NCBI GenBank assembly: GCA_041743085.1 | Contig: JBGTNL010000093.1 | Span: forward strand, 44,704-108,703 | DNA length: 64,000 nt | Reading direction: 5' to 3' | DNA from: Flavobacteriaceae bacterium | GTDB taxonomy: Bacteria > Bacteroidota > Bacteroidia > Flavobacteriales > Flavobacteriaceae | Part shown: in pieces, positions 1 through 64,000 of the stretch | How the letters are laid out: each line of letters starts with the position of its first letter | How positions within the stretch are numbered: position 1 is the stretch's first letter | Program-made: the position numbers and the translations under genes | Notes under the pieces: generated by a model | Databases searched by the model: none | Told to the model about the DNA's origin: nothing | What the model saw: the letters and a program-made list of their open reading frames with translations, nothing else

Positions 1-1
1 G

Positions 2-859
2 GTGTCAGTGGGCTCTAATGACCGGCTTACCAACATTAACCTGAGCACTTTCAATATTGAAATTGAACCGCTGACGAATTTCAGGATCCTGTTTGGAGGT
101 TCTTTCAGGACTTTGGATTCTGCCTTGCCCGATGCTTTCAGTCTGGATTACCTTGATCCTGATTCGCCTACAGGGATCTCCTCGGAGATCAAACAGTTCG
201 ATCTCAATACAACCCTTATTTTTACACCGGGCAAGCGTACGATTGGGTATGGTGTGGAACGAAGGGATATCAACGACAACTATAGTACATTATTACTCAA
301 CTATAGTAAGGGCTTAAAAGGTTTTCTGGAAAGCGATTTCGACTATGAAAAAATACAATTTTCCTATACGCAGCCCTGGCAAATAGGCGGTATTGGAAGA
401 TTGAGAAGTACTATTGAAGTTGGAAAGACCTTTGGAGAAGTTCCTTTAGGACTGTTGAATGTGATCCCGGGCAACCAGACTATCTTTTCCCTTTATAATA
501 CCTTTCCAAATTTGAATTTCTATGAGTTTGTTACGGACACGTATACCTCCCTTCATCTTGAACACAATTTTAACGGAAGGTTACTGTCCAGGATCCCGTT
601 CATGCGTAACTGGGACTTGAGGGAAATTGTTGGTGTCAGGGGTGTGTGGGGTCAACTTTCGGATGAGAATATAACCTTAAGCAGCCCGACAAATATTCCT
701 TTGATGGCTCCGAACGATAAAATTTATTGGGAGTACTCCTTTGGCGTGGGAAATATATTTAGGATTTTTCGGATCGATTTTAATTTCAGAGGTAACTACC
801 TGGACAATCCCAATGCCAGGCCTTTTAGTGTTACCGGTTCCTTCGGGTTTAGTTTTTAG
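2..859 (+). CDS. C-terminal part of an outer-membrane beta-barrel protein (5' end lies outside the window)
   Basis: The open frame runs from the window edge. It shows an alternating aromatic/hydrophobic beta-strand pattern and ends ...GSFGFSF; a terminal Phe is typical of OMP barrels. The family (DUF5686-like) was judged by eye only. Confidence 0.5.
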   Translation: MSVGSNDRLTNINLSTFNIEIEPLTNFRILFGGSFRTLDSALPDAFSLDYLDPDSPTGISSEIKQFDLNTTLIFTPGKRTIGYGVERRDINDNYSTLLLNYSKGLKGFLESDFDYEKIQFSYTQPWQIGGIGRLRSTIEVGKTFGEVPLGLLNVIPGNQTIFSLYNTFPNLNFYEFVTDTYTSLHLEHNFNGRLLSRIPFMRNWDLREIVGVRGVWGQLSDENITLSSPTNIPLMAPNDKIYWEYSFGVGNIFRIFRIDFNFRGNYLDNPNARPFSVTGSFGFSF

Positions 860-1021
860 GATTTCCACATCGGAAAGGTATATATCCTTAAGCTCGGAGA
901 TTGCCGGAATTCTTCACGAATGCCTCTCTTCCATTTTGTAACCAATTGAAATATTCCTACTCTATTATTGCGAAAGAGGGCTCCTGATTTGCTTACCTTT
1001 GCAATGCTAAAATAAGGTGCT

Positions 1022-1549
1022 ATGACCGCGGCCGAAGTTACCTCATTTGATGTATTAATTGAAATTCCGAAGGGGAGCAGGAACAAATACGAATACGATT
1101 TTAAACTTAAAAGGATCCGATACGATCGGATGATATTTTCTTCCATGATGTACCCTGCGGACTATGGGTTTATTCCCGAAATTCTGGCATTGGATGGGGA
1201 TCCTCTGGATGTATTGGTGTTAGTAACAGAACCTACCTTTCCCCGCTGTGTGATGGAGGTAAAGCCCATAGGGGTGTTTCACATGGCCGATGAAAAAGGC
1301 CCGGATGAGAAAGTCATATGTGTCCCGGTTTCCGATCCTATTGGGAACAGGGTGAATGATTTAAAGGAACTCAACGCCCATCTCATTAAGGAGATCGAAC
1401 ATTTCTTTAAAGTATATAAGGAACTTGAGAAGAAAAAGGTAGATGTTGATGGCTGGGGCGATGTTTACGAGGCCAAAGAGATCATTGCCAATTGCATCAA
1501 TAGATTTAAAGAAAGTGATGTGCCTGTCAGGGAAGTGAGTATTAAATAA
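1022..1549 (+). CDS. ppa: Soluble family-I inorganic pyrophosphatase
   Basis: 175 aa. Contains FDVLIEIPKGSRNKYEYD, YPADYGFIPETL-like and DGDPLDVLV signature segments. Confidence 0.9.
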   Translation: MTAAEVTSFDVLIEIPKGSRNKYEYDFKLKRIRYDRMIFSSMMYPADYGFIPEILALDGDPLDVLVLVTEPTFPRCVMEVKPIGVFHMADEKGPDEKVICVPVSDPIGNRVNDLKELNAHLIKEIEHFFKVYKELEKKKVDVDGWGDVYEAKEIIANCINRFKESDVPVREVSIK

Positions 1550-1793
1550 GGTGCCTTCCATATTCCTGAAAAAAACAGCGTGACCGGAAAGTCAAATCAA
1601 GCCGTCATTGCGAACGCAGTGAGGTCCTCTGTGGCCTGACTGCCAACGGTTTAAAGATAGCTTCTTTTCGCTCACTGACAACTGACCTTACTTTTCAAAA
1701 ACCCTCTTTCATATTCTAAACCATTTTACTACTTTTGCCCCCGTTTTAACCCGGAACTCATCTTGAGTTTTTTTTTATAAATAACTAAGCAAC

Positions 1794-4202
1794 ATGGAAC
1801 TAATCGTAAACTATTTGTGGGCATTTGGTATTTTGGGCCTTCTTTTTGTACTTGTTAAGAATATGTGGGTATCCAAACAGGAGGAGGGTAATGAAAAAAT
1901 GGCCAGAATTGCAAAGAATATTGCCGATGGAGCAATGTCCTTTCTAAAAGCGGAATACCGGATTCTTTCAATTTTTGTAATCGCCGTGGCCATTCTTCTG
2001 TATTTTAAGGGTGCTTCGGAAACCGGATCCAACGGTATGGTGGCTGTATCTTTCGTAGTAGGTGCTATTTGTTCGGCATTGGCCGGTTTTATTGGCATGC
2101 GCGTGGCTACGAAAGCTAATGTAAGAACTACTCAGGCCGCCAGGACTTCTTTGGGAAAGGCTCTGGAAGTTGCCTTCGCGGGAGGCTCTGTGATGGGACT
2201 TGGGGTAGTAGGTCTGGGCGTATTGGGACTAAGTGGATTATTCACCCTTTATAGTGGGCAAGGATGGGCAATCGGGGAAGTTTTGAACGTGCTTTCCGGG
2301 TTTTCTCTTGGAGCCTCTTCTATAGCTTTGTTCGCACGTGTAGGTGGCGGTATCTATACCAAAGCCGCAGATGTTGGTGCCGACCTCGTAGGCAAGGTGG
2401 AAGCAGGTATTCCCGAGGATCATCCTTTAAATCCGGCAACAATTGCAGATAACGTTGGTGATAATGTTGGCGATGTTGCGGGAATGGGTGCAGACCTTTT
2501 CGAGTCGTACGTAGGTTCAATTATCGGTACTATGGTATTGGGCGCCACTTTTGTTACTTTGCCGGAATTTACGGCTTCTTTCGATGGCCTTGGCGCGGTA
2601 TATCTGCCATTGGCCCTGGCCGCGGTTGGCATTGTTATGTCTATTATCGGTACTTTTTTAGTACGAGTAAAGGATGGCGGTTCCCCGCACAAGGCTTTGA
2701 ACATGGGCGAATTCGGATCTGCATTCTTAATGTTGATCGCATCCTATTTTATTATACAACAAATGCTTCCTGAAACCTGGATGGAAGGCGGAAAAGAGTT
2801 TACCTCTCTGGGCGTTTTCTGGGCCACGATCGCGGGCCTGGTTGCCGGATTGCTGGTAGGTAAAGTAACGGAATATTACACAGGAACTGGTAAACCGCCC
2901 GTTAGGTCCATCGTTCGGCAATCCGAAACGGGTTCGGCCACTAATATCATAGCAGGCCTTGGGGTAGGGATGATGTCTACAGCAATTCCCATTCTTTTGA
3001 TCGCAGCGGCTATTCTGGTATCCCACTATTTTGCCGGCCTTTATGGAATTGCCATCGCGGCTGTGGGGATGTTGGCAAATACGGGGATACAACTTGCCGT
3101 TGATGCCTACGGCCCTATTTCCGACAATGCGGGTGGCATAGCGGAGATGGCAGAACTGCCGGCTGAGGTCCGCGAACGTACCGATAAGCTGGATGCCGTA
3201 GGGAATACAACTGCCGCCATCGGTAAGGGATTTGCGATCGCGTCCGCAGCTTTGACAGCATTGGCATTGTTTGCCGCCTTTATGAAAACCGCAAATGTCA
3301 CGGCTATCGATGTATCACAACCCGATATTATGGCAGGGCTGTTGGTTGGAGGTATGTTGCCGTTTGTATTTTCGGCCTTATCGATAAACGCCGTAGGCCG
3401 GGCAGCTATGGCAATGATCGAGGAGGTGCGTCGGCAATTCAGGGACATCCCTCAATTAAATGCAGCGCTGGCCGTTATGCGAAAATATGATTCCGACATG
3501 TCCAAGGCGACCGAAGCTGATAGAAAAATATTCGACGCCGCCGATGGCTACGCGGAATACGATAAGTGTGTTGCGATATCCACTAAGGCCTCTATTAAGG
3601 AAATGGTCTTTCCCGGTCTGCTGGCAATTGCCGTGCCTGTTGCCGTTGGCTTTATAGGAGGTGCTGAGATGCTGGGCGGATTGCTTGCCGGAGTGACCAC
3701 TGCGGGTGTTTTGATGGCCATTTTCCAATCCAATGCCGGAGGCGCCTGGGACAACGCAAAAAAAATGATAGAAGAAGAGGGTAGAAAAGGTACGGAAGCC
3801 CATAAGGCAGCTGTAGTTGGGGATACCGTAGGAGATCCGTTTAAGGATACCTCAGGCCCCTCCCTTAACATTCTATTAAAATTGATGTCTGTAGTGGCCC
3901 TGGTAATTGCGCCAAGCATTGCGCTCTCTACTGATAGTCTGACAGCTTATGCCGAAAATGGGATGTTCAAGGAAGTGAAAAAAGAGGTTCGGGTAAAAAT
4001 GGAGAGCCAGCCGGACGATATGGTTAAGGCCATTGTGACAACCACCACTACCGAGGAGCGAAAAACCGCATCCAACGAATATGTTTACACAGGCAGTCCG
4101 GAAGAGGTAGAGGCCAGGATCAATGCCCTGCGTCAGGAAAAGGAGACTGATACCAAGGTGAATAAGGTGATTAAAGAGGTGGAGGTAGATGTGAATGAAT
4201 AA
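1794..4202 (+). CDS. hppA: Membrane-bound ion-pumping pyrophosphatase (K+-dependent sequence type) with a ~90-aa hydrophilic C-terminal tail
   Basis: 802 aa and polytopic. Contains [52 protein letters not shown] (the Ala-type motif of K+-dependent enzymes) and [17 protein letters not shown]. Confidence 0.9.
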
Positions 4203-4220
4203 CGAATGCCGTATAAAGCT

Positions 4221-4254
4221 AAAAAAACCCGTAACATAGTTTGCGGGTTTTTTT
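4221..4254 (+). terminator. Rho-independent terminator downstream of hppA
   Basis: The sequence aaaaaaacccgtaacatagtttgcgggttttttt forms a GC stem (acccg/cgggt), extended by A/T pairs and followed by a T-run, 19 nt after the hppA stop. Confidence 0.6.
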
Positions 4255-4278
4255 GTGGAATGGTATCTTAATAGCGCA

Positions 4279-5544
4279 ATGGAATACAACGACCTTACAG
4301 CATTGGGTATTGCCTTTGGTTTAGGGCTATTGGTAGGGCTGCAACGCCAAAAGACGGACAATAAGATGGCCGGTGTCCGCACCTTTACCCTTATCTCGGT
4401 TTTGGGGGTTATGAGTGGCCTGTTGTCCCGGGACCTTAACAATCCTTTCATCCTCCCCTTAATGGGTATTGCGTTAACGGCACTTTTAGTGATGGCAAAT
4501 ATCGTTAAGCTAAAAAAGTTTACTGACCCCGATGTGGGGCAGACAACAGAGGTTGCTGCGCTGCTGATGTTTGCAATCGGTGCTTATTTGGTGATGGGAG
4601 ATCGGGTTTTGGCGGTTATCGTGGGTGGTACTACTGCTGTATTGCTCTATATAAAAGAAAGGTTGCACGGTTTTATAGAACGGCTTAAAGAAAAGGATCT
4701 GTCGGCCATTATGACCTTCACCGGTATTTCTCTTATCATCCTCCCGATACTACCCGATCGGACCTATGGCCCCCTCGATGTTCTAAATCCCCGAAACATC
4801 TGGCTCATGGTAGTTTTGATAGTTGGCATTAGCGTCATAGGGTATTTTATATACAAGTTCGTTGGAAAAAAAACAGGGATCATTACCAATGGAATTTTAG
4901 GAGGCCTTATCAGTAGTACGGCGACGACAGTTAGTTATGCAAGAAAAACCTCCGGCACCAAATCCATTGCGAAAATTGCCGCGTTTATCATCACCACTGC
5001 CTCCGCTATTGCCCTGGTACGGGTTTTAATAGAGGTAGGAATAATCATACCGCAGAAACTTCCACAGATCATACTTCCCCTGGCGATCGAATTTTTTTTA
5101 ATGGCCTTGTTGTGCGTAGGTCTCTTCTATCTGATAAACAAGGATAATAAGGATGATGAAATGCCGGAACCTGAAAATCCGGCCCAATTCAAAAGTGCGA
5201 TGATCTTCGGATTATTATACGGCCTTATTTTACTGGCTGTGGCATTTACCAAACAGGAGTTCGGTAACAATGCACTTTATATAGTGGCAATAATCAGTGG
5301 CCTTACGGACGTAGACGCCATTACACTTTCCCTCTCGCAATTGATGAAAAATGACGGACTTGATGTTTCCACCGGATGGCGGTTAATTCTTCTGGCCTCA
5401 ATTTCCAATTTGTTATTTAAAGGTGTAATGGCCGCCATTTTGGGAACACGTCAGTTAGCCAAATGGATTTCCATTACTTTTGGCATTTCCATTGCAGCCG
5501 GACTTTTGATCATGTGGCTGTGGCCCGAAAACTGGCATTTTTGA
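4279..5544 (+). CDS. MgtC/SapB-like N-terminal domain plus DUF4010 integral membrane protein
   Basis: Polytopic ORF. The N-terminus LGIAFGLGLLVGLQRQ is MgtC-like. ATG 4279 is preferred over the track's GTG 4255, which abuts the terminator. Confidence 0.65.
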   Translation: MEYNDLTALGIAFGLGLLVGLQRQKTDNKMAGVRTFTLISVLGVMSGLLSRDLNNPFILPLMGIALTALLVMANIVKLKKFTDPDVGQTTEVAALLMFAIGAYLVMGDRVLAVIVGGTTAVLLYIKERLHGFIERLKEKDLSAIMTFTGISLIILPILPDRTYGPLDVLNPRNIWLMVVLIVGISVIGYFIYKFVGKKTGIITNGILGGLISSTATTVSYARKTSGTKSIAKIAAFIITTASAIALVRVLIEVGIIIPQKLPQIILPLAIEFFLMALLCVGLFYLINKDNKDDEMPEPENPAQFKSAMIFGLLYGLILLAVAFTKQEFGNNALYIVAIISGLTDVDAITLSLSQLMKNDGLDVSTGWRLILLASISNLLFKGVMAAILGTRQLAKWISITFGISIAAGLLIMWLWPENWHF

Positions 5545-5545
5545 T

Positions 5546-6556
5546 ATGGGTATCTTCTTCGATAAAAAAGACGCACTGCAGATTATCGCCTTTCAAAGTT
5601 ATGGCACAGATAGTCATTTGTATGCCAGGGGGAGGGCTCTGGAAGATGAGAATATCGATCTGTCCGAAAAAGGTTTTTTTAAGTTGTTGCTAAATACCTG
5701 GAAACGCTTTGATGCCGATGAGGTAAGGAATACCAGACTTTCACTAAAGCTTCCGGATAATACCGTTTATTATACCGATACGGATGGCGATGGTTATTAC
5801 TTATTTGAAACTCCCTTAGGAGAACTTTCCAAATTAACGAACGATGAAGGCTGGTTGTCCTATGAGATATCATATGCAGATGTAACTATTGAACGTGAAA
5901 TCACAAATGAAAACCGTTTTCCCGGGGAAATATTGATTCCATCCCGGGATGCCGATTTCGGTGTTATAAGCGATATTGATGACACCATCATTCATACGGG
6001 AGTTGTATCGTCATTGAAATGGCAGGTGATCAAGAATACTGTTTTCAAAAGGCCAGAAACAAGGATCCCGTTGGAAGGTGCAGCTCAATTTTACCATTTA
6101 TTTCATCGCGGTCGATCCGGGTGCGATAATAATCCTATTTTCTACGTAAGCCATAGTCCATGGAACCTATATCGCTACCTTGAATTTTTCCTGAAAAAGA
6201 ACAATTTCCCAAAAGGCCCCATCTTGTTGAGAAGCTTTTCAAACTTTAGAAATAGAAAGGATGAAAGTGAAAAACCTCAAAAGCAACGCGAGATCCTGAA
6301 TATTTTGAAAACTTACCCTGAGTTAAGATTTATTTTAGTCGGGGATAGCGGGGAGCGGGATGCCGATATCTACATAGAGATTGCGGAATCCCATCCCGAT
6401 CGTATTCTGGCGATCTATTTAAGAAGCGTAAAACACAAGCAGAAAATGTTGCGTGTTAAAGGCCTCTTTAAAGATTATAAGTCCACTCCGGTGTTGCTGG
6501 TGGAAAAAAGTGAAGATGCGGTACAACACGCAAGAAATAACGGATTCATTAAATAA
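5546..6556 (+). CDS. App1-family (DUF2183) phosphatidate-phosphatase-like protein
   Basis: 336 aa with a DIDDTIIHTG (DxDxT) motif and GDSGERD. The start lies 1 nt after the upstream stop, so the two genes are probably co-transcribed. Confidence 0.6.
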   Translation: MGIFFDKKDALQIIAFQSYGTDSHLYARGRALEDENIDLSEKGFFKLLLNTWKRFDADEVRNTRLSLKLPDNTVYYTDTDGDGYYLFETPLGELSKLTNDEGWLSYEISYADVTIEREITNENRFPGEILIPSRDADFGVISDIDDTIIHTGVVSSLKWQVIKNTVFKRPETRIPLEGAAQFYHLFHRGRSGCDNNPIFYVSHSPWNLYRYLEFFLKKNNFPKGPILLRSFSNFRNRKDESEKPQKQREILNILKTYPELRFILVGDSGERDADIYIEIAESHPDRILAIYLRSVKHKQKMLRVKGLFKDYKSTPVLLVEKSEDAVQHARNNGFIK

Positions 6557-6594
6557 AATTAAGATAAACTTTTCTATGGTTCCGGAAAGTACTG

Positions 6595-7257
6595 CTAAAA
6601 AAGCCCGTTAATTTCCGCATCAATTTTATTGATCACCTCTCCCAAATGCTCAGGGTTGTCAACAAAATCCAGTTTATCGACATCTGCGATCAAAAGGTTT
6701 CCCTTTTCGTAACTGTGGGCCCAGGCCTCGTACCGCTCATTCAACCGACTTAAATAATCGATCGATATGGAATTTTCATATTCTCTGCCACGCTTGTGAA
6801 TTTGGTCTACCAGATTCGGGATAGAACTCCTTAAATAGATCAACAGGTCCGGGGGCTGTACCAAACTCTCCATAAGATCGAACAGACTGGAATAATTGCT
6901 GAAATCCCTGTTGGTCATCAGACCCATTGCATGTAAATTAGGAGCAAAAATATGGGCATCCTCATAAATTGTCCTGTCCTGTATTACATTTTTACCACTT
7001 TCCCTGATTTTAAGGATCTGACGGTACCTGCTATTTAAGAAGTAAATTTGAAGATTAAAGCTCCACCGCTCCATTTGGGTATAAAAATCGTCCAGATATG
7101 GATTGTCAACCACATCCTCAAAATGGGCTTCCCACTTATAATGTCTGGAAAGTAATTTGGTCAACGTTGTCTTGCCGGCTCCAATGTTTCCTGCAACTGC
7201 AATGTGCATAATGGGTAATGATTTATGGTTGGTGTCGTATTCGTCAAGGGCACGCAA
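6595..7257 (-). CDS. Deoxynucleoside kinase
   Basis: 220 aa with the P-loop AGNIGAGKTTL and a dNK-like layout (DRTIYED, ERY...). Confidence 0.8.
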   Translation of the reverse strand: MRALDEYDTNHKSLPIMHIAVAGNIGAGKTTLTKLLSRHYKWEAHFEDVVDNPYLDDFYTQMERWSFNLQIYFLNSRYRQILKIRESGKNVIQDRTIYEDAHIFAPNLHAMGLMTNRDFSNYSSLFDLMESLVQPPDLLIYLRSSIPNLVDQIHKRGREYENSISIDYLSRLNERYEAWAHSYEKGNLLIADVDKLDFVDNPEHLGEVINKIDAEINGLF

Positions 7258-7528
7258 TATACGAAGTATCTCGGGTACGTGAAAAAATAGTTGTTGAAAT
7301 ACCCAGAGATAATAATTATGCGAACATAATTTTTATTTTATGTGCAAATACGTACTTTTGGCGAAATAATGTCAGAGGAAAGATTTGACTGATTGCAACC
7401 TCAGGTTCCTGAAATTAATTCAGGATAAAAAAATGCTAAAGCAGCCCTTGCCGAAATCAAAACGGCACCTGTTTTAACTTCCCTGCAACTTTCTTTCAAT
7501 TCTTTTGTCTCATTTAAATTTATGTGTT

Positions 7529-8785
7529 ATGGCTTATTTATTCACCTCGGAATCTGTCAGCGAAGGGCATCCAGATAAGGTTGCAGATCAGATAAGTGAT
7601 GCCTTGTTAGACAATTTTCTTGCCTTCGATCCTGAGAGCAAGGTGGCCTGTGAAACATTGGTAACCACCGGGCAGGTTGTTCTGGCCGGCGAGGTAAAAA
7701 GTCACACCTATTTAGATCTGCAAAATATTGCCAGGGAAGTCATCCACAGAATTGGCTACACTAAGGGGGAGTATCAGTTTAGTAGCGATTCCTGCGGTGT
7801 TATTTCCCTGATTCACGAACAATCCCAGGACATCAATCAAGGGGTTGACAGGGGCTCAAAGGAGGAACAGGGGGCTGGGGATCAGGGAATGATGTTCGGT
7901 TATGCCACTATGGAGACCCAGAATTACATGCCTATGGCATTAGACATATCACATAAGATCTTACGGGAACTTGCCGTGTTACGACGGGAAAATAATGAGA
8001 TAAAATATTTAAGACCCGATGCCAAATCCCAGGTTACCATTTCCTATTCAAATGACAATGTGCCCCAACATATAGATACCATTGTGGTGTCTACGCAACA
8101 CGATGAATTTGATTCGGATGATGGCAAAATGCTGGCAAAAATCAAGGAAGATATTATTTCTATATTGATCCCCAGAGTAAAGAAGCAATTACCGGAACAT
8201 ATACAAGCCTTATTTAATGGGACAATAAAGTACCATATTAACCCCACAGGAAAATTTGTTATCGGCGGTCCGCATGGGGATTCGGGATTAACCGGCAGGA
8301 AGATCATTGTGGACACCTACGGGGGAAAAGGCGCACATGGAGGAGGGGCATTCAGTGGGAAGGATCCTAGTAAAGTCGATAGAAGTGCCGCCTACGCGGC
8401 CAGGCATGCGGCAAAAAATCTTGTGGCCGCCGGAGTGGCCAAAGAAATATTGGTGCAGTTGAGTTATGCGATCGGCGTTGTGGAACCCACTTCCATTTTT
8501 GTAGATACCTATGGTACCTCCGGATTGGATTTGAGTGACGGAGAGATTGCTATAAAGGTTGCGGAATTGTTCGACATGAGGCCCTTCGCCATAGAAGATC
8601 GTCTAAAATTGCGGAATCCTATTTATTTGGAAACGGCGGCCTATGGCCATATGGGTAGGGAAAGCAGAAAGGTTAAGAAGGTATTCGAATCCCCGTACAA
8701 TGGAAGGATTGAGAAAGAGGTAGAACTCTTTACATGGGAAAAATTGGATATGGTAGAGGACATAAAAAGGGCGTTTAACCTGTAA
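7529..8785 (+). CDS. metK: S-adenosylmethionine synthetase
   Basis: Contains [32 protein letters not shown] and [22 protein letters not shown] 7529 is preferred over the track's TTG 7505. Confidence 0.95.
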
Positions 8786-8824
8786 AATTTGTAAAAAGGT
8801 TAGGTAATTCCATTTTTCTGTACC

Positions 8825-8832
8825 TATATTTG
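8825..8832 (+). promoter_or_regulatory. Candidate Bacteroidetes -7 promoter box (TAnnTTTG)
   Basis: tatatttg lies ~30 nt upstream of the riboswitch P1 stem. Confidence 0.35.
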
Positions 8833-8861
8833 CAGTTCACAAGTTCAAACACTTATTGAAG

Positions 8862-9006
8862 AGTTATCAAGAAAGGTGGAGGGAATAGACCCCGTGAAGC
8901 CTTAGCAACCCTTTGTTCCTCCGCAGAACTTCCTAAGGTTATCTTATCGGAATAGGATCAGAGAAGGTGCTACGTTCTATCACGCCAGGGGCGTGACAGA
9001 TAACCA
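8862..9006 (+). promoter_or_regulatory. SAM-I (S-box) riboswitch leader of the metY operon
   Basis: Core gttatcaagaaaggtggagggaatagaccccgtgaagccttagcaaccc ... aaggtgctacgttctatc ... gacagataac. The P1 halves gttatc/gataac and the GGUGGAGGGA, GCAACC and AGGUGCUA boxes are present. The variable segment between the GCAACC and AAGGUGC boxes (read as P3) is long, ~50 nt. Confidence 0.8.
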
Positions 9007-9121
9007 GCAAAATTACCTTCGTAATTACACCATCTTGTTAACTTTTCGATTTTTCTTAATTGCATTGAAGCAGTTACGGTCTGGGCTTATTAAAGGGATC
9101 ATTAATTAAAATAACAAAATC

Positions 9122-10414
9122 ATGAGTGAGCAAAAACTTTCGACCAAGGCATTACATGCCGGTCACGACACCAAGTTAAACGGGGGCACGCGAGCAGTTC
9201 CGATCTATCAAAGTACTGCCTATGTCTTCAATAATTCAGATCATGCCGCCAACCTTTTTTCCCTGGCGGAATTCGGGAATATCTACTCAAGGATCAACAA
9301 TCCTACCAATGATATCCTGGAGCAGCGACTGGCAGCTGTGGAAGGCGGAATTGCCTCGGTGGTAACCGCATCCGGGACCGCAGCCCTCAATACCAGTCTT
9401 TTGGTCCTGTTAAAGTCCGGGGATCATATTGTTTCCTCCAACAGTTTATACGGGGGCACCTATAATTTATTTAGCGTTACATTGCCGCGATTGGGGATCA
9501 CAACGACTTTCGTGGACCCCGGGGATCCTGCGAATTTCGGAAAGGCGGTTCAGGAAAATACCAGGGCTATTTTTGTGGAATCCATTGGAAATCCCAAACT
9601 CGATGTTTTGGACCTTAAAGCGATCTCGGCGGAGGCAAAATCCGCGAAAGTGCCATTTATAGTGGATAATACCGTTGCTTCCCCCGCCTTGCTGAATCCT
9701 ATTGAGTACGGGGCAAATATTGTGATACATTCCTTAACAAAATACATCAATGGCAATGGAACGGCTCTGGGCGGGGCCATCATTGATGCCGGTACTTTTG
9801 ATTGGGCCAATGGTAAATTCCCCGAGTTCACAGAGCCATCTCCCGGGTATCACGGATTGGTGTATCACGAGGCCCTTGGGCCTGCTGCATTTATCGCTAA
9901 GGTGAGGGTGGAGGGTCTTCGCGACCATGGTGCCTGCCTGAGCCCGTTTAATTCCTTTCAGATAATACAGGGTCTTGAGACATTGGAAATCCGGATGAAA
10001 CAGCACAGCGCAAACGCCCTCGAATTAGCGAAGTGGCTGCAAGACAGGAAAGAGGTCACTTGGGTAAACTACCCGGGATTAAAGACAAGCAAATACTACG
10101 CACAATCGGAGGCATATTTGCCTAAGGGACAAAGCAGTCTGGTTACTTTTGGTGTTAAAGGAGGGTACGATTCGGCCAAGACGGTGGTGGACGAGACCAA
10201 AATTTTCTCATTGCTTGCCAATATCGGGGATACCAAATCACTGATTATACATCCTGCAAGTACTACCCATCAACAATTAGACGATGCCGCCCAGGAAGCT
10301 ACCGGTGTTACCAAAGACCTTATTCGGTTGTCTGTTGGCCTGGAAGATATGGATGATCTTAAGGCCGATCTGGAGCAGGCTTTCGCTAAAATCAATGCCT
10401 CTGTTCCGGCATAG
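9122..10414 (+). CDS. metY: O-acetylhomoserine sulfhydrylase (PLP-dependent)
   Basis: 430 aa. Contains LHAGH...PIYQSTAY, HSLTKYINGNG (PLP Lys) and IHPASTTHQQL. Confidence 0.85.
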   Translation: MSEQKLSTKALHAGHDTKLNGGTRAVPIYQSTAYVFNNSDHAANLFSLAEFGNIYSRINNPTNDILEQRLAAVEGGIASVVTASGTAALNTSLLVLLKSGDHIVSSNSLYGGTYNLFSVTLPRLGITTTFVDPGDPANFGKAVQENTRAIFVESIGNPKLDVLDLKAISAEAKSAKVPFIVDNTVASPALLNPIEYGANIVIHSLTKYINGNGTALGGAIIDAGTFDWANGKFPEFTEPSPGYHGLVYHEALGPAAFIAKVRVEGLRDHGACLSPFNSFQIIQGLETLEIRMKQHSANALELAKWLQDRKEVTWVNYPGLKTSKYYAQSEAYLPKGQSSLVTFGVKGGYDSAKTVVDETKIFSLLANIGDTKSLIIHPASTTHQQLDDAAQEATGVTKDLIRLSVGLEDMDDLKADLEQAFAKINASVPA

Positions 10415-10499
10415 GAAAAGGATGTGAACCAAGGTGGGTTAGAAAAGTACCACAACCCCTGTGATGATTTTTTTAACCCGCTCAAACAGAAAAAACCCG

Positions 10500-13400
10500 A
10501 TGAATGCAGAGCGTGTAGAAACATTCTGGTTACACCACCTCAGGATACCAAAGTATACTACAATAAGTGGTGTGACTCAGGATATTCAATTGTCATACGA
10601 GTTGTTCGGAAAAGAATTGCATACGGCTCCGGTTGTTGTCGTAAACCACGCACTTACGGGTAATTCTAAGGTCACAGGGGAAGAAGGATGGTGGTCTTCC
10701 TTAATAGGGGACGGAAATTGTATAGATACCGGGAAGTATACTGTTCTGGCATTTAATATTCCCGGTAACGGTTATGACGGATTTGTTATAGACAATTACA
10801 AGGATTTTGTAGCAGGCGACATCGCAAAGCTTTTCCTAATTGGTCTGGAGACACTTAAAATTGATCAGCTGTTTGCCCTTATCGGAGGTTCTCTGGGTGG
10901 CGGAATAGCATGGGAAATGGCTGCCTTAAACCCAAAACTAGTGAAGCATCTCATTCCTGTGGCGTCTGATTGGAAATCAACGGATTGGCTCATAGCCAAT
11001 TGCCAGATACAGGAACAATTTCTGGTGAATTCCAAAAATCCGGTTCACGATGCACGTATGCATGCCATGCTGTGTTACCGCACTCCCGAGTCATTCAAGG
11101 AGCGTTTTCAGCGTAGCACCAATACAGAATTACAGGTATTCAACGTAGAGAGTTGGTTGACACATCACGGGGAAAAGTTGCAGGAAAGATTTCAATTGTC
11201 GGCCTATAAACTTACAAATCAATTGCTCAAAACTATTGATATTACCAGGCACGGGGAAGAAGCATTTAAGGCATTACAGGAAAGCGATACGAACATACAT
11301 ATTGTTGGGGTTGACTCGGATCTCTTTTTTACTGCCAAAGAGAACAAGGAGACCTTTAAACGCCTGGCACAGGCAAATAGTAATGTTACTTACGGTGAAA
11401 TTCAATCGCTCCACGGACATGACGCCTTTTTGATTGAATTTGAGCAGATGCGGCAATTGCTGACGGGTGTTTTCAATGGAAATGGCCGGATTAAAAGGAT
11501 AAAGATCCTGAAATTCGGAGGAAAATCACTAGTTAATGGCGAGGGTATTGGAAGGGTGCTGGAGATCATTTCTTCAAAGGTAAAGGCAGGGGAACATATT
11601 GCGGTGGTACTTTCCGCAAGAGAAAGGGCGACGGACCAATTGCTAGACATCCTTGAGAAAGCGGCTACAGGCAAAAAATATTATAAAGAATTTGAAATTT
11701 TCGAAAAATACCAGAGACACACTTTTAAGAACGTTAATCTTTCCACCGAATTCAGGGCGCTCGCCCAGTTATTCGAGGGGGTCGCCCTACTTGGGGATTG
11801 CAGCGATAAAATAAAGGACCAGGTGCTCTCCTACGGCGAAATTATTTCGGCAAGGTTAATTGCCAAATTGTTGATCGGGATGGGGATTGATGCCAGGCTC
11901 ATGGATTCCCGGAAGCTTATCAAAACAGATAGTTCTTTTGGTAATGCCAAGGTTTTGGAAGCGGTATCCAAAGAGAATGTAATAAGGGAATTTACGAATC
12001 TGGAAGCAGGAAGTGTTGCCATTGTCACAGGGTTCATAGCTTCAAACACCGCAAATGAAACCACAACTTTAGGTAGAAACGGAAGCAATTATTCGGCATC
12101 TTTACTGGCCAATTTTCTGGATGCGGAAGAATTGCAGAACTACAGCCATGTTGATGGTATTTATACTGCCAATCCCGATCTGGTCCCCGATGCTCGCCGG
12201 ATTTCGCACTTATCTTATGGAGAGGCCAATGAACTCGCCAACTTCGGAGCAACCATCCTGCATGCCAAAACTATTATTCCGCTTATTGAAAAAAATATTC
12301 CTTTGCGAATTCTCAACACTTTCCACAAGGACAATGAGGGTACCCTGATCAGCGCAAAGACCAGTAAGGAAGGAATAAAATCCTTATCGGTCATAGAAAA
12401 CGAGGCTTTGATAAATCTTGAGGGCCGGGGTTTATTGGGTAAAGTTGGGGTAGATGCAAGAATTTTCAAAGCGCTTAGCCTTAATAACATCAATGTCGGT
12501 ATCATCTCCCAGGGATCCTCCGAAAGAGGTATTGGATTAGTAGTGGCAGCAAAACAGGCACAGCTGGCAAAACTTGTATTGGAAACAGAATTTGAAGAAG
12601 ATTTTAAGTCCCAGGATCTGAATACCATAACCATTGTTGATGATGTATCCGTAATTTCAATAATAGGGCAGGATCTCAGCACGTTCCACAAGCCATACAA
12701 TGCCCTGATAAAAAATCAGATAGTGCCTTTGCTATTCAACAATACGGTTTCTGGCAAAAACGTTAGCCTGGTTGTTAAGAAATCGGATCTATGCAAGGCC
12801 GTGAACGTCATGCACGGGCAAATTTTCGGAATTAGCAAGAAGGTAAATCTCGCCATTTTCGGGCATGGCAATGTTGGGGGCACGCTGGTGGATCAGATTT
12901 TGAATTCGGCTGCTACTATAGAAGAACGCAAAGGGATTCACCTGAATGTTTTTGCCCTGGCAAATTCGAAGAAGTTGCTGCTTTCTAAAAATGGGGCCCT
13001 GGGGAACTGGAGATCTTTGATAAAGGAGAAGGGTATCGATTATACACACGAGACCATATTCGATTTCGCAAAGCAACACCATTTGGAAAATCTCATTGCC
13101 GTTGACAATACCGCCAGTGAAGAATTTGTGGCCAGTTATTTCGGTTTCGTGGAAAACGGCTTTGATCTGGTCTCCTCAAATAAGATAGCGAATACCCTGG
13201 GCTTTGATTATTACCAGCTGCTACGAGAGGAATTAAAGAAGAAGCAAATGCAGTATTTATATGAGACGAATGTCGGGGCCGGTCTCCCGTTGATCGATAC
13301 AATAAAATTATTGCATTTATCCGGGGAGAATATTACGCGGATCAAAGGGGTTTTTTCCGGATCCCTGAGTTATATTTTTAATACCTTCTCCGAAATTGAC

Positions 13401-13913
13401 ACCCCTTTTTCTTTTATACTGAAGGAGGCCATCCGCAAGGGGTATACAGAACCGGACCCAAGAGAAGACCTGTCCGGGAACGATGTAGGCAGAAAATTGC
13501 TGATTCTTGCCAGGGAGTTAGATCTGCAGAACGAATTTACCGATATTAAAGTTCAGAATCTTATCCCCGATCTTTTACGACAGGGCGGGGTGGAAGGCTT
13601 TTTACACAATCTGGATATTCTTGATGATACCTTTAACGAAGTAAAGAAAAATCAGAAGCCTAAACACGTACTTCGCTATATAGGTGATCTGCATGGCGAT
13701 CTTCAGAAAGATAGAGGTTTGCTGGATGTGAAACTGGTATCCGTTCCCAAGGAGAGCGCCCTTGGTCAGGTAAAAGGATCGGATTCCATCATTGAGATCT
13801 ACACGGAATCTTACGGCGAACAACCTTTGATCATCCAGGGGGCCGGTGCGGGCGCGGCAGTTACCGCCCGTGGTGTTTTTGGGGATATCCTGAGGATTGC
13901 GGAGAAAGGATAA
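10500..13913 (+). CDS. Three-module fusion: homoserine O-acetyltransferase (MetX) + aspartokinase + homoserine dehydrogenase
   Basis: The N-terminal ~330 aa are MetX-like (VVVVNHALTGNS, GGSLGGGIAWE, HGHDAFLIE). Next comes an aspartokinase (ILKFGGKSL..., ACT-like repeats), then a homoserine dehydrogenase (AIFGHGNVGG..., GAGAGAAVTARGVFGD). It is a single uninterrupted frame. ATG 10500 is preferred as the start. Confidence 0.8.
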   Translation: MNAERVETFWLHHLRIPKYTTISGVTQDIQLSYELFGKELHTAPVVVVNHALTGNSKVTGEEGWWSSLIGDGNCIDTGKYTVLAFNIPGNGYDGFVIDNYKDFVAGDIAKLFLIGLETLKIDQLFALIGGSLGGGIAWEMAALNPKLVKHLIPVASDWKSTDWLIANCQIQEQFLVNSKNPVHDARMHAMLCYRTPESFKERFQRSTNTELQVFNVESWLTHHGEKLQERFQLSAYKLTNQLLKTIDITRHGEEAFKALQESDTNIHIVGVDSDLFFTAKENKETFKRLAQANSNVTYGEIQSLHGHDAFLIEFEQMRQLLTGVFNGNGRIKRIKILKFGGKSLVNGEGIGRVLEIISSKVKAGEHIAVVLSARERATDQLLDILEKAATGKKYYKEFEIFEKYQRHTFKNVNLSTEFRALAQLFEGVALLGDCSDKIKDQVLSYGEIISARLIAKLLIGMGIDARLMDSRKLIKTDSSFGNAKVLEAVSKENVIREFTNLEAGSVAIVTGFIASNTANETTTLGRNGSNYSASLLANFLDAEELQNYSHVDGIYTANPDLVPDARRISHLSYGEANELANFGATILHAKTIIPLIEKNIPLRILNTFHKDNEGTLISAKTSKEGIKSLSVIENEALINLEGRGLLGKVGVDARIFKALSLNNINVGIISQGSSERGIGLVVAAKQAQLAKLVLETEFEEDFKSQDLNTITIVDDVSVISIIGQDLSTFHKPYNALIKNQIVPLLFNNTVSGKNVSLVVKKSDLCKAVNVMHGQIFGISKKVNLAIFGHGNVGGTLVDQILNSAATIEERKGIHLNVFALANSKKLLLSKNGALGNWRSLIKEKGIDYTHETIFDFAKQHHLENLIAVDNTASEEFVASYFGFVENGFDLVSSNKIANTLGFDYYQLLREELKKKQMQYLYETNVGAGLPLIDTIKLLHLSGENITRIKGVFSGSLSYIFNTFSEIDTPFSFILKEAIRKGYTEPDPREDLSGNDVGRKLLILARELDLQNEFTDIKVQNLIPDLLRQGGVEGFLHNLDILDDTFNEVKKNQKPKHVLRYIGDLHGDLQKDRGLLDVKLVSVPKESALGQVKGSDSIIEIYTESYGEQPLIIQGAGAGAAVTARGVFGDILRIAEKG

Positions 13914-13969
13914 AGTCTAGACGTAGTACGGCTACGACTTCAGATCCGGGCAGGAACTAAATACAAAAA

Positions 13970-15139
13970 ATGAATAAGAACAAATTCGAAACAGAAGCCA
14001 TACGAACCCAACTGGAACGCTCTAAATTTCTGGAACATTCCAGCCCTGTGTACCTGACCTCCAGTTTTGTTTTTGAGGATGCGGAAGATATGCGGGCTTC
14101 TTTTGCCGAGGAGAAGGACAGGAATATATATTCCAGGTATTCCAATCCAAACAGTTCGGAATTCATTGAGAAGGTATGTAAAATGGAAGGGGCTGAAGAC
14201 GGTTTTGCATTTGCATCCGGAATGGCGGCGGTTTTTTCAACTTTTGCTGCGCTCCTGCAAAGTGGGGACCATATTATTTCCGCCCGAAGCATCTTTGGTT
14301 CCACGCATAGCTTGTTGACACAGTTTTTTCCGAAATGGAATATCACCCATAGCTATTTTAAATACAATGAATTACACGACATCGAAAATCTGATTACTCC
14401 GAAAACCAAAATAATTTACGCAGAGTCTCCGACAAACCCCGGGGTAGACATTCTGGATCTGGAGTACCTGGGTAAAATAGCCAGGAAGCATAAATTATTG
14501 CTGGTTATCGATAACTGTTTTGCTTCTCCGTATTTGCAGCAACCCATTAAATTTGGTGCCGACCTCGTAATTCACTCCGGAACAAAGTTGATGGACGGGC
14601 AGGGGAGGGTGCTGGCGGGGCTTACCATAGGGCGGCAGTCGCTAATTGATATCATTTATCGTTTTAGTAGAATTACCGGACCCTCCCTTTCCCCTTTTAA
14701 TGCCTGGTTGCTTTCCAAAAGTCTTGAAACATTGGCGGTACGCGTGGACCGTCATTGTGAGAATGCCCTGAAATTAGCGGAGTATCTGGCAAAGGATTCT
14801 AAAATTAATTGGGTGAAATATCCATTTTTAAAGTCGCATCCGCAATATGAATTGGCAAAAAAACAAATGAAGGCCGGAGGATGTGTGGTGGCTTTTGAAA
14901 TTAAGGGCGGTCTTGAAGCAGGTCGTAAATTCTTTGATGCCATCCGGCTCCTTTCCCTTTCTGCCAATTTGGGAGATACCAGGAGCATAGTTACCCATCC
15001 GGCCTCAACCACCCATAGTAAATTAACGGCAAAAGAACGGCAGGAAACCGGGATCACGGATGGTATGGTCCGTGTTTCTGTGGGGCTGGAGCACATAGAT
15101 GATATTATTAACGATATTGCACAAGCTCTGGAAAATTAA
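13970..15139 (+). CDS. Trans-sulfuration family PLP enzyme (O-succinyl/acetyl-homoserine sulfhydrylase MetZ-like, or cystathionine gamma-synthase)
   Basis: 389 aa. Contains YSRYSNPN, HSGTKLMDGQGRVLAG (PLP Lys, MetZ-like) and THPASTTHSKL. Confidence 0.75.
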   Translation: MNKNKFETEAIRTQLERSKFLEHSSPVYLTSSFVFEDAEDMRASFAEEKDRNIYSRYSNPNSSEFIEKVCKMEGAEDGFAFASGMAAVFSTFAALLQSGDHIISARSIFGSTHSLLTQFFPKWNITHSYFKYNELHDIENLITPKTKIIYAESPTNPGVDILDLEYLGKIARKHKLLLVIDNCFASPYLQQPIKFGADLVIHSGTKLMDGQGRVLAGLTIGRQSLIDIIYRFSRITGPSLSPFNAWLLSKSLETLAVRVDRHCENALKLAEYLAKDSKINWVKYPFLKSHPQYELAKKQMKAGGCVVAFEIKGGLEAGRKFFDAIRLLSLSANLGDTRSIVTHPASTTHSKLTAKERQETGITDGMVRVSVGLEHIDDIINDIAQALEN

Positions 15140-15143
15140 TCTT

Positions 15144-15362
15144 TAGAGGTCAGTAGCTACTTGCATACCTTTGTTTTAGCATTCTGGTCCGCTATTTGAG
15201 GGTTTAGAATATTTTGTGAACTTGTATCCCGAAGAAACCCCTCCGCCTTCGCCACCGTGCCTTCCTCTCGTTGCACTCGTCGGAGGCAAGTGAAATAAGG
15301 GGAGGATCCATTTAACGGCCCTTTTGCCCATTAAATCTCATGTACTTATCTACTGACCTCTA
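15144..15362. mobile_element. 219-bp MITE-like element with 13-bp perfect terminal inverted repeats and an 8-bp direct flanking duplication
   Basis: The TIRs are tagaggtcagtag (15144-15156) and ctactgacctcta (15350-15362). TTAATCTT lies directly outside both ends (15136-15143 and 15363-15370). There is no ORF inside. Confidence 0.6.
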
Positions 15363-15432
15363 TTAATCTTTTTTAGGATTTCAAAACCCTTCAGGTTTAG
15401 ATGTGAATGTTAATTTTTCCTATCTTCGCCCC

Positions 15433-15840
15433 ATGCTTTCCAAAAAGACAAAATACGGACTTAAGGCCCTTACCTATTTGGCATCTCAAAAAAACAAGCA
15501 GCCGGTTCAGATAGCTGAGATTTCAAAAAACGAAAATATTTCCCAAAAATTTTTGGAAAGTATCCTGTTAACGTTGCGAAAAACCGGATTTTTGGGTTCA
15601 AAAAAAGGTAAAGGCGGGGGTTACTACCTGATCAAACAGCCCTCCGAAATACCAATGACATCGGTTATAAGGGTATTGGAAGGCCCTATTGCAATGGTGC
15701 CGTGCGTGAGCCTGAATTTCTACGAGAAATGCAATGACTGCCCGGATGAGAAAAAATGTGCGGTGAACAAACTAATGCTTCAGATCCGGGATAGTAATCT
15801 GGAAGTTTATAGAAGGACCACTTTGGCAGATCTTCTCTAG
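15433..15840 (+). CDS. Rrf2-family transcriptional regulator with a C-terminal Cys cluster
   Basis: Begins MLSKKTKYGLKALTYLA and has a winged-helix segment. Cysteines in CVSLNFYEKCNDCPDEKKC suggest an Fe-S or thiol-sensing site. Confidence 0.8.
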   Translation: MLSKKTKYGLKALTYLASQKNKQPVQIAEISKNENISQKFLESILLTLRKTGFLGSKKGKGGGYYLIKQPSEIPMTSVIRVLEGPIAMVPCVSLNFYEKCNDCPDEKKCAVNKLMLQIRDSNLEVYRRTTLADLL

Positions 15841-15960
15841 TGTAGCAAATAACTCCTTTTGTCCTTTCCGAATTTTTCATCATCCATCATATTGAAGATA
15901 TTTCAAAATAATAGTTTATAACTGACATTTCTATAATTAGGGGTGACTTTTCTTAATAAT

Positions 15961-15976
15961 CTATTAAAACTATAGG
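15961..15976 (+). promoter_or_regulatory. Copy 1 of the conserved 16-nt motif CTATTAWAHCTATAGG (candidate operator)
   Basis: ctattaaaactatagg, 100 nt upstream of cysH. Confidence 0.35.
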
Positions 15977-16026
15977 GCGTACCTAATATTCAGAGTTTTT
16001 TAACTTTAATCTTCAACAGAAAGCAA

Positions 16027-16034
16027 TATATTTG
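16027..16034 (+). promoter_or_regulatory. Candidate -7 promoter box (TAnnTTTG) for cysH
   Basis: tatatttg lies 42 nt upstream of the cysH ATG and 7 nt before motif copy 2. Confidence 0.4.
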
Positions 16035-16040
16035 ACTACT

Positions 16041-16056
16041 CTATTATATCTATAGG
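16041..16056 (+). promoter_or_regulatory. Copy 2 of the conserved 16-nt motif (candidate operator overlapping the predicted cysH transcription start)
   Basis: ctattatatctatagg, extended by a perfect inverted repeat ATCTAT-agg-ATAGAT. Confidence 0.4.
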
Positions 16057-16075
16057 ATAGATTAAACCGGATTTT

Positions 16076-16699
16076 ATGGGACTTTCGTTGCAACAGATAA
16101 CCAGGCTAAACTTACAGTTCAAAGGAATTCCTCCGGAGGAAATTATTTCATGGGCAATTCAATTCGGGCAGAATCCCGTTATAACTACCAACTTCAGGCC
16201 CTATGAGGTAGCCATCTTGCATGCGGTAATCGATGTAAGAAGGGATATACCTGTTATTTGGTGCGATACCGGCTATAGCACCCCGAACACCTACAAGCAT
16301 GCGGAAGAACTTACCTATAGGTTAGGGTTAAATATTAAATTGTATGTACCCAAACAAACCGCTGCTCACAGGGATGCGGTGATGGGGATTCCGGAGATAG
16401 ATGACCCAAGACATAAAGAGTTTACCCGTCAGGTGAAGTTAGAGCCTTTTAAAAGGGCCATGAAAGAACATCGGCCGGATGTATGGTTTACTAACCTCCG
16501 AAGTGGCCAGACAGCCTTGCGGAATACGCTGGATATCCTTAGTCATGGCAAAGACGGAGTCTTAAAAGTTAGCCCCTTTTACCATTGGTCCGATGCACAA
16601 CTGGATGTTTATTTAAAGGAGAGAAATTTACCCAACGAGCACAACTACTATGATCCAACCAAGGTATTGGAGAACAGGGAGTGCGGGTTACATACATAA
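16076..16699 (+). CDS. cysH: Phosphoadenosine phosphosulfate (PAPS) reductase, thioredoxin-dependent type
   Basis: 207 aa with a C-terminal ECGLH motif and a PAPS_reduct-like core (VIWCDTGY). It has no CC...CxxC Fe-S cysteines. Confidence 0.8.
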   Translation: MGLSLQQITRLNLQFKGIPPEEIISWAIQFGQNPVITTNFRPYEVAILHAVIDVRRDIPVIWCDTGYSTPNTYKHAEELTYRLGLNIKLYVPKQTAAHRDAVMGIPEIDDPRHKEFTRQVKLEPFKRAMKEHRPDVWFTNLRSGQTALRNTLDILSHGKDGVLKVSPFYHWSDAQLDVYLKERNLPNEHNYYDPTKVLENRECGLHT

Positions 16700-16862
16700 T
16701 TGAAGGGGTTAATGTACGCATATAACTCCTCAACCGTCATTCCGGGCGCGTTAGCCTGAGCGCCCGTAGTCGGGCAGGCAGTCGTAGGAAGGGAGGTGTC
16801 CGGCAAAAGAAATGAAGACGGAACGAAGGAGTGTTAAAAAATAAAATTTTGTTAAGTAAAAT

Positions 16863-16878
16863 CTATTAAACCTATAGG
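16863..16878 (+). promoter_or_regulatory. Copy 3 of the conserved 16-nt motif (candidate operator upstream of sulfite reductase)
   Basis: ctattaaacctatagg lies 61 nt upstream of ATG 16939. A near-consensus -7 box, aaattttg (16844-16851), sits 12 nt before it. Confidence 0.4.
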
Positions 16879-16938
16879 ATAAATAAAATTACCGGGCTTG
16901 AATCCGGTAAAATAAGAGGTGGGAATCTAAATAAAATT

Positions 16939-19029
16939 ATGCAAAGCTTTAGAACAGAAATAGAAAATCCCGTTGTTGAAAAAGACATCCTTGAACTGGA
17001 AAAAAAGATAAGACAGTTTAAAGAGGGCAATCTTGATGAGGAGAAATTCAGAAGCCTGCGCTTGGCCCGTGGGGTGTATGGCCAAAGACAACAGGGTGTA
17101 CAGATGGTTCGTATTAAATTGCCCTATGGAAAAGTAACTGCCCGACAATTGCGGCGAATTTCCGATGTGGCCGACGAATATTCCACGGGAAGGTTGCACA
17201 TTACCACCCGGCAGGATATACAGATCCATTTTGTTGATCTGGAACGCACCCCGGAGCTTTGGGCGCAATTAGAAAAGGATGAGGTTACACTGAGGGAAGC
17301 TTGCGGAAATACGGTACGGAATGTTACGGCCAGCGAAACGGCCGGTATTGACCCCAATGAACCCTTTGATGTTTCTCCCTATGCCCAGGCTCTTTTTGAG
17401 TATTTTCTTAGGAATCCGATAGGGCAGGAAATGGGTAGAAAGTTTAAGGTTTCTTTTTCCGCCAGTGATGCCGATACCGGATTATCGTATATGCACGACC
17501 TCGGATTTATAGCAAAAATAGAAAATAACATCCGCGGCTTTAAGGTGATGCTCGGAGGGGGCCTGGGCTCCCAACCCCGTCACGCTGATGAACTTTACAG
17601 CTTCCTGGTCACAGATCAGATCATTCCCTTAATGGAACAAGTGTTGCGGGTTTTCGACCGTTATGGGGAACGACACAGCAGAGCCAAGGCACGAATGAAA
17701 TTCTTATTGAAAGACCTCGGGTTGGACGGCTTTAAAGAATTATTGGATAAGGAACAGAAGGCAATTCCGTATAAATCATATCCTATAGACAGTACAAACT
17801 ATCCCGAAGCCCGGATTGCAGAGGCAGCCATTCCAGAGGTGGAAATAAGGGATATCACGGCTTTTGAATTATGGAGATCCACCAACCTTGTACCACAGAA
17901 GCAGAAAGGTTATGTAGCAATAGGTATTAAGGTACTTCTGGGGGATTTTTATACAGATAAGGCCAGACAACTGGCCAGTCTTGTGGAAACATATGCGGGC
18001 GCAGAAGTACGGTTAACCCTCCGGCAGAATATTTTGATACCTCATGTTAGAGAATCCCTCGTTCCATTTTTCTACCGCGAACTTGAAAAATTAGGCTTTG
18101 CAGAACCTGGTTACAATAGGGCCTCGGATATTACGGCCTGCCCGGGAACAGATACCTGTAATTTGGGTATTGCAAGTAGTACTGGTATCGCAGGGGAATT
18201 GGAGCGGATCATAAAGGCAGAATACCCGCAGTACATCACCAACTCCGATGTAGCCATCAAGATCAGCGGTTGTATGAATGCTTGCGGACAACACAATATG
18301 GCCCATATTGGCTTTCAGGGAATGTCGATTCGCACTAAAGATAAGTTGGTCGCGCCCGCCCTTCAGGTACTATTGGGCGGAGGAAATCTTGGAAATGGTA
18401 ATGGCAGGTTTGCCGACAAGGTGATAAAAATACCAAGTAAAAGAGGGCCAGAGGCATTGCGTTATATTTTGGATGATTTTGAAGCCAACAGCAGTGGTTC
18501 GTCCTACGAGGTATACTATGCGGAAAAAGGGCAACACTATTTCTATGACCTGTTAAAGCCTTTGGCAGATATAGAAGATTTATCTGCCGACGATTACATT
18601 GATTGGGGCAGTAATGAGCGCTACGAGAAAGCCATTGGTATTGGAGAATGTGCCGGGGTGGTCATAGACCTTGTAGCAACTTTGTTATTTGAAAGTGAAG
18701 AAAAAATTGCCAATGCCATCTCTGCCTTCGAAGAACAAAAGTGGGCGGCAAGTATTTATCATGCCTATTCTTCAATTGTAAATTCGGCAAAAGCATTGCT
18801 TACAGCTGAAAATACCAAAACAAATACCCATGCTGGTATCATAACGGATTTTGATAGGTTATTTGTACAAAATAAACGATTGGACCTGGGTGTTTCCTTT
18901 GAGGAAATGGTTCTGCAGCTCAATAAAAATGAACCTACCGAAGCATTTTCTAGAAAATATCTGGAAAATGCACAGGAATTTTTGAAGTTGGCGGAGGTGT
19001 ATCGAAAAGAAGAATTGGAACATGTATAG
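16939..19029 (+). CDS. Siroheme/[4Fe-4S] sulfite reductase (ferredoxin-type hemoprotein) with a ~130-aa helical C-terminal extension
   Basis: 696 aa. The nitrite/sulfite reductase repeats and the cluster/siroheme cysteines CPGTDTCNLG ... SGCMNACGQH are present. Confidence 0.85.
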   Translation: MQSFRTEIENPVVEKDILELEKKIRQFKEGNLDEEKFRSLRLARGVYGQRQQGVQMVRIKLPYGKVTARQLRRISDVADEYSTGRLHITTRQDIQIHFVDLERTPELWAQLEKDEVTLREACGNTVRNVTASETAGIDPNEPFDVSPYAQALFEYFLRNPIGQEMGRKFKVSFSASDADTGLSYMHDLGFIAKIENNIRGFKVMLGGGLGSQPRHADELYSFLVTDQIIPLMEQVLRVFDRYGERHSRAKARMKFLLKDLGLDGFKELLDKEQKAIPYKSYPIDSTNYPEARIAEAAIPEVEIRDITAFELWRSTNLVPQKQKGYVAIGIKVLLGDFYTDKARQLASLVETYAGAEVRLTLRQNILIPHVRESLVPFFYRELEKLGFAEPGYNRASDITACPGTDTCNLGIASSTGIAGELERIIKAEYPQYITNSDVAIKISGCMNACGQHNMAHIGFQGMSIRTKDKLVAPALQVLLGGGNLGNGNGRFADKVIKIPSKRGPEALRYILDDFEANSSGSSYEVYYAEKGQHYFYDLLKPLADIEDLSADDYIDWGSNERYEKAIGIGECAGVVIDLVATLLFESEEKIANAISAFEEQKWAASIYHAYSSIVNSAKALLTAENTKTNTHAGIITDFDRLFVQNKRLDLGVSFEEMVLQLNKNEPTEAFSRKYLENAQEFLKLAEVYRKEELEHV

Positions 19030-19819
19030 AGAAGCAAAATTAACGGTTGTCGGCGCCGGGCCGGGAGATGTTGACCTTATAACGCTTAAAGGGATTAAAG
19101 CCCTGGAGACGGCTAATGTAGTGCTGTACGATGCTTTGGTGGATCCGGAACTATTGGATTATGCCCCACAAGCTGAACACATCTTTGTCGGGAAAAGAAA
19201 GGGCTGCTATACCTATCAGCAAGATCAGATCAATGAATTAATCGTTAGCCGCGCAAATTCCCACGGACATGTTGTACGACTTAAAGGAGGAGATCCTTTT
19301 GTCTTTGGTCGGGGAGCCGAAGAAATGGAATATGCTGCGGCTCATGGTTTGACAACGGCCATGGTACCCGGAATTTCTTCTTGTGTGGCGGTCCCGGCGG
19401 CACAAAATATTCCGGTTACCAAACGCGGAACCTCTGAGAGTTTTTGGGTCATAACGGGGACTACCAAGGAGCATAAGTTGTCAGCGGATATAGAACTTGC
19501 TGCGCAATCAAGTGCTACAGTAGTCATATTGATGGGGATGTCTAAATTGGCTTCAATCGTGGAATTATTTAAAAATGCGGGCAAATCCGAAACTCCGGTA
19601 GCCATCATCCAAAACGGTACCCTGGAAAATGAGAATATCGGGGTAGGGACCATTACAACAATAGAAGGCATGGTGCAAGAAAAACACCTGACCAATCCCG
19701 CCATAATCATCATCGGGGAGGTCGTAGGGCATAGAGAAAAAATAAATGAGCTGCAAGCATATCAGAACTTGGCAGACCTGCACAACAAGCAACTGGTACA
19801 GGAAATATACCCAGCGTAA
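19022..19819 (+). CDS. cobA: Uroporphyrinogen-III C-methyltransferase (siroheme branch)
   Basis: 265 aa with VGAGPGDVDLITLKG, LKGGDPFVFGRG and VPGISS. The start overlaps the sulfite reductase stop by 8 nt. Confidence 0.85.
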   Translation: MYREAKLTVVGAGPGDVDLITLKGIKALETANVVLYDALVDPELLDYAPQAEHIFVGKRKGCYTYQQDQINELIVSRANSHGHVVRLKGGDPFVFGRGAEEMEYAAAHGLTTAMVPGISSCVAVPAAQNIPVTKRGTSESFWVITGTTKEHKLSADIELAAQSSATVVILMGMSKLASIVELFKNAGKSETPVAIIQNGTLENENIGVGTITTIEGMVQEKHLTNPAIIIIGEVVGHREKINELQAYQNLADLHNKQLVQEIYPA

Positions 19820-20505
19820 TGGAACGAAACAATTTGTATCCAATTTTTCTGAAAACTTCTCACCTTCATGTATTGATCGTGGGTGGCGGGAATGTAGCGG
19901 AAGAGAAACTCCGGTTTTTAACGAAATCGAGTCCCGATGCCAGAACCACCATGGTGGCTCCCATGTTCAGGGAAGAAACGCTAAATCTGGCTAAAAAATA
20001 TGCCGTACAGATCGTTTATGATTGGTATGATATTAGTTATTTAAAAGGAAAACATGTGGTCATCGCCACTACGGACGAACCGGAGGTAAACATGCAGGTT
20101 TACAAGGATTGCAGGGAACAGGATAAGTTGGTGAATGTTGCGGATAATCCCCCGTATTGTGATTTTTATATGGGTGGAATCGTTACGAAAGGAAATGTAA
20201 AGCTGGCCATATCAACGAACGGGAAATCACCCACCACTGCAAAGCGCTTACGGCAGTTCTTTGAGGAAATTATACCGGAGGACATTGATAAAATGGTGAA
20301 AAACCTGAACGCCTACAGAAAGACACTAAAGGGTGATTTTGAATACAAAGTGGATAAAATGAATGAGGTTACCAAGACTCTCGTAGATAAAAAAAGGCGC
20401 TCTCCCTCAGAGGAAGAGGGGAATGAATCAGGCCTCTGGCGTGAGAAAGGGGCGTTTGAAAATTACCGGGGATCTGGGATAAAACCTTCCTTTATTAAAA
20501 GGTAG
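19819..20505 (+). CDS. Precorrin-2 dehydrogenase / sirohydrochlorin ferrochelatase (SirC/Met8-like)
   Basis: 228 aa with an N-terminal Rossmann motif VLIVGGGNVAEEK and a TAATG stop/start overlap with cobA. Confidence 0.75.
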   Translation: MERNNLYPIFLKTSHLHVLIVGGGNVAEEKLRFLTKSSPDARTTMVAPMFREETLNLAKKYAVQIVYDWYDISYLKGKHVVIATTDEPEVNMQVYKDCREQDKLVNVADNPPYCDFYMGGIVTKGNVKLAISTNGKSPTTAKRLRQFFEEIIPEDIDKMVKNLNAYRKTLKGDFEYKVDKMNEVTKTLVDKKRRSPSEEEGNESGLWREKGAFENYRGSGIKPSFIKR

Positions 20506-20530
20506 GCTAAATTAGTAAAGATTTGAAAAT

Positions 20531-21595
20531 ATGATCAAAACAGACATACTTATAATTGGAGCAGGTCCCACAGGGCTATTCACGGTCTTCGAAGCAGGAT
20601 TGCTTAAAATGAGGACCCATTTGATAGATGCCCTACCGCAGCCGGGAGGGCAATGTTCGGAGATCTATCCCAAAAAGCCTATTTATGACATTCCGGCCTA
20701 TCCCGAGATCTTGGCAGGGGATCTTGTAGACCGGCTATTGCAACAAATAAAACCCTTTGAACCCGGTTTTACGCTGGGCGAACGGGCCGAAACTTTGGAA
20801 AGATTAGAAGATGATACTTTCCTGGTAACCACCAATCAGGGCACAAAACATGTGGCACGGGTTGTAGTGATTGCCGGCGGACTTGGTTCCTTTGAGCCCC
20901 GGAAACCCCCCATTGAAAATATTACGGATTTTGAAGACAAAGGAGTAACCTATATGATCAAGGATCCTGAGAAATACCGCAATAGGAAAGTTGTAATAGC
21001 GGGTGGGGGGGATTCTGCCCTGGATTGGTCCATTTTCTTGTCCGACATTGCTTCTGAAGTGATTTTGGTGCATCGGCGAAATGAATTCCGAGGAGCCCTT
21101 GATTCTGTTGTGAAAGCTGCAGGTCTGGCAAAGCTTGGAAAAATTAAATTGTATACCGAAGCCGAAGTTAAAAAACTTTATGGCGACGAGCACCTCGAAG
21201 CGCTGGTATTGAAGCATAACGATCCAGGGAAAGGGGAAACCTATGTGGAAACGGATTACTTTATTCCCTTGTTCGGCTTATCACCTAAATTGGGGCCCAT
21301 GGGCGATTGGGGCCTGGAGATCGAAAAAAATGCCATTAAGGTAGACAACGCTTACGACTATCAAACAAATATACCCGGTGTCTATGCCATTGGAGACGTG
21401 AACACCTATCCGGGCAAGTTAAAACTCATCCTTTCGGGCTTCCATGAGGCAGCGGTAATGTGCCAGAGCGCCTATCAACGGGTATATCCGGGGAAGCGAT
21501 ATGTTATGAAGTATACTACCGTTGGAGGTGTTGAAGGTTTTGACGGAAGTAAAAAAGAAGCCAAAAAGGAAGTAGTACAAAGTATTGTTATGTAG
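20531..21595 (+). CDS. Thioredoxin-reductase-like ferredoxin-NADP+ reductase (YumC type)
   Basis: 354 aa with two dinucleotide motifs (IIGAGPTGLF and IAGGGDSALDW) and no CxxC redox pair. Confidence 0.75.
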   Translation: MIKTDILIIGAGPTGLFTVFEAGLLKMRTHLIDALPQPGGQCSEIYPKKPIYDIPAYPEILAGDLVDRLLQQIKPFEPGFTLGERAETLERLEDDTFLVTTNQGTKHVARVVVIAGGLGSFEPRKPPIENITDFEDKGVTYMIKDPEKYRNRKVVIAGGGDSALDWSIFLSDIASEVILVHRRNEFRGALDSVVKAAGLAKLGKIKLYTEAEVKKLYGDEHLEALVLKHNDPGKGETYVETDYFIPLFGLSPKLGPMGDWGLEIEKNAIKVDNAYDYQTNIPGVYAIGDVNTYPGKLKLILSGFHEAAVMCQSAYQRVYPGKRYVMKYTTVGGVEGFDGSKKEAKKEVVQSIVM

Positions 21596-21714
21596 AGTTA
21601 TAATTATTTGAATCTAAGTAATTCCCCTATGGCTTGCCTCGGGCCTGCCTGCCGCAGGCAGGGATAGTCGCCCGCCAGAGGCGGGTAAACTTTCAAGAAT
21701 TTTTTTATTTCGCT

Positions 21715-21753
21715 AAAAACCTTTTAACTATTAAAGTTAAGAGGTTTTTTTTT
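21715..21753 (+). terminator. Rho-independent terminator after the sulfur-assimilation operon
   Basis: aaaaaccttttaac-tattaaa-gttaagaggttttttttt forms an imperfect 9-bp stem flanked by an A-run and a T9-run. Confidence 0.55.
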
Positions 21754-21919
21754 GAAGGAAGGGTAAAGATAAAGCCTGGAAGGGGGAGTGTATGGAATAG
21801 CCCTGTTTAACCAGGTTTTTAGGACGTTCACAACTGCCATTTGTTAAAAAAAACGATCACTTTCCTTGGTTATCATCACGCTGTGGCGTTACTTTGCATC
21901 AGTTCATTAGCAAACTGAA

Positions 21920-22052
21920 GATCGTTATCAAGAAAGGTGGAGGGAATAGACCCTTTGAAACCTTAGCAACCCTTTTCCATCCCGATGACTCTTGGGATAT
22001 TGGTATAAAGAAGGTGCTACATTCTATCCCGCGGAGAGCGGGACAGATAACA
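21920..22052 (+). promoter_or_regulatory. SAM-I (S-box) riboswitch leader of metH-metF
   Basis: cgttatcaagaaaggtggagggaatagaccctttgaaaccttagcaaccc ... aaggtgctacattctatc ... gacagataac. The core is almost identical to the copy at 8862-9006. Confidence 0.8.
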
Positions 22053-22230
22053 CGCGGCAAGGTTTTACCGCTCTTGCTCCCAATTTCTTGATATATTTTA
22101 AAATAGCGTTCCCGCCAGTTGGCGGGCCTAACGCAAAATACGACCTTGAGGGACGGAAGGACTTTGTAGGTTTAAAACTGAAGTAATACAATAACAAGAA
22201 ATACTAAAGTCAGGTAAAAGCAATAAAAGC

Positions 22231-23235
22231 ATGACGGATATCAAAGATTTACTAAACGAACGGATCCTTATCCTGGATGGTGCCATGGGCACCATGTTAC
22301 AGCGCTATAAATTTAGCGAGGAAGATTTTCGCGGAGATCGTTTCAAGGATTGGCAACATCCTTTGCAAGGGAACAATGACCTTTTGTCCCTTACCCAACC
22401 AAAGGCTATAGAGGAAATACATAGAAAATATTATGAAGCCGGTGCGGATATTGTTGAAACAAATACCTTTTCGGGGACTACAGTGGCCATGGCGGATTAC
22501 CACATGGAAGAACTGGTTTACGAACTTAATTATGAGTCGGCCCGAATTGCAAAAAAAGTTGCCGAAGACTGTACCGCAAAACAACCGGATAAACCCCGCT
22601 TTGTGGCCGGAAGTATGGGGCCAACCAATAAAACGGCGAGTATGTCCCCCAATGTAAATGACCCGGGATTCAGGGCGATTTCATTTGATGACCTTCGCGC
22701 CGCCTACAAGCTACAAGCCGAAGGCCTGTTGGATGGAGGAGTAGATATCCTGTTGGTAGAAACGATATTCGATACTCTTAACGCCAAAGCTGCCTTGTTT
22801 GCAATAGAGGAAGTTAAGGATGAGCGGGGTCTATGGATCCCTATAATGGTGAGTGGTACTATTACGGACGCCTCCGGTCGTACATTATCCGGACAAACGG
22901 CAGAGGCCTTCTTAATATCTATTTCGCATATTCCCTTACTTTCCGTGGGCTTTAATTGTGCCCTGGGAGCAAGCCAGTTGACACCACATCTGGAGGTGCT
23001 TTCTGCAAAATCGGGTCATGCGGTCTCGGCACATCCCAATGCCGGCCTGCCAAACGCCTTTGGAGAATATGACGAAACCCCCGGGCAAATGGCGGAACAG
23101 ATTCGGGAGTATCTGGAAAAAGGATTGGTTAACATCGTTGGGGGTTGCTGCGGAACTACCCCGGAACATATAAAGGCAATTGCCGAATTGGCAAAGCAGT
23201 ATGACCCCCGGGCGCTGAAACTGGAAGTTGTCTGA
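22231..23235 (+). CDS. metH: Homocysteine S-methyltransferase module of methionine synthase (separate ORF)
   Basis: 334 aa with [14 protein letters not shown] and [11 protein letters not shown] (the Zn-binding Cys pair). The stop TGA is immediately followed by the ATG of the next module. Confidence 0.85.
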
Positions 23236-26200
23236 ATGAAGTCACAAGAACCAAAATATCTGATGTTATCCGGTCTGGAACCCTTAGTGGTCACTCCCGA
23301 AAGCAATTTTGTCAATGTAGGGGAGCGAACCAATGTGGCCGGATCCAAAAAGTTTCTCAGGTTAATAAAGGAGGATAAGTTTGAGGAAGCGCTCGATGTT
23401 GCCAGGCACCAGGTAGAAGGCGGCGCTCAGATCATTGATATCAATATGGATGATGGCCTGATCGACGGGAAAGAGGCAATGGTCAAATTCCTGAACCTTA
23501 TCATGGCAGAACCCGATATTGCGCGTGTCCCCATTATGATCGATAGCTCCAAATGGGAGATCATTGAGGCGGGCTTACAGGTAGTACAGGGCAAATGTGT
23601 GGTGAATTCCATAAGCCTTAAAGAAGGCGAGAAAGAATTTATCAGGCAGGCAAAATTAATTCGCCGTTATGGTGCAGCCGTTATTATCATGGCTTTTGAC
23701 GAGGTGGGGCAGGCCGATAATTTTGAGCGCAGAATCGAGATCACCAAACGCTCCTATGAGTTACTGGTTCACGAGGTTGGGTTTCCACCCCAGGATATCA
23801 TTTTTGACCTCAACATATTTCCCGTTGCAACGGGAATGGACGAACATAAACGGAACGCGGTTGATTTTATAGAGGCCACAAAGTGGGTGCGTGAAAATCT
23901 GCCGCACTCCCATGTCAGCGGAGGTGTAAGCAATGTTTCTTTTAGTTTCAGGGGCAATGATCCGGTCAGGGAGGCAATGCACTCTGTTTTTCTGTACCAC
24001 GCCATACAGGCCGGAATGGACATGGGGATTGTGAATCCGGCCATGTTAGAAGTTTATGATGATATTCCCAAGGATTTACTGGAGCGCGTAGAAGACGTGA
24101 TCCTGAACCGACGGGACGACGCAACGGAACGGTTGTTGGATTTCGCGGAAACAGTAATAGGACAGAAGCGCGAGAGCGGGGTTGATCTCTCATGGCGGAA
24201 AGAAGCGCTGCAGGATAGGATAACGCGGGCCCTGGTAAAGGGAATAGATCAATATATTGTTGAGGATGTGGAGGAGGCCAGGGTAAGCGTAAACAAACCT
24301 ATTGAGGTCATTGAAGGCCATTTAATGACAGGGATGAACGTGGTGGGAGATCTTTTTGGAAGCGGAAAAATGTTTCTGCCGCAGGTCGTGAAGTCGGCCC
24401 GTGTGATGAAAAAGGCCGTGGCACACCTTCTTCCTTTTATTGAGGAGGAGAAAAAAAAGGCCCCCAAACCCCCAAAGGGAGTTCAATATTGGCAAACTGC
24501 CAACCCCGTACTTTATAAATTGCTTAAAGAGGTTGCAGAAAAAATGCGCAACAAACCTACCAGGGCTGAAGAATTGCTTTGGAAAGCCCTAAGCAATAAA
24601 AATCTTGCTGGTTATAAATTCGGAAGACAACACATAGTAGGCGAATTTATTACAGACTTTATCTGCTTAAGTGAAAATTTGGTTGTAGAGGTAGATGGCC
24701 TGATCCATCAATTGCCAAATAACAAAAGCAGCGATTCCGAAAGAAATTCATGGTTGGAAAGTTTGGGATATAGGGTCATTAGATTTACCAATGATGAGGT
24801 TTTGTCAAACATTGAAGGCGTTCTGGAAGCTATCCATACCGCTTTAAAAGCACCCCCTTTGAGGGCGGGGGGGGCAGCCGGAAAGATACTAATGGCCACT
24901 GTGAAGGGGGATGTTCACGATATTGGTAAAAATATCGTCGGGGTGGTATTGGCCTGTAATAATTATGAGATTATTGATCTGGGCGTCATGGTCCCTCCGG
25001 AAAAAATAATCCAAAAAGCCAAAGAAGAACAGGTAGATATCATCGGGCTTAGCGGACTTATAACGCCCTCCTTGGATGAGATGGTCTTCCTGGCCAAAGA
25101 AATGGAAAGGCAGAAGTTTTCGGTTCCGCTGTTGATTGGAGGCGCCACCACCAGCAAGGCGCATACAGCAGTAAAAATAGATACACAATACAGTCAGGCA
25201 GTGGTGCATGTGAATGATGCCTCCAGGGCGGTAACGGTAGTAGGTGATTTGCTTCAAAAAGAATCATCCGATGGTTATAAGAAAACCGTAAAAACAGACT
25301 ATGAATCGTTTAGGGAAAAGTTCCTGAAACGAGGAAAGCAAAAGGAATATCTGTCCCTTGAAGCCGCCCGGAACAACAAGTTCCGTATCAACTGGAATTC
25401 CGAGGATATTTCTGTGCCCAAAGAACAGGGCATACAAATTATACCAGACCTTGACCTTAGAAAGTTGGAGGACTTTATAGATTGGACCCCTTTTTTCAGG
25501 AGCTGGGAACTCCACGGCAAATATCCGGATATTTTAAACGACGAGGTTGTTGGTGGGCAGGCCAGGGAACTTTTTAAAGATGCCCAAAAAATGTTACATA
25601 AGGTATTTGATAAAAAGTTATTGCGGGCGAAAGGTATTTGGGGACTTTTTCCGGCAAATACCAGAAACGATGATGACATAGAAGTCAATAATGAAGGTGA
25701 GCGGGTTATTTTCAGGACACTTCGCCAGCAACTTAAAAAACGGGAGGGAGTACCTAATTTTGCCCTTGCGGATTTTGTTGCACCCGGCGAATCCGGTATT
25801 CAGGATTATATGGGCTGTTTTTGTGTGAGTGCGGGATTTGGAACGGAGGAATTGGCAGAGAAATACAGAAAGGAACTCGACGATTACAATTCAATTCTGA
25901 TAAAAGCCCTGGCAGACCGACTGGCAGAGGCTTTTGCCGAATATCTACATAAAGAAGTGCGCATTAAACACTGGGGATATGCGAATGAAGAACAATTATC
26001 CAACGAAGAGTTGATCAAGGAAACCTATAAGGGCATACGGCCGGCTCCGGGGTATCCCGCCTGTCCGGATCACCTCGAAAAATTAACGATCTGGGAATTG
26101 CTGAAGGTGAATGAGAACATTGGCGTGGAACTTACGGACAGTCTGGCCATGTGGCCTGCCGCCAGTGTCAGTGGGTACTATTTTGCCCATCCGGAAGCGC

Positions 26201-26316
26201 GCTATTTCGGAGTAGGTAAAATTACGGAAGACCAGGTGAAGGATTTTGCGGATAGAAAGGGGATGGTACTGGAAGAAGCTGCAAAATGGCTGGCACCAAA
26301 CATGGCTGAAGAGTAA
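23236..26316 (+). CDS. metH: Cobalamin-dependent methionine synthase: pterin-binding, cap/B12-binding and AdoMet-reactivation modules, carrying a ~140-aa in-frame insertion
   Basis: Contains [11 protein letters not shown]..., the B12 motif [11 protein letters not shown] and the activation-domain segment [12 protein letters not shown]. It is 1026 aa; flavobacterial orthologues are recalled, not checked, as roughly 890 aa. Confidence 0.9.
24460..24879 (+). mobile_element. DUF559 / Vsr-like endonuclease module embedded in-frame in metH
   Basis: The translation [57 protein letters not shown]...[24 protein letters not shown] matches the DUF559 signature. G/C-rich imperfect inverted flanks lie at 24459-24480 and 24851-24874. 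Confidence 0.7.
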
Positions 26317-26489
26317 CCAGTATGGCCCGTGTCAGGGATTGGTATCCCGCCTTTGTGGGTTGTAATGGTGTATTAGGCGAAGGTGCCGCGTTAGGGATTG
26401 AGGTATTGTCGGAGCTCTTTTTGCGATCCTCCGGAACGTCCGGGGATCTTGCAAGTGAAAGCAAAAAAGCGACTACCGAAAGCCCGGTC

Positions 26490-26519
26490 CCCCTTCTCCG
26501 CCGATCGGCGGAGAAGGGG
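26490..26519. repeat. 30-bp perfect palindrome in the metH-metF spacer
   Basis: ccccttctccgccgatcggcggagaagggg equals its own reverse complement. No T-run follows it. Confidence 0.9.
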
Positions 26520-26601
26520 AACGCCCAAATTAAAGTGATAAAACATATTTAAAATAGACAACCCAACAATCGCCCTCTCCAAGTGATGAGGGGCTGAGGC
26601 T

Positions 26602-27555
26602 ATGAAAGTAACAGAGCATATAGAGAAAGCCAAGGGGGAAACCCTTTTTTCCTTCGAAATAATTCCCCCGGTAAAGGGTAGGAGCATCCAGGAATTATAT
26701 GATAATATAGATCCGTTGATGGAGTTCAATCCACCGTTTATAGACGTTACAACCTCCAGGGAGGAATATATTTATCTGGATAGAGATGGCTTGCTGGATA
26801 AAAAATTGACCCGGATGCGGCCCGGTACCCTGGGGATCTGCGCTTCTATTAAGCATAAATACAAAGTAGACACCATTCCGCACGTCCTATGCGGGGGTTT
26901 TACAAAGGAAGAAACGGAATACCTGTTGGTGGATTGCCACTATCTGGGCCTGGATAACGTGATGGCTTTGCGCGGCGACGCCAGAAGGGAAGAACAATAT
27001 TTTGAACCCACAAAAGGGGGGCATCCCTATGCCTTGGGACTGGTGAGTCAGATCAGGGACCTGAACTGCGGAAAGTATTTGCACGAAGTTATTGAAACCG
27101 ACGATTGTGCGGATTTCTGTGTTGGGGTGGCGGGTTATCCCGAAAAACATCTGGAATCACCTTCTCTAAAATCGGATTTAAAGCGACTAAAGGAGAAGGT
27201 GGAGGCCGGGGCTCATTATGTGGTAACGCAAATGTTTTTTGACAATAAGAAATATTTTGAATTTGTGGAAATGGCCAGGGAAATGGGCATCACGGTGCCC
27301 ATAATCCCCGGGATAAAACCCATTGCGGTAAAAAGGCACCTGCAATTGCTGCCTCAGGTATTCCGAATAGATCTGCCTCAGGACCTGATAGATGCAGTGG
27401 ACAATTGCCGGAATAATAAGGAAGTAAGGCAGGTGGGTATTGAATGGACCATTGCCCAATCCAAAGAATTAAAAGCCGCTGGAGTACCGGTTTTGCATTA
27501 TTATTCAATGGGAAAATCTGACAATATCAAGGCCATTGCGGATGCCGTTTTTTAA
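26602..27555 (+). CDS. metF: 5,10-methylenetetrahydrofolate reductase
   Basis: 317 aa with FSFEIIPP, LCGGF and VGVAGYPEKH motifs. Confidence 0.85.
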   Translation: MKVTEHIEKAKGETLFSFEIIPPVKGRSIQELYDNIDPLMEFNPPFIDVTTSREEYIYLDRDGLLDKKLTRMRPGTLGICASIKHKYKVDTIPHVLCGGFTKEETEYLLVDCHYLGLDNVMALRGDARREEQYFEPTKGGHPYALGLVSQIRDLNCGKYLHEVIETDDCADFCVGVAGYPEKHLESPSLKSDLKRLKEKVEAGAHYVVTQMFFDNKKYFEFVEMAREMGITVPIIPGIKPIAVKRHLQLLPQVFRIDLPQDLIDAVDNCRNNKEVRQVGIEWTIAQSKELKAAGVPVLHYYSMGKSDNIKAIADAVF

Positions 27556-27810
27556 CTGATATTATTTTTCAAACACGGAAGAAGCCGGGTAGGCATATTA
27601 ATTGTGTCGTCCCGAGGGTGTTGCCCTGAGCGCCTGCCGGTAGTAGGACAAAGAGTCGGTGAGTCCATACTATCGAAATGCACTTGAAACGCGTTAGAAA
27701 AGTAGCTTTAAATCTTTCTGTCCCGGCCGGCCGGCGAATCCGTACTTAAATAATGGAAGGAGTTCAAATTCTGCTATAATTACGTTTAAGATTTTCTATT
27801 TTTACGCCCA

Positions 27811-28911
27811 ATGACGGCCAGATTTTTTATTGCCTTGCTCTTTGCGAGCCTTTGGTGTTTCTCCCAGCAGGAAGAAGGTCCGGGGAAATACACATTAGAC
27901 GCCAATTACTTCTACGGGTCCATTATTTTACACAACCCTGATATTTCACATTTGATAAGGGAACATCCTTCCGGATTTATTCTTGGGTTCAATAGGAAAA
28001 CATTCGGCCATAAGGAATGGGAATCCGGGTACAATTATCCCGATACCGGTTTTTCATTTGCGTATCAGGATTTTAACAATAGCACTTTGGGTCGTAATTA
28101 TGGACTGTACGCACATTATAACTTTTATTTCTTTAAAAGATACCTTCAGTTTAGGATAGGGCAGGGGATCGCCTATAATACCAATCCCTACGATAAGAAT
28201 GACAATTTCAGGAACAATGCCTTCGGCACCCACCTGTTGAGTTCCACCTATCTGATGCTTAATTATTACAAGGAAAATAGTACCAGGCGGTTGGGTTTTA
28301 AGGCCGGTATTTCCATTGTTCATTATTCCAATGCCAATGTCAAGGCCCCTAATACTTCTACCAATACCTTTGCCTTCAATGCCGGGCTGGTGTATAATTT
28401 GGATGATTACGAAAATACAGAATATAGTAAACCCCGGGCAAGGACAAAAGTTAAGGAGCCCGTTCGCTACAATCTGGCCTTCAGGACGGGAATCAACGAG
28501 AGCGATGTGATCAACTCCGGGCAATTCCCCTTCTATATTTTATCTGCCTATGCCGATAAACGCCTGGGAGGAAAAAGTGCCATACAATTAGGCGCGGATG
28601 TTTATTTCTCCGATTTTTTAAAGGAACTGATACGGTTTCAGTCCATCTCCTTTCCGGAATTGAACATAAATGCTGACGATGATTATAAGCGCATAGGAAT
28701 GTTTATTGGGCATGAATTGTTTATCAATAAAATGAGTGTTGTATCTCAATTGGGATATTATATTTACTATCCTTTCGATTTTGAAGGGAGGGTGTACAAC
28801 AGGATGGGCTTAAAAAGGTATTTCGGCGAAAAGTGGTTTGCTTCGGTTACCCTTAAATCCCATGGGGCGAAGGCGGAGGCGGTTGAGTTCGGGATAGGGA
28901 TACGGTTGTAA
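27811..28911 (+). CDS. Secreted acyloxyacyl hydrolase / PagL-like lipid A deacylase family outer-membrane protein
   Basis: Signal peptide MTARFFIALLFASLWCFSQQ, a beta-barrel-like repeat pattern and a VHYSNA (H-x-S-N) motif. Confidence 0.5.
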   Translation: MTARFFIALLFASLWCFSQQEEGPGKYTLDANYFYGSIILHNPDISHLIREHPSGFILGFNRKTFGHKEWESGYNYPDTGFSFAYQDFNNSTLGRNYGLYAHYNFYFFKRYLQFRIGQGIAYNTNPYDKNDNFRNNAFGTHLLSSTYLMLNYYKENSTRRLGFKAGISIVHYSNANVKAPNTSTNTFAFNAGLVYNLDDYENTEYSKPRARTKVKEPVRYNLAFRTGINESDVINSGQFPFYILSAYADKRLGGKSAIQLGADVYFSDFLKELIRFQSISFPELNINADDDYKRIGMFIGHELFINKMSVVSQLGYYIYYPFDFEGRVYNRMGLKRYFGEKWFASVTLKSHGAKAEAVEFGIGIRL

Positions 28912-29017
28912 TCTGTAGGCAATAAACAGCCGGCAGTATGCTTTATTTTTTAAAATAATCGGTAGTATTTTGTTCAAGACTATTGGCAATATTATTGGAA
29001 TGTTGAATTTTGAATTT

Positions 29018-29761
29018 ATGAAGGTCAGAGCTTGGTTCCTACTACTTATGCTGTTCTTAATGGTTGCCTGTAATCCTGATTGCTTCCAGAAGGCAGGAGA
29101 TATTGTAAGGAAGGAAATTTCCGTTCCGGATTTTGATAAGGTTACGGTATTCGAGAACATTGAATTGATACTGAAAAATGGAGCAACGCAAAAGGTGGAA
29201 ATAGAAACCGGTGCATTTTTGAGGGAAGAAGTCGGGGCAGAGGTCAAAGACGGCCGACTTTTATTGAAGGATACCAACGACTGTAACTTATTCAGGGATT
29301 ATGGGAGTACGAAGATCTATATTACTTCCCCGAACATTTCGGAGATCAGGAGCAGTACGGGATTTCCTGTAAGAAGTGATGGACCTTTGTCCTACAATGA
29401 CCTTACCTTGTATTCAGAGAGTTTTATAGCTCCGGAGGCTGGTACAACGGATGGCTCGTTTGATCTGGAGCTGACCTCACAAAATGTGCGTGTTATAGTA
29501 AATGGAATTGCCTTCTTAAGGTTGACCGGCACTGCGATCAACTTAAATATTACCATTGCCGCCGGGGATTCCCGTATTGAAGCCGATGGCCTTGTGACCG
29601 AAAATGTAATCCTTAATCACAGGGGGAGCAACGATATTTTTGTGAACCCGAATGAACGGTTGGAGGGTGTCATTCGCGGTACGGGAGACGTTATAAGTTT
29701 TAACCGCCCTGCAACCGTAGCGGTGGAAGAGTTGTATACCGGAAAACTTATTTTTAGGTAA
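29018..29761 (+). CDS. DUF2807 ('head GIN' putative adhesin-head) lipoprotein
   Basis: Lipoprotein signal MKVRAWFLLLMLFLMVAC, followed by repetitive beta-solenoid-like segments. It is a paralogue of 52735-53412. Confidence 0.55.
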   Translation: MKVRAWFLLLMLFLMVACNPDCFQKAGDIVRKEISVPDFDKVTVFENIELILKNGATQKVEIETGAFLREEVGAEVKDGRLLLKDTNDCNLFRDYGSTKIYITSPNISEIRSSTGFPVRSDGPLSYNDLTLYSESFIAPEAGTTDGSFDLELTSQNVRVIVNGIAFLRLTGTAINLNITIAAGDSRIEADGLVTENVILNHRGSNDIFVNPNERLEGVIRGTGDVISFNRPATVAVEELYTGKLIFR

Positions 29762-29917
29762 GAACATAGCGGGTGTAGGCCAAAACGTTGGGCAGCGGAG
29801 CAATCCGTTACTTTGAAACACTATGTATATTCTTTGAAATCGCCATATTAATACAAAATAACAAACTGGCTCTTCCGGTCCCGCTAACTGTAGGGATCGG
29901 ATGGCAATGACGGATAA

Positions 29918-31006
29918 ATGAAACCCATACGCAAATTCCTGAAAAACTTCCTCTCTGCAAGACGCCTCCTTGGTGACAGCACAAGACTTAAAGGGCTTGC
30001 CAGAGCTGATGCCATCCTGGCGTCATTGGTAAGCGATAAAAAAATTCCCGGGCTGGCGATAACCGTTTTAAAGCGAGGTGAAGTACTGCTCCAAAAAGGG
30101 TATGGGTGTGCGGATCTGGAAAAAAAAGTACCTGTAGACCCTGATAATACCCTATTCAGGGTAGGAAGCGTTTCCAAGCCCATAGCCGCCACAGCCCTGG
30201 CGAAAATGGTCGGTGAAGGTACAATTTCACTGGATGCCTCTTATTATGACCATGTGCCCGATTATCCCCCTAAGAAATACGACTTTACCATAAGGCAGCT
30301 GGCCGGCCACACCTCCGGGCTACGTGGGTATAGAGGAAAGGAATACGGTTTAAGTAAACCATACTCCATCAGGGAGGGCATAGCCATTTTTAAGGATGAT
30401 CCGCTGTTGTACCCACCGGGAACGGACTATCTCTATAACAGCTATGGGTGGGTGCTGATCTCCCTGGCCATGCAGGAAGCGAGTGGTATATCTTTTGAGG
30501 AATATGTGAGAACCAGCGTTTTGCATCCATTGGGAATGCTGAATACCCAGCCCGAAACGCCGGATGCAATACCCAGGCATTTAGCGACCTTCTATTCCAA
30601 AAATCAAATGGGTTTTAAAAAGGCTATCCCTGTTGACAATTTTTACAAACTGGCGGGCGGTGGATACCTTTCCACTTCGGGGGACATTGCCAAATTGGGA
30701 CAGGCATATCTGGATAAAAAGATTGCAGACGAGCCACTAATTTCTCAATTCCTAAGCTCGGTATATATAAGTGGCCAACCCACCTGGTATGGTCTGGGCT
30801 GGCAGGTAAGTGAGGATAATCAGGGCCGTCGCTATTTCGGGCATGTGGGCAACGGGGTAGGCGTCTACGCTAATTTTTATGTATATCCTGAAGAGCAACA
30901 GGTGTTTTCGATCATGATCAATTGCACAAATCCTGATGTGCAAAGTGAGTTGGACGAAGTTATAGATAGTTTGATTTCCCTAGGATCAGCAAATAGGCAT
31001 TATTAG
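29918..31006 (+). CDS. Serine hydrolase of the beta-lactamase/PBP (class C-like) family
   Basis: 362 aa with the S-x-x-K motif SVSKPI and a Y-x-N-type motif YNSYGW. Confidence 0.7.
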   Translation: MKPIRKFLKNFLSARRLLGDSTRLKGLARADAILASLVSDKKIPGLAITVLKRGEVLLQKGYGCADLEKKVPVDPDNTLFRVGSVSKPIAATALAKMVGEGTISLDASYYDHVPDYPPKKYDFTIRQLAGHTSGLRGYRGKEYGLSKPYSIREGIAIFKDDPLLYPPGTDYLYNSYGWVLISLAMQEASGISFEEYVRTSVLHPLGMLNTQPETPDAIPRHLATFYSKNQMGFKKAIPVDNFYKLAGGGYLSTSGDIAKLGQAYLDKKIADEPLISQFLSSVYISGQPTWYGLGWQVSEDNQGRRYFGHVGNGVGVYANFYVYPEEQQVFSIMINCTNPDVQSELDEVIDSLISLGSANRHY

Positions 31007-31110
31007 CTTAAATTTATCACATCTGTTTGTCACAACTTTCAGAAAGCCAATTTCTTGTGTCTTAAAAAAGTATAGTAGAGAGAAAATCGTTAGAAGAAAC
31101 TTGATTCACC

Positions 31111-32232
31111 ATGCCCCAAAAAAGTGAACTAAAGGAAATTGCAAAACTGTTCTTTAAATTAGGAAGTATCGCTTTTGGCGGTCCGGCGGCCCATATAGCG
31201 ATGATGGAGGATGAAGTGGTCCAAAAAAGGAAGTGGATGACGCAGGAGCACTTTCTGGACCTCGTTGGAGCTACTAATCTGATCCCGGGCCCCAATTCTA
31301 CTGAGATGACCATGCACTGTGGGCATGAACGTGCCGGTTGGAGGGGCCTTTTCGTTGCCGGGGTCTGTTTTATCTTCCCGGCAGTGGTGATCACCTCGGT
31401 TTTTGCTTTGCTATACCAGCAATACGGTCAGTTGCCCAAGGTAGCCCCTTTTATATACGGTATCAAACCTGCCGTAATTGCCATTATTATCATGGCGGCC
31501 TACCGACTGGGAAAAAAGGCCCTTAAAAACCTGGAACTTGCCTTTCTGGGACTTGCAACCATTGTTGCTTGTTTACTAGGTGTTAACGAAATTATGGCGC
31601 TTTTTGGGTGTGGGGCACTGGGGGTAATTAGTTACTTTATAAAGCATCGAACTTCCTCGCTGAATTTCTTCGTTCCCCTGATCTTCCTTCAAACATCAGA
31701 ACTTGTAAACGTCGGAAGCCTGAAAATATTTATGATCTTTCTTAAAGTAGGTGCTATTTTATACGGGAGCGGGTACGTGCTATTCGCCTTTCTGGACTCT
31801 GAACTGGTTGCGAACGGTTGGCTGAGCAGGCAGGAACTACTGGATGCCATAGCGGTTGGGCAATTTACTCCCGGACCGGTTTTGTCTACCGCCACTTTTA
31901 TAGGATGGCAAATGAACGGGCCTTCCGGGGCCCTGGCGGCCACCCTGGGGATTTTTCTTCCTTCTTTTTTGTTTGTATTGCTGCTAAATCCACTGATTCC
32001 CAAAATGCGAAAATCTAAAGTGATAGGAGCGTTTTTAGATGCAGTTAACGTTGCCGCGGTAGCTTTGATCATCTTGGTTTGTATCACCATGGGCAGGGAT
32101 ACCTTAACAGATTGGCGTACCGTTGTTATTGCAGTTGCCAGTCTGATTTTTGTTTTTTTGTTTAAAAAAATGAACAGTGCCTTTATCGTAGTGGGCGGGG
32201 CCTTGTTGGGATATCTGTTGACGTTGGTTTAA
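31111..32232 (+). CDS. chrA: Chromate ion transporter (CHR family)
   Basis: 373 aa and polytopic, with duplicated CHR halves (FGGPAAHIAMMEDEVV... and GQFTPGPVLSTATFIG). Confidence 0.8.
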   Translation: MPQKSELKEIAKLFFKLGSIAFGGPAAHIAMMEDEVVQKRKWMTQEHFLDLVGATNLIPGPNSTEMTMHCGHERAGWRGLFVAGVCFIFPAVVITSVFALLYQQYGQLPKVAPFIYGIKPAVIAIIIMAAYRLGKKALKNLELAFLGLATIVACLLGVNEIMALFGCGALGVISYFIKHRTSSLNFFVPLIFLQTSELVNVGSLKIFMIFLKVGAILYGSGYVLFAFLDSELVANGWLSRQELLDAIAVGQFTPGPVLSTATFIGWQMNGPSGALAATLGIFLPSFLFVLLLNPLIPKMRKSKVIGAFLDAVNVAAVALIILVCITMGRDTLTDWRTVVIAVASLIFVFLFKKMNSAFIVVGGALLGYLLTLV

Positions 32233-32337
32233 ATAGTTTTGTTTTTAAAATACAAGCTGAAGTATCATCTAATGAGTATGATTTTGAAAAAAAGTCCGTT
32301 CGCGGAATAGTATTGGGATATATGTTATTTTAGTACC

Positions 32338-33897
32338 ATGCCAATGACCGATTATTTCCGGAGGAAAATCTCTTCTAACCTCTTTTTTTTGAAGAGAATA
32401 TTGCCTTTTGTGATCCCGGTTTTCTTTCCATTCCTTGTACCTGGTCAAAGCCCGGAGGAACTAGACCAACTTTCAGAAGACTATACCAAAGTCTCTTTCC
32501 CCATGCTCAGGGAACTCTTAAGCATTCCGAATGACGCCTATTATCCGAAGGATATTGAAAAAAATGTTGGCTGGTGCGAAACTGCTTTTGCGGATCGCGG
32601 CTTTACCACACAAAGGATCCCTACCAGTGCCGCCCCTTTGTTGCTGGCTGAACGGAATCATAGGGGAGCGAAAAAAACGGTACTGATCTACCTGCAATTG
32701 GACGGGCAACCGGTAGACAGTACGCAATGGTTTCAGGAAAGTCCGTATACTCCAACCTTAAAAAAAAGTAATGAAAAAGGGGAGTGGGAAGCTATTCCCT
32801 GGGAAATGATAAAAAATTATAAGCAAGACTGGCGCATCTTCGCCCGTTCTGCCAGTGATGCAAAAGGGCCTGTGGCGATGTTTTTAGCGGCCCTCGACGC
32901 CACTGCCACTCAGGATTTCACCCCTAACTACAATATTAAGGTGATTATGGATTTTGAAGAGGAACTGGGGTCGCCCAGGTTGCCAAAGGCCGTTAGTGAA
33001 AATGCGGAACTGCTCAGTGCCGATATGTTAATTATTTTTGACGGGCCCAGGCATATTACCAACAAACCTACGCTCACCTTTGGTGCTCGCGGTATCGCCA
33101 CTATCACCCTTACCACCTACGGCCCGGTAGTTCCGCAGCACAGTGGACATTTCGGGAATTATGCCCCAAACCCCGCCCTGCGATTGTCCAAATTGCTAGC
33201 CTCTATGAAGGACGACGAGGGAAGGGTGATTATCCCCGGTTTTTACGATGGTGTAACCATTGACCGGGAAACTGAAGCCATTTTAAAAGCGGTACCGGAT
33301 GACGAAGAGCAGATAAAAGACCGACTCCAAATAGCGGCTTCGGACAAAGTGGGCAGCTATTATCAGGAATCCATTCAGTATCCTTCCCTTAATATCAGAG
33401 GGATGCAATCTGGCTGGATTGATGAAAAGGTGCGTACCATTATACCTGCATGGGCCAGAGCTGAAATTGATGTCAGGTTGGTTTTGGAGACGGATCCCGA
33501 GCGACTCATAAATTTAATTAAGGAGCATGTAAAGGGCCAGGGGTACTCCATTTTGGATAGGGAACCGGGCCGGGAGGAACGCCGGCAACATGAAAAGATA
33601 GCGACCTTCACCTCTGAAATTTCGTATCAATCATTTCGCACGGATTTTGATTCGGAGGTTGGTCTTTGGCTTAGAAAGGCCCTGAAAAAAGCCTTTGGCC
33701 AGGATCCTGTTATGATCAGGATGAGCGGAGGTTCCATTCCTATTTCACCTTTTGTAACCACTCTCAATATTCCGGCAGTCACTGTCCCTACCGTTAACAG
33801 GGACAATAATCAGCACAGCCCCAACGAAAATCTTCGTTTGGGAAACTACAGGGAGGGTATTAAAACAATGATCGCCATATTGAATACAAAGATTTAA
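32338..33897 (+). CDS. M20-family metallopeptidase (dipeptidase-like), secreted
   Basis: 519 aa with an N-terminal hydrophobic segment and a SASDAKGP metal-ligand region. The exact start is uncertain. Confidence 0.65.
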   Translation: MPMTDYFRRKISSNLFFLKRILPFVIPVFFPFLVPGQSPEELDQLSEDYTKVSFPMLRELLSIPNDAYYPKDIEKNVGWCETAFADRGFTTQRIPTSAAPLLLAERNHRGAKKTVLIYLQLDGQPVDSTQWFQESPYTPTLKKSNEKGEWEAIPWEMIKNYKQDWRIFARSASDAKGPVAMFLAALDATATQDFTPNYNIKVIMDFEEELGSPRLPKAVSENAELLSADMLIIFDGPRHITNKPTLTFGARGIATITLTTYGPVVPQHSGHFGNYAPNPALRLSKLLASMKDDEGRVIIPGFYDGVTIDRETEAILKAVPDDEEQIKDRLQIAASDKVGSYYQESIQYPSLNIRGMQSGWIDEKVRTIIPAWARAEIDVRLVLETDPERLINLIKEHVKGQGYSILDREPGREERRQHEKIATFTSEISYQSFRTDFDSEVGLWLRKALKKAFGQDPVMIRMSGGSIPISPFVTTLNIPAVTVPTVNRDNNQHSPNENLRLGNYREGIKTMIAILNTKI

Positions 33898-34067
33898 GAA
33901 TTGACTCGATAGATAGGGAAGGTGCCCCCACGCCGTCCTGATATATAGAGAACCGTAACATGATGTTCACTTGGTAATCTGTCGGCATGTAAAATTTCAG
34001 TATTTAGTATTATATTTAGTACAACGAAAATGATAAATGAAATAGTTTCAATTAATACCTATGCATT

Positions 34068-34982
34068 ATGACTACATCAAGGCGGGAATTTCTTAAAAAC
34101 AGTACATTGGCCGCAGCCGCCATCTCATTTTTTCCGGCGTATGCGTCTTCAAAACCTCTTAAAGATATGCTCATTGGCTTACAGTTATACTCCATAAGGG
34201 ATGCCATGAAGACCGATCCAATGAAAAGTCTTCAGCGACTTGCCGAAATGGGGTATACGCACGTGGAACATGCGAATTATTCCGAGAGGAAATTTTACGG
34301 ATGGAACGCATCGGAATTTAAAAAAATCCTCGCTGACCTTGGCATGAAGATGCCAAGCGGGCATACTGTACTTCATGCGGATCACTGGGACGAAGGGCAA
34401 AAAGATTTTACGGATCAGTGGAAATATACCATAGAGGATGCTGCTACCATGGGCCAGGATTACGTCATAAGCCCATGGCTCGACGAAAAGATATGGAGCG
34501 ACTATGATAAACTATTGGCCTTTATGGAGGTGTATAATAAGAGTGGGCAACTCTGCAAAAAGTCAGGGATGAAATTCGGTTATCACAACCATGATTTTGA
34601 ATTCAGTAAGAAAGTCAATGGAAAAGTCCTCTATGACATCATACTTCAAAACACAGATCCCGATCTGGTCATACAACAGTTAGATTTTGGAAATATGGTC
34701 AATGGAAAGGCAACAGCTGGTCCCTGGTTAAATAAATACCCCGGACGTTTCCCCTCAGTTCACGTTAAGGACATGACGGAGGGCACGGGCGATCATGGTA
34801 AATATGATAGCACTATTCTAGGGGAAGGTATAGTAGGGGTTCAGGATGTGCTCCGGAAATGTAAAGATATAGGAGGTACTACCCAATTTATAATTGAACA
34901 GGAATCTTATCAGGGCAAGACTCCTATGGAGTGTATGGAAGAGGATCTGAAAATAATGGCGAAGTGGGGATTTGGTTCCTAA
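34068..34982 (+). CDS. Xylose-isomerase-like TIM-barrel sugar phosphate isomerase/epimerase with a Tat signal
   Basis: Twin-arginine leader MTTSRREFLKNSTLAAAA and an AP-endonuclease-2/TIM-barrel-like body. Confidence 0.65.
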   Translation: MTTSRREFLKNSTLAAAAISFFPAYASSKPLKDMLIGLQLYSIRDAMKTDPMKSLQRLAEMGYTHVEHANYSERKFYGWNASEFKKILADLGMKMPSGHTVLHADHWDEGQKDFTDQWKYTIEDAATMGQDYVISPWLDEKIWSDYDKLLAFMEVYNKSGQLCKKSGMKFGYHNHDFEFSKKVNGKVLYDIILQNTDPDLVIQQLDFGNMVNGKATAGPWLNKYPGRFPSVHVKDMTEGTGDHGKYDSTILGEGIVGVQDVLRKCKDIGGTTQFIIEQESYQGKTPMECMEEDLKIMAKWGFGS

Positions 34983-35128
34983 AAACCTTTTATGGCTTTT
35001 TCAGGGTTTTTAAGCAGGGCTGCACTTATAAGACCAGGAAAGGAAATCATGTGGAGCATTCAGTTGGTCTCCAGTTATAATGCCTGATATGCGATCTGTG
35101 TTCACTTCGGCTTTCGGTAACCTACCTC

Positions 35129-36025
35129 TTATTCTACCGTTAATTCCGTAAACAGACTTTCCAGATTTTTATTCTTCCGGCTTAATTGCAGCGTCTTTAA
35201 TTTATTGTCATGCGCGAAGTCGAATACCTTTGGCCTCATATCTTTTGATGTATTGAAAGTGATCTCATAGACAAAGCCTCCTGTATTGGTAACTGCGGAA
35301 ACATGAGGAAGTTTTTGAAGAAGGACCTCTTCCACCCTGTAGTCGAATTCCACTTCTATGATCTGTTCATCTTCCTCCCGCAGCTCCGCCAGTTTTTTAT
35401 CTGCCACCAATTTACCTTTGTTGATGATCAGTACACGATCACATACGGCTTCCACTTCTTTCATGATATGTGTGGACAACAGAATGGTCTTTTCCTTTCC
35501 GATTTCTTTGATCAGTTTGCGGATCTCGAGCAGTTGATTGGGATCCAGACCGGTAGTCGGTTCATCCAGAATCAGCACTTCCGGATCATGGAGCAGCGCA
35601 GCGGCAAGTCCCACCCTTTGCCGGTAACCTTTGGACAATTGCCCGATTTTTTTATGTGCCTCCGGTCCAAGCCTTGTTTGGTCTATAACCATAAGGATAC
35701 GTTCTTTCGGTACCCTATAGACATTGGCATTAAAGGCAAGATATTCCTTAACGTACATCTCCGGATACAACGGATTGTGTTCGGGAAGGTACCCAATACT
35801 TTTTTTCACGCTGGCAGCATCGGTTACAACGTCAAAAGCATTTACGGAAGCCTTCCCTTCTTCCGGGGGGCTATAGGTGGTCAGGATCTTCATCATCGTT
35901 GATTTTCCTGCACCGTTTGGCCCCAGAAAGCCAACGATCTCCCCCTTTTTGATATCAAAGGAAATATTGTTCAGGGCTTTCTGACTTCCAAAGGATTTGC
36001 TGATGTTCTTAACCGTTATGGACAT
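35129..36025 (-). CDS. gldA: Gliding-motility ABC transporter ATP-binding subunit
   Basis: 298 aa with Walker A GPNGAGKST, signature LSKGYRQR and Walker B LILDEP. The size and N-terminus resemble flavobacterial GldA. Confidence 0.7.
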   Translation of the reverse strand: MSITVKNISKSFGSQKALNNISFDIKKGEIVGFLGPNGAGKSTMMKILTTYSPPEEGKASVNAFDVVTDAASVKKSIGYLPEHNPLYPEMYVKEYLAFNANVYRVPKERILMVIDQTRLGPEAHKKIGQLSKGYRQRVGLAAALLHDPEVLILDEPTTGLDPNQLLEIRKLIKEIGKEKTILLSTHIMKEVEAVCDRVLIINKGKLVADKKLAELREEDEQIIEVEFDYRVEEVLLQKLPHVSAVTNTGGFVYEITFNTSKDMRPKVFDFAHDNKLKTLQLSRKNKNLESLFTELTVE

Positions 36026-36410
36026 CTAAGAATTTTTAGCAAAAATAAGCAAAGCCGTTATATTAATGACTTTATCCGATATAATCCCAATCAACAGTTA
36101 TTAGTGAAACCCCATTTTAATAATCCCGCTTTTTAGCGGGAGCGGTTAAAATGGATGGTTGAACCAACCCCTCTTTTTCAGCGGGGTCTAGGTTTAATAC
36201 CTCGACCCTTGGGTCTATTCCTTCTCTTGGGTCCAGGGCTGGCCCTGGGGTTTAATGCCATTTACTGTTCGGGTTTTTTCAGGAGAATTTATTCAGAGCA
36301 ACGATTCAGGAGCTATAAATAAATCCACTATTCTCAACATTTTATTGATTTTAAAATCAATTCCACAAATAATATTATCATTCGTAGAAGATTCAAAAAA
36401 AGATGCGGAT

Positions 36411-36418
36411 TAAATTTG
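36411..36418 (+). promoter_or_regulatory. Candidate -7 promoter box (TAnnTTTG) for the aromatic operon leader
   Basis: taaatttg lies 45 nt upstream of the leader-peptide ATG. Confidence 0.4.
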
Positions 36419-36462
36419 ATTTTTAAATTAAATATTTACCTTAGCCGAACATTTGCAATAAA

Positions 36463-36534
36463 ATGACACCTAATTATTTCTGGAACGGTTTCTATTTCTA
36501 CTTCTTTTTTAAAGGAAGAACGGGACTGTTGTAG
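36463..36534 (+). CDS. 23-codon aromatic-rich leader peptide MTPNYFWNGFYFYFFFKGRTGLL
   Basis: ATG...TAG in the 5' leader of pheA. Ten of the 23 residues are Phe, Tyr or Trp, with 7 consecutive aromatic codons. The last codons overlap the antiterminator arm. Confidence 0.7.
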   Translation: MTPNYFWNGFYFYFFFKGRTGLL

Positions 36535-36552
36535 TATATGAGATAACCATAT

Positions 36553-36588
36553 AAAAAAGAGTCCCGTAACATACGGGACTTTTTTTAT
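36553..36588 (+). terminator. Attenuator terminator of the aromatic operon leader
   Basis: agtcccgta-aca-tacgggact is followed by T7. The left arm (36560-36567) can instead pair perfectly with acgggact at 36520-36527. Confidence 0.7.
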
Positions 36589-36603
36589 GCAAGAAATTCA
36601 ATT

Positions 36604-37431
36604 TTGAAAAAACGAATCGCCATACAGGGAATTAAGGGTTCTAACCACCACCAGGTGGCACGGGAATATTTTAAAGAAGAGATGGATCTGGTAGAATGCC
36701 TTTCCTTTGACGCCCTGGTAGCCCAATTGCTCACCAATAAAGCCGATAAGGGGGTAATGGCCATTGAGAACTCCATTGCCGGCTCCATTCTTCCTAACTA
36801 TGCCCTAGTCTATCAGAATAACCTGCATATAATAGGGGAACATTATCTGAATATTCATCACAACCTCATGGTATTGAATGGCCAGCGACTTTCTGATGTA
36901 CTGGAAGTGCATTCACATCCTATGGCGCTCTTGCAATGCAAGGAATTTTTTAAGGAATACCCCCAGATTAAATTGGTAGAGGATGTGGATACCGCTGAAA
37001 CCGCAAAGAGGATACAGGAGAATGAATTAACGGGGATAGGGGCAATTGCACCCCGTGCGGCAGCTGAATTGTATGATCTCACCATAATAGCTCCCGAAAT
37101 CCAAACAATTAATAACAACGCTACCCGGTTTATCATCATCAAGACGAAGAACAAGGAGCTTCCCAAGGAGGAGATCAATAAAGCTTCGGTCCGTTTTATT
37201 ACCGATCACAAAAGAGGGAGCTTGGCCACGGTGCTCAATGTGATGAGCGATTGCAACCTGAACCTTACAAAGATCCAATCGCTTCCCATAATAGAAACAC
37301 CCTGGAAATATGCTTTTTTTGTAGATGTAACCTTTGAGGAATATATAGATTTTTCAAAGGCTAAGTCGCTATTGGAGATCATGGCGGAAGAATTCAGGGT
37401 TCTGGGGGAGTATAAAAATGCAAGGTTATGA
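36604..37431 (+). CDS. pheA: Prephenate dehydratase
   Basis: 275 aa with IAIQGIKGSNHH..., a PDT domain and a C-terminal ACT domain. The apparent start is TTG. Confidence 0.85.
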   Translation: MKKRIAIQGIKGSNHHQVAREYFKEEMDLVECLSFDALVAQLLTNKADKGVMAIENSIAGSILPNYALVYQNNLHIIGEHYLNIHHNLMVLNGQRLSDVLEVHSHPMALLQCKEFFKEYPQIKLVEDVDTAETAKRIQENELTGIGAIAPRAAAELYDLTIIAPEIQTINNNATRFIIIKTKNKELPKEEINKASVRFITDHKRGSLATVLNVMSDCNLNLTKIQSLPIIETPWKYAFFVDVTFEEYIDFSKAKSLLEIMAEEFRVLGEYKNARL

Positions 37432-38579
37432 TCCGAACAGCGCAGCGATTAGATACAGTTGAAGAATACTATTTCTCCAGGAAACTGCGAGAGGTACGGG
37501 AACTTATTGCCGGGGGGCGGCCCATTATTAATATGGGGATCGGAAGTCCCGATATGGAGCCACCTGAGGCCGTGTTAAGTGCCTTGTTACGGTCGGTAAG
37601 AGATATTGGAGCACATCAGTACCAAAGTTATCAGGGCCTTCCGGAACTCCGGGATGCTATAGCGGCTTTTTACAGATCGAAATTTAAGGTCCATGCGGAC
37701 CCAAATAATGAGATTTTGCCATTGATGGGATCCAAGGAAGGTATTATGCATATAAGCATGGCCTTTTTAAATACAGGAGATGAAGTATTAATTCCTAATC
37801 CCGGATATCCTACCTATACCTCAGTGACCAATCTTGTAGGTGCAACACCCAAATTTTATGGGCTGATGGAAAATAATGCATGGTTCCCTGACCTGGCGGA
37901 ATTGGAGAAGCAGGATTTGAGCAAGGTAAAACTGATGTGGGTCTGTTATCCGCACATGCCAACCGGCGCGACGGCAAGCGAATCCCAGTTTCAGAAATTG
38001 GTGGCATTTGCGAGGCGCAATTCGATTTTACTGGTTAATGACAATCCTTACAGTTTTGTGTTGGGCAAACATCCGGTTAGCCTGCTTGGAACTAAAGGAG
38101 CCAAAGACACTGCATTGGAGTTGAATTCCCTCAGTAAAACTTTTAATATGGCCGGTTGGCGGGTGGGAATGGTACTTGGAAGCCGTGACCATATTGCCGC
38201 CGTATTAAAGGTAAAAAGCAATATGGATTCCGGAATGTTTTATGGAATTCAAAAAGGGGCCATCGCAGCGTTGAAAAGTGAGCCGGAATGGTTTGCAGGA
38301 TTAAATGCAGCGTATGAATCCCGGAGGTCATTGCTTTTTCAATTAGCGGATAAAATGCATTGTACGTATGATGCTGCTGCTGTTGGCATGTTTGTATGGG
38401 CAAAATTACCTGAGGAGTCGCCGTCTTCTGAGGAATTTATTGATAAGGTTTTATATGAAAACGACATTTTTATTGCACCCGGAACCATTTTCGGCAGCAA
38501 TGGAGAGGGATATATAAGATTTTCACTTTGCGTGAAAGAGGAGAAGATAAAGGAAGCAATAAAGAGATATGAGATATGA
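37428..38579 (+). CDS. Class I/II PLP aminotransferase (probable aromatic/prephenate aminotransferase)
   Basis: 383 aa with NPGYPTY and the SLSKTFNMAGWRVG PLP-Lys motif. It overlaps the pheA stop by 4 nt. Confidence 0.8.
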   Translation: MIRTAQRLDTVEEYYFSRKLREVRELIAGGRPIINMGIGSPDMEPPEAVLSALLRSVRDIGAHQYQSYQGLPELRDAIAAFYRSKFKVHADPNNEILPLMGSKEGIMHISMAFLNTGDEVLIPNPGYPTYTSVTNLVGATPKFYGLMENNAWFPDLAELEKQDLSKVKLMWVCYPHMPTGATASESQFQKLVAFARRNSILLVNDNPYSFVLGKHPVSLLGTKGAKDTALELNSLSKTFNMAGWRVGMVLGSRDHIAAVLKVKSNMDSGMFYGIQKGAIAALKSEPEWFAGLNAAYESRRSLLFQLADKMHCTYDAAAVGMFVWAKLPEESPSSEEFIDKVLYENDIFIAPGTIFGSNGEGYIRFSLCVKEEKIKEAIKRYEI

Positions 38580-38610
38580 GATATCAGATATGAGATATGA
38601 GATATGAGAT
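38564..38610. repeat. Heptanucleotide microsatellite (GAGATAT) x ~6.7
   Basis: gagatat gagatat gagatat cagatat gagatat gagatat gagat. The aminotransferase stop TGA (38577-38579) lies inside copies 2-3. Confidence 0.95.
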
Positions 38611-38728
38611 TTTTACAATATGAACATGAAAACGAAATATAGAATTAATTTATCAGGTTTACTTGTTGATTATGGAAATAATGCCAAAAAAAGGCATCAG
38701 ACAGCACATATCTAAATACTAAGATACA

Positions 38729-39592
38729 ATGAACGTATTCATCATCGGGATAGGCTTAATAGGAGGTTCCATGGCAAGGGATATAAGGCAAATCTATCCC
38801 GATGCGAAAATCTATGGGATAGATAACAATGCTACTCACGTGGAGGAGGCGCTCGCTTTGGGCCTGATAAACGCAAAATCGGAATATGAAGAACTTTCTC
38901 GGGCCGATACCGTAATTGTTGCTATTCCAGTGGATACCCTGGTAACCGAATTGCCCGGAATTATGGATAATATCAATGAAGCCGCTTTAGTAATAGATGC
39001 CGGGTCCACAAAGGCGCTTATCTGTAAGACCTTGGAAGATCATCCGAAAAGGCGTAATTTTTTGGCTTGCCACCCCATCTCGGGAACCGAATTTTCAGGT
39101 CCGGCCGCCGCTGTTGAAGGACTTTTTAAGGGAAAAACGAATATTATTTGCGAAGTGGAGAAAACCGCCTTCAAACTGCAGGAAAGAGCCTTGGAACTAT
39201 TTCAAAAAATGGGGATGCGTATTCGTTATATGAACCCGGAGGCGCATGACAAACATATTGCCTATGTTTCCCACCTGTCACACATCAGTTCTTTTATGCT
39301 TGGGAAAACAGTGATCGAAAAAGAAAAGAACGAACGCGATATTTTTGATATGGCAGGCAGCGGTTTTGAAAGCACGGTTCGTCTGGCAAAAAGCTCACCG
39401 GACATGTGGACCCCCATTTTTGAACAGAATAGAGATAATGTAGTTGAAACACTGGAAGAGTACATACAGAACCTCAAAGATTTTAAACAAAAACTTTTGG
39501 ATAATGACTACCGGGGTATTTACAGAGAAATGGACAATACGAATAAAATAAAGGAGATATTAAAAGGAATCCCAATTAATAAACAGAATTAA
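38729..39592 (+). CDS. tyrA: Prephenate dehydrogenase
   Basis: 287 aa with the Rossmann motif IIGIGLIGGS and HPISGTE. Confidence 0.85.
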   Translation: MNVFIIGIGLIGGSMARDIRQIYPDAKIYGIDNNATHVEEALALGLINAKSEYEELSRADTVIVAIPVDTLVTELPGIMDNINEAALVIDAGSTKALICKTLEDHPKRRNFLACHPISGTEFSGPAAAVEGLFKGKTNIICEVEKTAFKLQERALELFQKMGMRIRYMNPEAHDKHIAYVSHLSHISSFMLGKTVIEKEKNERDIFDMAGSGFESTVRLAKSSPDMWTPIFEQNRDNVVETLEEYIQNLKDFKQKLLDNDYRGIYREMDNTNKIKEILKGIPINKQN

Positions 39593-39595
39593 AGT

Positions 39596-40678
39596 ATGGA
39601 GAATTCAATGGATTTAAGGGCCTGGTTAGACGATATGAATTTATCGCACCCTTTGGTCATTGCGGGGCCTTGCAGCGCGGAGACCGAAAAGCAGGTATTG
39701 GAAATTGCAAATGAGTTAAAGGAGACAGACGTTAACTATTACCGGGCAGGAATATGGAAACCCAGAACCCGTCCCGGGAATTTTGAGGGAGTTGGAGCCA
39801 TAGGATTAAAATGGCTGCAAAAGGTAAAGAATGAAACCGGTCTTAAAACCGCTACCGAGGTGGCAAATAGAGCACATGTGGATCTGGCCCTTGAGCATGA
39901 TATTGATCTTTTATGGATTGGAGCCCGCTCTACGGTGAGTCCTTTTATTGTTCAGGAAATAGCGGATGCCCTGGAAGGCACGGATAAAATAGTTCTTGTA
40001 AAGAATCCCGTTAATCCGGACCTATCCCTGTGGTTAGGGGCTGTGGAACGATTGCATACGGCCAATATTAAAAAGCTGGGGGTTATCCACAGGGGCTTTT
40101 CAACCTATGAAAAAACAAAATACCGCAACATACCGGAATGGCAATTGCCAATTGAGTTACAGACCAAGTTCCCGGATCTACCACTTATCAACGATCCCTC
40201 GCATATTACGGGTAAACGGGATATGATCTTCGATGTTTCGCAAACCGCCCTGGACCTGAATTTTGACGGGCTGATGATAGAAACCCACTGTGATCCCGAT
40301 AATGCCTGGAGCGATGCGGCACAACAGGTAACACCCAAAAGACTGGTACAGATCATGGAAGATTTAAAAATCAGAAAGGAAACAGACAAGGAGGCGGAAT
40401 ACAATGCGAAGCTGAACAATTTAAGGGCACAGATCGATATTATTGATAACCAATTAATAGAGACCCTGGGGAAGCGAATGAAGGTTGCGGATAATATCGG
40501 AGCATTAAAAAGGCAGAAGAATGTGGCTGTATTACAGACCACCCGGTGGAACGCTATTCTGGGTAAAATGATCCTGGAAGGCGAATCCAAAGGGTTAAGT
40601 GAGGAGTTTGTTCTAAGAATGTTCAAGGCCATTCACCAGGAGTCTATCAACCATCAGGAGAAGATTATTAATGCTTAG
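39596..40678 (+). CDS. Bifunctional 3-deoxy-7-phosphoheptulonate (DAHP) synthase (type I-beta) / chorismate mutase
   Basis: 360 aa. The N-terminal part is a KDSA-like DAHP synthase (AGPCSAE, KPRT, DPSH). The C-terminal ~90 aa are chorismate mutase type II (LRAQIDIIDNQLIETLGKRM). Confidence 0.85.
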   Translation: MENSMDLRAWLDDMNLSHPLVIAGPCSAETEKQVLEIANELKETDVNYYRAGIWKPRTRPGNFEGVGAIGLKWLQKVKNETGLKTATEVANRAHVDLALEHDIDLLWIGARSTVSPFIVQEIADALEGTDKIVLVKNPVNPDLSLWLGAVERLHTANIKKLGVIHRGFSTYEKTKYRNIPEWQLPIELQTKFPDLPLINDPSHITGKRDMIFDVSQTALDLNFDGLMIETHCDPDNAWSDAAQQVTPKRLVQIMEDLKIRKETDKEAEYNAKLNNLRAQIDIIDNQLIETLGKRMKVADNIGALKRQKNVAVLQTTRWNAILGKMILEGESKGLSEEFVLRMFKAIHQESINHQEKIINA

Positions 40679-40686
40679 GTAGAAGC

Positions 40687-40788
40687 CTTCTTTTGTCGTT
40701 CCGAGCGTAGCGAAGAATCGGGCCAGGATGCGAGGGTGGTGCTAGTGGTGGCGGTTTGCCCGCCTCCATGTTTATGCTCTGAAATAGG
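40687..40788 (+). repeat. Copy 1 of a ~100-bp direct repeat
   Basis: cttcttttgtcgttccgagcgtagcgaagaatcgggccaggatgcgagggtggt... recurs at 40940 with few mismatches. Confidence 0.85.
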
Positions 40789-40939
40789 CCGCACTATGTG
40801 GGATTAAGGGTAAGGGCAGATTCCTCATTTCATTCGGAACGACAAGTGAGGGTGTTCGCACTGCGGACAACGGCATTCGGAATGACAAGGACTGGGCACG
40901 GAGTTGCGATAAGGAATAGAGGCGGGAGAGGGATCAAGG

Positions 40940-41040
40940 CACTCTTTTGTCGTTCCGAGCGTAGGGAAGAATCGGGCCAGGATGCGAGGGTGGTACCGGT
41001 GATAGTTTAGCGGCCTCCATATTTTATGTTCTGGGATAAT
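40940..41040 (+). repeat. Copy 2 of the ~100-bp direct repeat
   Basis: cactcttttgtcgttccgagcgtagggaagaatcgggccaggatgcgagggtggt...gcctccatattttatg. Confidence 0.85.
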
Positions 41041-41135
41041 TATAAATATAGACGTCCCTTAGTGTAAAAACGTTGCCTGAAGTGCAGAAAGTCCTGGATA
41101 TAAAATATAAATTGTAGCTAATGAGATGGTTGTGA

Positions 41136-42113
41136 TTATTTTTTTCGGTCTACCACATAGCTCACCATAAGCCTGAGGGCATCCTTATACTCAGAGGAAG
41201 GATAGTCGTCCAACAGGGTTAACGCCTTTTCTTTGAACGCATGCATCCTGGATTCGGCATACGTCAGGCCACCCTGCTCCTTAACAAACCTAATAACCTC
41301 CTTAACCCTTTTGCTGTTCCTGTTATGATTTTTAACCGAATTGATCAACCACTTTTTTTCTTTCGGCTCGCAATTATTAAGAACATGGATCAGGGGCAAG
41401 GTCATTTTTTGCTCTTTTATATCGATACCGGTAGGTTTCCCTATTTTCTCCTGACCATAATCAAAAAGATCGTCTTTTATCTGAAATGCCATACCGCAGA
41501 ACTCCCCGAACCTTCGAAAAGTTTCCACATGGGGGGTATCCGGTTTTACCGAACAGGCTCCCATACTGCAACACGCAGCTATAAGAGTTGCCGTTTTTTG
41601 ACGGATGATATCATAATATACCTCTTCCGTAATATCCAGGCGCCTGGCTTTCTCAATTTGCAGAAGTTCTCCCTTACTGATTTCCTCTACGGCGACAGAA
41701 ATAATTTTCAATAGATCTACGTCTCCATGTTCAATAGATAACAAAAGTCCCTTGGAGAAAAAATAATCGCCCACTAAAACGGCAATTTTATTTTTCCACA
41801 AAGCATTCACCGAAAAAAAACCGCGCCTTTTATTACTATCATCAACCACATCGTCATGAACCAGACTGGCCGTATGTATTAATTCAATTACCGAAGCTCC
41901 GCGATAAGTTCGCTCATTCACCTTCCCGTCATTAAGTAATTTGGCGGTAAGAAATACAAACATGGGTCGCATTTGCTTCCCTTTCCGATTTACTATGTAA
42001 TAGGTGATCCTGTTTAGAAGAGCTACTTTGGAGGACATGGATTCGTGGAACTTTTGCTCAAACAGTTCCATTTCTTCATTCACCGGTTCCTTTATCTGTG
42101 CTACAATTTTCAA
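41136..42113 (-). CDS. ispB: Long-chain polyprenyl diphosphate synthase
   Basis: 325 aa with two Asp-rich motifs, DDVVDDS and KDDLFD. Confidence 0.85.
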   Translation of the reverse strand: MKIVAQIKEPVNEEMELFEQKFHESMSSKVALLNRITYYIVNRKGKQMRPMFVFLTAKLLNDGKVNERTYRGASVIELIHTASLVHDDVVDDSNKRRGFFSVNALWKNKIAVLVGDYFFSKGLLLSIEHGDVDLLKIISVAVEEISKGELLQIEKARRLDITEEVYYDIIRQKTATLIAACCSMGACSVKPDTPHVETFRRFGEFCGMAFQIKDDLFDYGQEKIGKPTGIDIKEQKMTLPLIHVLNNCEPKEKKWLINSVKNHNRNSKRVKEVIRFVKEQGGLTYAESRMHAFKEKALTLLDDYPSSEYKDALRLMVSYVVDRKK

Positions 42114-42330
42114 TTAAGTTGTTTGTGTCTGGTTCGACTTTGGTCCTATAAAATTAGGGAAAAAGTCCTGAAGGAGGTTCTTATCTTAAAATAAAGTAAG
42201 AGACAGGGTGTAAACTTTTAAAATACCAGGTAAAAAGTAACGGGCAGACAGTAATCAGTGAACGGGAAACTACCAAATACAACTGTAAGATAAAATTTAT
42301 TTTGTTCTGCTATTCGGCAACTTACTTTTT

Positions 42331-42570
42331 ACGACAAATTTCCCAAAATCCAGCAATTTGGTCCCAAACAGACCCCTCCCTAACCCTCCCCCAAGGGGAG
42401 GTAACCTGTTTTCATTGCAATGAAGGTGTCCGTTTCTTGCTGGATCTGCTCCCCTCCCCTTGCAACCGGCGAGCGAAAGCGAGAGGAAGGCACAGTCGGG
42501 GGGAGGTGGGGCTGTAAGGGAGGATATAGGGATCAGTTGATTGTTCTCCAAGAAAGGGGAAATTTGTCGT
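42331..42570. mobile_element. 240-bp non-coding element bounded by 14-bp perfect inverted repeats (MITE-like)
   Basis: acgacaaatttccc (42331-42344) pairs with gggaaatttgtcgt (42557-42570). The interior holds GC-rich hairpin modules, including one shared with the 15144-15362 element. Confidence 0.5.
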
Positions 42571-42670
42571 GCACCCACATACCGCCAAAATCATTCCTTA
42601 TAAGCTCTAAACTTTAAGTTCCGATTTTCGCGGCCGTATCCTGATAGGGAGGTATTGGCTTACTTAAAAT

Positions 42671-43711
42671 TTAGGATTTATTCGCCAATTGCCCACAGGC
42701 CGCATCTATGTCTTTCCCCCTGGAACGCCTTACGGTTACCGTTATTCCATTGCGTTCAAGCGTGGTTACATACATCGCAATTGCAGTGTTGGACCCTTGT
42801 TTAAAATCCCCTTTGTCTATTGGATTGTATTCTATCAGATTTACTTTGGAGGGGGCAAACCGGCAGAAATCGACCAGGGCATCTGCATCTTTTTGGGTAT
42901 CATTGATTCCCTCCCATACCACATATTCGTACGTAATTCTGCTTTTTGTCCTATGATACCAATATTCCAGGGCCTTCCTGAGCTCCTCAAGGGAAAATGT
43001 CGCATTAAAGGGCATTATGGAAGTCCGTATTTCATCAATAGCGGAATGCAGGGAGACGGCCAATTTAAATTTTACGGCTTCATCGGCCATCTTCATGATC
43101 ATCTTGGGCACTCCTGAGGTAGAGAGGGTGATGCGTTTCGGGGACATTCCCAGACCATCGGAAGAGGTAATTTTGTCGATTGCCTTCAATACATTGTTAT
43201 AATTCATGAGGGGTTCTCCCATTCCCATAAAAACGATATTGCTGAGTGGCCTGTTAAAATAGAGCCGACTTTCATTTTCAATTGCCACTACCTGATCATA
43301 GATCTCATCAGGATTGAGATTACGCATGCGTTTCAGGCTTGCTGTTGCGCAAAATTTGCAATCGAGGCTACAGCCTACCTGGCTGGAAACACAGGCAGTG
43401 GTCCTGGTGGCGGTTGGGATGAGGACGGATTCCACGATAAGATCATCGTGCAACCTAACCGCGTTTTTAATTGTCCCGTCAGCACTGCGCTGCATCTGAT
43501 CTACCTGAATGTGATTAATTGCGAAATGATCCTGCAGCTGTTTACGGGTTTCTTTGGAGATATTGGTCATGGCGTCAAAGGAATGCGCAGATTTTTGCCA
43601 AAGCCATTCGTATACCTGATTGCCTCTAAATGCCCTATCTCCTTTTTGCACAAAGAAATCCCGGAGCTGTTCCCTGGTGAGGGCCCTTATGTCTTTCTTC
43701 TTTTTTTCCAT
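42671..43711 (-). CDS. rlmN: 23S rRNA/tRNA adenine-C2 methyltransferase (radical SAM)
   Basis: 346 aa with the radical-SAM motif CSLDCKFC, GMGEP, and a C-terminal DIDAACGQL. Confidence 0.9.
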   Translation of the reverse strand: MEKKKKDIRALTREQLRDFFVQKGDRAFRGNQVYEWLWQKSAHSFDAMTNISKETRKQLQDHFAINHIQVDQMQRSADGTIKNAVRLHDDLIVESVLIPTATRTTACVSSQVGCSLDCKFCATASLKRMRNLNPDEIYDQVVAIENESRLYFNRPLSNIVFMGMGEPLMNYNNVLKAIDKITSSDGLGMSPKRITLSTSGVPKMIMKMADEAVKFKLAVSLHSAIDEIRTSIMPFNATFSLEELRKALEYWYHRTKSRITYEYVVWEGINDTQKDADALVDFCRFAPSKVNLIEYNPIDKGDFKQGSNTAIAMYVTTLERNGITVTVRRSRGKDIDAACGQLANKS

Positions 43712-43920
43712 ACAACGGGATGCACTGGTGGCTTATGATTTGAGGAATAACAAATTTATGGTCCCTTCCGGACAAGGAATTCTATACCCATCTCTTCATT
43801 AAATAAGGCAGGTCCCGGAGCAAGGTTAGCCGATCTAAATGCTAATACACCAAATCGCCAGCCTGAAATTTTATAGCAACATCTTTGCTATGACAAATTA
43901 GGTCTTTTATAACAACCGAA

Positions 43921-44970
43921 TTAAATAATCAGCATCGCATCCCCATAGGAATAGAAGCGATATCCTTCTATTATGGCCTCCTTATATGCTCTTTTCATAA
44001 GATCGTGGCCCATAAAAGCGGAAACCATCATTAAAAGTGTGGATTTTGGCAAATGAAAATTTGTTACCATGGCGTTGGCAATACTGAAGTCATAGGGAGG
44101 AAAAATGAATTTGTTCGTCCAGCCATCATGGGTATTCAGGGTATGCTCCGAAGAAACAGCGCTTTCCAGGCCCCGCATTGCCGTGGTACCAATTGCACAA
44201 ACTCTCTTTTTTCTCGACTTTGCACTGTTGACAATCTCAATGGCTTTTTCTTCAATCACCAATTCTTCACTGTCCATCTTGTGCTTGGAAAGATCCTCCA
44301 CTTCTACGGGGTTAAAAGTGCCGAGACCCACGTGCAAGGTAATTTCGGCAAAATCTATTCCTTTAATTTCCAATCGCTTTAACAGGTGCTTTGAAAAATG
44401 CAATCCGGCCGTGGGCGCCGCCACAGCACCTTCGTGTTTGGCATATATGGTTTGGTAGCGTACCTCATCTTCGGGCTCCACTCCTCTTTTGATATATTTT
44501 GGTAAGGGCGTTTCTCCCAACTCCCTCAATTTCCTTCTAAAATCGGTGTAAGAGCCATCATAGAGAAAACGCAGTGTTCTGCCTCTCGATGTCGTGTTAT
44601 CAATGACCTCAGCAACTAAACTTTCATCCTCCCCGAAGTACAGTTTATTCCCAATTCGTATTTTTCGCGCAGGATCTACGAGCACATCCCATAGTCGTTG
44701 TTCTTCGTTTAATTCGCGCAATAAGAACACTTCGATCCTCGCTCCGGTTTTTTCCTTATTTCCATATAAACGGGCAGGAAAAACCTTGGTGTTATTGAGC
44801 ACCATTACATCCCCCTCTTCAAAATAATCAATAAGATTCTTAAATAATTTGTGTTCAATTTTCCCGGTTTCGCGGTAAACAACCATTAGCTTGGATTCGT
44901 CCCGGTTTTCTGCGGGATACTCTGCCAATGATTCCTTTGGAAGTTCAAAACTGAAGTGCGATAGTTTCAT
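43921..44970 (-). CDS. queA: S-adenosylmethionine:tRNA ribosyltransferase-isomerase
   Basis: 349 aa with [29 protein letters not shown] and GTT...ES. Confidence 0.9.
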
Positions 44971-45057
44971 TAAGTTTTTGTGTTAGCGGATTTTTGCGGC
45001 TGCAAATATACAATCCTGGGACAAGGGATGTCAAGTAAAAGCCAAATTAAATGGCCG

Positions 45058-46287
45058 TTAGCAATTTTTAATTGCAAATTGGAGCTTTTCAAGGTCTTTC
45101 CAAAAGTCTGGATAGGATTTGGCAACTACCTCTGCATCATCTATAAAAAGTGAGGTTTTGAGTGCCAAAGGGGCAAAGGCCATGGCCATTCTGTGGTCAT
45201 TATAGGTAGCTATGGCTACGTCTTTTATGATACCGGCGGAAGGTTGCAGCCTAAGACTCTTATCCGATACGGAAACCGTTGCTCCCAATTTGGCGAGTTC
45301 CGTGTAGAGGGCTACCAATCTATCTGTCTCTTTAATTTTTAGCGTATGAAGCCCGGTTAAATAACATCCAAGCCCCAGGCCAAAACAAGTTACAGCAATG
45401 GTCTGTGCAAGGTCCGGGGCGTTTGTTAAGTCAAGGGTCAAGGTTTCAGGTCTGAACTTGGCGGTTTTGCGGAGTATGATTTCGTTCTCATTGAAAACCG
45501 TACGCACCCCAAGGCTTTGATATATTTCTGAAAGTATACTATCTCCCTGTAAGCTGTCCTTTTTGTAGGATGACAGCGTCATTTCAGTGCCGGGCTCCGA
45601 GAGCGCCACAATACTATAAAAATAAGAAGCCGAACTCCAGTCTGACTCCACGACAAAAGTTTTGTCCAATATTGATTTTCTGGGTTTTACCCTGATTCTA
45701 TTCCCCTCAAACGACTGGGAAACACCCATTTGTTGCAAGAGCCCCAAAGTCATTTTTATGTAGGGGATAGAGGTAATTTGTCCCATCAGCTCCAATTCAA
45801 GCCCTTTTTCAAGACCCGGGGCAACCAGGAGCAACGCTGAAATGTATTGACTGCTTATGTTGGCGCTAAGACTAACCTTTTGTTTGCTAAGGGATTTGCC
45901 CTTAATTTTTATAGGAGGATAACCTTCATTTTTTACGTAGCCGATATCCGCGCCCAACTGTTGGAGCGCCTCCACTAAAATTTTAATTGGGCGTTCCTGC
46001 ATACGGGCCGATCCTGTTAGCGTAACTTCCGTTCCTCCCTGTGTTGCAAAATAAGCTGTTAAGAAACGCATGGCGGTCCCTGCGTGATGAATGTCAATTT
46101 CCCCGTTGGTTATAGTCAAGCCCTTTGCCATAGCCTCGGCATCATTTGAGTTAGACAGGTTTTCAATAGCAATGTTGGGATACAGTGCCTGCAATAGCAG
46201 GAGTCTGTTGGATTCACTTTTGGACCCCGATATTTGGATATTGGAATTCAATAGATTATTCGGAGGGCCGGATAGCTGTAACTTCAA
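45058..46287 (-). CDS. aroA: 3-phosphoshikimate 1-carboxyvinyltransferase (EPSP synthase)
   Basis: 409 aa with GSKSESNR, HHAGTAMRFL and NDHRMAMAFAPLAL. Confidence 0.9.
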   Translation of the reverse strand: MKLQLSGPPNNLLNSNIQISGSKSESNRLLLLQALYPNIAIENLSNSNDAEAMAKGLTITNGEIDIHHAGTAMRFLTAYFATQGGTEVTLTGSARMQERPIKILVEALQQLGADIGYVKNEGYPPIKIKGKSLSKQKVSLSANISSQYISALLLVAPGLEKGLELELMGQITSIPYIKMTLGLLQQMGVSQSFEGNRIRVKPRKSILDKTFVVESDWSSASYFYSIVALSEPGTEMTLSSYKKDSLQGDSILSEIYQSLGVRTVFNENEIILRKTAKFRPETLTLDLTNAPDLAQTIAVTCFGLGLGCYLTGLHTLKIKETDRLVALYTELAKLGATVSVSDKSLRLQPSAGIIKDVAIATYNDHRMAMAFAPLALKTSLFIDDAEVVAKSYPDFWKDLEKLQFAIKNC

Positions 46288-46324
46288 GGTAATCGGGTTT
46301 AAAAAACAAAGCTCAAATATAGTA

Positions 46325-46651
46325 CTATTTGAGCTTTTTGTTGTTCTGGTGGCGGTCGTGATCTCGTTTGGCCTTAAGGTCTAGTTTTTTATCAAATGCC
46401 TGCTGCAGATCAATCCCTGTCTGGTTGGCAAGGCAGAACAACACAAAGAGCACATCGGCCAATTCATCTCCAAGATCTTTGCCCTTGTCCGATTCTTTTT
46501 CGCTTTGTTCCCCGTAGCGCCTTGCGATGATCCGCGCCACTTCGCCCACCTCTTCCGTAAGTTGAGCCATATTTGTTAGCTCGTTAAAATAGCGTACTCC
46601 GTGTTCCTTTATCCAATTATCTACCGCCAGCTGTGCGTTCTGTATGTTCAT
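46325..46651 (-). CDS. MazG-like nucleotide pyrophosphohydrolase
   Basis: 108 aa with EEVGEVAR...ELADVLF (EExxE...D motif). Confidence 0.75.
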   Translation of the reverse strand: MNIQNAQLAVDNWIKEHGVRYFNELTNMAQLTEEVGEVARIIARRYGEQSEKESDKGKDLGDELADVLFVLFCLANQTGIDLQQAFDKKLDLKAKRDHDRHQNNKKLK

Positions 46652-48677
46652 CCGGTGAAATTTTGGATAAAACTACTTTTTCTGTTTCTTTTTCTACCAA
46701 TTGTTTGTAAAATTCTTTTAGAACAGAATAATATTGTGGTGCAATTAGGGCGCTATTAATTTCCAAACTAGCTTTTAAATTAATGGTGCCTCCATTTTGA
46801 GAAATATTATATTTGAAGGTACCCAGATTTTCTGGCAATCCCAAGGCGATAGGTTTTGGCAACGATTCTACACGATATCCTTCCGGGATCTCAATATTTA
46901 TCAGAAAATTGTCTTCCCAGGGATAGGCAAAGTTCACCGGGTACTTCCTGTCTTCAGATTTAAAGGGGTTTTCAAGTGTCCTCAAATGAAAAAATGGTTA
47001 AAAAAAGAGTTTATCGCCAATTCGTTCAACAATATCTTCCTTCTGAAAATCATAAGATTGAACTATTGTTTTGTGCGGCTCAATAGCATTTCTAAGTTGA
47101 TAATTAGAAATAGCAATATCTCCGCAATCGCTTTCTAATTTCTCCAAAAAAGAATCCTCGGCCCTGCCATTGTAAGAATTTCTGAAATCCAGTGCGTTAT
47201 GGTTATTTAACTGTTCCCTTAATTTTCCTTTTATAGATCTATCCTCAAAAATGGAGACAGTCATTATTATGGCATCCATTGACCTTTTTAGGGGCATAAT
47301 ATCTATCATTTTCGAACTACCGTCTTCACTTAACATTCTACCATACCAATTTAAGTCCCTAACTGGCAGTACGTCCGGTGTACTATATGGTTCTGTGGCA
47401 TCCATAAGACAATAGATATCTCCTATTTTTGCGGCGGCAATAACATAATTATACCCATCAAGTGAAGGAAACAAAGGAATTCCGTGATCCCTCGTGCTTA
47501 TCAAAACAGGATGTGATACTATTCCCGCTTTTTTCAATAAAGCTACCAACATTAAATTAATATCGGCGCTGTTTCCAGAGCCCTTTTTAAATGCCTGTTT
47601 TACCCCTTCTTCGCATTGTACTCCTGTATTTCCATTCCATTTAACTTTTTGTTTAATAAAATTCAGTATTGAGTAAATTTTGATTTTTTCATCATTTATC
47701 CCTTGAAGTCTGTTCTCTAGTTCTTCACCATAATAATTTGTTTTGCTTAATTCTCCGCCAAAGGAATCAGATTGATATAAAAATAATGCAACATCTTCCC
47801 ACGTTCTCGAATAGTTTTCATGTAATACTCCTGGTATAGAAAGGGAAACAATTTCGAAATTAAGTGCGGGCCGATAATTATCTATATTAGAAACATAGTT
47901 CTCATCTTTAATTGCCGGAATATCCGCCATTGTAACCTCAGTAATATTTTCGTTATATTCTAGTGTTCTTCTCTCAAATCCATTTTTGTTTTCCCTACCC
48001 AATCCCGCAACTACATTCTTCTGTTTATAATTAAAGGATGTCCTTTGTAATCTGGTTGATTTTTTTAATTCAATAGGGTGATGTCCTTTTATAATGGCTT
48101 TCTGAGTAAAATATTCAGGAAATTCGGCCAATATGTCTAAATTCTTGGTCGGTATTTCTTCTTGAACCGTGATTTCATCTATTTTATATATAAATGGTGA
48201 TTTTATTTGATATTTATATTCAATTACAGAACCTTTTTTCACGTTAGGCATCACAAGTTTTGTCATGTTTCTATGCTCTGAAACTTCTTGGTGAAAAATT
48301 CCATCTCTGTCGAGTTCAGATTCAATTATTTTTCCGTTTACTAAATTATATGTCATTCCTCTAATGTTAGATACCATTTCTCTTCCCCTTTTTGATTTAA
48401 AAAGAGGGATTACCTTGGTGGCATAATCAAACGCTTCGTCCCCATAAATTTTAATTCGCTCAAAAACATCCGTAATTAGCTCAAATCCATTATCAGGACT
48501 AAATTTATAATGTGACCGGTGTGTTCGGGTGATGAAAATGGCCGTAGCGTTTGAATCCTTTTCATAAAATGTTTCCAACAGTTCGTCTTTGGAAATTTTG
48601 CCGAATTTTACTTCCTGCGCCCCAAGTGTCGAAACGGCAACCAATAGTATTAAAATCTGGATCCTTTTAAAAATCAT
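46617..48677 (-). pseudogene. DUF3857 / transglutaminase-like / DUF3858 paralogue interrupted by an in-frame TAA
   Basis: The track ORFs 46998-48677 (559 aa) and 46617-46985 (122 aa) are in the same frame. They are separated only by TAA (plus-strand coordinates 46998-47000) plus 4 codons: ...GDKLFF*PFFHLRTLENPF. The combined product aligns end-to-end with the upstream 656-aa paralogue. Confidence 0.6.
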
Positions 48678-48706
48678 GATAAACGTTTTTGATTACTAAT
48701 TGACGG

Positions 48707-50626
48707 CTATAGGTTGTTTTTTACGATAACAATTTGTGCATTGTCCATCCTGGCCACTTCCTTTCTAAAAGCGCGGTAACTTTCATATTTTCCACTGGCA
48801 TGGGCTCCTTCCTTTATTAAGAAGCCTCTTCTGTAGGTAAGGGTACTATCCGTTTCGCTCTTCGTCACGGACATTTTATACGCGCCAAATTCGTTCTCGA
48901 TCCCTGCCTTTTCGGGAATGGCTTCCACCTCATAGCCCTCCGGCAAACTGATAACAAATTCATCTTCGTCCAGGAAGCCGCGTTGTATCTCAAAAGGTAA
49001 TTTCCGTGTTCTATACCTGTTTGGTACGTAACTGTTTTGATTAAAGGCGTTGGGAGCAAACAAAATTCTATCCCCGCTTTTTGTGGCGTAATTCTGGGCT
49101 TCCAGGTTTAATTCTTCCTTAAAGCTGATCTCCTCTCTGTTATTCTTAAATTTATAGTTCCGAAGTTTAAGATTATTGATGTGCCCCCAGTAGTTTTTGT
49201 AGTGCACATCGATCTTTTCGGGGATCTCCGCTTCCAGGAAGAACCTATTGTCATATTGTATTCCTTTTGTAAGGATACTTATGGTGCCTGCAATCCCGCC
49301 CGCTTCGTTCAGCGAATAACGGGCTGTAGTTTTTTGATAGTTGTCGTCATTTAAGTAAGAGGGAGTATAGGTTAGTTCACCTCCCTCCGAGGTAATAACC
49401 AAAACTTGCCTGTCATCCGTAAAATCCCCGACAAAACCAAAGGGATGTACCTGGCTGGTGCAATCTATCCAGTAATATTTCTCCTTATAGGGAATCGCCA
49501 GAATTACATGATCGCCCTGAGCCAGATCTGCGAAATCTTCCTCAAAATCTACCTTGTTCGTTCCGGATTCCACGTGCGTATAATAAGAAGGTACTCCCAC
49601 AACCTCCAGCAGCGCTTTTGTGTAGTTGGAAAGTTCTTTGCAATCCCCGTACTGTACCCTGTCCACCTCAATAGCGCTTATGGGTTGAATACCGCCAATA
49701 CCAACCTGGACGCTGATATATCTGGTATTATTCTGAATGTAGTTGTAGATGATTTTAGCTTTTTCCAGGGGATCGGCAACCCCCTGAACAAGGGATCTCA
49801 CCTTTAGTTTGGTGACCTCGGGCAATTCACTCCGGTTCTTTAAGAGGTTGTCATTCATCCAGTTACCAAGCTCTTTCCAATCCTTTATCAGGGAAGCTTC
49901 ATAGCCCTCATAATGAAAGTTTTCTGCCCTTACCATCAGTTTGGGGGCTATTTTGCTAAAAGATGGACTTAAACTTTCTTCCTTTATGGCGTTGATGTTC
50001 GAAGCCTCATATGCAATGCTGTTTTGGGATTCTATTCTTTTTACCTTAATCCCTTCAAGATTCTTTTCTTTGATCTGAGGTTTTAAGTCCGGGGAACTAT
50101 ACTCCACCTTGTAAGTACTTTTTTGAGTACTTATCAAAAATCCATCAAGGAAATACCAGGAGGGAATATTGGCTGTATTTTCGGTTGAAACCTCATATGA
50201 GAACACCACGGTATACGGATATTGCACCGGGGTATAATCCATGTATAAAATCCGTGAATCAGTATACAAGGTTCCGCCATCAACAGCGCTTATATCCTTA
50301 AATTCCTTTTCTTTTATTTTTCCTATTTCATTCCCAAGGGCATCATATATAAATGCCTCCACCTTTTCAACTTTAAGGCTGTTATTATAACCAACCGAAG
50401 TGTGGGTGTGCTTGTTTCCATGTTTGTTGAGGACGGTTACAATCCTTTTGAGATGTATACTCATTTTTTTGACCGAGGCAAGCTTTACCGTCATCTCGTC
50501 CTGGCGAACAATAGCGTTGGCATTTACGGTAAGGTCTTTATCAATTAGAAGTGAGGAGTAATTTAGATCCTGTGTAAAAGAAAGCTGACAACAAAAAACA
50601 AGGAAGAGTAAACAAAAATGGCGCAT
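48707..50626 (-). CDS. Secreted DUF3857 / transglutaminase-like cysteine-protease-fold / DUF3858 protein
   Basis: Signal peptide MRHFCLLFLVFCCQLSFTQD; ATG 50626 is preferred as the start. A transglutaminase-core motif YGDCKELSNY and downstream His/Asp (GDHVILAI...WIDCT) are present. Confidence 0.7.
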   Translation of the reverse strand: MRHFCLLFLVFCCQLSFTQDLNYSSLLIDKDLTVNANAIVRQDEMTVKLASVKKMSIHLKRIVTVLNKHGNKHTHTSVGYNNSLKVEKVEAFIYDALGNEIGKIKEKEFKDISAVDGGTLYTDSRILYMDYTPVQYPYTVVFSYEVSTENTANIPSWYFLDGFLISTQKSTYKVEYSSPDLKPQIKEKNLEGIKVKRIESQNSIAYEASNINAIKEESLSPSFSKIAPKLMVRAENFHYEGYEASLIKDWKELGNWMNDNLLKNRSELPEVTKLKVRSLVQGVADPLEKAKIIYNYIQNNTRYISVQVGIGGIQPISAIEVDRVQYGDCKELSNYTKALLEVVGVPSYYTHVESGTNKVDFEEDFADLAQGDHVILAIPYKEKYYWIDCTSQVHPFGFVGDFTDDRQVLVITSEGGELTYTPSYLNDDNYQKTTARYSLNEAGGIAGTISILTKGIQYDNRFFLEAEIPEKIDVHYKNYWGHINNLKLRNYKFKNNREEISFKEELNLEAQNYATKSGDRILFAPNAFNQNSYVPNRYRTRKLPFEIQRGFLDEDEFVISLPEGYEVEAIPEKAGIENEFGAYKMSVTKSETDSTLTYRRGFLIKEGAHASGKYESYRAFRKEVARMDNAQIVIVKNNL

Positions 50627-50705
50627 CCGGAAGATCTGGTTGGTTTCTGAAACACAAAAATCCAAAATTCCCGTCATTCTATGGCAATAAACTCGGTGAA
50701 GGGTC

Positions 50706-51158
50706 TTATTCCCTCTTCTTGGTGTCGATCAGAATGGTTACAGGCCCGTCATTACACAAATTTACCTTCATATCTGCACCAAAAATACCGGCACCCACTT
50801 TTTTGCCCAGATCTTTTTCAAGCTGCCCGATAAATTGTTCATAAAGCGGGATAGCCTTATCCGGTTTAGATGCTTTAATGTAGGAAGGGCGGTTTCCCTT
50901 TTTGGTTGAGGCGTGCAAAGTAAATTGGCTCACCACTATGGCGTCTCCATTTACCTCGTGCAACGACCTGTTCATCACCCCGTTCCGATCATTAAATATT
51001 CTCAGGTTCACTATTTTCCGCGACAACCATTCAATATCTTTTTCATTATCGGCATCTTCAATTCCCAATAATACCACAATGCCCTTGCCCATAGAAGCCG
51101 TTATCTGTTGATCCGCGCTAACCCCTGCGGAAGACACTCTTTGGATTACTGCTCTCAT
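50706..51158 (-). CDS. dtd: D-aminoacyl-tRNA deacylase
   Basis: 150 aa with MRAVIQRV..., SQFTL and GPVT motifs. Confidence 0.9.
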   Translation of the reverse strand: MRAVIQRVSSAGVSADQQITASMGKGIVVLLGIEDADNEKDIEWLSRKIVNLRIFNDRNGVMNRSLHEVNGDAIVVSQFTLHASTKKGNRPSYIKASKPDKAIPLYEQFIGQLEKDLGKKVGAGIFGADMKVNLCNDGPVTILIDTKKRE

Positions 51159-51160
51159 GC

Positions 51161-52105
51161 CTACTCGTAATTGTCTATTCGGTAGCTGTCATCTTCTCCC
51201 GAAATTATTTGCACGTAACTCCTATACCTGCTCCAGGAGACTTCATCTTTATCAAGGGCTTCTTTGACGGCACATTGAGGTTCGTCAATATGAAGGCAAT
51301 TATTGAACTTGCATGCACCCTTTAAGGCGAAGAACTCAGGAAAATAATCCCCTATCTCTTCTTTATCCATATCTACTATGCCAAAACCTTTGATGCCCGG
51401 AGTATCTATGATCCTGCCGCCAAAATCCAGATCGAACATTTCGGCGAAGGTTGTGGTGTGTTGTCCCTGTAAATGCCGTTCCGATAATTCCTCTGTTTTC
51501 AAATCCAAATGCGGAGCTATCCTATTTAAAAGGGTTGTTTTACCAACACCCGAATGCCCTACGAACATACTTGTTTTTTCTGCCATCAACTCCTTTACCT
51601 TATCCACATTCTTGCCTGTTTTGGCCGATATTCCTATGCACGAATAACCTATATTCCTGTACAAAGCCGCAAGATATTTTACTTCGGAGAGCTCATCCTG
51701 TTCATAGCTGTCTATTTTGTTAAAAAGTAAGACAGTGTGGATATCATAAGCTTCAGAGGTAGCCAAAAACCTGTCGATAAATAGGGTAAAGGTTTTGGGA
51801 TTGTTCAGGGTTATAAGCAAAAAGACCAGATCAATATTCGCCGCAATTATATGTGTTTGCTTAGAGAGGTTTACGGATTTTCGAATAATGTAGTTTTTTC
51901 TGTCCTCAATAGCCGTGATCATTCCTGTGGTCTCATCACCGCCTGTTTCCATATCAAATAGGATCCTGTCTCCCACCGCGACCGGATTGGTACTTTTAAT
52001 GCCCTGCATGCGGAACCTGCCTTTTATCCTGCAATTTAAAGTGTCGCCCTCATCGGTCTTCACAGTGTACCAGCTTCCGGTCGACTTATAAACAGTTGCC
52101 TGCAT
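51161..52105 (-). CDS. rsgA: Ribosome small-subunit-dependent GTPase A
   Basis: 314 aa with a circularly permuted GTPase layout (NKIDS..., GHSGVGKTTL) and a C-terminal Zn cluster (CKFNNCLHIDEPQC). Confidence 0.9.
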   Translation of the reverse strand: MQATVYKSTGSWYTVKTDEGDTLNCRIKGRFRMQGIKSTNPVAVGDRILFDMETGGDETTGMITAIEDRKNYIIRKSVNLSKQTHIIAANIDLVFLLITLNNPKTFTLFIDRFLATSEAYDIHTVLLFNKIDSYEQDELSEVKYLAALYRNIGYSCIGISAKTGKNVDKVKELMAEKTSMFVGHSGVGKTTLLNRIAPHLDLKTEELSERHLQGQHTTTFAEMFDLDFGGRIIDTPGIKGFGIVDMDKEEIGDYFPEFFALKGACKFNNCLHIDEPQCAVKEALDKDEVSWSRYRSYVQIISGEDDSYRIDNYE

Positions 52106-52206
52106 TCTCTGTTGGTATTTCTCTGCAAAGAAACAATAATCCTAGAAGACTATCTGCTATATTTGTTTCGCAAAAACCTAATGTATCTTCAATAAACCAA
52201 TTTATT

Positions 52207-52647
52207 ATGAAAAAAATTCTTTTTATCGCTTTCCTTGGATTGGTAGTCACAATGGAAGCCAATGCCCAACAATTTAAGGTAATTACCAGTGTGGAATCCA
52301 TTGTTCCAAGCGGATTGGGAAGATCCAGGATCATCAACGCCCAAGAGGATAAGGATTACAAAGAGTACACGAGTTTACAGACAGATGAGGACAACTCAAG
52401 AAACAAATCGGATCGAGGTGATATTCGGGTGAAAAACTTTGAGGAAACCAAGTTATTGAACTTCTTCAACATCGGTGGCATACGCTTTCAGAATATCGCC
52501 GCCAATGACGCCCTGCTCACCTCCATGATCAATTCCATGGTGGCCGATGGATGGGAACTGGCTTTTGTGACCAGTGCGGTTGAAAGTGATGGCGGCAAAG
52601 AAGACGGCCAGGGTATTTTTATTACCCGGTTTATTTTTAAGAAGTAA
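52207..52647 (+). CDS. Secreted hypothetical protein
   Basis: Signal peptide MKKILFIAFLGLVVTMEANAQ. No family was recognised. The upstream part of the track ORF (from 52096) overlaps the rsgA start and is unlikely to be coding. Confidence 0.5.
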   Translation: MKKILFIAFLGLVVTMEANAQQFKVITSVESIVPSGLGRSRIINAQEDKDYKEYTSLQTDEDNSRNKSDRGDIRVKNFEETKLLNFFNIGGIRFQNIAANDALLTSMINSMVADGWELAFVTSAVESDGGKEDGQGIFITRFIFKK

Positions 52648-52734
52648 CTATCGCGGGAAAATTAACTTAAGGACAAATAGAGGCAGCATTTGAAAAAAAC
52701 TTTCGGGCCGCCTCTTCCTGAGTTGATCCGTTTT

Positions 52735-53412
52735 CTAATAATCTTTTATAACTATACGCCCCCCCGCGAGGGTATTCTTATTCACTTCTTTTGGGTTGCC
52801 GTATACGTACACATCACCTCCGGCCCGTACATTGATATCTACTTTATCGGAAGCATGCAATTCTGCCTCGCCACCGGCCGATATTTTAATACTCGCCACT
52901 TCGGTTTTAAGACCCCTCCCCTCAAATATACCACCGGTGTTCAAAACGATCACCTGGTTAGTTGCGATTCCGGAAGCTTCCACTATTCCGCCGGTTACCG
53001 CCCGGATATCTGCGTTTTCCACCTTCATTCCTATCCGGATCTGTGCCCCTTCCTGGGAGCGTAATTCAATCCTGTCCTGTACAACTTCCTCGTTACAGAC
53101 AATTTTAGCGCCTTCATTCCCGTCAATGATATCGAGATCCGTATAATAGACTTCTATCAGAGTATCTTCCCCCTGGAATTTCTTTTCCAATTGCATCCGT
53201 AACTTTAATGTTCCGTCTTTGTTGACAAACTTTATATCATATACGTTATCCCCTTTGATCAAAATCCTGTTTTGGTCAGATTTTATAAGGTTTACTTCAA
53301 TAAGATCGAAGACTTTTATTTCGTTGAATTCCCCAACTTCTTTATCAATAATTCGCTGTGCGAAGGCATTCACGCCGAAGAATACCATACAGAGGGTAAG
53401 TACTTTTTTCAT
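52735..53412 (-). CDS. DUF2807 ('head GIN') secreted protein, second paralogue
   Basis: Signal peptide MKKVLTLCMVFFGVNAFAQ and repetitive beta-solenoid-like segments similar to 29018-29761. Confidence 0.55.
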   Translation of the reverse strand: MKKVLTLCMVFFGVNAFAQRIIDKEVGEFNEIKVFDLIEVNLIKSDQNRILIKGDNVYDIKFVNKDGTLKLRMQLEKKFQGEDTLIEVYYTDLDIIDGNEGAKIVCNEEVVQDRIELRSQEGAQIRIGMKVENADIRAVTGGIVEASGIATNQVIVLNTGGIFEGRGLKTEVASIKISAGGEAELHASDKVDINVRAGGDVYVYGNPKEVNKNTLAGGRIVIKDY

Positions 53413-53587
53413 TATCAGTTGTTTTAATGTTCCATTAAAAGATGCATCCGGAATTGATTTGTTACAGTTTTGAGTAGATAAAAGCTATTGGGAATTAAAA
53501 TCCGGTACGAGGGCGCGGCATAGCGAAATCAAAAATTTGATATTTTTTCACTGGAAAACCTACCGCTGATTGACAATATCATTAAGA

Positions 53588-53833
53588 TTATCCGGTGTTC
53601 AAAGCCCGTTCCATCTCCTGCGTAAACTCCTCCCGGAAAAAAACCCTCTTGCAATGAAAGCATTCTACAAAGCGGGATGCCGTAATTCTGAAGAGTGGAA
53701 GCCAAAACAAGTGAACGTAATTCGGGATAACAGTTGCTGTTAACGTATTAATTTGCATGCAATGGGGACAGGCCACCCCCTCCAATTTTTTTAATTCGGT
53801 TTTTCCGGGCCTTGTTCCAAAAAACAGTATCAT
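53588..53833 (-). CDS. Small zinc-ribbon protein
   Basis: 81 aa with two CxxC pairs (CPHC ... CFHC) separated by a hydrophobic segment. Confidence 0.5.
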   Translation of the reverse strand: MILFFGTRPGKTELKKLEGVACPHCMQINTLTATVIPNYVHLFWLPLFRITASRFVECFHCKRVFFREEFTQEMERALNTG

Positions 53834-53929
53834 GCAGCTTTCTAAATTGGATCAACTTCCCTAAATTAAGCAAACTTTCAAAAACGAAAGACATTAGCCG
53901 GAAACTAGACTTTTTGTTACTTTTACCAA

Positions 53930-55945
53930 TTGCAGAATAATTACGCCGTGATTTCAAAATACACTATAGACCAGGTATACGAAACCGCCCGCTTGGAGGA
54001 GGTTATAGGGGATTTTGTGCAATTGAAAAAATCGGGTTCTAATTTTAAGGGACTTAGTCCGTTTACAGATGAGCGCACTCCCAGTTTTATGGTTTCCCCC
54101 GTAAAACAGATATGGAAAGATTTTAGCAGCGGAAAAGGCGGCAACGTGGTTGCTTTCCTGATGGAACATGAACATTTTACCTATCCCGAGGCCATAAAAT
54201 ACCTGGCAAGGAAGTACAATATAGAAATTGAGGAAACGGAACGGACAGATGAGGAAAAAGAACAAGCCAACGAAAGGGAAAGCATGTTCCTGGTTTCAGA
54301 ATTTGCACAAAAGTATTTTGAGAAGACACTTTGGGAAACTGAGTTGGGAAAGGCCATTGGACTCAGTTATTTTAAGGAACGCGGTTTTACGGACGATATT
54401 ATAAGAAAGTTCGGTTTAGGTTATAACCCGGACCAGTGGGATGCTTTTACCAATGAAGCACTGGATAAAGGCTATCAACTGGAATTTCTTCAAAAAACCG
54501 GCCTTACCATTGTTAAGGAAGGTGGAAACGATACGGGAAACCTTAAAAAGTTCGACAGGTTTAAGGGCCGGGTGCTATTCCCTATTCATTCCATGAGCGG
54601 CAGAGTTCTTGGATTCGGCGGACGTATTCTTACAAACGATAAAAAGGCGGCAAAATACCTGAATTCCCCTGAAAGTGAAGTTTATCATAAAAGTAAGGTG
54701 CTCTACGGCATATATTTTGCGAAACACGCTATTGCAAAGGAAGATAACTGCTACCTTGTGGAGGGCTATACCGATGTGATACAATTGTATCAGGCAGGGA
54801 TCCACAATGTGGTGGCGTCCAGCGGAACAGCCCTGACACCGGAGCAGATACGGCTTGTGAACCGGCTTACAAAAAATATCACTGTGCTGTTCGACGGGGA
54901 TGCCGCCGGCTTACGAGCTTCCCTTCGCGGCATAGATCTGATCCTGGAGCAAGGTATGAATGTAAAGATCTGTACCTTTCCGGAAGGAGAGGACCCAGAT
55001 AGTTTTGCGAAAAACAACGAGTACGAAGAACTAACGCAATACCTGCAGGAATATTCAAAAGACTTTATTCGGTTTAAAGCCTCCTTATTAATCGAGGAAT
55101 CGGCCAGTGACCCGATAAAAAGGGCTGATACTATCAGGGATATTGTGCGCAGTATCTCCCGGATACCCGATAGAATAAAAAGGGAGGTCTACATTCAGGA
55201 ATGCGCCCAGATAATGAATATTTCTGAAGAAGTCTTATTTAACACCCTGGCCCAGATAGGAAAAAAAGAACTGGCGGATGCCTCTAAAAAGGCCTATCAG
55301 GAGCAGAAGGCCTTCGAGGTGGTACGAAATGAACAAGTACAGGAAAGGGTAGATATTGATCGCGTACACGAGAAAGAAATATTAAAAATACTCCTCCAAT
55401 TTGGAATGAAGGAGGAAGATTTTGTGGAGTTATATTATGAAAATAACGAAGAAGGTGACCTTATTCTTATTAAGGATGAGGTTCGACGTAAGGTGGCGGA
55501 AAAAATTTATCTGGAATTACAGGATGATGAAATTGAATTTGCCGATGAGAATTTCAAACAGATCTACAATTCGCTTATAGGAAAGCAGATTAATGAAGAA
55601 ACATTTAGTTTTAGTGAATGGTTAAGTACGTTACCTAAGGAAATATCAGAGATTGTAGTGGATCTTGATATGAGTGAAAATAAGTATGATCTTCATAACT
55701 GGGAACGGAAAGATATCTATGTTAAATTAAAGGAATTTCAGATTGCCCAAAGGGTTTCCCAAACAATCACTTCTATTAGATTAAAATTGATCGATAGCCT
55801 TATAAGCAATATTGCCACGGACGTTCAAAATAGTAATGACAACGGGATTGCCTCAGAAGAACAGAAAATTGATTATCAGAACTATACCGATTTAAAAAAG
55901 ATTTTGTCGCAGAGAAATGATCTGGTGGTGAAACAATTTCACTAA
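53930..55945 (+). CDS. dnaG: DNA primase
   Basis: Zinc-binding N-terminus (GLSPFTDERTPSFMVSP), a TOPRIM segment (LVEGYTDVI ... LFDGDAAG) and a long C-terminal helical domain. The true start may be GTG 53948. Confidence 0.9.
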   Translation: MQNNYAVISKYTIDQVYETARLEEVIGDFVQLKKSGSNFKGLSPFTDERTPSFMVSPVKQIWKDFSSGKGGNVVAFLMEHEHFTYPEAIKYLARKYNIEIEETERTDEEKEQANERESMFLVSEFAQKYFEKTLWETELGKAIGLSYFKERGFTDDIIRKFGLGYNPDQWDAFTNEALDKGYQLEFLQKTGLTIVKEGGNDTGNLKKFDRFKGRVLFPIHSMSGRVLGFGGRILTNDKKAAKYLNSPESEVYHKSKVLYGIYFAKHAIAKEDNCYLVEGYTDVIQLYQAGIHNVVASSGTALTPEQIRLVNRLTKNITVLFDGDAAGLRASLRGIDLILEQGMNVKICTFPEGEDPDSFAKNNEYEELTQYLQEYSKDFIRFKASLLIEESASDPIKRADTIRDIVRSISRIPDRIKREVYIQECAQIMNISEEVLFNTLAQIGKKELADASKKAYQEQKAFEVVRNEQVQERVDIDRVHEKEILKILLQFGMKEEDFVELYYENNEEGDLILIKDEVRRKVAEKIYLELQDDEIEFADENFKQIYNSLIGKQINEETFSFSEWLSTLPKEISEIVVDLDMSENKYDLHNWERKDIYVKLKEFQIAQRVSQTITSIRLKLIDSLISNIATDVQNSNDNGIASEEQKIDYQNYTDLKKILSQRNDLVVKQFH

Positions 55946-56014
55946 AGGGCACCCTAATAACTCTGTTTGCAACCAAAGTGGGTTTTTTAGAGATGCCCTA
56001 AAGGCTATTGGCAA

Positions 56015-56040
56015 TAAAAAAACCCTGACGGCAGGTCAGA
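56015..56040 (-). terminator. Rho-independent terminator of the response-regulator gene (minus strand)
   Basis: The minus strand reads ctgac-ctgcc-gtcag followed by ggttttttt, 27 nt beyond the stop at 56067. Confidence 0.5.
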
Positions 56041-56066
56041 GTTCTTGTACAAGTTTCTTAATAACC

Positions 56067-56696
56067 TTAATACAATTCTAAAGCCTTGGCCTGCTGCAGT
56101 AGGTCTACAAGGTTATCTACATTTAATTTTTTCATCAGGCGTGCTTTGTAGGTGCTGACCGTTTTCTCGTTAAGGTTGAGCCCAAGAGCAACATCTTTAT
56201 TGCGTTTGCCACTGGCCAGTAATTTAAGCACCTCCACTTCCCTGGTGGAAAGCTTTCTGAAAAATCTTCTTGGTTTCTGTGTCCCTTCATCAAAAGCAAG
56301 ACGCTGTGCCAATTCATTGGTAATAAACATATTTCCTTCTGCCACTTTTCTCACTGCGGAAATAATATAGTCTATATCCGCCGTTTTCGATAAATAACCA
56401 AAGGCACCAGCCCTTATAGTGCTCAATGCATAGACATCCTCAGATTGACCACTATAAATTAATACTTTAATATCCGGGTACTCCTTTTTAATTTTTCTTA
56501 ATGTGGCAATCCCGTTGATTTCGGGAATATCCATTTCCAACATCACTACATCAGGAGTTTCCCTTTCTAATTTTCTGAATAGTTCCGAGGTGGTGCCAAC
56601 ATCTGCAATAACTTCAAAATCTGAAGCTGCACTTAATACATGCCTTATGCCCATTCTAATTATAGGGTGGTTGTCTGCAATTAATACTTTGATCAT
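56067..56696 (-). CDS. NarL/LuxR-family response regulator (REC + HTH)
   Basis: 209 aa. The receiver domain has DVVMLEMDIPE (phospho-Asp region). The C-terminal part is LSTREVEVLKLLASGKRNKDVA... No histidine kinase lies adjacent. Confidence 0.85.
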   Translation of the reverse strand: MIKVLIADNHPIIRMGIRHVLSAASDFEVIADVGTTSELFRKLERETPDVVMLEMDIPEINGIATLRKIKKEYPDIKVLIYSGQSEDVYALSTIRAGAFGYLSKTADIDYIISAVRKVAEGNMFITNELAQRLAFDEGTQKPRRFFRKLSTREVEVLKLLASGKRNKDVALGLNLNEKTVSTYKARLMKKLNVDNLVDLLQQAKALELY

Positions 56697-56860
56697 TTTG
56701 GTTTGTTTTCTAGAAATTTAACGGCGCCCGTCTAAAAATACTGACATGCAATGTAAGGTTAAAATATCTAATTTCTTAAACAAAAATGTACTTTTTTTCT
56801 CAATTAACAAGAATTTTTTTGATTTTATTCGACTTAATTACCTGATTATTAGTTGAGAGG

Positions 56861-57649
56861 TTATTTTAACTCCTTAGGTATCTCACAAACCGGAATGGGA
56901 ATCATCTTATGCCTGTTCGACGAATGGAAGGAATTATAGATGAGAAGGACTTCTTTCTTCCTGCCCGAAAAATCATTAACGGATTTTCCCTGTTCCATCA
57001 TTGCCATGGCCCATTCCAGCTCCGGATAAGACGCACCTATCTGATCTTCATCCGTCCTGTTGTCGCCCCAAAGCCCATCAGTGGGGGCAGCCTCTATGAT
57101 TTCTTTATTTATGCCCAGAAATTCGGCTATTTCGTATACCTCGGTCTTTAACAGGTCCGCAATAGGACTCAGATCCACGCCCCCGTCACCGTATTTTGTG
57201 TAAAAGCCAACCCCGAAGTCTTCAACCTTATTTCCCGTACCTGCCACAAGATATTTTTTTAAGGCCGCAAAATAATACAAAGTTGTCATTCTAAGTCTTG
57301 CCCGGGTATTCGCCAGAGACATAAACAGTTCTTCCTCGGTATCGGCGTCAGGGAGAACTCCTACCAGACTATCAAATACCTTGGTAAGATCCACCCACTC
57401 CCTTGTTACATTTCCAAAATTATCCTGCAACCATAAAATATGCCTGGAAGCCCTGCTCACCTGTGCTTCTCCCTGGTGAATAGGCATTTCAAGACACAAT
57501 AATTCTAATCCGCTCCGGGCACATAGGGTTGAGGTAACCGCAGAATCAATACCTCCCGAGACCCCAATGACAAAACCCTTCATTTTTGCACTCGTGGCAT
57601 ATTCCTGTAGCCACTTAACAATACGGGTTACTACTTTTTCTGTTTTCAT
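56861..57649 (-). CDS. nadE: Ammonia-dependent NAD+ synthetase
   Basis: 262 aa with the PP-loop GVSGGIDSAV. Confidence 0.85.
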   Translation of the reverse strand: MKTEKVVTRIVKWLQEYATSAKMKGFVIGVSGGIDSAVTSTLCARSGLELLCLEMPIHQGEAQVSRASRHILWLQDNFGNVTREWVDLTKVFDSLVGVLPDADTEEELFMSLANTRARLRMTTLYYFAALKKYLVAGTGNKVEDFGVGFYTKYGDGGVDLSPIADLLKTEVYEIAEFLGINKEIIEAAPTDGLWGDNRTDEDQIGASYPELEWAMAMMEQGKSVNDFSGRKKEVLLIYNSFHSSNRHKMIPIPVCEIPKELK

Positions 57650-57984
57650 TTGGAACCTTTATACGTGTGAAACTACTAACTTTGCGAGTAAAAGTAAAGC
57701 CTGGAAGGTTAATAATAAATTCATTAGTGTCCGGTTAAAGACGCTAGACCGCTTCGCTATTAGACATAAGACAATAGACTAAATTTCAACTAATTGATAA
57801 TCATTTGATTATAAATTAATAAGTCTTTCAGAGGAGTGAATATTCCGGCATTTTAAAATTTTCCTAAATCAAGGGGGCCGGCTTTTAAAAAACGTTAAAG
57901 CCCCTGTATTTGCCGGTTAATTCAGCATATAAGCTATTTTTTACCGGACAACAATATAATAAAATAGGACATAATTTACTTCAT

Positions 57985-58947
57985 ATGCATAGGTCAGGAT
58001 TTATTTTTTTGTTGATTTCGCTGCTCTTTATAAATTGTGGGGATGAGGACAAGGTGGCCGAGGAAATTGCCAAAATGAATGTCGACCTGAAGATATTACG
58101 TTTTGATCAGGAATTTGCCAAGGCCCGGCCATCGGATATTCCCGTACTGAAAAAAGCGTATCCTTATCTCTTTCCAGCCCGGTACACAGATAGTGTCTGG
58201 GAGGCAAAATTGAGGGATACCCTTCAGATTGAGTTACGGAATGAAGTAGAACGAATATATCCCGATCTTGAGGAGCTCTCCACCGATTTGGAGTTGCTTT
58301 TTAAACATATTGAGTATTACTTTCCCAAATATGGGATCCCAACAGTCATTACAATGACTAATGATGTGGACTATAGAAATAGGGTCATACTGGCCGATAC
58401 CCTTTTACTCATCGGACTCGATAATTATTTGGGGGAGGAACACAGATTTTACGAGGGAATAGAAAGATATATCGCGGCAGGATTGAATGAGAAATACATG
58501 GTAAGCGATATAGCTGGCGCTTTTGGTCATAAAGTGATACGATATCCCACTGACCGGTCTTTTTTAGCCCGAATGATTTACTATGGGAAAGGCTTGTATC
58601 TAAAAGACAAACTAATTCCTTTTCTGAAGGAGGCCGTGCGTATAGGGTATTCTGAAGAGGAGCTCGACTGGGCCAGGGAAAATGAAGAACGGATATGGCG
58701 CTATTTTATTGAGCGGGAATTACTCTATAGCACGGATGGCGGGCTTGAAGCCCGATTTTTGGCCCCTGCCCCTTTCTCAAAATTCAGATTGGAATTGGAC
58801 AATGAATCCCCGGGCAGGTTGGGAAGGTATGTTGGGTGGCAGATCGTTAAGGCCTTTATGGATAAAAATGATGTTACCCTACCACAACTGCTCAATTTAC
58901 CTGCTGAGGAAATTTTTAAAAAAAGCAACTATAAACCAAAAAAATAA
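57985..58947 (+). CDS. gldB: Gliding motility lipoprotein GldB
   Basis: Lipoprotein signal MHRSGFIFLLISLLFINC. The body resembles F. johnsoniae GldB, and the conserved nadE-gldB-gldC neighbourhood is present. Confidence 0.75.
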   Translation: MHRSGFIFLLISLLFINCGDEDKVAEEIAKMNVDLKILRFDQEFAKARPSDIPVLKKAYPYLFPARYTDSVWEAKLRDTLQIELRNEVERIYPDLEELSTDLELLFKHIEYYFPKYGIPTVITMTNDVDYRNRVILADTLLLIGLDNYLGEEHRFYEGIERYIAAGLNEKYMVSDIAGAFGHKVIRYPTDRSFLARMIYYGKGLYLKDKLIPFLKEAVRIGYSEEELDWARENEERIWRYFIERELLYSTDGGLEARFLAPAPFSKFRLELDNESPGRLGRYVGWQIVKAFMDKNDVTLPQLLNLPAEEIFKKSNYKPKK

Positions 58948-58950
58948 CCC

Positions 58951-59286
58951 ATGGCAAAACCGTACACCTCTGAGATTACCTTAAAGGTAGCCCTGGATGA
59001 GAACAGGGTACCGGTAGAACTTACCTGGTCTGCCCAGGATGGCGGTATAGACAACGAAGAGGCCAAAGCCATGCTTTTGTCCGTTTGGGACAGCAGAAAT
59101 AGAGAGTCACTTAAAATTGACCTCTGGACCAAAGACATGCCGGTAGATGAGATGAAGATCTTCTTTCACCAGACCCTTGTATCGCTCTCGGATACTTTTA
59201 TGAAAGCCACTCAGGACGAAAAAATGACCGCTACTATGAAGGATTTCTGTAATTATTTCGCGGAAAAGATGGAGTTGAAGAAGTGA
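58951..59286 (+). CDS. gldC: Gliding motility-associated protein GldC
   Basis: 111 aa. It contains LDENRVP..LTWSAQDGG...LLSVWDS...IDLWTKDMPVDEMKIFFHQTL...ATMKDFCNYFAEK, which is highly GldC-like. Confidence 0.8.
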   Translation: MAKPYTSEITLKVALDENRVPVELTWSAQDGGIDNEEAKAMLLSVWDSRNRESLKIDLWTKDMPVDEMKIFFHQTLVSLSDTFMKATQDEKMTATMKDFCNYFAEKMELKK

Positions 59287-60015
59287 TGACAGGAATTCAG
59301 TATCCTGACGGCAGTTGCTGTTAAAAACCTAATTTTACATCCTGGGTCAGGGAGTTTATATAGTTTTTTTCGTCCAGTTTATAGACAATCAGGGGCCGGC
59401 TTTTGTTTTTTTTTGAGGTTCCCAGTTTGACAAGGATGTTTGACTTTAAAATTAGTTGCCTAAAATTACCCCTCTCAACTTCCCGTTCTAAAATGGCTTC
59501 GTAGCGTTTTTGCAGTTCCGGGATAGTAGTGGTTAATGGCTGAACTGGAGGGTAAGTGTCTGCTCTTCAATTCAATACGAAGTGTTTTTATAATTTCCGA
59601 TACCAGTAGAGACTGATTTTGGGTGCACATAAGCAATTGGTCCAAGACCACATCTTAACAAGCTCACAGCCAGTCAAGGCTAGCCTTAAAGGGGAGATCC
59701 TTTAAGAAGTAAACAGGTCCAATTCAGAGAAACTTACGGAATGAAAAATGGGGGTTTTCCCCTTTTTTCCCTATGTCGTATGGAATTACGATTTTTATCC
59801 GTATTTTACTACTTATATAGTGCTAGAGTTGGCTTTTAAGAAAACGTATAGTCAACCCAAAAATAGGGTAAGTTCTCTTAGCTAAAAACAACGGCAGCTC
59901 TTTTTCTGAAGCCTTATGGGAAGACAACTAACTTCCGCAATGGAGTTTATGCAATGAACAGATGATCTAAGGAATAAAACTAAAAAACAATAGCCGCTAA
60001 TAAAAAACCAGGGAT

Positions 60016-60546
60016 ATGAAAAAAGTTAAAGCAATGTTGAAATCATATGGTAAAAAAGATAATTTCAAAGGCGATTGTCTGACCAAGTGCTGGGTATCCC
60101 ATATGGTGGATTTTCACTTTGGCCATGAATCCGTATACGATAAATTTCCGGTGCCCATAGGCGCAACCAACTTAAGTGGCTATCGATTTATTTTGCCTGT
60201 AACTCCTTCTAGCCCTGGAGGATTGACCGGATGGCTGACGTTAGAATATGATTCTGATGTTAAAAATAATGATTTTGAATCATCCATAAATGATCATGGA
60301 CTTCACAGTCATAGAATAATATATAAGGATCTTGATTTGGCAGGTGTTACAGAATCTCATTTGATCGATGAGTTATTTTCTTTTGACCTTGAGTTTAAAT
60401 ACATAAATGTACATTACCTAAATGTTGTTTATTTAGTAGAGGGAAAAGAGCAAGGTGATGTTGATGTACATCCCATAGTTAGTTTTGAATTTAATTGCTC
60501 AAAATTGTGTAAAGCGGGTAAGAAGGTGTTCAATTTCCATTTTTAA
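60016..60546 (+). CDS. Orphan hypothetical protein in an AT-rich stretch
   Basis: 176-aa ORF with no recognisable motif, flanked by ~700 and ~430 bp of non-coding DNA. Confidence 0.4.
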   Translation: MKKVKAMLKSYGKKDNFKGDCLTKCWVSHMVDFHFGHESVYDKFPVPIGATNLSGYRFILPVTPSSPGGLTGWLTLEYDSDVKNNDFESSINDHGLHSHRIIYKDLDLAGVTESHLIDELFSFDLEFKYINVHYLNVVYLVEGKEQGDVDVHPIVSFEFNCSKLCKAGKKVFNFHF

Positions 60547-60976
60547 TAGATTGATGGAGAACCCTTTAGAGCTATTTGCCATCAGACAAATCCCTTGAGT
60601 GCCGACGTTCTAAGGCCACACAAATCCTGCTACCGTAAAGTCGGCCCAGTGGGATACCATTTATGATGCACATGACATCGAATACTTCTTGCACCCTTTC
60701 GCACAAAGGCGTGGAATTGGCATTGTGAATTGGAAAAATCGGTTCCCATAAAATTTTCCATGGTATTATTTATCTAAAAATCGGCTTGACATTTAACAAA
60801 TATTGCTTTTTTTTCGCAACTTTCACAGAAGTGTAAAAAATGGAATTTTAGGATACCTTGTAGGGAAAAAATACTCGCAAACCTTCATACACCAATCTTT
60901 TAGTCATCTCATAATCCTATGATCGGTGTAAGGTTTGAAGCATAAATGGTACTTAATGCAAAAATAAATAGGATAT

Positions 60977-61486
60977 ATGATCCAATCGATCACCAAAAGT
61001 CATTTGACCCACCTACAGCTCCTGATACAGAGGCTGTCTGACGTGCAATTGGGCGAATCGCTCGAAATCCTTGGGGGTTCTTCCGTCGGAAACCACGTAA
61101 GGCATATTTTGGAATTTTACATATGTCTGTGCGAGGCGCTGGAAACGGGAGAATTAAACTATGATCTTAGAAAAAGGGATAAAGCCATGGAAGGCAGTAC
61201 GGCTAAATGCGTTCAGATAATTACCCACATTTTAAAAAAACTAAGCAAGTACGACACCGATTTTCCGATCAAATTATATGCCGACTACTCCATTTCGGTC
61301 GAAAATGGGAAGATTTCGCTGAACACTACCTTTTACCGGGAGCTTTTGTATAACGTAGAGCATATTGTGCATCATCTGGCCATAATCAGAATCGGGGTCG
61401 CGTCCAAAGAAGAATTTATTGAAATGGAAGAAAACATGGGCGTGGCGGCATCAACTATTAGAAATAAAAACGTATGTGCACAGTAA
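60977..61486 (+). CDS. DinB-superfamily (DinB_2-like) four-helix-bundle protein
   Basis: 169 aa. The His-containing helices NHVRHILEF and VEHIVHHLAI are typical of the DinB metal-binding triad. Confidence 0.55.
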   Translation: MIQSITKSHLTHLQLLIQRLSDVQLGESLEILGGSSVGNHVRHILEFYICLCEALETGELNYDLRKRDKAMEGSTAKCVQIITHILKKLSKYDTDFPIKLYADYSISVENGKISLNTTFYRELLYNVEHIVHHLAIIRIGVASKEEFIEMEENMGVAASTIRNKNVCAQ

Positions 61487-62178
61487 GCTATGTCCCTGAA
61501 AAGAAAGGCTACATATTGACCTTTAACAGGGACGAAGACCCATCAAGAAAGGCGGAACTGCCGAAAAAATTAACCTTAGGCAACGGCACGGTTATTACGG
61601 CGCCAAGGGATAAGCAGGGGGGAGGCACCTGGATTGCCCAGGATGAAAATGGAAGGTCAGCCTGTCTTTTAAATGGTGCTTTTTTCAAACACATCCGCCA
61701 ATCACCATACAGAATGAGCCGGGGCCAGCTTGTGATTAAGGCGTTTGAATTTTCCGATTTTGACGATTTCTTGTCTGATATATGTTTGGATGCGATTGAA
61801 CCATTCACGCTTTTATTGATAGCACCGGAAAAAATACAAAAATTGGTTTGGGACGGTGTCGAAAAATATATCGAAAAGCTATCTGCAAAGGAGGTGCATC
61901 TCTGGTCATCGGCTACGCTATATACATCAGCGCAACATGCACACAAATACAGCTATTTTATAGAGGCTTTAAAGAATAAAGGTTCGGGCAGCGATCAAAT
62001 TTTACGGATACATGGGAAAGAAACCGACACGTCGTTTATAATAGACCATCCTCTTGTAAAGACCGTGAGTATTACACAATTGGTGTACGATGGTGGGAAT
62101 TCGAATCAGACATATATTATAAAGGAACCATCAAATGAAAAAAAGATATCAGTTTCTGGTAGTTTTAATCAGTCTTAA
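61474..62178 (+). CDS. NRDE-family protein (Ntn-hydrolase-like, Cys2)
   Basis: Begins MCTVSYVP...LTFNRDE, which is both the family-defining NRDE motif and an N-terminal Met-Cys. It overlaps the upstream gene by 13 nt. Confidence 0.65.
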   Translation: MCTVSYVPEKKGYILTFNRDEDPSRKAELPKKLTLGNGTVITAPRDKQGGGTWIAQDENGRSACLLNGAFFKHIRQSPYRMSRGQLVIKAFEFSDFDDFLSDICLDAIEPFTLLLIAPEKIQKLVWDGVEKYIEKLSAKEVHLWSSATLYTSAQHAHKYSYFIEALKNKGSGSDQILRIHGKETDTSFIIDHPLVKTVSITQLVYDGGNSNQTYIIKEPSNEKKISVSGSFNQS

Positions 62179-62605
62179 TTTAGTTTCTGCTCAGGATACC
62201 ACCGAAGACAGGACCGTAAACCAAAAGGAAGGAGTTGGCATAGAAGGCTATGATGCGGTAAGCTATTTTATAGGCAAACCCCTGAAAGGCAAGGATAATT
62301 ATCAAACCCGGTATAAAGGGGTTACCTATAAATTCACTAATGAGTCTAATTTAAATACCTTCCAAAAGGATCCCGAAAATTATCTTCCGGTATACGGGGG
62401 ATGGTGCGCGTACGCTGTCGGCGATAGCGGGGATCTGGTCCCTGTTGACCCGGGATCCTATAAGATCATCGATGGCAAGCTCTACCTGTTCTATCATTCC
62501 TTTTTTAATAACACTTTGAAAAAGTGGAACAAGGAGGAGGCTCAATTATTGCAAAAAGCCGATATGAACTGGGAAGAACGCTTAAAAAAGAGGGAAAATG
62601 AGTAA
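62135..62605 (+). CDS. Secreted YHS-domain protein
   Basis: Signal peptide MKKRYQFLVVLISLNLVSAQ, then GYDAVSYF...YGGWCAYAV...IDGKLYLFY. It overlaps the upstream gene by 44 nt. Confidence 0.6.
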   Translation: MKKRYQFLVVLISLNLVSAQDTTEDRTVNQKEGVGIEGYDAVSYFIGKPLKGKDNYQTRYKGVTYKFTNESNLNTFQKDPENYLPVYGGWCAYAVGDSGDLVPVDPGSYKIIDGKLYLFYHSFFNNTLKKWNKEEAQLLQKADMNWEERLKKRENE

Positions 62606-62975
62606 GAAAACTTTATACTACCTTGAAAGGACAGCGGCGATAATTGCCGCCATTATATTTCTTCAAACACTCTACTATAAGTTTACTGCCCATCCCGATA
62701 GTGTTCATATCTTTACGGTCATCGGCGGAGAACCCTATACCAGAATCGGGTCTGGTATTCTGGAGTTGATCATTAGCGGTTTATTGCTCTACCGAGGAAC
62801 TTCACTTTACGGAGCCATTTTGGGACTTGTGGTTACTATCGGTGCCATAGCATTACACATTTTAAAACTGGGAATTTCGGTAAATGGTGACGGCGGATTA
62901 CTATTTGCCTTGGCAATTACAGCGTTCTTGTGCTGTACCACCGTGGTAATCCTTAAAAGAGGATATTTAAAATAG
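62598..62975 (+). CDS. Small DoxX-like integral membrane protein
   Basis: 125 aa with four predicted TM helices. It overlaps the upstream gene by 8 nt. Confidence 0.45.
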   Translation: MSKKTLYYLERTAAIIAAIIFLQTLYYKFTAHPDSVHIFTVIGGEPYTRIGSGILELIISGLLLYRGTSLYGAILGLVVTIGAIALHILKLGISVNGDGGLLFALAITAFLCCTTVVILKRGYLK

Positions 62976-62999
62976 GGCGATAACTAAACTGGTATAATT

Positions 63000-64000
63000 A
63001 TGCTTGCGCTTCGGGACCGACCCTGGTTTATTAAGTTGAATAATCCCGAATTTTGGCCCATGTGGTTGTACTACATACCTGTCTGGATACAACATTTCTG
63101 GCTTTCGTTGAAGCTAAGGAATGTCTTCTTTTTTCTAGGCACAAACCCCGCCATAAAAGGATTTATCCTGAGTGATTCCAAGTATAGGACGCTTCAGTTG
63201 GTTCCGGAAAAATACAGGCCAAAGACGGTCCTAATCCATAAGGAAGATACCATTTCCGACGTGTTGAATGCCATGAAGGAAAATAAAATTGCCTTTCCGG
63301 TAATTTTAAAACCCGACATTGGTTTCCGGGGATTGGGCGTACGAAAGATTGAAAATGCAACTATGCTCGAAACAACTTTGGCTACAGTCGGAGCGGACTA
63401 TATTATCCAGGAATTTATATGCTGTCCCCTGGAACTTGGCATTTTTTACTACCGTTATCCGGATGAGAGAAACGGGCATATCCCCTCCATAACCATCAAG
63501 GAATTTCTGAAGGTTACCGGTAACGGCAAAGATTCTTTGGCAAAGCTCGTTTTGAAAAATCAAAGAGCGATTTTGTTAAAGGAAAAAATCAAACTGCGCT
63601 TTGAGAAGGAATGGGACGAAATTTTAGAAAATGGCCAAATCCTGGTATTGGAGTGTATCGGGAATCATAATAAAGGCACAAAATTCATTAATGGAAATGC
63701 GCTGTTGGACAATGCGTTGCTCAAGGTTTTCGATGAGCTGAACCATCAAATGAACGGGTTTTATTTTGGCCGGTTCGATATAAAGGCTTCCTCCATCGAA
63801 TCCATTAAGAATAGGAACTATAAAATATTGGAGGTAAATGGGGTAGGAGGGGAACCTACCCATATTTATGATCCGGGCTCAACCTTTTTCGGGATGTTAA
63901 GGGATCTTTGTTTTGTGTGGAGGGTTGCCGCTAAAATAGCTTCCATTAACTTTAACTTTGGAATAAAAAAGCCAACCTACAGGGAAGCCCACAGCCGGTG
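63000..64000 (+). CDS. ATP-grasp-family ligase-like protein with an N-terminal hydrophobic segment (3' end outside the window)
   Basis: This ORF is absent from the ORF track because no stop occurs before the window end. My translation from ATG 63000 stays open for 333 codons and contains FPVILKPDIGFRGLGVRKI, YIIQEFI and ILEVNGVGGEPTHIYD (ATP-grasp-like). Confidence 0.55.
   Translation, partial: MLALRDRPWFIKLNNPEFWPMWLYYIPVWIQHFWLSLKLRNVFFFLGTNPAIKGFILSDSKYRTLQLVPEKYRPKTVLIHKEDTISDVLNAMKENKIAFPVILKPDIGFRGLGVRKIENATMLETTLATVGADYIIQEFICCPLELGIFYYRYPDERNGHIPSITIKEFLKVTGNGKDSLAKLVLKNQRAILLKEKIKLRFEKEWDEILENGQILVLECIGNHNKGTKFINGNALLDNALLKVFDELNHQMNGFYFGRFDIKASSIESIKNRNYKILEVNGVGGEPTHIYDPGSTFFGMLRDLCFVWRVAAKIASINFNFGIKKPTYREAHSR

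Follow-up and report, generated by a model that had tools for sequence, protein, structure and literature searches.

An in-frame DUF559 nuclease-like cassette in the methionine synthase of a Flavobacteriaceae bacterium, a probable ancient member of a family bounded by terminal inverted repeats

In this study, we analyzed a 64,000-nucleotide stretch of Flavobacteriaceae DNA (hereafter, the window) in which the gene for methionine synthase, metH, carries a 420-bp segment in the linker between its cap and B12-binding domains. Our results support a model in which this segment is probably an ancient, fixed copy of a family of nuclease cassettes bounded by terminal inverted repeats, which would spread by a homing-type process and be tolerated, in frame, within their host genes. 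As judged from profile and sequence comparisons, the insert is a member of the DUF559 (PF04480)/EDxHD Vsr-like superfamily and a putative nuclease. It is found at the same position in all of the closest MetH orthologues, and related cassettes lie in frame in many other conserved genes.

The insert and its host gene

The host ORF encodes a cobalamin-dependent MetH. It scores 1209 against the NCBIfam model TIGR02082 (cut-off 1011), has the B12 motif GDVHDIGK (DxHxxG), and contains the pterin, cap, B12 and activation domains, with the Hcy module encoded by a separate upstream ORF. The host features are as follows:

22231–23235, + strand: Hcy-binding module of MetH as its own ORF, 334 aa, abutting the main metH ORF (Pfam S-methyl_trans, E 6e-100)
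23236–26316, + strand: MetH host ORF, 1026 aa, uninterrupted, containing the cassette (Pfam and NCBIfam; 120 orthologues, 72–100% identity)
MetH residues 29–267: Pterin_bind (Pfam)
MetH residues 326–398: B12-binding_2, the cap (Pfam)
MetH residues 430–537: DUF559, PF04480 (Pfam, E 5e-34)
MetH residues 549–642: B12-binding (Pfam)
MetH residues 740–1009: Met_synt_B12, the activation domain (Pfam)

The original prediction had placed a complete Vsr-like/DUF559 module in frame in the cap-to-B12 linker, and both parts of this claim hold. The ORF is continuous, and the PF04480 match, which lies between the cap and B12-binding domains, is near full-length (116.9 bits versus a cut-off of 20.6; profile positions 3–108 of 109). 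The insert begins after K408, at A409 (K–APKPP), and ends at G548, before K549 (GAAG–KIL). Reading 5' to 3', it consists of a left repeat, an N-terminal helical lead, the DUF559 core and a right repeat, with merely ~20–60 nt per side lying outside the ORF core, and its GC content is ~0.38 versus ~0.47–0.52 in the flanking metH sequence. Its parts are as follows:

24460–24879, + strand: in-frame cassette of 140 codons, A409–G548, in the cap-to-B12 linker (alignment to the empty-linker MetH sequences L021 and L073 and to orthologues)
24461–24482, no strand assigned: left terminal inverted repeat, degenerate, CCCCCAAACCCCCAAAGGGAGT, translation APKPPKG (inverted-repeat pair)
24523–24846, + strand: DUF559 (EDxHD/Vsr-like) putative nuclease core, residues 430–537 (PF04480; Foldseek matches to 3hrl and 3r3p; phmmer match to 3hrl)
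24655–24708, + strand: active-site stretch, with D474 at 24655–24657, E485 at 24688–24690, D487 at 24694–24696 and H491 at 24706–24708
24852–24873, no strand assigned: right terminal inverted repeat, degenerate, ACCCCCTTTGAGGGCGGGGGGG, translation APPLRAGGA (inverted-repeat pair)

Structural modeling agrees with the profile search. An AlphaFold model of the insert (pLDDT 79.6) matched the DUF559 crystal structure 3hrl in Foldseek with a target-normalised TM of 0.90 at 39% identity (E 2e-7) and the catalytic domain of I-Bth0305I (3r3p) with a TM of 0.71, with weaker matches to 1vsr and 1cw0; 3hrl was also matched by sequence (phmmer, E 8e-16). The modeled fold is restriction-endonuclease-like, as in 3hrl, I-Bth0305I and Vsr. 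In the model of full-length MetH, residues 423–538 form a separate, independent domain held by two tethers (409–422 and 540–547) with pLDDT below 50. The columns of D474, E485, D487 and H491 are invariant or nearly so (at least 90%) in 82 DUF559 relatives, and the catalytic residues are retained in 116–118 of 118 MetH orthologues.

We found no sign in the window copy of an element that would splice the insert out. No Hint or intein family was detected by Pfam, the junctions lack a Cys, Ser or Thr nucleophile, and the C-junction has no His-Asn either, which upholds the earlier view that the insert is not an intein. Likewise, a search with Rfam gathering thresholds found no group I or group II intron family in 21000–28000, where the sole match was a SAM riboswitch.

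The G/C-rich inverted sequences flanking the insert, also noted originally, are real: the two arms are 22 nt long and 77% complementary. The left repeat is homologous to an intact GCCCCCCCCGCCCCC-GAA-GGGGG in relatives, and the right repeat has as its counterpart CCCCC-TTC-GGGGG-C-GGGGGGGGC, but no perfect hairpin is left in the repeats of the window cassette. The other GC-rich repeat modules of the window, of which these flanks had seemed reminiscent, are not further copies. In a tblastn search of the window, the insert matched itself alone as a DUF559 sequence; a weak match at 19088–19138 was considered as a second copy and rejected as a chance similarity inside a uroporphyrinogen methyltransferase-like ORF. 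The window has a single occurrence of the exact right-arm sequence, and the only hairpin of this class found elsewhere in it is a solo one, at 42385–42401.

Distribution and age at the MetH site

The original prediction regarded the insert as a rare and possibly recent landing. The distribution speaks against this view. PF04480 is present at the same position in 120 of the 120 best MetH matches, which represent ~20 Flavobacteriaceae genera, and the same site is occupied beyond them, in other orders and in Melioribacter (Spirosomataceae, Pedobacter, Roseivirga and Melioribacter). All close orthologues are occupied, a situation that the original prediction had itself named as a refutation, and empty linkers were found only in distant MetH sequences (L021 and L073). 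The MetH-linker cassettes are one another's nearest neighbors, and the divergence of the insert is ~1.4–1.6 times that of the host MetH and runs roughly parallel to it. Among 118 orthologues there is no MetH pair in which the insert is much more similar than the host; the lowest insert/host divergence ratio in the family is 0.77, and the Spirosomataceae copy L009 is slightly low (0.73–0.95). Recent horizontal transfer among MetH genes is unsupported by these ratios. On these comparisons, the MetH cassette is ancient and fixed.

The window copy itself is probably resident and immobile, because its terminal repeats have decayed. Elsewhere at this site the repeats are better preserved: MetH of L008 and L011 has intact repeats of 28–30 nt, and most Flavobacteriaceae MetH copies retain perfect hairpins, with rare codons. 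In other taxa, cassettes are found at at least four further places within MetH.

We estimated selection on the nuclease from closer pairs at other loci, because comparison of the window with its closest DNA relatives is saturated at synonymous sites. The cassette dN/dS was 0.04–0.10 in eight of the nine measurable related pairs, similar to that of the host gene, while the ninth pair (L025/L027) gave 0.55 from very few substitutions. As far as these ratios indicate, the nuclease is still under purifying selection.

The cassette family, its ends and signs of mobility

The claim that the insert derives from a selfish cassette gains support from its relatives, which form a family bounded by terminal inverted repeats and found inside many different essential genes. 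Family cassettes are ~430–500 bp long and hold a DUF559 core between G/C-rich terminal inverted repeats of 28–42 nt, which are 87–100% complementary and lie 375–435 nt apart; an example of an intact repeat is GCCCCCCCCGCCCCCGAAGGGGGAGCT. The architecture of the repeats has three blocks, with an outer G/C box and an inner hairpin at each end, and each repeat holds a hairpin that translates as PPxGG. The stem is identical at both ends of a cassette, and stem variants differ between lineages. Codon use in the flanks is skewed toward CCC (45% versus 17% in the host) and GGG (59% versus 15% in the host), and this bias therefore points to a constraint on the nucleotides. Decayed copies are also found (L073, P0002 and P0211).

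Related in-frame cassettes are found in LeuRS, IleRS, MCM, CoA-transferase, MnmE, UvrC, RibD, CinA and SpoIIE phosphatases, where they occupy linkers or loops, and clustering of the host proteins as a whole gives at least 45 groups. Of 80 genomic loci, 56 have an open frame and an insert length divisible by three, and so do dozens of proteins, predicted independently, in which the insert splits the host Pfam domains. As read from these frames, the cassettes are translated through in the host frame. The same G/C hairpins, coding for Pro and Gly, flank many free-standing DUF559 copies. Phage were considered as a vector; on viral contigs, relatives reach no more than 50% identity, and 34 of the 36 checked are free-standing.

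Several patterns among these relatives bear on movement. In IleRS, a 150-codon cassette is present in L027 and absent from its close relative L025 (host dS 0.27). In LeuRS, synonymous identity between L058 and L063 is at its peak within the cassette and falls off on moving into the flanks (180/197 versus 235/397, p 1e-17; cassette dS 0.086 versus 1.27 for the host), and CoA-transferase shows the same peak between L010 and L012 (dS 0.154 versus 0.81), a signal of co-conversion that rests on metagenome-assembled genomes and that other local recombination could also yield. The signal is absent in the sole close MetH pair available, L006/L007. A single repeat type is found at the MetH linker, at two activation-domain sites, in the Hcy domain, in LeuRS and in CoA-transferase. 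Presence/absence differences, co-conversion, a repeat type common to several sites, the decayed copies and the number of host clusters together suggest, at the level of sequence, that the family is mobile. At the few junctions examined, including that of L025/L027, neither a target-site duplication nor a target consensus was seen.

Under the reading that we consider probable, each cassette would be a single EDxHD/Vsr-like (DUF559) nuclease gene flanked by G/C-rich terminal inverted repeats. Bacteroidota cassettes would settle in conserved genes, where they would keep the frame open and lie in surface loops or in linkers between domains. Transcribed and translated along with the host gene, the nuclease would then be made as an added domain of the host protein, in which the cassette would stay unspliced. 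In MetH, the Pro/Gly-rich PPxGG tethers may let the ~13-kDa domain hang off the linker, leaving movement of the B12 domain unblocked. Sequence patterns in relatives suggest that spread at one host site would occur by homing-type gene conversion between alleles, that the family would move occasionally to a new site, and that some DNA-level step would require the inverted-repeat hairpins. The lineage seen in the window would have passed through long vertical inheritance with MetH, with the nuclease kept and the terminal repeats decayed.

Some observations sit uneasily with homing in its pure form. A homing endonuclease does not require terminal inverted repeats, and yet the repeats are conserved, so a transposon-like step fits better than homing alone. 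With a DUF559 core this small, and no further DNA-binding domain evident beside it, recognition of many different long targets is hard to explain. Finally, retention of the active site over a long vertical descent of MetH, with no empty close alleles, is unexpected for a purely selfish homing gene and leaves room for a host function. A further proposal, which we put forward tentatively and would not yet count as probable, is that the cassettes are an unrecognized class of minimal autonomous mobile elements (~430–500 bp), which would occupy the niche of inteins without splicing, use stop-free repeats as tethers and rely on their own nuclease to cut a junction-like fold of the ends. If true, homing and transposition would be joined in one element, and nuclease-less derivatives with the same ends would be explained.

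At the MetH site, the nuclease fold might instead be kept for a role in MetH and not for mobility, whether as a spacer or docking module in the B12 cycle, as a partner-binding surface, or in Vsr-like DNA repair expressed with the methionine operon. Such domestication would agree with fixation in the best 120 orthologues and in other orders, with the retention of active-site residues (116–118/118), with the decay of the window repeats while the protein stayed intact, and with the lack of a recent transfer signal among MetH genes. In addition, close pairs of MetH-linker cassettes have a dN/dS of ~0.08–0.09, near the 0.04–0.06 of the host, and three B12-enzyme hosts (MetH, MCM and an IcmF-like protein) have the cassette beside the B12 domain. 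However, the same cassette with the same ends resides in more than 20 unrelated enzymes that have only permissive linkers in common, and in Chitinophagaceae and E. coli, MetH functions although its linker is empty. The other places that cassettes occupy in MetH of other taxa, at least four in number, also argue against a role tied to this linker, and the perfect hairpins with rare codons in most Flavobacteriaceae MetH point to a constraint on DNA and not on protein. We consider domestication unlikely.

A different view of the family, to which we give slightly more credence although it also seems rather improbable, is that mobility is transposon-like and not of the homing type, with the nuclease recognizing and cutting its own terminal repeats once these have folded into a hairpin or cruciform, and the surviving insertions being those that landed in frame in tolerant loops. 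The enzymatic content of the cassettes is a difficulty here: DUF559 is the only domain that Pfam detects in the insert, no recombinase or strand-transfer enzyme is encoded, and we know of no PD-(D/E)XK-type nuclease that transposes DNA by itself. The long, near-perfect repeats, whose stem variants co-vary between the ends, would be well explained, as would the presence of one repeat type at at least six sites, the same repeats on free-standing Bacteroidota copies, and two cassettes in one IleRS gene that have the same repeat type and cores only 56% identical. Nuclease-less elements of 260–290 bp (L161, L180 and L202) end in the same 23 nt and resemble non-autonomous derivatives. These elements came from a metagenome scan with a 20-base right-repeat pattern, from which we kept only the nine nuclease-bearing matches and three paired elements that lack the nuclease; the G/C pattern also matches many contigs that may be unrelated G/C-rich DNA, with no DUF559 nearby in 79 of 88 matches. 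Moreover, the L025/L027 junctions lack a visible target-site duplication, and the long-lived site-specific lineages and the flanking co-conversion are both hallmarks of homing. It is very improbable that the insert is instead removed to leave a MetH of normal size, whether by excision from the RNA at the paired repeats, by the ribosome skipping from one of the two identical hairpins to the other, or by an unfamiliar type of protein splicing. Embedded cassettes keep the host frame, a length in multiples of three and freedom from stops, none of which a skipped or excised segment would require; Hint domains, conserved nucleophiles and intron families are lacking; and the window hairpins are degenerate in a gene that is otherwise intact. 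In favor of removal, pairing is possible between the outer G/C boxes at the two ends and would draw the host flanks together, with a hairpin of its own at each end, and hairpin-assisted translational bypass in phage T4 has been tied to mobile nuclease elements (bioRxiv 10.1101/2022.08.31.505936). The chance of an assembly chimera or a pseudogene is negligible, since an identical protein is found on an independent 174-kb NCBI contig and in a Logan assembly, the same architecture recurs in 120 homologues, complete genomes included, and the frame is open and conserved.

Relation to known systems and significance

The closest relatives in kind are the EDxHD/Vsr-like homing endonucleases, whose described members are housed in group I introns or inteins, or occur free-standing, as ORFs that break the host gene apart (Dassa et al. 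2009, PMC2677866; Taylor et al. 2011, PMC3239194). The cassette resembles these enzymes, such as I-Bth0305I, in its nuclease fold, its active-site pattern and its residence in conserved genes, and its relatives show co-conversion signs of allele-to-allele spread. Unlike them, it is fused into the host protein without a splicing element, carries long terminal inverted repeats and has no counterpart to the large DNA-binding region at the N-terminus of I-Bth0305I. None of the three kinds of housing applies to the window copy, whose ORF runs on into host coding sequence at either end. In the literature, we found no description of such a nuclease residing directly in frame, the nearest being the 'fractured gene' arrangement. 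The earlier statement that the architecture is undescribed is therefore right in that no describing paper was found, but the architecture is present in hundreds of database entries, and some such MetH proteins are named 'DUF559 domain-containing protein' by NCBI.

Other elements share individual traits with the cassette. Inteins with a homing endonuclease also lie in frame in conserved essential genes, persist for long periods, show presence/absence polymorphism and depend on expression of the host gene; the cassette differs in having no Hint domain, junction nucleophiles or His-Asn, and its product is expected to remain in the mature protein. Rickettsia palindromic elements, a finding associated with Ogata and colleagues (2000), reportedly measure ~100–150 bp and encode no enzyme. 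They likewise add a translated stretch of peptide to surface regions that tolerate it, whereas the cassette belongs to a different phylum and is autonomous in encoding a nuclease. Small transposons and MITEs with terminal inverted repeats, and REP elements with their RAYT transposases, have in common with the cassette hairpin-forming repeats around a single small gene and possible nuclease-less derivatives with the same ends. In contrast, the cassette encodes no DDE, HUH, serine or tyrosine recombinase, has no target-site duplication that we could see, and lies inside genes and not between them. Free-standing DUF559 proteins (NGO0050, PDB 3hrl; E. coli PRK09767-type) are close in sequence and fold (39% identity and a TM of 0.90 to 3hrl), but they are separate genes, whereas the window copy is a domain of MetH.

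If the homing-type reading is correct, the cassettes would represent a third way for a selfish nuclease to persist in an essential gene: introns splice at the level of RNA and inteins at the level of protein, and the cassette would stay in place as a tolerated domain. The cassettes also map where large enzymes (MetH, LeuRS, IleRS, MCM, MnmE and UvrC) tolerate an insertion of 130–170 residues, and the MetH linker that swings the B12 domain is one such site. The same reading would explain hundreds of 'DUF559 domain-containing' MetH and aminoacyl-tRNA synthetase entries, as well as the common PSPxGRG-type tails on DUF559 proteins. A small putative nuclease with defined DNA ends may also be of practical interest as a tool.

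The nuclease domain of the split methionine synthase

The cobalamin-dependent methionine synthase (MetH) is split, with its larger part encoded at 23236-26316, and the linker between its cap and B12-binding domains holds a segment of exactly 140 codons (nt 24460-24879, residues A409-G548) with a full-length match to the nuclease domain DUF559 (PF04480). The original prediction of a complete DUF559 module lying in frame in this linker was thereby confirmed, as were all other checkable details of the observation; its interpretation is partly supported.

Features of the metH locus, with Pfam domains of ORF 23236-26316
21922-22053 (+): SAM riboswitch RF00162 (72.8 bits), upstream of the metH operon
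22231-23235: separate ORF, Hcy module, directly abutting the metH ORF
23236-26316 (+): metH, 1026 aa
residues 29-267: Pterin_bind
residues 326-398: Cap
residues 430-537: DUF559, full length, E 5e-34
residues 549-642: B12-binding
residues 740-1009: Activation domain
26602-27555: metF, downstream of metH

The nuclease belongs to the DUF559/EDxHD family. Modelled with AlphaFold (pLDDT 79.6), the insert matches 3hrl, a DUF559 crystal structure, with TM 0.90 (normalised to the target) and 39% identity, the catalytic domain of the homing endonuclease I-Bth0305I with TM 0.71, and Vsr less strongly. Whether the insert folds independently had been raised as a question; the full-length MetH model shows residues 423-538 as a domain of their own, carried by two low-confidence tethers (409-422 and 540-547). 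The GC content of the insert is below that of the surrounding gene. The imperfect inverted sequences noted at its flanks correspond to a 22-nt inverted repeat, 77% complementary, and are decayed versions of the repeats found in relatives, with no perfect hairpin at the left end and one of only 3 bp at the right.

The two abutting ORFs divide MetH into the Hcy module alone and the pterin through activation domains, and in three relatives from other orders (loci L009, L014 and L015) MetH is a single fused protein. With the riboswitch upstream, the entire Hcy-module/metH/metF cluster is likely SAM-regulated. The 285-nt metH-metF spacer (26317-26601) is G/C-rich (about 0.51-0.53) and gives no Rfam match at gathering score. 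From its translations, we take the upstream region 16939-21595 to resemble a sulfite reductase/siroheme cluster, with a putative sulfite reductase haemoprotein, uroporphyrinogen methyltransferase, siroheme synthase-like protein and flavoprotein reductase, which would fit a sulfur amino-acid neighbourhood.

Conservation of the insert among MetH genes

The idea of a one-off landing in this gene did not hold. PF04480 and the MetH domains occur together in all 120 of the best MetH homologues (72-100% identity), from genera including Flagellimonas, Croceitalea, Maribacter, Aquimarina, Leeuwenhoekiella, Christiangramia, Gillisia, Salegentibacter, Aequorivita, Zunongwangia and Cellulophaga, so that the proposed alignment for presence and absence finds the cassette fixed across the clade. 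Its position is identical throughout, and its flanks are kept as peptide (APQPPKGEQ(Y/H)WxTA(N/D)P ... APP(L/S)GAGGAGK). The same linker site is also filled in the unsplit full-length MetH of a Spirosomataceae MAG, Pedobacter and Melioribacter, and in Roseivirga MetH; empty linkers of about 20 residues, lacking the PPxGG motif, occur in Chitinophagaceae (L021, L073).

Mean identity to the window copy is 65% for the insert, 87-89% for the pterin, cap and B12 domains and 75% for the activation domain. Residues invariant in free-standing DUF559 proteins, including D474, E485, D487, H491 and R516, are kept in 116-118 of 118 MetH orthologues. Insert divergence is about 1.4-1.6 times host divergence within the family (minimum ratio 0.77) and 0.95-1.27 times across orders. 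The shared site and this roughly parallel divergence together point to a cassette that is old at the MetH linker and has been inherited with the gene.

Terminal repeats and host genes of the cassette family

On either side, each embedded cassette has a flanking peptide of the PPxGG or PSPxGRG type. The DNA that encodes it is a perfect short hairpin, one arm homopyrimidine and the other homopurine (for example CCCCC-AAA-GGGGG, CCCCTCCC-...-GGGAGGGG and CCCCTCTCC-AAA-GGAGAGGGG). The stem is identical at the two ends of a cassette and differs between lineages, and the loops are mostly mutual reverse complements. From the outside inwards, an end is made up of a G/C box, a short spacer and the hairpin. 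In relatives these are real terminal inverted repeats, for which a repeat finder gives a length of 28-42 nt, complementarity of 87-100% and a separation of 375-435 nt (29 nt, 100% in L012; 30 nt, 97% in L011, the Flavobacterium cyanobacteriorum MetH; 34 nt, 100% in L060), and free-standing Bacteroidota DUF559 copies have ends of the same type. In the flanks of Flavobacteriaceae MetH cassettes, CCC makes up 45% of Pro codons versus 17% in the host gene (p 1e-4), and GGG 59% of Gly codons versus 15% (p 1e-12), so that the nucleotides are constrained and not the peptide alone; the repeats probably function at the DNA level.

A full HMMER scan for relatives of the insert returned 23,838 representative proteins at an E-value of at most 0.001, and among the 150 best matches many are long, with the domain in the middle and host Pfam domains split around it. 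These hosts are CinA, the MetH Hcy and activation domains, SpoIIE/TPR phosphatases, IleRS (two cassettes in one case), LeuRS (two sites), adenine deaminase, RibD, MnmE, UvrC, a DegT aminotransferase, a sugar epimerase, a MobA-like protein, methylmalonyl-CoA mutase, an IcmF-like fusion and a fused CoA-transferase. A set of 80 genome loci comes almost entirely from Bacteroidota, joined by Ignavibacteriota and a few others; at 56 of them the cassette lies within a long ORF, and the host parts form at least 45 sequence clusters. Relatives on viral contigs are distant and mostly free-standing (34/36).

The linker beside the B12-binding domain holds a cassette in three B12 enzymes, MetH, methylmalonyl-CoA mutase and the IcmF-like fusion (L029, L020, L040, L051 and the window), a coincidence that probably reflects long, tolerant linkers. 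Tandem DUF559 pairs occur free-standing in a Prolixibacteraceae MAG (L041, 4001-4354 and 4723-5076) and within a single ORF of an Anaerolineae MAG (L065, 1310-2158). In some proteins, such as P0224 (1214 aa; an Eco57I-type methylase with two DUF559 domains), P0249 and P0253, the peptide unit that the hairpin encodes is repeated in tandem around the DUF559 domains (for example as LRERGLGDHA and GVGEGSGVRAELPSPRE).

Mobility and alternative explanations

Purifying selection acts on the cassette: its dN/dS is 0.04-0.10 in 8 of 9 measurable related pairs, resembling the host gene, and 0.55 in the ninth (L025/L027), a value from very few substitutions (dS 0.057). Several pairs have a cassette that is much more alike at synonymous sites than its host gene (LeuRS of L058/L063, dS 0.086 versus 1.27; CoA-transferase of L010/L012, 0.154 versus 0.81; IleRS of L025/L027, 0.057 versus 0.27). 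Third-position identity in L058/L063 rises from about 0.5 to 1.0 across the cassette and falls off gradually on both sides (180/197 inside versus 235/397 outside, p 1e-17), a profile consistent with the pattern that homing with co-conversion leaves. A 150-codon IleRS cassette with ends CTGCCCCCTAAATCCCCC...GGGGGATTTAGGGGGCAG is present in L027 and absent in its close relative L025, with no obvious target-site duplication at the L025/L027 junctions. Cassettes bounded by MetH-type ends are also present in CoA-transferase, LeuRS, the Hcy domain of MetH and another site in its activation domain; their cores share 57-73% identity with those of MetH-linker cassettes. Decayed copies lack the DG..H motif (L073) or carry an internal deletion (P0002) or substitutions (P0211). 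Nuclease-less elements of 260-290 bp on three metagenome contigs (L161, 4352-4641; L180, 7444-7733; L202, 11877-12136) contain an internal minisatellite and have inverted repeats of about 65 nt, whose terminal 23 nt are those of the MetH-type cassette; these elements may be non-autonomous, MITE-like derivatives.

On the best-supported reading, the copy in the window comes from a mobile nuclease cassette, is resident and passed on vertically, and is translated as an extra MetH domain. Its nuclease is probably active, and the family would have spread by homing-like conversion with occasional jumps. Domestication of the nuclease domain and a repeat-directed, transposon-like step are both live alternatives, and neither need be incompatible with this reading. 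Because the host frame is kept intact around every cassette, splicing or bypass is unlikely to remove the insert. The earlier conclusion that it is not an intein also stands: Pfam finds no Hint or intein domain in the ORF, inspection of the insert boundaries finds no junction nucleophiles, and no intron family was found at the metH locus. We infer that the DUF559 domain is retained in mature MetH.

Described mobile DUF559/EDxHD members reside in group I introns, inteins or free-standing ORFs of fractured genes (PMC2677866, PMC3239194, PMC3384342). The full-text literature searched yielded no account of such a nuclease residing directly in frame, unspliced and between terminal inverted repeats, which is absence of evidence only. 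There are two closest analogies: inteins, which occupy this niche too but splice, and Rickettsia palindromic elements, which are read in frame but encode no enzyme. The original observation came with no known description of the architecture; MetH with DUF559 is in fact common and already in databases. The cassette biology behind it appears to be undescribed and merits experimental follow-up.

Several further observations concern individual copies. The Flavobacteriaceae-like MetH of L166 (metagenome contig Ga0114964_10009273) has a cassette at a further site, in the activation domain between ...DDIEVQ and FLTLRQQ, with the end type of the linker cassettes. One L027 IleRS gene holds two cassettes (2273-2722 and 3988-4422) whose nuclease cores are only 56% identical and whose terminal repeats are of one type (GCCCCCTAAATCCCCC...), which suggests repeats that are homogenised within the genome or recognised by a shared factor. 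Within the window, a solo G/C hairpin (CCTCCCC-CAA-GGGGAGG, 42385-42401) of the homopyrimidine/homopurine class seen in cassette ends lies in the intergenic region 42114-42670, with no nuclease nearby; it may be either a remnant or a repeat of independent origin.

Follow-up and report, generated by a model that had tools for sequence, protein, structure and literature searches.

Introduction

Leader-peptide attenuation of pheA belongs to the textbook mechanisms of bacterial gene regulation. In E. coli, the regulatory codons of pheL are Phe codons only and the attenuator controls pheA alone, tyrA and aroF being under the control of TyrR. Attenuators in which codons for more than one amino acid are combined are also known from E. 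coli, i.e., those of thr (Thr and Ile) and ilvGMEDA (Ile, Leu and Val).

In Bacteroidota, the Bacteroid-trp leader (RF01692) was described by Weinberg et al. (2010, PMC2864571) as a cis-regulatory RNA of amino-acid biosynthesis genes. Guérin et al. (2021, ISME Commun 1:33; PMC9723704) called this element a tryptophan peptide leader RNA and, by mapping, placed it upstream of the trpE operon. The Bacteroid-trp leader is a precedent for leader-peptide control without Shine-Dalgarno (SD)-led initiation. Moreover, Gurvich et al. (2011, PMC3082878) proposed candidate pheL genes in Bacteroides and noted that this genus may make use of such a gene. The closest described system is the pheA-aspC3 leader of F. 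psychrophilum, which is listed as THC0290_N_0195 in Table S7 and Appendix D9 of PMC9723704 and termed a ‘leader peptide attenuation element’. According to these entries, it is a separate 5' transcribed region of 170 nt with a mapped start site that adjoins the divergent gldA, and the authors found the element in other Flavobacteriaceae genera and without an Rfam hit. Together with the ilvE, hisG and trpE leaders of the same species, it forms a set of published attenuator precedents. The microarray values given there (log2) were 11.5-12.4 for the leader and 5.9-7.9 for pheA on diluted TYES agar, while on TYESA-FCS both were high, at 11.7-12.1 and 11.0-11.3, respectively. The level of the leader is uncoupled from that of pheA in these data, which fit an attenuator. 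An earlier note on the DNA that is studied here had considered a working leader-peptide attenuator in a phylum that largely lacks SD-led initiation to be mechanistically interesting; in view of RF01692 (PMC2864571), the Bacteroides pheL candidates (PMC3082878) and the F. psychrophilum leaders (PMC9723704), this novelty was overstated.

Results

The window, i.e., the whole stretch of 64,000 nucleotides of a Flavobacteriaceae genome that was analysed, contains an element that matches the description of the Flavobacteriaceae pheA 5' element by Guérin et al. (2021) both in synteny and in alignment. It is the orthologue of this published leader, which has computational and transcriptomic support. 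Based on its sequence features, we consider it very probable that the element is a classical four-segment ribosome-mediated transcription attenuator that controls the pheA-aminotransferase-tyrA-DAHP synthase/chorismate mutase operon. The genes at the locus are as follows:

35129-36025, minus strand: gldA, the upstream gene, divergent from the leader
36604-40678, plus strand: putatively regulated operon of pheA, aminotransferase, tyrA and DAHP synthase/chorismate mutase genes (NCBIfam)
36604-37431, plus strand: pheA, prephenate dehydratase, with a TTG start (NCBIfam)
37428-38579, plus strand: class-I aminotransferase (NCBIfam)
38729-39592, plus strand: tyrA, prephenate dehydrogenase (NCBIfam)
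39596-40678, plus strand: bifunctional DAHP synthase/chorismate mutase (NCBIfam)

The four downstream genes had been given the same names in the earlier note, and NCBIfam confirmed each of them. Because gldA diverges from the leader, the hairpin that precedes pheA cannot terminate an upstream gene. Using the pheA protein, we scanned genomes, one per species, and kept the 80 closest of 543 confirmed relatives. All 80 loci (best 80 of 543) belong to Flavobacteriaceae, with a pheA identity of 75-84%, and their genera include Muriicola, Eudoraea, Maribacter, Zobellia, Flagellimonas, Arenibacter, Sediminicola, Cellulophaga and Croceivirga. The order pheA, aminotransferase, tyrA and DAHP synthase/chorismate mutase was identical in 77 of these 80 loci (best 80 of 543), the other three being incomplete. 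In a homologue search with the pheA protein, no distant taxa were found among the 120 best matches listed, all of which were at least 79% identical. As the scan was confined to the best 80 of 543 relatives, the occurrence of the element beyond this clade is taken from the literature, i.e., from F. psychrophilum and from the mention of Bacteroides (PMC3082878).

Between gldA and pheA, the following features were identified:

36416-36418, plus strand: TTG, putative -33 element, inside TAAATTTG and 19 nt upstream of TACCTTAG
36438-36445, plus strand: TACCTTAG, putative sigma-A -7 box, a TAnnTTAG variant of TAnnTTTG
36463-36534, plus strand: pheL-like leader peptide ORF of 23 codons, MTPNYFWNGFYFYFFFKGRTGLL
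36475-36510, plus strand: putative regulatory aromatic codons, Y5 F6 W7 .. F10 Y11 F12 Y13 F14 F15 F16
36480-36492, plus strand: segment 1, 5' arm of the 1:2 (anti-antiterminator) hairpin, from the MFE fold and the RNAalifold consensus
36520-36534, plus strand: segment 2, which provides the antiterminator with its 5' arm (36520-36527) and the 1:2 hairpin with its 3' arm (36523-36534)
36535-36553, plus strand: small spacer hairpin (UAUAUG..CAUAUA) that stacks within the extended antiterminator stem in the folds
36560-36567, plus strand: segment 3 (agtcccgt), which pairs either with segment 2 (antiterminator) or with segment 4 (terminator)
36572-36586, plus strand: segment 4 (tacgggact) and T-run, 3' arm and U-tract of the intrinsic terminator

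The 23-codon aromatic ORF that had been reported in the earlier note is present from the ATG at 36463 to the TAG at 36532-36534. Its composition of 6 Phe, 3 Tyr and 1 Trp makes 10 of the 23 codons aromatic, and hence the leader has the short ORF rich in codons for the end products of the pathway that an attenuator requires. Triplets such as TTT, TTC and TAT are abundant in AT-rich intergenic DNA, and an ORF of this kind could in principle arise by chance beside an ordinary terminator. However, of all first-ATG ORFs with 10-45 codons in the window (n = 554), no other reaches six aromatic codons within seven, and the stretch of 7/7 seen here did not occur in any ORF of 100 simulated windows (first-order Markov). 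A chance origin is, moreover, already refuted by the conservation in 79/79 relatives (best 80 of 543), and the divergent gldA leaves nothing to terminate; we assign it practically no probability. The arrangement of the aromatic leader ORF and the hairpins is not a product of chance.

No purine-rich SD sequence is present upstream of the leader ATG, and the context is A-rich (AAUAAAAUG). An A is found at position -3 in 61 of the 80 sequences (76%) and at -1 in 60 of them (best 80 of 543 relatives). In F. johnsoniae, A at -3 was found to be a positive determinant of initiation (PMC6847099).

The leader ORF was kept in all 79 loci that had enough upstream DNA, with the consensus MTKQYFWNGFYFYFFFKRGTGLL (best 80 of 543). 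An AGTCCCG...CGGGACT-type terminator followed by a T-run was present in each of the same 79 informative loci (best 80 of 543), and it is visible even in the eightieth, for which the upstream DNA is incomplete. The recurrence of the mini-ORF, the hairpins and the operon order in 79/79 loci (best 80 of 543) is the kind of conservation on which the earlier note had made its proposal depend. Leaders of 23 aa prevailed (n = 73) over those of 22 aa (n = 6) and 25 aa (n = 1), and the stop codon, which was TAG in 65, TAA in eight and TGA in seven of the 80 sequences, was always in frame (best 80 of 543). Codon 7 was aromatic in 79/79 loci, i.e., TGG (W) in 54, TAT (Y) in 15 and TTY (F) in 10, while Phe was invariant at codons 12, 14 and 15 (79/79; best 80 of 543). 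Tyr or Phe was found at codon 11 in 74/79 and at codon 13 in 78/79 loci, and at codons 11, 13 and 16, where the two residues interchange, only Tyr or Phe occurred in 74-78 of the 79 (best 80 of 543). The third positions of the aromatic codons vary between TTT and TTC and between TAT and TAC (best 80 of 543), and residues 2-4 at the N-terminus are variable among the relatives. These codon statistics point to a leader that is translated and under selection.

The RNA that covers and follows this ORF contains acgggact at 36520-36527, agtcccgt at 36560-36567 and tacgggact at 36572-36580, and an A-run (aaaaaag, 36553-36559) lies on the 5' side of the terminator stem. These three complementary segments and the A-run had been noticed before, and their positions were confirmed. 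The intrinsic terminator is a stem-loop at 36560-36580 with a 9-bp stem that includes 5 G-C pairs; stem and T7 together occupy 36560-36586. The T7 run of the earlier note exists (36580-36586) but is not located entirely downstream of the stem: six T follow the hairpin, as the first T of T7 doubles as the last base of the stem. Likewise, the three segments stood, but the count of segments rose to four because the upstream stretch 36480-36492 pairs with segment 2; the segments that had been numbered 1, 2 and 3 correspond to the classical segments 2, 3 and 4. In the MFE fold, segment 1, which is made up of the Trp-Asn-Gly-Phe codons, pairs with 36523-36534, and within this 1:2 hairpin an inner helix joins the Phe codons at 36502-36507 to the purine-rich Lys-Gly-Arg codons at 36512-36517. 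Segment 2 spans the leader's four final sense codons and its stop codon. Thus, the leader ORF is separated from the first gene by an intrinsic terminator, and both an antiterminator that uses the 5' arm of this terminator and a 1:2 hairpin that would sequester the antiterminator arm in an untranslated leader were found.

The MFE of the 161-nt leader was -42.9 kcal/mol compared to -25.6 +/- 3.8 kcal/mol for the shuffles (z = -4.6). The 1:2 hairpin alone had an energy of -15.3 kcal/mol. The earlier note had suggested a comparison of the two alternative structures; the energies were -20.1 kcal/mol for the extended stem of the 2:3 antiterminator, including the small hairpin, and -19.3 kcal/mol for the 3:4 terminator, including the A/U extension, and the equilibrium fold of the full-length leader favoured the terminator even when segment 1 was masked. 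For this reason, antitermination would have to be kinetic, i.e., the 2:3 pairing would form first during transcription. Antitermination in the classical trp attenuator is likewise kinetic.

The pairings were maintained among the relatives. In a MAFFT alignment of the 80 sequences (best 80 of 543), RNAalifold recovered the 1:2 hairpin and the terminator; the former was paired in 95.9-98.3% of the cells and the latter in 97.9%, with double changes in 6/9 of its pairs. The antiterminator (alignment columns 73-79 with 120-126) was paired in 96.6% of the cells compared to 20-57% when the partner was slid by 1-3 columns, and it showed double compensatory changes in four cells in three pairs (best 80 of 543). 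The conservation of both alternative pairings, which the earlier note had regarded as decisive, was therefore observed, at 96.6% for the antiterminator and 97.9% for the terminator. When each sequence was folded from a point 18 nt ahead of the stop codon as far as the terminator loop, segment 2 paired with segment 3 in the MFE fold of 80/80 sequences, with at least five segment-2 bases in each; the median energies were -14.7 kcal/mol for 2:3 and -14.7 kcal/mol for 3:4 (best 80 of 543). The columns of the spacer hairpin were paired in 59% of the cells, because MAFFT does not align the variable spacer structurally; the folds printed for individual sequences show the hairpin in most relatives.

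Since the segments are nearly invariant, covariation is limited and true double changes are few, but the changes that do occur are coherent. Related sequences that lack any structure can also score above shuffle controls. Segment 3 is AGTTCCG and segment 4 CGGAACT in loci L016, L021, L026, L027, L031, L049, L054 and L068. The new U of segment 3 forms a G.U pair with segment 2 in the seven loci other than L049, and likewise in L049, in which segment 2 is GGAGCT and every pair with segment 3 is retained. In L036, AGTTCCG in segment 3 is accompanied by an altered segment 2, GGAACT, which gives perfect pairing. The 2:3 pairing of L070 is weak, with a GGGG/CCCC core by eye.

The C-terminal part of the leader overlaps segment 2, and this bears on the idea that the product of the mini-ORF is a small hydrophobic peptide that has a function by itself, the hairpin being the terminator of this small gene and causing constitutive partial termination before pheA. 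Such a function would account for a peptide that is strikingly conserved over its whole length. However, the conserved C-terminal codons are those of segment 2, which is read as R-D-C (Arg-Asp-Cys) in F. psychrophilum and as G-L-L (Gly-Leu-Leu) here, the nucleotides being kept. Because F. psychrophilum reads segment 2 in another frame, the tail of the leader is conserved as RNA and not as peptide. The conserved Trp-Asn-Gly-Phe codons likewise coincide with segment 1, while residues 2-4 are variable. A functional peptide would, in addition, leave the conserved 2:3 complementarity without a role, and it would have only 22-25 aa, with the genes of the pathway that makes its dominant residues following immediately downstream. 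We give this explanation very little weight.

In the window, merely 17 nt separate the end of the terminator from the TTG start of pheA. This proximity would suit a mechanism in which translation of the leader controls translation initiation of pheA or the stability of its mRNA instead of transcription termination. In the relatives, however, the spacing between the hairpin and pheA varies widely (~4 to ~90 nt), and the start of pheA is never within the hairpin. The hairpin also has the full form of an intrinsic terminator, with 5-10 T after a GC-rich stem in all 80 sequences (best 80 of 543), and the 5' region in F. psychrophilum behaves as a separate transcript in the data given for it in PMC9723704. 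Control at the level of translation or stability is thus very improbable.

The position of the ORF relative to the segments is that of an attenuator. The stop codon (36532-36534) lies 5 nt past the core of segment 2, and the aromatic codons (36475-36510) overlap segment 1. With an assumed ribosome footprint of ~30 nt, a ribosome at the stop codon would cover segment 2, whereas a stalled one would cover segment 1 but not segment 2. If the stall occurred at the last Phe codon (36508-36510), however, the ribosome would probably mask segment 2 at its first bases.

Part of the conservation of the aromatic codons is structural, because the 1:2 hairpin has its pyrimidine-rich arm in these same codons (UUY, UAY). 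It could thus be argued that the ORF is incidental to a U-rich structure and that the attenuator is switched by a trans-acting factor, such as an RNA-binding protein or an uncharged tRNA, in the manner of TRAP, PyrR or a T-box. We consider this highly unlikely. The start codon, the frame and the in-frame stop were kept in 79/79 loci despite the varying identity of the stop codon (best 80 of 543), and the restriction of codon 7 to TGG, TAT and TTY is hard to explain by structure alone. In addition, a permissive Rfam search gave no significant T-box, TRAP or PyrR-type match, and the stop codon has the precise position at which segment 2 would be masked by a ribosome that terminates there.

In the promoter region, TAAATTTG occupies 36411-36418. 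The earlier note was correct about the letters of this TAnnTTTG box, but its role as the -7 box did not hold, as TAnnTTTG occurs there in the window only and not in the relatives (best 80 of 543). TAnnTTAG was found ~26 nt upstream of the leader ATG in 72/80 sequences, and AAnnTTAG in seven more (best 80 of 543); the start of the -7-like box was at -25 or -26 from the ATG in 61/80 and a TTG was present 17-19 nt upstream of the box in 35/80 (best 80 of 543). It is therefore more likely that the conserved -7-like box is TACCTTAG and that the TTG of TAAATTTG supplies the -33 element. In F. psychrophilum, the sigma-A -7 box spans -12 to -5 as counted from the mapped start site (PMC9723704). By analogy, transcription probably starts near 36451, which predicts a 5' UTR of ~12 nt. 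The box reported for F. psychrophilum is the canonical TATGTTTG and its 5' UTR has 20 nt. The predicted ~12 nt is short, and we counted this against the attenuator reading. A sigma-70 promoter scan of the locus was set aside as not applicable to Bacteroidota promoters, and a GC-rich stretch at 36090-36300 was rejected as a part of the element, since it is conserved in no related locus (best 80 of 543) and has no Rfam match.

Discussion

The conserved ORF with its aromatic-only substitutions and the conserved terminator, antiterminator and geometry all support the ribosome-mediated attenuator that had been proposed in the earlier note, and the F. psychrophilum transcriptome data fit it. In the mechanism that we propose, RNA synthesis would start near 36451 from TTG-N19-TACCTTAG, and a ribosome would initiate at the AUG at 36463 without an SD sequence. 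As long as charged Phe-, Tyr- and Trp-tRNAs are available, the ribosome would run to the UAG at 36532-36534 and cover segment 2 (36520-36534); segment 3 (36560-36567) would then pair with segment 4 (36572-36580), and transcription would terminate at the U-tract before pheA. When an aromatic aminoacyl-tRNA is scarce, the ribosome would stall within codons 5-16 (36475-36510), which would cover segment 1 and leave segment 2 free. The free segment 2 would pair with segment 3 once this is transcribed (-20.1 kcal/mol), segment 4 would have no partner and RNA polymerase would read through into the operon. If the leader were not translated, segments 1 and 2 would pair (-15.3 kcal/mol) and the terminator would form.

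The signal is probably multivalent, i.e., mainly Phe and then Tyr, as judged from the codon content, because the leader mixes Phe and Tyr codons with usually one Trp codon and the operon makes Phe and Tyr and includes the entry enzyme. In this respect, the element resembles the E. coli thr and ilvGMEDA attenuators, in which codons for several end products of a pathway are mixed, although the amino acids differ. A stronger version, in which the marine Flavobacteriaceae element is a truly multivalent attenuator that integrates Phe, Tyr and Trp charging and is operated by SD-ignoring ribosomes on a 5' UTR of ~12 nt, is tentative, and we are inclined slightly against it. If it is true, the element would offer a compact, natural reporter for the tight coupling of transcription and translation in Bacteroidota, as well as a seed for a new Rfam family. 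We know of no direct demonstration of such coupling in Bacteroidota.

A search of the whole window against Rfam at the gathering threshold gave no match at the leader locus, and a permissive search of the locus gave only sub-threshold leader and terminator matches. The best of these, in a 401-nt search, was Phe_leader (RF01859) with 27.8 bits compared to a gathering threshold of 55 (E = 0.012), which places the element outside this family. As the match is below the gathering threshold and mostly to the terminator, there is no detectable sequence homology to Phe_leader. The element would work like the pheL attenuator and yet lies outside the Rfam Phe_leader family, and no Rfam family covers it. 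What it shares with E. coli pheL-pheA (RF01859; PMC3082878) is the logic, the target pheA, the run of Phe codons, the 1:2, 2:3 and 3:4 hairpins and the intrinsic terminator. Unlike pheL, however, it has mixed Phe, Tyr and Trp codons, an operon that includes tyrA and DAHP synthase/chorismate mutase and no SD sequence. The Bacteroid-trp leader differs in amino acid, operon and sequence, and it did not match the pheA leader region here.

The concept gains little from this study, as the presence of the element in Flavobacteriaceae was already reported in 2021 (PMC9723704). What is gained is annotation, i.e., the aromatic operon of this genome and of at least 79 other Flavobacteriaceae species is assigned a regulatory element together with a small ORF that had not been annotated. 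Because the current models miss the element, a new Rfam family would be justified, and the alignment of the 80 sequences would support it. Of modest interest are the mix of Phe, Tyr and Trp codons ahead of an operon for the synthesis of both Phe and Tyr, and the fact that such a system must rely on SD-independent initiation closely coupled to transcription, which also makes it a handy system for studying SD-independent translation that is coupled to transcription.

The comparison with the F. psychrophilum leader, as it is described in PMC9723704, showed a common locus of divergent gldA, leader, pheA, aminotransferase and DAHP synthase, and tyrA, which here lies between the last two genes, was not seen there in that description. 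The near-invariant 23-codon consensus MTKQYFWNGFYFYFFFKRGTGLL of the marine clade is likewise absent from the description in PMC9723704. Both leaders have an aromatic-rich ORF, with an FYFYW run in F. psychrophilum, but that leader has 27 aa compared to 23 here and seven aromatic codons compared to 10, and its stop codon is four codons past segment 2. The segments are of the types GGGAYUGU, ACARUCCC and CGGGAYU followed by a U-tract in both. In the aromatic run, in segment 2 and in the terminator, the 170-nt sequence given in PMC9723704 could be aligned with the window, and the F. psychrophilum segments carry matched changes in all three, i.e., GGGAUUGU, ACAAUCCC and CGGGAUU.

Other features of the pheA upstream region

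Besides the aromatic leader-peptide attenuator, the region between gldA and pheA holds three further features:

36090-36300: GC-rich stretch of ~200 nt in an intergenic region that is elsewhere AT-rich
36393-36400: A-run (7-9 A, tcAAAAAAAg) situated ~15-20 nt 5' of the TTG that may be the -33 element of the leader promoter
36587-36607: six-codon mini-ORF, ATGCAAGAAATTCAATTTTGA, which starts within the terminator tail

The A-run is kept at the same position in nearly all of the related pheA loci (L001-L080), and this conserved run may be a promoter element resembling an UP element. The GC-rich stretch, which ends in cgggtttttt, contains several short hairpins, e.g., cccgc..gcggg, ggttgaaccaacc and ccaggg..ccctgg. 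It was found in none of the 80 related loci (the closest 80 of 543 relatives), no second copy was detected within the 64-kb window and there was no match to it in Rfam. It may be the remnant of an insertion or a strain-specific small RNA.

The start codon of pheA, at 36604, is TTG, as it is in L004, L005, L041 and L052, while ATG or GTG occupies the aligned position in most of the other orthologues. This TTG is overlapped by the stop codon of the mini-ORF. A similar mini-ORF is present in L005, the closest relative, and none was found among the other relatives' sequences that were inspected; the mini-ORF is probably fortuitous.

Features elsewhere in the window

~38564-38611: tandem heptamer repeat GAGATAT, ~6 copies, spanning the aminotransferase stop codon
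7369-7449, 8861-9006 and 21922-22053, + strand: one SAM-II and two SAM-I riboswitches

The heptamer repeat, one copy of which carries an extra CA, sits where the 149-nt gap between the aminotransferase gene and tyrA begins. In the Rfam search of the whole window, the score was 61 bits for the SAM-II riboswitch, 66 bits for one SAM-I riboswitch and 73 bits for the other; all three matches exceeded the gathering scores and, therefore, the window contains several cis-regulatory RNAs of sulfur/methionine genes.
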